Source: Lytechinus pictus (Eukaryota). Taken from it: DNA of 64,000 nt. The notes under the pieces are model-generated. The model did no database searches, was not told the DNA's origin, and saw only the letters and a program-made list of their open reading frames with translations. Shown one piece after another: positions 1 through 64,000 of this stretch. Positions within the stretch are counted from its first letter, which is position 1. The number at the start of each line of letters is the position of its first letter. The DNA lies in contig NC_087251.1 of assembly GCF_037042905.1 (NCBI RefSeq), forward strand, positions 21,514,001 through 21,578,000, in the 5' to 3' direction. The position numbers and the translations under genes were made by a program.

Positions 1-37
1 CGATAGCCGACGAAGGGGAGAGAATTAACTTCTTTGA
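1..37 (+). CDS. SLC5-like exon (3' part; IADEGERINFF[D])
   Basis: Frame from position 3; phase-2 donor GA|gtgagt; GA plus C of the next exon gives Asp in the G-R-I-N-F-F-D motif. Confidence 0.85.
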
Positions 38-3000
38 GTGAGTACAATATCACGGATGTCGCCACCATACAGAAGCTGGGATAGTGATATTCACTTTTGT
101 ACGTAAATGGACGAGTGTAGGGTGGGGGTGTGAGGGTCTGTGGGTGTGCGTGTGTGTGAGAGAGAGAGAGAGAAAAGTGGATGGTTTGGGGGAGTGGATG
201 ACCGTGCACCTGTGAGTTGTGTATAAGTATGTATGGGCAGTACTGTGTATGGGTGTATATACATTATACGTATGTCTGTATTTGCAATGTGGTTTTGAGA
301 TTTTTTTGTGCGAGTGTGTGTCTGAGGGTGTGTGGGATGAATATGTTAGCTTGTTTCGGCAGGTATGACAGTTGCCAAAATGTTTCAAGATTTTCTTTTT
401 ACATCAATAGTCTATGTATAGAGAGTCTGACAAAGAAAACCCCGACGAGAATCTTAATCTAATTCGATTTCAAAGTCAATTTAAAAAAAATGAACTCAAG
501 CTATACGACAAACTTCGAGACAGTGAATATATCAGTAATAATCATGAGGAATTTAATGGTGATAATAAGAATATTAACAATAATAAAAACAGTAATGACA
601 ATTGTAATAAAAATAGAATATTCTTGTAAAAATGACCAAATTCTAGTTGGTTAAATGACAAGATCCTATTTTAATAACAAATATCTATCATTTTTATACA
701 AATTCTATTGAATTTTGTACATCAGATCTGTTAAAATTTAAGTGGATGGTTTTGAGAATGTCGGGGAAATAAATGTGTCATGATCATCGCGATAGAAAAT
801 AGTATAATCACTTTTCGCTTCTTTTGAGCGCAGCGCTTTGTATAACTAGAAGGAAAATGCGCCATGTCAAATGACTATTACATTGGATTGGATTGGATTG
901 GATGTATTCTAATCATGATAATATCGATTTCTGGTTGGGTTTTTTTTTCTTCAAATGTCACCTTCCTGTCAAGAACCCCCAATCTGAAATAAGTATGAAT
1001 CCCAGCATTTTTACGGTGACCTTACAAAGTCGACGAAGGTCACACAGGACGTGCAGAACGGCAATTACGTAAACTTTCTGTCCACCTCCGTGAGCATGAT
1101 GGGAGCATGATGGAAGTACGATGAAATAACAGATCATATTCATGCACAGCCATACACGAAAGAACGCCACATCATTCATGGCCTGATCTCAAATGTCACG
1201 ATGAAAATCTACTTGGTTATTGTTTACTCACACTCTAACGATTTCAATCGACGTCCTTCACGTCTTAGCAACAATGCCCCGTCCAAAGAGTCACTTGATT
1301 CTGTATTTAAAACGTGCATGGTTTCAGCATAGCGGGTTAACACCCAATTAAAAAGTTGCCCTTGGTTGCCATTCTTCTTGCACAGCAAGTCTTCTATTTC
1401 AAGGAGTTTTTCTCACTGATCGCTTACTTATATCTATTCCGAGTTTATCGCCCAATAAGCATAGAAAAATTGTGGGAAAGTAGCGTGTGTAAAACAAGTC
1501 GATAGTCAATAGTTTTGATTGCTTGCGACTGGATTTCTACATCGTTTGCTGAAAAACATCCTTTTATGCTGCTCTTTGTCTCGAAATAAGGCATTGAAAA
1601 GGGGGATCCAACCCAAGGTGAAATTTTATTTTAAAAAAAGATAACAGAAAATCAGATAAGCAGACCAGTGCAAGTTTAAACCGAATGTATTATGAAGGAT
1701 ATGTTACAGCAGTGATGGGGAACTGTAACGTCGCCCTTCAGAAAAACAATGAGAAAGTTAAGAATTATCAAATTTGTAAAAGTAAAAGTACTGTGGTGAT
1801 TTACCGGATATATGACGTCATGGTGATACAGGAACTGACCTATAGTTTTTATTATCATTATTATTAATTGTTGGGCTTCACTCATGCCTGGAAAGTAAAG
1901 CTTAAAGGTCAAGTCCACCTCAGAAAAATGTTGATTTGAATCAATAGAGAAAAATCAGACAAGCATTATGCTGAAAATTTCATCAAAATCGGATGTAAAA
2001 TAACAAAGTTATGACATTTTAAAGTTTCGCTTATTTTTCACAAAATAGTTCATGAACGAGTCAGTTATATGCAAATGAGAGAGTCGATGATGTCGCTCAC
2101 TCACTATTTCTTTTGTTTTTTATTGTTTGAATTATACAATATTTCATTTTTTACACATTTGACAATATGGACAAACTTGACTGAACCATAAAATGTTAAA
2201 CAATGGTAATTACACATGTTATGGGAGAAATAAAACTTTGTTTCACAGGACAATGGGGAGAAAATTAGAATATTTCGTAATTCGTATAATAAAATACAAA
2301 AGAAATAGTGAGTGAGTGATGTCATCAGTTCCCTCATTTGCATACCAACCGAGATGTGCATATAACTGTTTTGTGAAATGAAGCGAAACTTTAAAATGTC
2401 ATAACTTTCTTATTTTACATCCGATTTTGATGAAATTTTCAGCGTTATGCTTGCTGGATTTTTCTCTTTTTATTAAAATCAAGGTTTTGTTGGGGTGGAC
2501 TTGTCCTTTAAACACTGTGACCCATTCAAGGGTGGATCCAGCCTTCTCCATTTTTTTTTCAGCCACATTTTCCCCGAACGACCGCTCGAAGATGATTTTT
2601 GTTTGTTTCTTTGAAGGGGTAGACACTTCTAAGCTGTATTCTTACCATAAATATATGATAATCTCATAAGCCTATGCGAGCGCGAAGCGCGAGCTATTTT
2701 TTTTTTCATGTATTTTGTCCTAAAATTTTATTTAAACATTCTGGGCATTGTTTGTGATCCTAAACGAGATGTATATCCAACTAAATAAATACTGCGAGCG
2801 CGAGCAGAATTTTTTTATATATGTTTTGATCTGATCAAAAAGGGATCTGTTAACGGCTGCTTGCAGTAAGTCATGAAGACGTGACATATTTCAAAAATTA
2901 AATAATGCGAACGCGAAACGCGAGCTGAAATTTTTGACATTTCTACCTGAAGAATTGAAATTCTATGCACTTTTTGTTATCGTGAAAAGGATAAATACAT

Positions 3001-6000
3001 AACTAAACAATAATGCGAAGCGCGAGCAGAAAAATTCGAGATTTACACCTAAAGATGGGACACTCTATTCATGATTTGTAAATCATAAAAAGGATGAGTA
3101 ATTGGAAATCTTCCTACATTAATAATGCGAGCGCAAAGCGAGAGCATAATTTTTTTCATATTGTGATCTGAAATTATATAACTCAAACGAAGATTCTTGC
3201 CATCTGATTGGTTGAAAGGTGTTCAATATTTGGTCCATTCTTTACTGCGTGCATTTTGTAATTTTCCATTGCACGGTGACCGTGCATTTTTTATTTTTCC
3301 ATTGCACGGTACGCGCGCTAGCGCCCCCTCAGTATAATCATGTGTATGTCTACTTATTGTGTATGTGTGTGCAGTGGCGGATCCAGGGGGGTGGCGCAGG
3401 GGGCGCGCGCCCCCCCTAATATTTGAGCGGCGCCGAAGGCGCCGCTCAAAAAAAAAAAAGTAAAAGAAAGAAAAGGCGCTGCTTGAAAAAATAAAAATAA
3501 AGGAAAGAAAAGAAAAGGCGCCGCTTAAAAAAATTATACACTGATATAATATTAGCAACAGTAAGAAAAGACTATCCCCCAGCAAAGCACAATCATATCA
3601 TCTTCCTTATCATTTCTTTTAACTACCCTTTTCCCAACAATTTCGCCGGTTAAAAATAATCATTAGTGCGCTGCCTGCATATAACTGGCGCCAATCAAGA
3701 ATAATCAGCGCCACCTTAATCTAAATCGGCGCCGGACAAGAATAATCAGCGCCATTTGGTTATAAATCGGCGCCGGTACAGAAAAATCGACGCTGCCTGA
3801 GTTCTAAACCGGCGCCGATCAAAAATAATCAGCGCCACCTAAATCTAAATCGGGGCCGGACAAGAATAATCAGCGCAATCTGGTTATAAATCGGCGCTGC
3901 CAGAGTCTTAACCGGCGCCGATCAAGAATAATCAGCTCCACCTAAATCTAAATCGGCGCCGGGCAAGAATAAACGGCGCCATCTGGTTATAAATCGGCGC
4001 CGGTAAAGAAAAATCGGCGCTGCCTGAATTCGTAACCGGCGCCGATCAAGGATAATCAGCGCCACCTATATCTAAATCGGGGCTGGTCAAGAATAATCAG
4101 CGCCATCTGGTTATAAATCGGCGCCAGTCCAGAATAATCGGCGCCTCCTGGTTCTAAATCGGCGCCAGTCAATTATGAATTGCCACTGCCTGAATCTTAC
4201 GTGACGTCGGTAAAAATAATCAGCACTACTTGTTCTAAATCGGCGCCGGTCAAGAATAATCAGCGTCCCCTGGTTCCAATAAATAGGCGCCGGTAGAATA
4301 ATGAAGAAGGGCCTATTGCCAACCAAATCTAGATCGGCGCCGGACAAGAATAATCAGCACCACCTGGCTAAAAATCGGCGCCAGTCAAGAATAATCGGCG
4401 CCTCCTGGTTCTAAATCGGCGCCAGTCAATTATGAATTGCCACTGCCAGAATCTTACGTGACGTCGGTAAAAATAATCAGCACTACTTGTTCTAAATCGG
4501 CGCCGGTCAAGAATAATCAGCGTCTCCTGGTTCCAATAAATAGGCGCCGGTAGAATAATGAAGAAGGGCCTATTGCCAACCAAATCTAGATCGGCGCCGG
4601 TCAAGAATGATCAGCGGCACCTGGTTATACATTTTATTGTTGAATGGTCATAACAAAGCTTATCGCATGCCCTTACAGAGTGGACTTGGGCGGGGCAGTT
4701 GCCCACAGAATGACAGATGTCATGAAATCTTTAATTTATTTTAAAAATCCCAGCATCATACAAAAGCGTAGAGCAAATCCTTTAATTTGATCTTATTTTC
4801 CAATGCTTTAATAAAAAGAAGGTCAGTCACTTTTCTTCTTTACACATTCCACATTGTGCCACCTCTATGGCCTTTAGTTTAAGACAGCTTCTATAGTGTT
4901 TTATGAAGATGATTCGATATTTTAGCCCAAAACTATGCTACAACCCGTTGCTAGTACCGGGAGTGTATAATTACGCAAACATTCGTATATTGAGATTGAG
5001 CTACACAACTCGTTCTTTATTTAAAATCGTGCTTAAATTATCCGCTTCTCAGATTGGAATATACAAATTTTCAGCTCGCGCTTCGCGCTCGCATCATTTC
5101 TGTGGCAAAACCCCATACTTTTCATGATTAAATAGGTGAATAGAATGTCCCTTTTTCAGGACTAAACGTCAAAAGAACTCCCGCTTCGATTTGCAATAAT
5201 CTTTTGCTGGATAAAATCTTGTTCTTTATTACAAACGTCCATTAAACTGTCATTTTTTTCAGATCGAAATATCAAAATTTTAAGCTCGCGCTTCGCGCTC
5301 GCATCTATTGTCTTTTTAGATACCCATCTTAATCATTGGTACCAAAAATGCATAGAATATCAAGCTTTCTGGTCAGAATATAAAGAAATTTCAGTTCGTC
5401 CTCGGCACTCGCATTATCTGTGTAGTGAAATATGTATCCTCCTCATGAGTTACTACAAACAGTCCTAAACAGGCACCTTTTTCTTGTTTTCAGGTCAGTA
5501 TACTAAAAAATTTCAGCTCGCGCTTCGCGCTCGCATTAACTTGTGGGTGAGATATGTGTTTCTATCTCATGAGTCATATAAGTATATATATATATATATA
5601 TGCATATGTGTGTGTGTGTGTTTGTGTGAGTTTGTTTGTTTTGTGTGATATTGAGCGCCTTTGGAAAGTTGATTCATGATTTTGCCCCCCAAATCTTAAA
5701 AAAAGGATCGACGCCCCTGTGTATATATATATATATATATACATATAGTAAAAAAAACTTGTATCTCTATTAATATACAAAAGTATTGGCCTCATCGCAA
5801 TAAAAGGGTTATTACACGATATTTTGAAATCGCACATAACATGCATACTCTGTGCTTGTTTCTTTCTTTAATAAGTTTTTCAATCTCTCTCTATATATGT
5901 TTTAGAAAGATTGTATGTTTAGATTGATGTATATTTCTGTTATAATGAGATATGTTTAAGTGGACTTCAGGGAATTGTCGTTCGCAGCAAGGGGAAAGGG

Positions 6001-9000
6001 GGGGCACATTCGCGATCTGCTGTTGTGAAAAACGATTTTTTTTTTCATTAACATTTCATGAAAACTATGAAAAATGTGCAAATGTGAGATGTGCACCAAA
6101 TTTTCGAGTCTTGCCCCCCCCCCGGAAATATTATCTGCGTGTGGTCATGCAAAATGGCATGACTGGAAATCCTACATTTTGAAAAGAGCATTTGGTAGGG
6201 TCAGAGTTAACCCCCTTTTTCCACATTTTCTTTTATGGCGCCGGTGAAGTGCAAAAATATGTGCGCCGCTCGGCAGTGCGCCCCCCCTTTCGCCAAAAGC
6301 TGGATCCGCCTATGGTGTGTGTGTGTTTGCGCGCATGAAGTTAGCGCAGATCAATCTGACTGTGCGCACTCGACTCAGATCCATGAAGCAATACGCGACA
6401 CAAACATGAAAGCAAAGGGCTGATGAGCTGTCGATACATGGTGTTATCCACTGACTAGCAATTATCAGAGAAAAATTAGTTGCTAGAAATAGGCCAACCT
6501 AATTATTATCTTTTTTATTCCTTTTTTACATTTTTAAAAACTTTGTAACTTATATGAGTTATATAAAACAGATAATGAATGTAAATATTTGTGCAATGGA
6601 AAGAATATTTACATTCGATGAAAGATTAAAAGTTCCATTCAACTCGGCTAACGCCTCGTTGAATGGAACTTTACATCTTTCATCTCATGAAAATATTCTT
6701 CCCATTGCACGCATACACATTCATTATTTGTATATTATATAACTCAAACGAAGATTCTTGCCATCTGATTGGTTGAAAGGTGTTCAATATTTGGTCCATT
6801 CTTTACTGCGTGCATTTTGTAATTTTCCATTGCACGGTGACCGTGCATTTTTTATTTTTCCATTGCACGGTACGCGCGCTAGCGCCCCCTCAGTATAATC
6901 ATGTGTATGTCTACTTATTGTGTATGTGTGTGTGTGTGTTTGCGCGCATGAAGTTAGCGCAGATCAATCTGACTGTGCGCACTCGACTCAGATCCATGAA
7001 GCAATACGCGTCACAAACATGAAAGCAAAGGGCTGATGAGCTGTCGATACATGGTGTTATCCACTGACTAGCAATTATCAGAGAAAAATTAGTTGCTAGA
7101 AATAGGCCAACCTAATTATTATCTTTTTTATTCCTTTTTTACATTTTTAAAAACTTTGTAACTTATATGAGTTATATAAAACAGATAATGAATGTAAATA
7201 TTTGTGCAATGGAAAGAATATTTACATTCGATGAAAGATTAAAAGTTCCATTCAACTCGGCTAACGCCTCGTTGAATGGAACTTTACATCTTTCATCTCA
7301 TGAAAATATTCTTCCCATTGCACGCATACACATTCATTATTTGTATACTGGATAATGATTTAAATAGAAAACAAGCTGCGTATTTGAATAAACATAAGGT
7401 CTTTGAAACATGCGCGCGCGTTTCAGATTTCGACCTAGAATCTGGGCATTCTTAATACATTGTCTTATCATTAAATCAATAAGGCGAGCGCGAAGCGCGA
7501 GCTTAAAATATATGATATTCCGATCTGAAAATGGTCAATTTTTAAGCGCTGTATTTCAAGCACTTTGTTGGAAAATTGTGATGTGGATATGGATCACAGT
7601 TAAAAAATAGCTGATATGTTTTATTAATATCACTTTGAGTTTTGACATAATATAGGACCGGGACATTCTAAGAACTTTATGTCATTATATGAACATGATG
7701 GCTATCTCCCTATTTCTCTTCCCAAGCGCGAGATGAAACTTGTCGATATTCCATTCTGCAAAAGGGACAATTTCATTACTAAATTGATATATTATTTATT
7801 AATCTAATAAGCCTAATGAGAGCGCGAAATGTGTTAATATTGTGGCCTGAAAACTGGACATTTAAAGCACTTTTTTAATTATGAATAAGATGCATGAGTT
7901 AATATATTTTACAGGAAAATAATGGGTACCTGACAAATAAAATTTTGCGAGCGCGCAGCGCGAGCAGAAAATGTTAATATTCAGACCATGAAACAGAAAT
8001 TTAAAAAAATTGTAAATCAAACAAAAAAAATGAAAGTTTGATTTCCGAACTAAAATATGTTTGGTATATTGACTTAATAAAATTGTATATTCCAAGCTCC
8101 ATGTGAATCACCTAAAAGGCAATGCGAGCGCTAAGCGCGAGCGAAAATTTTAAATAGTGACATGAAAATTCTTTTATATTATTTTCCAAGCCTCCCCTCA
8201 TCTTGTTTTATTCACTTGTCTTCCTCCTCTTATGTTTCCCTTTTTCCTTTTTTTTCTTTCTTTCCCTTTTTTTGCGACGCCAATAGGGGGACCCGGGCCC
8301 CGCAGGGCCCCCCTGGATCCGCCTATGCATGTGACGTACTGGGGAGTGTTTCATCAACATTTTCATCCGACAAGTTGTCAGATCTGACATCTTTCTCTGA
8401 TGTTGATTGGCTGAGAGGTACTGTTACTATGGTAACTGTCGGATAAAATGGGACTTGTCGGATAAAACGTCCGACAAGTCCTTTCATGAAACGCTCCCCG
8501 GGTCTCGAGTCTCTATTTTTAAAAAATGGTTGATGGCGTACAAGTGTACCACTTACTCCACCTGGATACCCCCTCGTCTGTCATGCGTATAGTGCGGTAG
8601 GAAACCCGAAAAGGTGGAGACTTCTCTACATGGGAACTACGAGTAAAATTCACGTCTTATCCGTCCTATGGGGGGATGGGGCTAATTGGGACATTTGACC
8701 CTCAAAAGTTCCCCGACTTAACCGTATGGAATTCAAAACAAACTTTTGACGAAAAGATTACTGCAAATCAAAGCTGATGCGCCACCCTATATTGCCCAAC
8801 CAACATCTGGGCTGTCCAGGGATTTGTTTTATAGAATATTATTGAGCGGGGTCTTTAAGGGGAAATTCACTCTGACAAAAAGTTTATTATAAAGATAACA
8901 GAAAAATAATGAAAATTATCGCCGGAAGTTTGAGAAAAATTCATCAAAGAATGAAAAATTTCTTAGAATTTTAATTATTTGATTTGTGACGTTATTTGCG

Positions 9001-12000
9001 ATCAGCTTTTCCCCCATAACATTTTGGGGAAAAAATCAATGAAATTTAATTTTTTCAGAAAATTGAAAATTATTTTTACTCTACCTTCAATATATCACTG
9101 AAACGAAAACAAAAGTAAGTAATCACGAACCATTGAAAAATTGAGATTTATGAATTTATATTACATAACATTTGGGGCAGATCCAATACTTAAAATCCTA
9201 ATAACTTTCTTAATCTTTAATGGATTTTCCTCAAACCTTCTCCAATATTTTTAGTATCATTTTTTTTTTTTTTTTTTACAACAAACTCATGGTGAATTTC
9301 CCCTTTAAACTGATACTAGTGATAGACTGTCTGAGCAGACAGACTATACTCCTTTATACACGTTATAGAGAAAGGGCATTGTAGTAAAAAGGCACTGTCA
9401 CTGTATAAATTTAATGCTGGATTACAATAGTTTCAAACAGCCTTAGGTCTACTAGAACCTAGCATGTAGGTGTAAATTAACATGATCGGACCTTTTTAGT
9501 AAATCGAGGTCGGTCATTATCAATGAGTGTGATATAATTTTTGTGTCGTTCACCTAGTCCATGATGCAACACTAGGGAATTTCGCTCAGTGTCATACGGA
9601 GAATTCATGAACAGAGTAAATGTATTGCCAAATGCCCGACAAACAAAGTACAACTAAGAAATCTTTTTGAAAATTGGTTCGCCAGACCAGCGTTTCGTCC
9701 TACTTTCAGAATTGCAACTGTATCGTTTATCCGAAATCAGGGACAAAACTGTTGTTTCCATTCATCAAAATTCGACTAACAAACTCATTTGATTGGTACT
9801 TGCTAATACATTTACTCTGTTCAAGAATTTTGCGCACGACGCTGAGCGAAGACTCCCTCGTGTTGCATCATGGACTAGGTGAACGACCAGAAATTATATC
9901 ACACTCGTTGATAATGACCGACCTTGTGCATCTCGCTTTACTAAAAAGGTTTGACCGCCTAAATTTTCACACCTACTTGCTAGGTTCTAGTACAGACACA
10001 AAGGCTGTAGAAACTATTGAAATCCAGATTTGAACTTCCGCAGGATACAGTGGCCGTGCCTTTTCTACAATTCCCTTCCTTCATAACGAGTAGTCTATAG
10101 TAGTCCAACGAAAGTGATATACAGTGCGTATCAAAAAAAAATTTACACTTAGGAAAAATCTGTAAAATTATACATTTGTAATATCCTGAAGATTTTTCCA
10201 CATTTTATCATTGGTACAGATCCATTTAAGCATATGACGATATAACTGTCGAAAAATATTTCCGCTTGAGTGAGCACCACTTACTTTTGAAAAGTAGGTG
10301 AAAATGATTTGCGCAGAACTTTGAAATAGTTATGCGAATAAAAGCAGACCTTAATCATGAAGAACATGTAGAATTATCTAGTAAAATTGATTTGAAGATA
10401 TCTTATACCCCTTTTAACTTGTTTCCTTGCCCAAAACACTTCGAAGAGTGCATTGCGCCCCACCCAACTCCCCCACACACCGAGGCCATCGTGACGATAT
10501 TTGCTTTACATTGAGCTGTGATTTACATGAAATGGCTTAGGCTTGATTTTCATTTTGTTATTCATTGTCAAGCTCGGGAAAAGTGTGGAGAAACAAGTAT
10601 TAAATGAAAAATGAAATGTAAACCCACTTTAAATGATAAAAACTTAGTGAAAAATGATGGAGATGTCTGACATAAACTTTTTTCAGATTCAGTTATGTCT
10701 TCAGATCCAGCTGGCACAAAAAGGGTAAAGGTTGCGCCTATTAAGTGTTGAAATTTCAATTTGGGTGGCAAAATTGTTACAAAATACTTGAATGTATCCG
10801 TTTTATTTCAATTGACTAAAAGTGCAAGGGAAATGTATGAGAAATGTTCCGCAGGGTAAGTTTGATTTAGCCCTTTCCCTTTGACACAGCGTGAAAATGA
10901 GCATTTCTGCGCAAACAGATTTCTGCGAGCTTTACAAAAATGGACAGTGCTCACTCAAGTGTAACATTCTGTCAAAACTTTTACTTTCATTGGATAGATG
11001 AGACCCAAACCCAATATTATATGTGAAAAAATTACCCACATGTTGTATATTTTTAAATTCCCAGGGCTTTTTCAAAGTGTAAATTTTTTTTGATACGCAC
11101 TGTATAATGGGAATTACCCTAAATTGGGTAGAGCTTATACCAACTGGCACAAAATTAATTGTAAACCAAATGGGGTTAGTTGATGTTTAAATAGTGTCCA
11201 ACTGATCTCCTTGTGTAGTTACAGTATATTTCATGTACATGTATTTTGTCTTGGCGGTTCCAATGCATTGCGTGAGAACAGACTATAAATAGAATGATCT
11301 TAAAAGTTTAATACTAAAATATGCCGTCAATGTCAGACACACTTTGGTGAATTTGTGAAAATGGGCCCTGGAAACAATTTTTTTTTGTGTGTGAGGGGGT
11401 GCTGAAGTGAATTCGACACACAAAAAAGGTTTTTATTACTCTCATTTCTCTCTCTCTCTTCTTCTTCTCTCTCCCTCCTTCCCTTTGCTTATTTCTCTCT
11501 TTCTCAAACTTCTATTTATGAGATACATCTTTTAATTGGAGATAAGTTTTGACGTAGAATACTGTAATTACGTTTTTATTCATTTGCTTTGCTATATCTG
11601 TATATTCTACTTCATGAATTTTTGTAAATTGACCCTTTCAGCTTGTGCTGCTGGTCAATTTTTATGTGCATATATACCAATCAATAAATAAATAAATAAA
11701 TAAATAAAATGATAACAATGAAGGTGGTGTCGGTCCAGAGAAAGTTCATAATTTGGATGATAACACACCGCACGCAGCGGGAGTGCTGTGTGTATTGTTT
11801 TCCGTAAGCAGCACCCCCAAGAATTCTGGACGGTGTGACAAAATGGAGAAATGTATATTAATTTTTTTTTTTTTTGCTTGTCAAATTGACATCAGCACCC
11901 CAGTAAAAAAAATCGTTCCCAGGGCCATGAATGTGCAGTTACCAAAATATGCCTTAATAAAGTCTGCGTTGTTTCGATATTCGTTGTCTTTGTCTTATTC

Positions 12001-35085: not shown

Positions 35086-38000
35086 TTAAAAAGGGAATTA
35101 TCAAAATAATGGTAATAACTGCCCTGATCACCTCTTGAAGCGACGAATTGGGATGTCCACCAACCTACCTGGTTGTGGGAGTTCATAGCCAAATAATAAG
35201 ATAAAAATACAATTTATATTTTTTAGAAAAAATGATAATTGAATAATCACTTTTCCTCTTCCTTCAAAATAAAACTCGGGTCGCCAGGGGATGCGCAAAC
35301 GGGAGATTTTGATGCTCAGGGGGTTCATGTGACACCCCCTCCCCTCAGAAAATAAGATTTCTGACTATTTGGGGAGGAAATTTAGGTTTGAATATATATT
35401 ATTGAGTGATAATCCCCTATTTCACGCTTGTCAAATTTTGTGAACAAGTAGGAGTGTCTTAGAGAGGTAACTTTTCGAGTTACATCAACCCCCTCCTACT
35501 AGTAAACTTCGACAGGTGTGGTGGGCCACTGTTTTTTTAATGGCAAAGATCAAAGATTCAACAACGAGACCGATCCCTCTCACGTTAAATCGATGCCATT
35601 TTGTGCGTTTGTTGAAATGTCGCCCTCTAGTTGTCGAATATTCAAATATACGTGATGATGAATCCCCCAGGGAAAACGAAACCACTGTCTGGGAGATTTC
35701 GTAAGTAATCTTTAACAATTTTATTTAGGACTGTCATCAAGCACTCCAATCTTAACACAAAATATAGTGAACCGTTATATCTTTTACTCCATCCTTGTTT
35801 AGCACTCTTTTTTAGATTAATGTTTTTATAATGGCAGATATTTTTACATGATTGTTTTGCATATCTGATTACAAATTTTATCTAATGATAATAGAGACAT
35901 ACCTGGGGCTATAGTCCCAATACTTTATGAAGACAAGCACATTAGGTAAATGGATAAAACTATTTGGATTTTATATTTATTGAAAGTGTTATATAATAAA
36001 TACCGCAATTTGAACACAATATTACAACTCTTGATTCTTTAACAGCAGAAGTATATATGTTTTTAAAAAATGATTTTTTTTTTTTAGGGTGATCCGGGTT
36101 TTCGAATAATCAAAATTCCGTCTTTCATGAAATATGCATTGAATTGGGGGATTATGAAAGATATTTTGCTTTCAAGAGACAGTTTTCCAAAGTGATTCGT
36201 TGTTAATAACAACAAACATAAAGTCGTTGGATAAGTTAAAACACTTTCCAGTTTATATTCAAATCCAAACAGGGCCGATTGATCCGGGGATTATTGAAAG
36301 AAGACAACACATTAAAAAATAAGTAAACATACATAGGTTTAATAACTTAGATAGAGCATGTAAACTGCTTATTCGATTGGGGAAAATCGATACATATTCT
36401 GAAAAGATAAGATTTCAACAAACTATTATATCTCTCATCTGGAAAATATAAGTAAATTGATAGTAAGTTTGGAAAAGAAAACAATGTACCGATAATTCTC
36501 GCAGTGTCAACTAAAATCTTAACTCCACTTTTCGTTACATCTTGTAGTATAATTATGATAATAACACAAAATAAAAAAGATATCTTGACTTCAGCATTGG
36601 CGCAGTAGACGCAATACTTTGGAGACGCCCGCCATTGGGTTCAGTATGGCCCGTAATACCGACTAAATCCAGCAGTGGTTCTGAGAAAGAAAAAATAACA
36701 GTATAAAAAGTATTTTGTCCTAATTTCACACATTTCATATGAACCCGTGAAATCACTGCTCAGTATGCACTCAGAGTTAAGCTCATAATTATGCTTCTAA
36801 GAACGTGTTTCGTTCCAGCGTATGAAGTTTTATCTTGTTTTATCGCGGTATTCCAAGTTCGGTATTTGCCTTGGGTATATAAGTTGTAAAGTATGGGTTT
36901 AAGATGTTGGCGTTAAGAGCAGGAATCGGACTTCTCAATAACTCAACACTGAGTGACGTCAATCATAAAACCAGTCTTGTATAAAGTTGAATGTTATTTC
37001 ACATGTTTAAAAATCAATATCACAAATATTTGACATGACGTTGTGTATGTGAAAAAATTCGCCTGCCATCTTTCAATCAAACAGATGATTTGCCCATTGT
37101 TATTCAACACAATGCAGTTATATATATATATAGATATTGTATTAATTATAGTTTATGTGGGATATTGCCAAGACACCTTAGTTTGTGAGGGGAGACACTT
37201 TACATGCTTTATAATGTCCCAGGATATAAGCCATGAATTCGGGGTGATATATTTTTGTGATGACAATCCGTCGGGATTGGGTATGGTCCCTCGGAGACCT
37301 AGACCTCTCTCCTGGAGCCATCGACCCCTTTATTGAAGCCATTCCCCTTCCCCGTATCTTTTATTCCTTTAAATATGATTGGCTGGCTTCTCTTGACTGA
37401 CAATCCCTATAAACCTTTTACCATTTTAATACACTGTTGGGTCTCTATGGAATATAGAAAAATAAACAATCCCATGCGCTTTGAAGTAAAGTGATCTAAA
37501 GACTTGTGACGGAACCCTTTTCTTATCCGATCCTCTCTGTCCTCCATCCGGGAGAACTGGATACTTCCTACTGTCGCTGTTCATCAAGTTCCACCGCACA
37601 TCTTGTTGAAGTTCACGCCAAGCCCATCACATTGTTACATCTCTCTTGACACTGTAACATGACCCGTGAAGCCCCGATCGAGCTGGCGAGCAGGCATCCC
37701 TCCTGTCCGCTCGCCACCATCAGGAACAAGACGAGAGAAAGACGAAGACAGCAGGAAATTGAAATCGGTAATTTGAGATGGGATTTCTAACAAAAGTGGA
37801 GATGAGCTTTTTTAAAAGGTGTGATGGAGCCAGGAGTGAGAAAGAAGATAGTTGATAATTGACATTCACCTAGTTTTCCTTCTCATTGAAGTGATGGGGA
37901 GCTGATATTAGCCATCTCTTCTTTTTTTCCCCTTCGTCACACCCAGACGCCAACATCGTTTTATTCATTACCTTCAACAAAGTTTTCCTCTCGCAGAAGC

Positions 38001-40103
38001 TTGTTATTAGGATAGAGTAGTCATCTTTTCATTCATTTCTGTATAACAATTTTCCCATTGTTCCTAAATTTGTAAGAAACTTAGTTTGCAATGCTCATGC
38101 AATAATAATTTTCCATGAGAAAATCTTGCGTATTTCGGAAAGCAAGGATATTATGAACAATATTCCATCAAAATGTGTCTTGGGAATAGGAAGTCGTGCA
38201 TCATTATCTGTATAAAAAAATTAATGCATGTAAATATGAACAAAAATGGAAACCGTGAAATTAGTTAATGTTAGCTCCTTTTGAAGCGACTGTGCATCTT
38301 TTAGACAATTCGTCTTGATAAAGAGCTAAAATTCACACTCACAAGATGCAAATTTTATGCCAAAAGGATTGGTCACTAGCCTCGTATAAGTGTGATAGGG
38401 CACCCAATTAGCTCTTTCTTATTGTGATATTACGCGACTTTGAAAAAAATGATTTTCATGCATGACACTGTATTCAAAATCGAAAGAGGATCAGCTTATC
38501 CTCGAAATGGAGAAAAGGATAGTGGATTATTTCTATCCTGATTTACAACTTCCAAATTTATTTGATATTGCGAAAATAGGGATAGTGTGGCAAAACAAGT
38601 ACTTTAATAAGTGAGGGTGTATTTATTGAAGGGGCAATTTATAACTGCTTTTGCTCGCGAAAAAAGAAAACCTAGATATTTATCTTATCAATCAGAAATC
38701 ACTTAAAAAATATACTTTGCTCAACTTAATTACTACAAAACACACAACTTCTTCACACAGATGATAATCTCATTGTGAAAATATCCGTTTGCACCAAATG
38801 CCCTGTTTGGCATATAAGTGCCCTTTTTTGGCTTGCCCCCCCCCCCCCCCCAACGAAACTACGTTCCGCTGCCCCGTGCCTGAGTCAGTAGACTAGTCAT
38901 TGTAGGCTGCGTATTCAGACCGCTTAACTCGAGTGAAGAGGTTTGCACATCAGACTACGTTCCCGCCTTAAGTCCCTTGCAACAAGGAATACCTCAGAAT
39001 CTTTAAACTCTTTAACGATGTATTTTTGGTTAATATTAAAAACAATCATTCTCATATGAGTAAGTGGTGAGCTATATTCCTTTATGAGAAAGTGATGAGC
39101 TTTCCCATTGACGAAAACAATCGATTAAACGATTTGCTTTGGGGGGGGGGTTCTAACATGATAAAATATACCTTTTCGGTTGCTGGTTTATTCCACTGTG
39201 TTTGCGGGAATATCAGGAAGGACGATTCAATTTATCAATAGCTTTATAAGTTTTACCAGTATGTTAGTATCATAATAAATTGTCTTCAAGACGTCAAGAA
39301 TCGTTTCTTCTAAATGCTTAATTCGACCCCCCCCCCCCCCCCTCTTTTCTTGTGGTGTGTATTTACGTGTGAATTTGTGTGTATTTTTCATGGCCATGCA
39401 CCTTACGCTCTGCAGAGAACATCATCTCCAATTTCTGTCTGATTTTCTACATTTTTTACGGAGAGACGGATCGGTTATGTAACCATAAACTACCTGCGGG
39501 CTTTGCTGAGATAGAAGCACTACCAAAGAGAAGATAATTATTAAGGTCTTTCTACAAAAAAAAATAGTGCCGGAGAAAAGACAAGGAGAAAAGAAAATTG
39601 TGTCTTGCGACCTGAGATATCATCGCTGAGATTGGAAAGAAGAAAATGAATATTTTCTGTCTGTTGGTCGTCTTATTTTCTTATGATGCCCGCGGGAACA
39701 AAAAGTCAGTGGCAAGCTGGAGAAAATAGAGAGGGTATCAAATGTTCGGTGGTTATTAACCAGCGGGAAGAAATATGAAGAAGCAAAATAGCAACACAGT
39801 CCTTACAATAACAAACAGACACAGGATCGAATGACAAGAGACATTTAACATTTGTATGCATGATTTAGAATGTTTGTCCCATGCCAACTCACCAGGCACT
39901 GTAATATTTCGGCTTCAATTTCACATTCTGAAACTCCAGAAGGCAATTTATGGGTTTGCAGTTTCCCCATACTGATACGCACGTGAGGCATAACAGGAAT
40001 TAATAGATGGTTGAAAGTCGAATAAGAAATGAGGAAAAAATGATAAAAAACCATGAAGGTAAGTATAGGCCTAAATGAGAAGTGGCAAAGAAATAGAGAC
40101 ATG

Positions 40104-40106
<3 letters not shown>

Positions 40107-40157
<51 letters not shown>
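40107..40157. repeat. (AT)n microsatellite
   Basis: About 25 AT units. Confidence 0.95.
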
Positions 40158-40163
<6 letters not shown>

Positions 40164-42900
40164 TCTAAACAGTGAATCCTTAAGTATGGAAAGATTGAAA
40201 AAGAAGGTCGTAAGGGGTATGAACGGAAGAAACAAATGAGAGAGGTGAAAATTATACAAAGCCCTTATATCAGTTACCAATATTGATTTTATCTACACAT
40301 AGTTATACACAATTTGCCGATTGTAATTTATATGTATTTTGGTTTGGAAGGTATAATTTTCATATGACTGCATCGTGATATAAATGAAGCAAAACTAAGA
40401 ATGATAGAAAATGGAATTAGGAAGAAAGGACTATAATTATATTTAATTGATAATTCAGATCAAACCAGAATTGTGATCAGCTTAAAAGTGCGAAACTGAT
40501 CTCTCTTTCCCAATTCTTAACCCATGCTGTCACGAAAAAAATAATATCCAGATATAGATCTAGAGTATAAAGTGAATAATACTACCATCTTCAGATAAAG
40601 AAAGATTGATCGGCGTTTAAGCAGATATTGAAATTAATCTGAACTTAGCTCATCTACGAAGGAAAGAAAGGGGTAATCGATAATGCTCCCACGGGATATC
40701 GAAATCTATCGCGAGAATGACACGGTATCACGCTGACTTATATCAATCGCCTACGGGGATTAAGGCTCGCGAGGAAAAGAAGGTCATTTTTAATTGGTGT
40801 TTGTTCAGCAATTTTCAAAGGTGTATCAGGATGATTGGAATTTATTTAACCCTCGCCTTTTTGGCGTGATGACATCTCCATCGACCGTCGTTAGAGAGGA
40901 GGTGTCGCCTTCGCGGACGACCCAAGAAGTGAGGACGTTAGCTGCAGAAGGTGTGTTATGATCGATTGGGGGACATTGGGTGTTGTAGAGATTGAAGGGC
41001 ACAACAGTACTGATCGACTTGAACTTCACCTCAGACACGTGCATTGACAGAATCTTAAAGGAACAATGTCAAGTATTCCGTTGATAGCCCCATATGAAGA
41101 TGATAATCTGGCGTGTGCATTAAACTTTGAAAATGTATTATTGAACAAAAATTTGACATTATTAAGCCAACTTAAATTGCATCATTCTAATTTTGTACCC
41201 ACGATATTTTTTTCTGTATGATCGAACACTTGTGCCCAGTAAAGAAAAAAAGCAACAAAAAAAAATTACTATTGATGATGATTTTTTTTTCGACTGTAGC
41301 CACCTCGGACACAAGATTGATACATTATTCTCATCGATTAAAGTGTTATGTATTATTTCCAGAATTTTTGTGATTAGTATTATGTTTACTGTAGCTATCA
41401 AAGTTAAATCCGGTAATAAAAAAATGCAATATTTCTTTTAAAGAATTATTGCATGTTTTAAGAAGAAAAAAATCATTCCGATGAAAATTAATCTCTTTTT
41501 CTTAAAACCTACAATAATTCTTTAAAAAATATCAAAAATTGTATTTTATGAAATACTTAATGCCACTGGAAGATGAACAAAACACCTTATAGTATACTTC
41601 TTTGTAACAATCGAAAAGTATACCAAATAACATAGGGTGCATGAAACCGGATTATTCGTCTCCTTCACACCAAGCTGCTTTCACAACCGGCTTTCACCGA
41701 TCAAAGATAACCAAGCTAGGCGATATGAAAAAAATGTCAACGGTCTGGGATCGATCCGCAAGCAGATTTACCATCAAAGCTGCATGACCAAAGACACTTG
41801 ATGAGGATACCAATGCCATTCACAGTTATTTCAGCAGATTCATGACAGCCAATGAAACTTAAAATAGACAAAAATTCTTCACACTCATATTGAGTTATGT
41901 TTGCCCAAAAAGTGACAAAACCGAGTTTTCCAATAAGATTTTTTTTTATTCGCTTACAGTGGACTTAATGCAAGACCAATAAAGGCCAAACGTATCTCAT
42001 AACACCATAGATAATATGAACAAATTACCCAAAAAAGAGAACATTAGATAACATTGTCTGTTATACATATGTTCTTGCACTATATAAAAAAAGTAAATAA
42101 GCAAACGAATCTAATTTTGATGATTATACGCAGATATGGCTATTGGTATCAACTCACCATGTGACCTAAAATTGAAACAGTTTATTTTATTAGATATCTA
42201 ATACATATTCAAAAAGGCGTGTTTTGAGAGAAACCGTTAACAAATAAATCAAAGAATACATGATGCTTCAGAATCATAAAGTTAGGATCATATTTAACTG
42301 GTCGATCCTAAACTTGAAGAATTGACGAAGCCTTAGTGTAAACTTAAATATTCTTAGTCTTAACTAACAGAGAACAAGCACGCACACCCACACACACCAC
42401 TTGCCACAAGTCATGTGGTGTGTATGTGGGTGTGTTTGCGTGTTTGATTTCTCATTATTAAAGTGATAGATCACAGACATCAAAGCTGCATCGAAGCAGG
42501 GAGTTACACTTTTTTGTTTTGAATAATATTTTATTTTCTTCCTCTTTCAAATCAATAAGTTTACAATCACAATTCATATAAATAAAGATTCTTTGCATGT
42601 ATACAATCAATAAACAATCAAACAAATAAATATATCAATATCAATGAGATTACAAATATTTTTTTTTGATGATTACAAATGAAATTAAACTGCCAAATTT
42701 CTCTTCTATAACAATGTGAAAGCAGAGGGAAAAAATCCATATCAATCGACAAAATTCCAAATATCGCAAAACAAGTTATTCACAAATTAAGTATCTCATA
42801 TAAAAAAAAATACAATAAGAGCATATAAATTCATATCAAAATTATCTCAAATCAATATAACTGTACAATTTCTTCAAAACGTAAAGTTTTAACCCGAAAA

Positions 42901-42937
<37 letters not shown>

Positions 42938-43158
42938 AATGAAAATCTCTTATAATTTTTTCCCCCAAAAAAAGTACATAATATAGAATAAAATTACCTC
43001 AATATTTATATCATGTTAATATCAAAATTATGTCAAATCAAATGAACTACTTTTTTCATGAAACTCTATGATCCTTAAGAGGAAGGTTACATATATATAA
43101 TCTTTCACTCACCCACGCACCCCACACTCTCTACCACACAAACATACAACCCCCCCCC

Positions 43159-43191
<33 letters not shown>

Positions 43192-43458
43192 ACCGACAGA
43201 CGCTGCTTAATAGCGCCATCTTTAGGCGAATGTTAGAAAGTAGGTACCTGGATTGAGATGGGGATCCACAGTTCATAGACCTATACTGTCCCCGCCGCAC
43301 ACGCTTACAATATTCATCCTTCGTCATTTTCATCCTTCGAAAATTCCCTAAGAATGTATTAAAATGTTGACGGAGAAAGAAAGATGCATCCCAGTTTCCC
43401 ATCTTTGTGACACTTTTCTTACCTTACCTAAAATAATAATGATAAAAGAATGATAATT

Positions 43459-43664
43459 AAGGTTTAATTAGCCACTTCGGTATTGAAACTACTCCACCAT
43501 TGGGTTCTGCATAACACTACACCCTCTCGCCATCTTCACGCTGAGCGCCTGACAAGAAGGCAGGAAGACTCATTTTTTATCCGTCTTTGGTGTGAATCGA
43601 CTAGAGTTTGAACCCACGACCGCCTGTCCATTTTGCGGACGCTCTACCACTGAGCCACAATGGC
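43459..43664 (-). mobile_element. tRNA-derived SINE (MetaSINE-like core)
   Basis: A box TGGCTCAGTGG and B box GGTTCAAAC, followed by CACACCAAAGAC..AAAAATG..TGCCT..GGCGCTCAGC; core assignment is from memory and the 3' end is approximate. Confidence 0.7.
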
Positions 43665-43694
43665 GTAATAAAAAAAATGTCTGTTAATTCAGTA

Positions 43695-43927
43695 CACTGC
43701 AAAAACTCTGGTGTTGATTTAACACCAGCCCGGAATCTATATATGTCCACAATAGAGAAGTATTGAAACAACACCAGTTTGGAATCAAACCGATGCTGTT
43801 TTACTACTAATTGGTGTTGTATAAACACCTATCTGGTATTAGACCAAAATGAAACTGGTGTTGTTTAACACTTCTCTGGTGTGGACATATATAGATTCCG
43901 GGTTGGTGTTAAATCAACACCAGAGTG
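43695..43927. mobile_element. Second copy of the CACTG MITE, opposite orientation, small deletion in right TIR
   Basis: Reverse-complement match to 34231-34476; TA flanks. Confidence 0.85.
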
Positions 43928-46028
43928 TAGCATCTTAGTATTCCGTTTCTCTTTGTATAAGAAAATTAGATTTCCTTGCTAATTTTTTTTTTTTTAGATG
44001 CACAGGTACAAAATTTTCTATTGTAAAAAAAATGGAAATAGAATAAGAAAAGATATTTTTACAAATTTTGTTTGAATTGTAATGAAAATCCGAATAATGC
44101 AAACAATTTAAAAAAAAAAGAATTTGAGAAAGAAAAGGACAATTGAGTATGGCTTAAAAATAAAAGTTAAGTCTTTGTGAAACACTCCCTTGAATAATTA
44201 ATTTTTTTATTGCATAAATTTAAACACAGTTACCGGAAAAAAATAGTGATAATAGGCAAGTCTTCTGTATTGGCAGAGGAAATGAAATAGAAAAAATTGC
44301 ATCACTCGGAAGGTTCATTTTTTTGTCTAAAACAAAAATACCCACCCCTCCTATAAACAAACACATAACACATCCTCCTCCTTAGACACACACACTCTCT
44401 CTCTATAATCTTTTTACATATCATATAATATTATGTATGTATTTGGGTGTGTTGAATTTTTGTATAAATTATCATTGCATTATTTACTTAATTATTTTCC
44501 TTTTTGCGTTTTCTTCGTGTTTCTGCAACAGGCCTACTCTGCAGAGTGGATGAATGCATGCGATTATCAATTTAAATTATAAATTTACTCTAGTTATAAT
44601 TATACTTTTACCGAAAAATAGGCTGGTTCACTTTTCTGCTTTATCAATCATATTTTTTGCAACTATATGATTCCAACTGTATTCATAATAAATTTCAATA
44701 ATGATGATTGTACTTCTTGGTTTCTTTTTACTCGCATGATTATATTCTTTCTTCCCCTGAGCATTAATACGTTTCTCTTTCTTACACTTTGAAACTATTG
44801 TTTATACTATTTCTATTTCTTATTATCATTATCATTATTATCATTATTATTATTATGATTATTTTTGTTATTATTTTTATTATCATTATTATTGTTGTTA
44901 TCATTATTATTTCATCATTATTCTTGTCGTCGTTTGAGTGATAAAACAATCTTTAAGAAAAGTAATATTACTTAATCATTAAGATCAAATTGATTTCGAT
45001 CGAAATAACATGTTAAGTCACTTCATTGTGTTACTCGTATATATCTTTCATTAGGAGAAAACCGGACCTAAAGAAGTCAGTCACTTATTTTCCCATTCGA
45101 TAGTAAAATGGGGCCATTTGCTTCGACACTTAAGCTTAAGATACATTAAGTCAACACTAGACGCCATATGTCGAGTGGAGAGTGCTGGTACATTAAGAAT
45201 CTTTGTAAATGGTGGTGTGTGTCTGATTACACTGAGAAAGTCAACAGATGACCAAATCATGAAGCGTGAGAAAAAAAATATGCCCTGATCATTCCTTCCC
45301 TGTTTCAAATCTTTATTTGACAACAAAAAGAATGCCCCCTCAGAATAGACTATCGAATATTTATAACTCACTTTTTGTGCATCTTAATTCCCACGATGCT
45401 TGCCTCACACAATGCAAGCTCCTGTACGGGGAGAGAGAAGAAAAAAGAGAGAGAGATGGGATAAGGCAGGGAGTGGGATAAAAAAATAAAATCCTCCCTA
45501 ATGGAACGTACGCATGTGCGTCCGTTCGGGAGGCAAATAAGCCATGTATTATCCGAGTTCAAAAGCGTTCAGCGCAAGAATATAATGAGACACGTGTGCG
45601 TCGGCGAAGCGTGCATGCAGCGCGTCCGCTGCAGGGCCCTTTCTCAAGCATCTCTAAAACCAGACACACCAAAACAAACGTATGGGCATGAATGTTGATT
45701 AAAATATGCAAAGTTACTTTTTTAACAATACTACATTCTCGCCAACTAATTTCACGGTATTGAATTGTAATCAATAGATAATGAAAATATTATTCTTATG
45801 CGTTAATTGGAATGTCGTTGGGAAATCACTTAATCTGCAATGAACGTCCGAAAATGATCTTATAAATGTGGAATGACAAAAAGCAACTTGGAAAATTACT
45901 GATGAACAAAGATTTGGGAAGATAGCACTATCAGTTTTAGTCGATCTGTCATGTTCTATTAAAGATGAAAACTAGGCGATTGGAGACAAACAATTGGTAT
46001 GAGGCCAAATCTAATTGAAATATAATTG

Positions 46029-46245
46029 GAAAGTCAAAAAGGGGCCTAAGCTTTCGATCCTAGCAGAATCTTCGTCGGAGGCAAAATGACAAACATATAA
46101 AGTTTTTTTATATTTATATGTTTGTCATTTTGCCTCCGACGAAGATTCTGCTAGGATCGAAAGCTTAGGCCCCTTTTTGACTTTCTAATTTACTCCATTG
46201 GCTCTCTTTTATTAGTTAAGCAGTTTTCAGCAGCTTCTTTTTGCC
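46029..46245. mobile_element. Penelope-like element remnant (inverted pseudo-LTR pair) with 15-bp TSD
   Basis: Perfect 73-bp inverted arms at 46029-46101 and 46113-46185; ATTGAAATATAATTG at 46014-46028 and 46246-46260; hammerhead-like core. Confidence 0.75.
46132..46170 (+). ncRNA. Minimal type I hammerhead ribozyme-like motif (mirror copy on - at 46044-46082)
   Basis: GCCT-CCGACGA-A-GATTCT gct AGGATC-GAAA-GCT-T-AGGC: stem I, variant CUGANGA box, stem II, GAAA and palindromic AGCU stem III. Confidence 0.6.
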
Positions 46246-46522
46246 ATTGAAATATAATTGCCAAACATTCAATGATTCAGAGAGTGTCATCCAAGCAGTA
46301 AGTGGCATGCATCCAGCTGGGGTAGGATTCTTACTTAATATCATGAATTAGTTTGTATCAAATATTTTGAGATAAATTCTCTTTAAGAAACACATATTCC
46401 ATTGCTGTAACGTTTATAGGCATGTCCTTCTTGGTGACCAAACCCAATTGATCATTCTTCCTCTTATAAATCATTTGAGATTTTTTTACTTTGCATCTGG
46501 GCGCTTAAGAGATCATCCTTAA

Positions 46523-47097
46523 AGGTCAAGTCCACCCCAGGAAAATGCTGACTTGAATAAAAAGAGAAAAATCAAACTAGCATAGTGCTGAAAATTTCAT
46601 CAAAATCGGATGTAAAATAAGAAAGTTATGACATTTTAAAGTTTGGATATGCACAACTCGGTGTCATGCAAATGAGTCAGTCGATGATGTCCATCACTCA
46701 CAATTTTTTTTTTTTTTGTTATTTGAATTATACAATATTTCATTTTTTATAGATTTGACAATAAGGACCAACTTGACTGAACCATATAGTATTAAACAAT
46801 GCTAATTCCACATGTTCAGGGAGGAATTAATCATTGTATCACTTGACAATGAGGAGAAAATTAGAATATTTCATATAATAAAATACAAAAGAAATAGTGA
46901 GTGGATGACGTCATAGTCTCCTCATTTGCATACTAGCCAGGATGTGCATATATTAACTGTTTTGTGAAATTTAGCGAAACTTTAAAATGTCATAACTTTC
47001 TTATTTTACATCCGATTTTGATGAAATTTTCAGTGTTATGCTTCTGGATTTTTCTCTTTTTATTCAAAGCAATTTTTTGTTGGGGTGGACTTGCCCT
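46523..47097. mobile_element. Kolobok/T2-type MITE, family 1
   Basis: TTAA|AGGTCAAGTCCACC...GGTGGACTTGCCCT|TTAA. Confidence 0.88.
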
Positions 47098-47165
47098 TTA
47101 ACAATTCTATTGTCATTATCATAATCATAATTTGTCATTATTTTAATTATTTTAATTATTTATTG

Positions 47166-47323
47166 NNNNNNNNNNNNNNNNNNNNNNNNNNNNNNNNNNN
47201 NNNNNNNNNNNNNNNNNNNNNNNNNNNNNNNNNNNNNNNNNNNNNNNNNNNNNNNNNNNNNNNNNNNNNNNNNNNNNNNNNNNNNNNNNNNNNNNNNNNN
47301 NNNNNNNNNNNNNNNNNNNNNNN
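47166..47323. other. Assembly gap
   Basis: N run. Confidence 1.
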
Positions 47324-49991
47324 ATAAAAAGAATAGAACAAAGACTGATAAAAATTACTTGTCCTGAAAATGCAACCCCCCATTACCGCCACACAACACA
47401 TACAATGTATTAAATTTATGTAATTGATATTATTTATGTTATCGTTTAAAACTTAGAAAACATACAAAATAAATCAAAATATTCGAAATAAGAAAAATCC
47501 CCCCCCAAAAAAAAGAGAAATATATTAATAAGATAAAATGAATGAATAAATAAAATAAACAACTGAATACATGAACAAACAAACAAATAAATAAATAAGT
47601 AAAGGAGACATAAATAACTAAAAAAATATTTATTTTTATGAAGCAGAAATAAATCAATCAATAAATAAAAAAAATTATAAATATATGAAATAATTTCGAT
47701 TGAAGTCGATTAAAGTTTTTCTTTTACACTACGTTTGCATCTGACTTAGTGCAGAATACCAAGTCTACTGATCTACTTTCATAAGTAGAACACCGATTTG
47801 ACACTGGAAAAGCTGAACTTATAAATAATTGACACCAGCCCCCTCCCTATCGTGTCTATTATAATTTAAAAAAAGGGTGAATATATATGTCAGCTAAATT
47901 TGTGAGTTGATGAATGTTTTGTTTCTATCTGAATATTGGCATTCCATAGAACAAAGAGACGTTTCAAAGTGTCCCTGGGAGAGTCTGGTTGAAAACAGGG
48001 AGCTCCCAGGTACAGCTGTATGCAAATGAGCTCTCCCTTCCCAAACATTCGTTTGATTGCCCCCTCACTTTTATTTATGAATGAAAAACTTTTGGTGAAC
48101 GGACGGAGCGTTGGAGTGAGTGAAGTATTTTTTGAAGGTGAGTCGTGAATAGAAAGAGGCACACGCCCACTCCACAAACATTCACATGAAAACCTTGACG
48201 GGACAAAGATGAAATTTTTAACTATCTTCGAATTTTAAAGACAAATAAGGAAGAAGATCCCTCTTTTCCTTCGGGTCTGCATTGTCAATTGTCATTTTCT
48301 TTCCTTTAATTTCAACATGAATTCATTTTTTCATCAATGTTTGCAAAGATAACAATGTGTGGCGTTCCACTTCAAAAAGATGTGCTTCTCTGCTTTCGGT
48401 TGGATGAATTTGTTGGACTTTACTATAGCGTTTTACCTTATCCGCTTTAAACATGAGGTTTCGTTATATTAATTCCCAAAGATAATTTATGGCGAAGTTA
48501 ACAAAGGAAAATATGACAAATAATATATGTTGATTTACTAGACTAACACGCATTTTAAAGTGTTTAGAATTTAAGTTTTTTTTTCAATGTCCTTAGAATT
48601 GAATATTTAGATTTCTTTTTTTCTTTTCCATGTGTTTGGAATTTAGTTTTTATTTTTCCTACATTATAGTTCTGAGAAGTAGTTCTTGAAATGAAAATGT
48701 ACAGTTTCATTTAACTGAAAATTGAGTATCAAATTATTCATTGATGAAAACACTATCCTATTATATATTTTGTGACAGGGTAAAGTTGAATTAAGTTTAA
48801 ATTAAAACTTTTCTTTGCGATCATTATCTAGGAGACTATTTCCACATTTGTGTGATAGTTATGGAACCATACATAAACATTTAAAGAAATAACCAAGATG
48901 GGTATCCAACAACTTGAAGACTCTGAAACACGTCTAATTCGGGAATCAATTGTTGCCGATGGTGAGTGGTTTGTTCATCCAAAAGTACTTTCACATAGGA
49001 GAAGCGGCCGGTCGTTGTTGCTAACAAAGAATTTGTACAGCAACGCATCTCCGATGCTATTCTAGCAGTTGACTGATTACCACCATTAAGTTTTAAAGAA
49101 AAAATAATTTAGAATAGTCAATTTATCAATGGACCTTGACATCAACGCGACCAGTTGATTAAATACTATCGGAACCATCGAATGGGTATTATCAGCTTTT
49201 TGTTTGAAATATAAGATGGTATAGCTGAGCTAACATCAAACTTGCAGTTATCTTTTATGAATCGTATTAAAACAACATCATTCTGATACATCATGATTTA
49301 CATTCACCTTAATTTTATCCGAAAGCAAGAACTTTTTTTTAAATACAAAACAAAAAAAGTGGCATGCAATTGTTGATAAGCTTTATTTCTAGCTCATGCG
49401 TGATATGGATAGCAGCGTCATTGCAATACACACGCCATGAAATACTTTCACCCTTCACAAAGAAAATTATGAAGGGTTGCTAACAAAGAATGCGTATAGC
49501 AACGCATCGCAAACGCTTATGTTGGGTGTGCACGAATGTAATATCTAAAGTCTACATTTATTATGAAGTAAAGTAAAGGAGAGCGTTTAGCTTCTTATTT
49601 TAAGGGAGTATTTCGTGCTTATTTGATATAAGTTGAAAAGTCAACCAATTGGTGAAAGAAAGAGGGGAGGGGGCAGATGACATGTAAGTGGGTCGTTGTT
49701 TTTTTTTGTAGTTGAAAAACATTGGTGATAATAAAGTTTTACGACTCAGACACCTCTTTTCTTCCTATTTTTTGGATTCTTATTTTCTCCTTACTTTTTT
49801 TCAATAGTAAAAATAATTGGGGCTGTCGCCATTGGACTTTGTCATGCTATGGGCCTTAATTCATTTTCAGATTATTAAAACATTAACTGATCGTATACAG
49901 TCAAATATCTTTCGGAAAAAAAAGTTTCAATATTTTAACACAATTTTAGCAGGTCGCGATGAGGAATAATTTATGATGTTTCCATCAGTGT

Positions 49992-50087
49992 ATGATGATG
50001 ATGGTGAAGATGATGATGATCATGATGATGATCATCATCATCATCATCCTCATCATGGTGATCATGATGATGATGTTGATGATGATC
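49992..50087. repeat. (GAT)n/(CAT)n compound microsatellite
   Basis: Alternating-orientation ATG and CAT runs. Confidence 0.85.
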
Positions 50088-53000
50088 CACAACACTTATA
50101 TTGTGTCATATTAAATATTAAACATCTGCTTCCTATTATGTGAGTTTTGAGGCATGGAGTAAAAAGGGGCTTATCATTATGAGTATTCAACATTTTTGAA
50201 TACTCATAATGGTAAGCCCATTTTAAAGGCCCCATGATGTGGAGATGAGCTAAGGCGAGCTAACCACAAATAGCTTGACAAAAGAATAAAAGAGGTTGCT
50301 CTCATAAAGAATAGCATCGCATCATTGACACTTTCGATTTGGCATAAAAACCATTTTTACATGACTAACAAAGAATAGCAACACATAACAAAGTATATTA
50401 TTTATAATTATATTTTGTGTATATATATTTATTTCATTTTCGCTGCTTATTTTTCTTTTTTCATCTTGATTCGATAACTGTAAACCTTTGAAAACGAATA
50501 AAATAAACAAACAAAAAGAATATCATTGCATCACCCACACATTTATTTTCATTTCTTTGGACAAAATAAGTATTTTTATTGCCGGGCAATGTTTGCGATC
50601 ATGAAATTAGATTTCAATCAATATTTAAATTGCAGAATTTTAATTTGATTAATGACGAAGGGTGAAAATGAATGGAACAAAATTAGTGTTTTCATTTATC
50701 TAAGGGCCTTTTCACTCGTGAATCTTGAATCATCATTGTAATGATGATTGCTATTGTAATCGTGACTGTGATTAGCGTTCGTGATTCTAATCATGTTCTA
50801 GTTTGGTTTCACACGTGCTAGATATTCGTCATTAGTCTTATTTTTCACTGGAATCAACATTCAAATTACGAATTTTTTTTTACCATGTGAAAGGGTGGTA
50901 AAAGCAAATAACGGCATGAACCTGCTGGATTCTCGAATATTACAATCCTCTCTCTCAACTTCTGAATTACGTATCTAATATATAGTTATGCAGTTATTTC
51001 GCATTATCCTCTTTTGGTCGATTTTGTTTAGAAGTTGACTTTGAAAAACAGTACATCTGAACATCATTTAATAAATTAATAATAATAATGACAATAATAA
51101 AATGATATTACTAATGACATTGTTGAAAGAGTATGCTGTTAACCAACCGCGATCCCCGAATCCAACAAGAACAATTCATGTCACCAGTTGTGCGTAGGTA
51201 ACAAATATTTCTTTTTCTTTTTTTAAGTCACAAGTGGGTTGATTTTCCTTGTCCGGAAAGAGATCAAGAGGTAATAAGTAAGCTCTATTTTCATTACGCA
51301 ACAATATAGTTTTTGTTAGTAAATCGAAAGGGACACGCCCGTTATTAGCGCCTACACATTGACCCTTATCATGCTATTAATTTATTGTAATATGCCTATT
51401 AGACTTGACAGAGTATTATATTGATGATTAGATTTATTCTTCAAGTTTGATCAAAATTTCCTTGTTTCTTAGATTTCAATAATTATGTTGGGTAAAAAAC
51501 ACGGTACTTAAGTTTATTCGAAATTCATTTCAAAATATTTTGACATTGAATATTTTCATTTTATTTCCGATGTTCAATTTCCTCCCCCCCCCCCCACAAC
51601 ATCCACACCCTCACACATCCCCATTTTATCTAGATGTGGTTTTTTTTTTCATTTCCAACAACGGATAAGGTAATTGATTTTATTTCAATTTATTCATTTA
51701 TTTATTTATTTTTGCTGTTCAAAGTGACAGTGAGGGTGACTGAGCGAGAGAGATAGAAAGAGAGAGAAAAAAAAACAGTGAGACTGTACGGAAGGGGCAC
51801 CGACGCGACCCGATAATTATCGTAAAATTCCGAAAAAGCCTCTATATTTATTTTTTTCGATAGAATTAGGGAGTGAAACATTCCCCCTTTCACCCTCTCC
51901 TCGACAGCTGAGCGTCGAAGTGAGCAATATAGAGCTCATACCATCGACGTGAAAGAAAAATCCAGGCGTACTCGCTCGCTTTCGCTTGGAGGCCCTGAGG
52001 CGGGTCGATCGGGCTTGCTCCGCTGATACCTAAGCCCCTCCATCTCGTCCTTACCTATATGTCAAACAGCTTATTCATCTTGGCGCATTCACATACAACC
52101 AGAACAATAACGACTGGCTTCATTAATCAGCCAAGCGATTTTCATTACTTTTTCATCATTCAATTCATTTTCGCATCTGTAATGACAATGAAAAGAACCC
52201 CAAACGACCATAGTTAGCATGGTAAGAAGAGTTGTTGATATAATAAATCACGATTGTTACACTATGTATCTTTCCCATCCGTCTGTGACAAAGGAATCGT
52301 GTTTGTTATGTAGAATTTGCTCTCCAGGAAATTTCAGTTGATAAATTTCACAAATAGTGTTTAGTGACGCCTTTTAGAAATATTTGCTCAATGACTCGAT
52401 GGGATGTATCCGGTAACCTTATTGCAAATCACCCCCTCTCTCTCTCTAACTAATGATAAAACTTATTCTGTTTCCCAGATTATATATAACTTCATTCGGT
52501 GCATACCAATTCAGTCAATAATATATGGACTTAAAGTTTTACATATTTTTCGTCGTTTTCCTCAATGAGCAGATGATTAACTGTCACTTATATGTTTTCC
52601 ACATCTGTATATGATGGTCTTAATGAAATGGTTTTTATACCAAATGGGCCAAAACTGAATAAAATCAGCAAAAATGATTAAATTGGGCTATCAATCGGAC
52701 CATGAATTTTGGATTAGAACAATGATACATGTTCCACAAAATTCATTTAGACTAGGACGCAGATTCCCTCTTTCCTCTTATTATTACATGTCAGTTTATG
52801 AATCCCTGACAGCGTCATGAAAGTGAAAAGAATATAATAATTGACATATATATTGAAAAAGAAATCGTAAGATAAAAATTGGGAATTACCTCAATTTTCT
52901 CATTGATTTATTAGTAGTTTTTTTAGCGATCTAGGCCTAACTTAAAACAATAGACTGATATTTGTTTATTATTTCCTTACTCTCATCAAATTTTATAATA

Positions 53001-56000
53001 ACATATTCAGACAAAATATGTTTTTCTATGATGATATGATTTTCTAGTGAAGAGTTTTGAAGTAAGGTCCCAAAATTCATCTTGTCTTGACCCTACAACA
53101 CAGAGAATACATCAATGACCAAATTTCAAAATTCGAAAGATACATTAACATCGATAGTCTTCGATTCGGAAGATAAATATTCCTATAAGTCACTACCACT
53201 CAACCCCCCCCCCCTCACCCTCCCCCTCAGAAAACAATAAGTCACAGAGAATACCAATACACTTCAGCAGGCAAGAATTGATAGTTTTCAAGGCCTCTAT
53301 CATACCACTGTCATGGAAACCGCATTTTAACCAACACAAAGGACTTGTATCTGTCATGTCTGACTAAAACGTCAAATTATTCTTTACTATTTCAGTTTGG
53401 GTCAACAACGGTTGAAGTCGGAATGGGTGGAGCCGTGGGGAGTGGATGCTTCGTTTGTCTGCGATTGGTTTGTTAAATTAGTGTTTTCACTCGTGTAGGG
53501 CAGGTGGTTAAAATGCAAGAGTAATAACTTGAGGAAAGTGGTACTAGTAAACATAAGTGACAAGGCAGTATAGGAAACAAGTAATTCTTCCATTGTAATT
53601 AAAATTTGACTTCGCATCTTTCACAAAAGTCTTCTATTACAAAAATTTTGTATGAAGATTTTAATTTTTAAACAAGTTTAACGAATAAAATCACAGAGTG
53701 GTGTACTTGTTAATTTTTGTTTTAAATTCCAAACTGCCGATGTCCGATTTACCATGTTTACAGATTATTTTTTTCAGATTCTCAATGGATATTATAGGTT
53801 AAAATATTTCCAATACAAAGTTTTCAATAGAATAGTGTTTTTAAATGATATTATGTTTACCCCTGAAGATCACCAATACGGAGTGTTGTACATTTTGTAA
53901 TACTGAAAAGGAAACAATTGAACACTTTACTGTATTTTCAGTATAAATATTTGGAGTAAAGTAGAAACGTGGATATCATCTCCTATGTTTACTATTAAGT
54001 TTACTCCACAGAATATATTGTTTGGATACAAAGAAAAGCGAAGTGATGCTTTGATTGTATTATTATTTTAGTAAAACAACAATTTTTTTTCGAGGCTGAA
54101 CAAGACTATGACCGATTTTAAAAAGATACAAATTAAAGTCAATTAAAACACATTATTTAGATGAATCAAATCAAATCAAATATTACATCTATGATTTCAG
54201 TGGGATTTAGAAAAAACATTTTAATGTGAAATGGAGTATTATTGAAGCATTTTTTTGTATAATTTATATTATTTTACTTCTGTGAACGTGCAAGTTTTCT
54301 TTTATTGTAAAAAAAATTCCCATTGGGGAAAAAATATTGGAGGAATGTTTACAGACTACTGCAGTGTATCACACAGCAAAATTTCTATTAATAAAACATA
54401 AAACACCCGATATAGAATGTTTTAATGACTTCATGTCATGAACTACTTTGTTTCATTGATATATATATATATATAAAACCAATATCTCGACCGATTGACC
54501 ATCAGACCTATAATTATATGCGTATAACTTATATACGTATACTCTCCAACCCTATTATACTCAAGCACCTACACTCATAAATATGGTTTCGACAGCGATG
54601 GGAATTCTTTGTTTGGTCCAGAGCAGAGAAAAGGAAAGTATTTTCCTTTGGAAGATTTGTAGACGTTGGATTAGTGAAGATGAAGGCAGCTGCATGATTC
54701 TTTATGTAGGATCTTGCGAACTTCTATTTTGAAGATAATGGTTTCCATAATAACTTCGATAATCTTTACAATTTTAGTCTTTAGACATCTTAACTCATCC
54801 CTCTGTATCGCTCTGTCTCCTATCAAGTGATACATACATGCCTTCATATCTTCCAGTTGTAAAGCTTTTTATTTCCCTCATTTTTAATGGTAATAACCGA
54901 GAAATGAATTAATTCAGAGGGAGAGGGAGGAGCAAAACAGCCCCCCCCCCCCAGACAGAAATTTGATAACCTTTTCATTTTTAGTTTAAAGTGAAAAATC
55001 TGACGAGAAAGAGTTATCAAAAGGGTTTTTAAAGGCTGGTCACAATATTTGTGCCCCCCCCCCCCCCGACGAGGTTTCATAGGTAAGCCACTGGTACCAC
55101 CTTCGAAGCAAAAGATAATTCAACTCAAGGAAAATTATTAAGTTTTCGTTGATTAGCCTCATTGATTAATGTAAAGATCAAGTGTTCAACGTCAGAAGAG
55201 TATGATACTTCAGCTCACAAAAATCTAACTTTTGAAGAACATTGACGTCAACAAGGTCCATAATGACTCAAAGTATTACGTAATTTCTTCCTTTTACGGC
55301 AACTAACTGATGGATGAATTATGAAGAGATCATTATAACTGATTACTATGAGATCGTTTAATTTGATTGCCTTTAACAATTGCAAGATGTGCTTGTATGT
55401 ACTTCTCAATTATTAGCATTTTGGATGTTCTTGTAAAAGTGCGTTCATAATTATCACATTAATTAATTCTTAAAAAAAAAAACAAGTTGAGGTAAGTGTT
55501 CATTTCATATGACGTCACTGATGACATAAACCGTTACCTGGCAGCAATATAACATCTATTATACCCGTGGGATTCCGAGTGATGAGAACATAAAACTGCA
55601 TTGACTTGATTTCTTTTTGAAAATAAGGAGTTTTCGCTCCACGATGTAAGATGAATTCAGAAATAAAAGAAACATCTTGTCAAATGACCTTCGGGACAAT
55701 GAACATCCGAGAGGTCTTTGTCGCAAATTAGTGGATCAATAGAGCAGTAAGGGTAGTATAAATCAACCTAAATCCTTGCTTAATCAGAGTTATTCCATGC
55801 TGTGTTGGAGTCGCAAATATAATGGTTATTTTCATTAATGTAAGCAATATTTTTAAACATTTATTGCTGTTGCAAATACCCCGGCCGTTTCTTTAGAGGT
55901 TGTAATTAATTTAATTCTACTTCAAATAGTTTAATGCTTAAAAATTCACTTTTGCATAGATGTGGAATATATTCACACCATTCATGTCACGAGCAGAAGG

Positions 56001-56455
56001 AAAAAAATGAAAAAATAACTAAATAATAACAATAGTAATAATAATTTTAAAAAGATATAACAATACAGTTCTTATCTAGCGCATAGTACAATATCGTTTC
56101 TATGCTCTTACAAATGGCTTGATGATACAAGGATGTTTCTTTTCTCATATGATATTTTTGCGTTTTGTTCAAGATTGATTTTTGTTTAGCATGATCTAGC
56201 TAAAAAAAATATCCGTTTGCAATATTGATGTTGGATATCTTAAGTCACTTTCGATCAATACGGCTAATTCCAGGTCGGCATCCCTGTCTTAATTGGTCAT
56301 TTGAGAATTAAACACCTTACAACTGACAAATTATCTCTTTTCTTATACTTTGTCTTGCAGCAATTGTAGTGTTGAGGGGAGTCTTAGTTTGTCCAGGGGG
56401 CAGCTGTACCGATTGTCCGGAGTAGATCCCCATTGAATAGCCAGATAATACGCCT

Positions 56456-56465
56456 GGCGCGTGCC
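56456..56465 (-). promoter_or_regulatory. Hairy/HES class C site GGCACGCGCC
   Basis: Exact 10-mer, recurring at 60595 and 61678. Confidence 0.6.
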
Positions 56466-59400
56466 GTCCACTTAAGTGTCCAGTCTTTGTTCATCCTCTT
56501 ATAAAAAGTGGGCGTGGGGGTTATACTCTAATATTTCTTAGCACTAATTATACATTTTTTTTTTAGTGAGTGTGTAGTCCAACACTAAGCATTATTGATG
56601 CTGTTATACAGACCTTAAAGCTGATCACACGGAAAACATCAGCCAGTACATTGTCCAATTTGTGAATTTCTCAACATGCTCAAGGGGGACTTTGGTTTAT
56701 ATGCCTGTATGTGACGTAATCCAGAGAGCTGAGGAGAGATAGGGAGATTATGGATCAAATTAAACTCAATATCTGCCTGTTTAAAGACATTTGATCGGTA
56801 TTCAGCGTTCAAGTGTATAAAGAAAGGGGTTGTTTTAAGATTGGAAACTGGTTGGTAAAAATGCCATGCCATCAGCGCTCCATGCTTACAACGCCTTGTT
56901 TAAGCTAGATGTTCTATTGTGACGTCATTTGACACTTATAATAATCTACCGTAGATGAGAACATAGAATTGATTAAGATATGATTGTGATAATCACAAGA
57001 AGAAACGAGGTGGGGATTTACCAAATTAAAGCGACATTGGTATTTTGAATATCAACACTTCTCATTGACTACTTTCTATTGTACTTTGGTTCTTATTATT
57101 ATTTTGTTTTTACTGATGCCTGAAGTATAAAAAAATTATATATATGTTTTAATCATTAAAGTATTTCCCACATATCAACTGAAAGCCATATTGTTTTATT
57201 CAATTACAGTTTGGTCAATGAAATCCGTTTGGGTAAACCTTTTGAAATAAAAATCACTATCAAATCATGGATGTATATGAGTATGCATTAATACAGTGCA
57301 AATGGTTTGAAGGAAATGAACACTGAATAAATAAAAATGCATACAGTAAAAATGACAAATTTATTTATTGAAGAAATCATATGACATCCTGAATTAGAAT
57401 TAAAATAATGTTTAAGACCAATGTATTCATTCGGGAATCGAACTTCAATGTTTACCATCTGATTAGAATGACATTCGTGCATATTTAAGTTAGAATTTGA
57501 GGAGTGAGGAGTTTTTTCACACTTTGGAGGATTTGTCAAAATTTGCAATAAAAAATGTTTGACAAATTCTGAGTTGAAATTTTTACCCCCCCCCCCTCCG
57601 ATAGGCACAAATATGTTAGGCTTATAATATATAGCCAAATATATGCTCATATACGTTTTGCGTTCTTGAAGGTATTTCTTCTACACGTCCTTTCGCGGTG
57701 AGCTAATGTAAATGATAAGTCAATTAAAGATTTGTTTTTTCTTTAAACTTTCTTATTTGAAGAGAAATGGGACGATTTCGTTTCACTGTGCTAAAACACA
57801 CCATGCGTTTCTCCGCGAAACATATCGTTAACCAGTCGAGAAAATAATTAACTGATTAAATCTCGTTACCTTATTTATTGCCGACGCCCCTTCCTTAGCA
57901 TCTGCCGCAATGTCTGCTCAAAATACCTACAGAATGCATCGCCAGCTCGAACGGATTGTCAAGTTATTTGCTTTGAGCTTCTTGAGCTCTCACCCATCTC
58001 TAAGCATCGAACTTGGAACGACCCCGATCAAACTTCTTCATAATTAAAGTCATAAATTAACCGACACTTGACTGCTGCTGTTACTTCTTATTTATGGTGG
58101 TGCCAATATTACATTTCGCTTTCATGAGCGGGGATATGTTTCTCTGTTGATTCCAGATGACTGACGGGGGAAGGGGGTCTAGGGGTAGGGTGTTATTCTA
58201 GGGGTATATCGTAAATTCGAAGAAACGGGAAAAAGACAATCCGAAAAAGGGTAGCCTATGAATTTGAATAAAAAGAATGTCATGATTTTTGTACATGTAT
58301 ACTGCCTAAAGAACGACGACGATGGTGATGATAAATGATAAAAATCACTGGTACTTTTATCAATAAAAAAGGTGTTCTTGCTGAATTGTATTTGAGCCCA
58401 TTTGTTATCAATTACTGGCAAGAAGATTATTCTAAATAGTGATACCTACCACTGAAGGATTCTGAAAACATGATATTGTTAGATATTAAGTTATGTCATT
58501 GATTAATAGATATCAATGAAGGTATTTTGACCAATATATTCAATGTATGAAAAATAATGTTTACAATAACCCGAGTGTAATTCCTGCATACCTCCATCTT
58601 AATAATTATAGCTGCATCGTGGTGTTTGAAAGTTTGCATTGTGACGAAACGAGATATCATCTGATTATCACCGCTTGGTGAGTCGGGTTGCTTTCATGGG
58701 AATTCACATTATTAAAAGAAAGCGGCGCCTCAAAGATTTATTGCAAAGAAATTACCAATTTGCGTTGTCTGTTACCTTCATATTAATGCCATTAATTTCA
58801 TCAATATCATGTAATTGTATGGTCGTTGAAACTGAGGAAAATAAATAAGGACCATTGGATATTCGCCATAATACCTCCTGTTCATTGTTGGAATATTGTC
58901 TCTTAAGAATGATAAAATAAACTATTTGCCCTTTGTACAAAGAGATGCGAGGAAGAACATAAGAAGAAAGAGATAGATAGAGGATAGAGATAGACAGACA
59001 AAAACAACAACAACTGAAAACACATCTTAGGACAAACCACATTTTTTAAATGAAATACTTTGTATTTTCCTTTTTTATCATGCAATTATTTCCTTCACAA
59101 AAGTGACAAAAGAACCCACCAAAACCATCGGCTTGAATATAGGATTAAACACGTGTCTACATGCAGGTCAAATTTATTTCCAATTCCATAATAACAAAGA
59201 AAACTTCAGTAATTCGATCAAAAAGTCATTTTAATGTATGAAAAGGGGTGAGAGGGATTTAAAGATCAAATCATAATTCATTTCATATCGAGGAATATTA
59301 TGAGCAATTTGTGAGTATAAACCCCTTTTGTTATAGGCTTTTTATATGAATTAATATCAACAGTGCTCCTAGCCTTTGACTGCCACAACACTGATAACAT

Positions 59401-60594
59401 CTGGGTGTCTGCAAATTGCCCTCAAAAACATTAAAAAATATGTTTTCCGTACCAAGACTGGTATGTTATATCCATCATTATCTCTGTGGCTAACTCATAT
59501 AAAAATATTAGATTTGCTCTATAATTAACGAACACATGTTTGTTTGCTTGTTTGTTTTCTAACGTTCAGGCGGAGCATTCATTTTCAATAAAATATCCAA
59601 ATAACTGTGGACTATTTGGTTCACTGCATTTAATTACCCAATTAAAAATCATATTTCATCGAAACAATTTAATAATAGGCATAATTTTCTACCTCAGCTA
59701 CGTTTAATGCCTCTTGCGGAAACCATTTGTTATTATTATCACTTTTATCGTCTGGGGGGAGTCATCTCTTGTTTGCTACAAGAAAGGATGGGACGAAAGA
59801 TGACTCTAAAATGCAGATAATTAATCAAAGAAATTATGAAATATATAAAAGGGGTGATGAAAGGTCGTGTAAAAGCTTGACAGATATTCACAAAGAGCTT
59901 TGTCCGGTGCAGCTGCTTCGGCCTAAAGGGATGTAAGTCGGCCAATCCAACCCCTTATTATACCATCCTGGGAGTGAGATGGTGAGTAGGGGGTTTGTGG
60001 TATAGTGATGGTATAAGGGGTGTAAGAAGCATTTGGAATGCCGGTGCAGTTGGGGCGTGTATTCATCAGATTGTCAGACTTAGTGGTTATTGTACAATGA
60101 AATAGTGTTCAAACGGTTGAAATACTGTCTGCTTTTTACTGGCAATATCATTATTAATGCTCTTTGGAAACCGTCCTCATTGTCAATGATAGTAACTCAA
60201 ATTTTATATTAAGATTGTGTTTCTGAGTGTCCTATTGCAACTATGCTAATGTCATGTTGTATTCTCAGTAGTGTTTACTGTCTAGGATAAAATGAAAATA
60301 AGTTAAACTTGAAAAAGTTCTTTAGCAGATAAGAGACCTCTTAATCAATTATTATACCAGGCTGTAGACCTACCATTGAAAATTCTAGGTATTCGAATTA
60401 CATGCCACAAATGACTCGTCGATATAGCTCAATTTGAATTTAAGATTTATTTTATTTCGTTGGTTATTTTTATCGTCATTCGATACTTAAAACTATTCGG
60501 ACATATTCTCCGAGATGGAGTCAGAATTTTTGGAATCAACAAGATAGCGACAGTCTAAGAGGGATCAGAGACCACTACCAGTCAGATAGAGAGG

Positions 60595-60615
60595 GGCGCG
60601 TGCCGATCGCGTGCC
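60595..60615 (-). promoter_or_regulatory. Tandem Hairy/HES class C sites (GGCACGCGCC and GGCACGCGAT)
   Basis: GGCGCGTGCC-G-ATCGCGTGCC on +. Confidence 0.65.
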
Positions 60616-61677
60616 GTCATCCCAAACCGTGTTTACAGCTCGGTCAGTGGTTTCTATTTCTCTCCCCCATCTCTCCCACCCCCTCCCCCTCTCCCCCCCC
60701 CCCCTCTCTCTCTCTCTACCTCCCCTGTCTCTCCATCTATTTATCATTATTTTAGCCCCTTCCCCTCTGTACATTCCTACAGCAGGGCTTACCCCATTCG
60801 GATAGGGAGGGGGTATAGGGGGAACAAACAAAGAACCAATCACGACCAGGGTCTCGCTCCATCTCTATACAACCTGCACGCGACCAGATAATTTTACACA
60901 GGAGAAGCTAAGAATGGGGAACAAGAGAAGGGGCATGAAAACAAAGCCAGTGGAATGAGATAAACGTTATATGGACCTGGAAGGGGTAAAGGATGGAAAA
61001 GAGAAAGGAGAAAAGGTAAAGAGTGAGAGTGAGGATCGGGGTGGGGAGGGTGAAATGGAGAGACAGAGAGAGGTAGAGAGGGAAAAGGAGAGCCAGGTAA
61101 TAGATTGTCAATAAAGATATTGCAACAACCAATGGTATGTGAACAGTAATTTCTTTCTTTTTTTTCATCTTACCGACTGAAATCCTGATTGCCGAACAAC
61201 TACCTGATTCATACCGAGAAAGTCATCACAAAATCTAAAGAAAAGTGACTTTATGTTGCAGGTGGGAATAATCATTTGTCCTATTAATACTGGCAAAGTG
61301 GAAAATACAAATGACGAAACTCCAAGTTTGATTTTCAATTACGATTTCAGGCTCGTCTAAAGGAGATGATCAATCTGGTGAAGGGATGGGTGAATACATT
61401 ACTTATCGAAGGGTTGAGAAAGGGAATCTACCCTTAAAAACAAAGGTTAGAAGTATAAAAGACAAAAAGCTGCATCCCGAAACAACAAAGCCACTTCATC
61501 ATCACTGGTTAGAGGAAGATAGATGGAAAGAGATGGAGGGGGATTTGAGCTACAAGAATGCCATTACAACCACTGCAACGATGTAATTAGTTTCGCCGCT
61601 CTCCTCCGCGCCCGTAGCCGAGAGCCCTAGCAGCTGATGACGAAACAATCCGAGCCTGAGATATGAAAACAATGGTA

Positions 61678-61687
61678 GGCGCGTGCC
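61678..61687 (-). promoter_or_regulatory. Hairy/HES class C site GGCACGCGCC
   Basis: Exact 10-mer between Sox-type AACAATG and CATTGTT motifs, near E-box CAGCTG. Confidence 0.65.
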
Positions 61688-62137
61688 GACTGGGCTATAA
61701 AGTCGCATTGTTCCAGAAGGTGGCCTATAACGCTATTTGAGTACCACACAATGGGACAGTCATGCATAATACAGAAACTTTCACTAACCCATGTGAACAA
61801 CAAAGCTAGCTCGTACCCGCTTTTTGTTTCCCTAAGAAGAAAACAAATTTAGTTTGAACGAATCCAATGCTTTAACATCAACTATTTTATGTTAAATTTG
61901 AAGGAAATGTTGTCTCATCAGCTGGACATACAAAGTACATTTACTTAAGTGGTCAGAAGGGGTGGTGGTGTGAGATCTCTGTTGTTTCAACGATTTACAG
62001 CCTGTTGACTTCCCAAATCACCTTCGTGAATACACACACACAGCGAGCTCTCACACACACTTTCCCATCGCACTCATGAAGCGTAGCGTTAACGAACTGG
62101 CACACCACTGACTCGCGACCAGGCGAACAGCGAACTT

Positions 62138-62220
62138 CATTTGACCAATCAGGTGAGAGCTTATGACCGTCTGGTCTCGTGTCGTGTAATATCGTACATC
62201 CCAGCGATCTGATATTAAAC
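62138..62220 (+). promoter_or_regulatory. Probable insm proximal promoter
   Basis: CCAAT at 62145 flanked by E-boxes CATTTG and CAGGTG; N-box CTCGTG near 62176; TATA-like GATATTAAA at 62211, about 310 bp before the ATG. Confidence 0.5.
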
Positions 62221-62523
62221 TGCTATGTGTCTCATCTCTTGTCACTTTCCTTGCAGCTTTCTCGAGAATCAGCAGTATTCTCACATCACGCTTAGCTCTC
62301 TTGACTGGAGCTCAAATCACTGTTGCTGCACTCTTTGACTTTTCACATTTTTTTTGCTGCAATACAGCTGCATAGGATTCCTCAAGTGCAACCGAATCAC
62401 TATTTTCGTTGCAATATTCTTGAATTTATTTTTGTGTATAGTTTACGGACAGACACCTGTATTTTAATTTTATCTCTTCAAGACACTTTAACTTGGTGCT
62501 ATTTTACCTCAAACGTCTGCAAT

Positions 62524-63972
62524 ATGCCTCGAAACTTTCTTGTAAAACGGACCAAACGGACTGGCAGCGTGACATACAGACAGAGAACTTCTGATGATGA
62601 GTTTGATGATCTTGGCTTTGTGGATGGTGATCTGACTGATGCTTACATCCGACCTTTTAATTCACCAGATTCCGGTTATAGTCAGAGTCCAGTAGCTCCT
62701 ATCAGCCACAAGGATCCATCGTTGGCATTCCAGTTCGACCGAGATGCTGCTGTTCGATCACCGAATGTTCTCCAGGCATCTGGTCCTGCACTTCCCTCGT
62801 CTCATATACCCTTAACCCCGTGTTTCACGACTGGATACACCGCCACCACCATCACCTCCCCTGTAACTCCCAACATTAAGCTGACTTTAAGTGCTCCTCC
62901 AGCCCTGGGCACCAAGCGACCCAACTCAGATTCAGACCACAAGTCACATCGAGCTAAGAAACCCAAAGCAGCTAGAAAGTTAACCTTTGAGGAAGACAAC
63001 CGTTCCCCTGTTCACGGCACAATCATTCGAGAGGAAATCGATGTCGGCAGCAAGTCAAATGCTCTTGGAAGGACCAATGATCAGAACGGAACAAAACTAG
63101 GAGGAGACTTTTTGTGTAAACTTTGCAAAGAAAGTTACCCGGATCCGCTTTCTCTTGCCCAACATAAATGTTCCTGTATAGTCCATGTCGAGTATCGGTG
63201 CCCAGAATGCGATAAAGTCTTCAACTGCCCTGCAAACTTGGCTTCACATCGGCGATGGCATAAGCCCAAACCAGCCAACAACACCAATAGCAGTCAAAAC
63301 AGGTCGACCCCAACGAACTCTCCCCGGATCTTACCGGCAGGTGGGGCCAAAGATGCCCTTAAACATTACCCAACCACCGTCCTCAACATTCCCGATACAA
63401 CAAGGAAGGGTGATAGTGGGAGCGAAGGAAGCATTAGCAGGGGTAGCACACCAAGTCCCCTCCACCACCTGTTCCCTACATCTATGGACACTCCTCGTAG
63501 CACTCCTAGCCCCAATGTCGCCCACATTAACAACAACAACGATACGAAAACTGGTAATGGTGGCGACATGCTCTACCACTGCGACCAGTGTGGACGCAAA
63601 TTCCGCAGACCAGCCAATCTTCGTCGCCACATGCAACAACATGGAGAAGATGAAACATTTCCCTGCCAATACTGTGGACGTGTTTTCAACAGCCTGACGA
63701 GCAGAGCCAAACACGTCTTGACCCATGCCGTCAACAACAACATTGTGAGCAACCACAGCAACCGAGAATGCAGCGACAGTTACGACGAGAGAGTTTCCCT
63801 GGACCGTCTTGGGAAACTTCAGCAAAATGGCTTACCGGGTGAGATGTACCCTTGTAAGTACTGCGCCAGTATCTTCCCAACCTCACCGGGCCTTACCCGA
63901 CATATCAACAAGATGCATCCATCAGAGAATCGACAGGTGATCCTCCTACAAATGCCTACTCTTCGCACGTAA
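62524..63972 (+). CDS. insm1: Insulinoma-associated (INSM/IA-1) SNAG-domain C2H2 zinc-finger repressor, single exon, 482 aa
   Basis: N-terminal SNAG MPRNFLVKR; KAARKLTFEEDNRSPVHG box; fingers CKLC..LAQHKC and CPECDKVFNCPANLASHRRWHKP plus three more C2H2; C-terminal HPSENRQVILLQ. The start is the SNAG Met, not the ORF-track start at 62323. Confidence 0.97.
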   Translation: MPRNFLVKRTKRTGSVTYRQRTSDDEFDDLGFVDGDLTDAYIRPFNSPDSGYSQSPVAPISHKDPSLAFQFDRDAAVRSPNVLQASGPALPSSHIPLTPCFTTGYTATTITSPVTPNIKLTLSAPPALGTKRPNSDSDHKSHRAKKPKAARKLTFEEDNRSPVHGTIIREEIDVGSKSNALGRTNDQNGTKLGGDFLCKLCKESYPDPLSLAQHKCSCIVHVEYRCPECDKVFNCPANLASHRRWHKPKPANNTNSSQNRSTPTNSPRILPAGGAKDALKHYPTTVLNIPDTTRKGDSGSEGSISRGSTPSPLHHLFPTSMDTPRSTPSPNVAHINNNNDTKTGNGGDMLYHCDQCGRKFRRPANLRRHMQQHGEDETFPCQYCGRVFNSLTSRAKHVLTHAVNNNIVSNHSNRECSDSYDERVSLDRLGKLQQNGLPGEMYPCKYCASIFPTSPGLTRHINKMHPSENRQVILLQMPTLRT

Positions 63973-64000
63973 GTCTGTGATCATAGTGATTGGAACACTT

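What the first reader, a model, noticed from the sequence alone, without database searches (positions are those of the whole stretch)
56456..61687. Cluster of Hairy/E(spl)/HES high-affinity sites upstream of insm
Seen: the exact 10-mer GGCACGCGCC occurs three times in the same orientation (56456, 60595, 61678), each followed by G on +. Variants GGCACGCGAT (60606, in tandem) and TGCACGCGAC (60875) also occur. All lie within about 6 kb of the ATG, and I noticed none elsewhere in the window. A 10-mer with 9 G/C is expected far less than once in 64 kb of such AT-rich DNA. Established: GGCACGCG(A/C)C is the class C bHLH-Orange repressor site conserved upstream of achaete-scute proneural genes. Inference: insm is a direct Notch/HES target carrying the same repressor code.
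Basis: partly seen in the sequence, partly recalled or inferred. Interest (0 to 1): 0.72.

Follow-up and report, generated by a model that had tools for sequence, protein, structure and literature searches.

The report
Conserved Hes repressor sites upstream of insm
A sea-urchin nerve-cell gene (insm) carries a real, far-beyond-chance cluster of binding sites for Notch-pathway Hes repressors. Its core, two sites exactly 11 bases apart, is kept in sea cucumbers, brittle stars, acorn worms and amphioxus, which suggests an ancient direct Notch-to-insm link that has not yet been tested by binding.

Summary
GGCACGCGCC occurs three times (56456, 60595, 61678), always on the minus strand. All five CACGCG hexamers of the 64-kb window lie within 6.1 kb upstream of the insm ATG (62524).

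- **Rarity:** in the 812-Mb genome the 10-mer occurs 162 times and the 11-mer CGGCACGCGCC only 19 times, three of them here.
- **Not a repeat:** the flanks tested (distal and paired sites) are single-copy.
- **Conservation of the pair:** the tandem pair at 60597/60608 (two CACGCG 11 bp apart, antisense to the gene) recurs upstream of insm in Diadema, two sea cucumbers, a brittle star, two acorn worms and amphioxus. That is 8 of 12 species against about 0.01 expected. It sits in a shared module with CCAAT boxes.
- **Proximal site:** 61678 lies in a block conserved among three urchins. Diadema has GGCACGTGCC there, a class C to class B swap typical of Hes/Hey sites.
- **Literature:** DAPT expands urchin insm expression, and human HES1 ChIP-seq binds INSM1 with the motif SGCRCGYGC.

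Verdict: the Hes-target reading is supported in silico (about 0.7), but binding is untested. It is a new member of a known kind, with an unusually old paired-site core. The scan had not noted this motif elsewhere.

The parts
56456..56466 (-). Distal C-box: exact 11-mer CGGCACGCGCC, 6.07 kb upstream of the ATG
   Evidence: The flanks are single-copy. No alignable ortholog was found.
60046..60092 (.). 47-bp block conserved with Diadema (87%), about 0.5 kb upstream of the pair
60595..60615 (-). Tandem pair of C-boxes (GGCACGCGCC and GGCACGCGAT). The hexamers at 60597 and 60608 are 11 bp apart and antisense to insm.
   Evidence: The same pair occurs upstream of insm in 7 other species. Only 19 such pairs exist in the whole genome. 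The flanks are single-copy.
60650..60730 (.). C/T-rich low-complexity tract that lengthens the spacing between the pair and the CCAAT box. It has no counterpart in the five other sequences of alignment A1.
60836..60840 (+). CCAAT box of the conserved module
60875..60884 (+). Plus-strand C-box TGCACGCGAC, 35 bp after the CCAAT box. A counterpart exists in Diadema, Amphiura and Ptychodera.
61473..61740 (.). Proximal conserved block. It holds TAATTA (61584), a CAGCTG E-box (61631-61636), Sox-like AACAATG (61668) and CATTGTT (61706), the proximal C-box and TATAAAG.
   Evidence: It aligns with an 89%-related urchin (L003) and with Diadema L001:8962-9147 at 76%, E 1.6e-35.
61678..61688 (-). Proximal C-box, exact 11-mer. 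Diadema has GGCACGTGCC (class B) at the aligned position.
61696..61702 (+). TATAAAG, 8 bp after the proximal C-box. It may mark an upstream promoter.
   Evidence: Identical in urchin89 (TATAAAG); Diadema reads AATAAAG. The only RNA hint is a weak RNA-like contig at 61860-62009.
62213..62262 (+). TATTAAA (62213-62219) and the 5' ends of transcript-like contigs at 62253 and 62262. This is the likely main transcription start.
   Evidence: The region is conserved with urchin89 and Diadema.
62524..63972 (+). insm coding sequence (482 aa plus stop)

Best explanation
The five sites are binding sites for Hairy/E(spl)-type bHLH-Orange repressors (Hes, HesC or Hey). They are grouped into at least two conserved cis-regulatory modules of insm.

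Proposed mechanism: in cells that receive Delta, Notch switches on hes genes. Hes dimers occupy the C-boxes and recruit Groucho through their WRPW tails. This quenches the activators that sit beside the C-boxes, namely SoxC on the AACAATG and CATTGTT sites and a proneural bHLH on CAGCTG. As a result insm stays on only in single neural precursors.

The core of the system is a pair of C-boxes in direct repeat, 11 bp centre to centre (about one helical turn). That spacing would put two dimers on the same face of the DNA.

What is shown here: the sequence, the statistics, the single-copy status, the conservation, and the presence of bHLH-Orange genes in this genome.

What comes from the literature: insm expression depends on Notch in urchins, and HES1 occupies INSM1 in human cells.

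What is inferred: that Hes proteins bind these particular sites, that repression is direct, and that the pair binds cooperatively.
For: 1. **Match to the motif.** All three 10-mers fit the Hairy consensus ggCACGCG(A/C)C (PMC449821) and the in vivo human HES1 ChIP-seq motif SGCRCGYGC (10.1101/335869).
2. **Rarity.** Three of the 19 genomic copies of the 11-mer lie here. The first 52.5 kb of the window holds no CACGCG at all.
3. **The pair across species.** The pair occurs antisense to insm in the window (-1927), Diadema (-1780), Holothuria (-7214), Apostichopus (-5130), Amphiura (-1280), Ptychodera (-1045), Glandiceps (-1054) and Branchiostoma (-790). Saccoglossus keeps one half intact.
4. **Counts across 12 species against Markov simulations.** CACGCG 67 observed versus 19.8 expected; 10-mer consensus 14 versus 0.19; pair 8 versus 0.01.
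5. **Real-DNA control in the 11 fetched loci, upstream 10 kb versus downstream 10 kb.** CACGCG 62 versus 30; 10-mer consensus 11 versus 3; pair 7 versus 0.
6. **Spacer.** The spacer of the pair (A-N-Y-G-R) is what two abutting Hairy-type flanks would give.
7. **Flank profile.** Upstream sites give gGCACGCG(A/C)C: G at -1 in 34 of 67 and A or C at +1 in 60 of 67. The 29 downstream control sites show no such bias.
8. **Class swap.** At the aligned position of the proximal site, Diadema has GGCACGTGCC, the E(spl)/Hey optimum (PMC1950541).
9. **Other loci with the pair.** Of the pairs I looked at that are not in repeats, one lies in a Delta intron, one lies 2.3 kb upstream of ptf1a, and several lie where no gene could be identified. 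DLL1 is HES1-bound in human cells.
10. **Repressors present.** The genome encodes five bHLH-Orange proteins. Three end in WRPW and one in YRPW.
11. **Function.** DAPT broadens insm expression and a SoxC morpholino abolishes it in S. purpuratus (PMC9629743). Notch/her4.1 and insm1a inhibit each other in zebrafish (PMC12447343).
Against: - There is no binding or reporter data for these sites in any echinoderm.
- The published urchin network explains the DAPT effect through SoxC alone, so repression could be indirect.
- The core of the pair also fits the extended AhR/ARNT element (T/G)NGCGTG. CACGCG is also a non-canonical Myc/Max site.
- Asterias, Antedon and Pecten have no pair within 10 kb.
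- The distal site has no demonstrated ortholog.
- The third C-box of the module is degenerate in Glandiceps, Saccoglossus and Branchiostoma.
- Which of the five bHLH-Orange proteins would act is unknown.
Confidence: 0.7

Rival explanations
1. The sites are functional and conserved but are read by another bHLH factor. One candidate is a bHLH-PAS heterodimer of the AhR/Spineless-ARNT type, which recognises (T/G)NGCGTG. Another is Myc/Max/Mnt, which binds CACGTG and the non-canonical CACGCG.
For: In the pair, the base before CGCGTG on the plus strand is T in 14 of 17 intact half-sites across species, and all 17 fit the extended (T/G)NGCGTG. From my own knowledge, Myc/Max tolerates both CACGCG and CACGTG, so the swap seen in Diadema would also suit it.
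Against: - Diadema's proximal site GGCACGTGCC has no GCGTG core, so it does not fit AhR/ARNT.
- The flanks are G at -1 and A or C at +1. This is the Hes/Hey signature, not the CCACGTGG preference of Myc (the Myc flank preference is from my own knowledge).
- Several insm upstream regions carry perfect GGCACGTGCC sites.
- The other pairs sit at Delta and ptf1a, which are Notch-circuit genes.
- insm expression responds to DAPT.
Confidence: 0.12
2. The sites are real Hes sites, but they serve a different target, or they act only as weak redundant inputs. In that case Notch control of insm would be essentially indirect, through SoxC.
For: The published network places SoxC between Notch and insm, and a SoxC morpholino abolishes insm expression (PMC9629743). 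The distal site lies in a 29-kb stretch in which no host gene was called.
Against: The pair keeps a fixed antisense orientation and stays close to insm in eight species whose surrounding DNA is otherwise unalignable. No ORF of 110 aa or more lies between a retroelement-like ORF at 32-33 kb and insm. Human HES1 binds INSM1, and INSM1 is derepressed even when NEUROG3 is absent.
Confidence: 0.1
3. The cluster is a generic CpG-rich promoter feature, for example a site for a CpG-motif reader such as a BEN-domain protein, or simply chance. It would then have no specific link to Notch.
For: GC content rises towards the gene, from 0.41 to 0.48 in 60-64 kb. The number of CACGCG in the whole window (5) is close to the shuffle mean of 4.75.
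Against: - CpG observed/expected is not raised here: 0.70-0.77.
- The 10-mer, 11-mer and pair statistics are far beyond chance.
- Exact spacing and orientation are conserved across phyla.
- The flanks are not CCCACGCG, which I recall as the BEND3 motif (own knowledge).
Confidence: 0.05

Closest known systems
Human HES1 to INSM1 (HES1 ChIP-seq in pancreatic progenitors, bioRxiv 10.1101/335869) and Notch/Her4.1-insm1a mutual inhibition in zebrafish (PMC12447343)
   Same: Same regulator family and same target gene. The in vivo motif SGCRCGYGC fits all three exact 10-mers. DLL1/Delta is a co-target in both systems.
   Different: The vertebrate evidence is occupancy and expression. Here the evidence is sequence and conservation only. 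I could not test whether vertebrate INSM1 carries the 11-bp pair.
Hairy at the Drosophila achaete promoter, and Hes1 at the Mash1/Ascl1 class C site
   Same: A class C site ggCACGCG(A/C)C sits next to activator sites of a neurogenic gene, and repression works through WRPW and Groucho (PMC449821, PMC1950541).
   Different: As I recall, the classic cases rest on a single C-box. Here there are five sites, including a direct-repeat pair with fixed 11-bp phasing. The target is a SNAG zinc-finger gene, not a proneural bHLH.
Sea-urchin HesC repression of delta (the double-negative gate of the skeletogenic lineage; from my own knowledge, paper not retrieved)
   Same: It concerns an echinoid bHLH-Orange repressor acting on delta. 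In this genome the Delta locus holds 17 CACGCG in 30 kb, including an 11-bp pair.
   Different: That circuit acts in early endomesoderm. The insm sites would act in later neurogenic lateral inhibition, possibly through a different Hes paralog.
Su(H) paired site (SPS) of E(spl) and hes promoters (own knowledge)
   Same: It is a fixed-spacing pair of sites for a Notch-pathway factor, conserved over long evolutionary distances and thought to give cooperative binding.
   Different: The SPS is an inverted pair bound by the CSL activator complex. This is a direct repeat of repressor sites. Cooperativity here is only inferred.

Membership tests
Hairy/E(spl)/Hes class C binding site | Core hexamer CACGCG | tested here: met
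   Five copies, all within 56458-61685.
Hairy/E(spl)/Hes class C binding site | High-affinity flanks ggCACGCG(A/C)C, or the in vivo HES1 motif SGCRCGYGC | tested here: met
   Three sites are exact. 60606 misses the last base (GAT) and 60875 misses the first (TGC). The consensus sequences come from PMC449821 and 10.1101/335869. The cross-species flank profile reproduces the consensus.
Hairy/E(spl)/Hes class C binding site | Class C and class B (CACGTG with GGC...GCC flanks) are interchangeable at orthologous positions | tested here: met
   The window has GGCGCGTGCC where Diadema has GGCACGTGCC in the aligned proximal block.
Direct Hes target cis-regulatory module | Sites are clustered beyond the genomic background and are not part of a repeat | tested here: met
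Direct Hes target cis-regulatory module | Sites are conserved in orthologous regulatory DNA | tested here: met
   The pair is present in 8 of 12 species, and the proximal site in 3 of 3 urchins. The distal site is not shown to be conserved.
Direct Hes target cis-regulatory module | Activator sites (proneural E-box, Sox) lie adjacent, so short-range repression is possible | tested here: met
   CAGCTG, AACAATG and CATTGTT lie within 50 bp of the proximal C-box and are conserved in three urchins.
Direct Hes target cis-regulatory module | The cognate bHLH-Orange repressors are encoded in the same genome | tested here: met
   Five Hairy_orange hits; three proteins end in WRPW and one in YRPW.
Direct Hes target cis-regulatory module | Physical occupancy by a Hes protein (EMSA, ChIP) | not testable with these tools
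   The only support is by analogy: human HES1 ChIP-seq lists INSM1.
Direct Hes target cis-regulatory module | Target expression expands when Notch or Hes is removed, and site mutation derepresses a reporter | not testable with these tools
   The first half is published: DAPT broadens insm expression in S. purpuratus (PMC9629743). Site mutation has not been done.
AhR/ARNT xenobiotic-response element (rival) | Core TNGCGTG retained at orthologous positions | tested here: not met
   The strict core is present at 2 of the 5 window sites. It is lost at the Diadema ortholog of the proximal site, which reads CACGTG. The pair alone cannot exclude this family.

The most novel reading that the evidence does not exclude
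The 17-bp direct repeat CACGCG-N5-CACGCG, set in a module with CCAAT boxes, a Pbx-like ATCAATCA and TAATTA, may be an ancestral deuterostome Hes-response element. It would have been wired to insm before echinoderms, hemichordates and chordates split.

On this reading, its one-helical-turn phasing makes two Hes dimers bind cooperatively. That would give the sharp on/off threshold that lateral inhibition needs. The same paired architecture would be reused at delta and ptf1a.
Probability: 0.35. Interest if true: 0.72.

Novelty: new member of a known kind. Interest (0 to 1): 0.55.

Why it matters
insm/INSM1 is a pan-neuroendocrine differentiation factor and a tumour marker. Its antagonism with Notch/Hes is known in vertebrates, mostly from expression and occupancy data.

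This work gives base-pair-level candidate sites in an experimentally tractable embryo. It suggests that the published urchin network (Notch to SoxC to insm) lacks a direct Hes-to-insm repression arm, which would make the circuit a coherent feed-forward loop.

The 11-bp pair survives in DNA that is otherwise unalignable between phyla. That makes it one of the few invertebrate deuterostome regulatory elements that can be traced to single binding sites. It offers a clean test of whether site phasing matters for Hes repression.

Tried and rejected
- **Dispersed repeat, rejected.** The flanks tested are unique in the genome and no local repeat family covers the sites. A genuine repeat family does carry a similar pair (tataCACGCGcccgaCACGCGttaa; L010-L014, L016, L017), but it is unrelated to the insm copy.
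- **CpG-island artefact, rejected.** CpG observed/expected is 0.70-0.77 in 56-64 kb.
- **Orthology of the distal site, not established.** I looked among distal GGCACGYGCC sites of other species and found no flank similarity, so it is left open.
- **blastn across classes.** A search of the 8.5 kb upstream region against each other class found nothing above noise except the pair itself at E 0.87. Conservation was detectable only through the motif architecture.
- **Raw RNA reads.** X19 and X20 gave no reads on the stretch, so there is no strand-specific start mapping. Only Logan contigs were informative.
- **Literature.** A search for an urchin HesC binding motif returned nothing usable. The HesC-delta cis-regulatory paper was not retrieved.
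Full report
**1. The observation**

The 10-mer GGCACGCGCC matches at 56456, 60595 and 61678, all on the minus strand, against zero expected in shuffles. On the plus strand each reads GGCGCGTGCC followed by G, so the shared word is the 11-mer CGGCACGCGCC.

The two variants are real. GGCACGCGAT lies on the minus strand at 60606-60615, one base from the 60595 site. TGCACGCGAC lies on the plus strand at 60875-60884.

The core CACGCG occurs five times in the 64-kb window, and all five are these sites. The number of hexamers is ordinary (shuffle mean 4.75). What is unusual is their concentration and their flanks. Among GC-rich 10-mers that recur three or more times, this is the only one that is not a homopolymer, a tandem array or a repeat.

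The window is C7:21514001-21578000 of an 812-Mb sea-urchin assembly. There the 10-mer occurs 162 times (reversed control 65) and the 11-mer 19 times (control 14). From these rates I calculate about 1e-4 expected triples of the 10-mer within 5.2 kb genome-wide, and about 1e-7 for the 11-mer.

The DNA around the distal site and around the pair is single-copy. No local repeat family covers any site. CpG observed/expected is only 0.70-0.77 here, so this is not a CpG island.

**2. The gene**

The ORF 62524-63972 encodes a 482-aa protein. By my reading of the translation it has a SNAG-type N-terminus and five C2H2 fingers. It is 76% identical to Diadema setosum insulinoma-associated protein 1a-like, with orthologs across echinoderms, hemichordates, amphioxus and molluscs.

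Two transcript-like public contigs (depth about 28) begin at 62253 and 62262 and run colinearly through the coding sequence. Both starts are 34-43 bp after a TATTAAA at 62213. A weak contig at 61860-62009 hints at a second start behind the TATAAAG at 61696. Raw RNA reads from two runs gave nothing on the stretch, so the start is not firmly mapped.

No ORF of 110 aa or more lies between a retroelement-like ORF at 32-33 kb and insm. insm is therefore the nearest gene to all five sites.

An ORF elsewhere in this genome is 99% identical to Lytechinus variegatus Ptf1a.

**3. Conservation**

I fetched 10 kb upstream of insm from eleven other species. blastn finds no similarity between classes apart from the pair itself.

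Even so, the tandem pair recurs. It consists of two CACGCG exactly 11 bp apart, on the strand antisense to insm. Positions are relative to the ATG.

| Species | Position of the pair |
|---|---|
| Window (Lytechinus) | -1927 |
| Diadema | -1780 |
| Holothuria | -7214 |
| Apostichopus | -5130 |
| Amphiura | -1280 |
| Ptychodera | -1045 |
| Glandiceps | -1054 |
| Branchiostoma floridae | -790 |
| Saccoglossus | -1053, one half intact, the other reads CGCGCG |
| Asterias, Antedon, Pecten | none within 10 kb |

In the window's own genome the pattern CACGCG-N5-CACGCG occurs only 19 times in 812 Mb. Seven of those I inspected belong to one repeat family.

The counts compare with two kinds of control as follows.

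| Feature | 12 species, observed vs first-order Markov expectation | 11 fetched loci, upstream 10 kb vs downstream 10 kb |
|---|---|---|
| CACGCG | 67 vs 19.8 | 62 vs 30 |
| 10-mer consensus GGCACGYGMC | 14 vs 0.19 | 11 vs 3 |
| 11-bp pair | 8 vs 0.01 | 7 vs 0 |

The spacer of the pair reads A-N-Y-G-R. That is what results when the 3' flank of one Hairy-type site (CACGCG-AC) abuts the 5' flank of the next (GG-CACGCG).

Downstream of the pair the species share a module:
- one or two CCAAT boxes;
- a Pbx-like ATCAATCA, in hemichordates and amphioxus;
- a plus-strand CACGCG(A/C)C, exact in the window, Diadema, Amphiura and Ptychodera and degenerate in the others;
- a TAATTA-type site.

In the window a C/T-rich tract at 60650-60730 stretches this module.

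**4. The proximal site**

The block 61473-61740 aligns with an 89%-related urchin (L003) and with Diadema (76%, E 1.6e-35). Sequence just upstream of the block is unalignable.

Within the block, the following are kept in all three urchins: TAATTA, a CAGCTG E-box, AACAATG and CATTGTT. TATAAAG is identical in urchin89 and reads AATAAAG in Diadema. The C-box is identical in the close relative.

In Diadema the C-box reads GGCACGTGCC. This class C to class B change stays within the binding range of Hes, E(spl) and Hey proteins; tggCACGTGcca is the E(spl)/Hey optimum (PMC1950541). The change removes the GCGTG core that AhR/ARNT would need.

**5. Flank information**

Pooling the 67 upstream CACGCG sites of the 12 species gives G at -2 (28), G at -1 (34), A or C at +1 (60) and C at +2 (31). 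That is gGCACGCG(A/C)C, the published Hairy consensus (PMC449821). The 29 downstream control sites show no such bias. The three exact 10-mers also fit the human in vivo HES1 motif SGCRCGYGC.

**6. Context in the same genome**

I inspected the pairs that are not in repeats.
- One lies in an intron of Delta (MNNL, DSL and EGF exons). That locus holds 17 CACGCG in 30 kb.
- One lies 2.3 kb upstream of ptf1a, also antisense.
- One lies in L009, which has the same architecture (a pair, then a CACGCGCC 156 bp later) but no identifiable gene within 15 kb.
- The remaining pairs I inspected lay where no gene could be identified.

The genome encodes five bHLH-Orange proteins. Three end in WRPW and one in YRPW.

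**7. Literature**

- In S. purpuratus, DAPT broadens insm and soxc expression from single cells to patches, and a SoxC morpholino abolishes insm (PMC9629743).
- In human pancreatic progenitors, INSM1 and DLL1 are among 28 genes that are both HES1-bound and derepressed without HES1, even when NEUROG3 is absent (10.1101/335869).
- In zebrafish, her4.1 and insm1a form a mutual-inhibition switch (PMC12447343).
- Reviews report that Notch1-Hes1 suppresses INSM1 in tumours (PMC8576627).

**8. Mechanism and rivals**

The best reading (about 0.7) is direct, short-range, Groucho-dependent repression of insm by Notch-induced Hes proteins. It would act next to Sox and proneural activator sites. The 11-bp pair would place two dimers on one face of the helix.

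Binding, directness and cooperativity are inferred. The alternatives are:
- another bHLH reader, AhR/Spineless-ARNT or Myc/Max (0.12), weakened by the Diadema swap, the flanks and the Notch-circuit company the pair keeps;
- real Hes sites that are redundant or aimed at another target (0.10);
- a generic CpG feature or chance (0.05).

**9. Verdict**

The Notch/Hes-insm link is already known in vertebrates, and the Notch dependence is known in urchins. This is therefore a new member of a known kind. What adds interest is a phased pair of repressor sites traceable across three deuterostome phyla, and a concrete correction to the urchin neurogenic network. A words look-up of this scan's notes on this genome found nothing mentioning this motif or Hes.

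Noticed in passing
L018:4970-4986 (G000 C7:24269269), with L033 and L034: The Delta gene lies 2.7 Mb from insm on the same chromosome. It carries an 11-bp pair of CACGCG in the intron between its MNNL and DSL exons, and 17 CACGCG in 30 kb. In human cells DLL1 is HES1-bound.
   Followed up: partly
L015:5038-5054 (G000 C13:24850137): An antisense 11-bp CACGCG pair lies 2.3 kb upstream of the ptf1a bHLH exon (99% identical to the L. variegatus protein).
   Followed up: partly
L009:4967-5160 (G000 C17:26235686): This locus has three minus-strand CACGCG, including the exact pair CACGCGACCGACACGCG, and a plus-strand CACGCGCC 156 bp later. That is the same layout as the insm module. No gene was recognisable within about 15 kb on either side.
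   Followed up: partly
L010-L014, L016, L017 (mostly G000 C13:10.4-11.6 Mb): A dispersed or segmental repeat carries tataCACGCGcccgaCACGCGttaa. It accounts for 7 of the 19 genomic 11-bp pairs and would inflate naive motif counts.
   Followed up: partly
L032:4306-6844 (G000 C17:24726302): Three consensus-like C-boxes lie 0.4-2.9 kb upstream of a SPRY/SOCS-box (SPSB-like) exon. Another copy of the 11-mer lies 11 kb away.
   Followed up: no
G000 C14:12666937 and L043: A copy of the 11-mer lies about 6 kb from a WRPW hes gene, which could reflect hes autoregulation. I could not fetch the interval.
   Followed up: no
window 62213-62262 and 61696-61702: insm has two candidate promoters. Transcript-like contigs start at 62253 and 62262, after a TATTAAA. 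A TATAAAG next to the proximal C-box (AATAAAG in Diadema) has only a weak contig behind it.
   Followed up: partly
window 63782: One public contig (X1) lacks 3 bases inside the insm coding sequence. This is probably an in-frame allele.
   Followed up: no
window 60046-60092: A 47-bp block is 87% identical to Diadema. It contains TGACAATCTGATGAAT on the minus strand, which looks Meis/Pbx-like, and is probably another insm enhancer core.
   Followed up: no
window 61631-61647 and 61908-61924: An inverted repeat of CAGCTGATGA-type E-boxes, with 260 nt between the arms. Both arms are conserved in the 89%-related urchin.
   Followed up: no
L006:19703-20266 (Antedon, about 9.7-10.3 kb past the insm start codon, about 8.3-8.9 kb past its stop): Four (g/t)gggCACGCG sites are spaced 170-200 bp apart. 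This may be a minisatellite or a relocated Hes-site cluster in the one echinoderm class that lacks upstream sites.
   Followed up: no
window 32259-33565 (-): Two adjacent ORFs with CCHC zinc-knuckle motifs look like a retroelement gag. They are the last coding-like sequence before the 29-kb interval upstream of insm.
   Followed up: no
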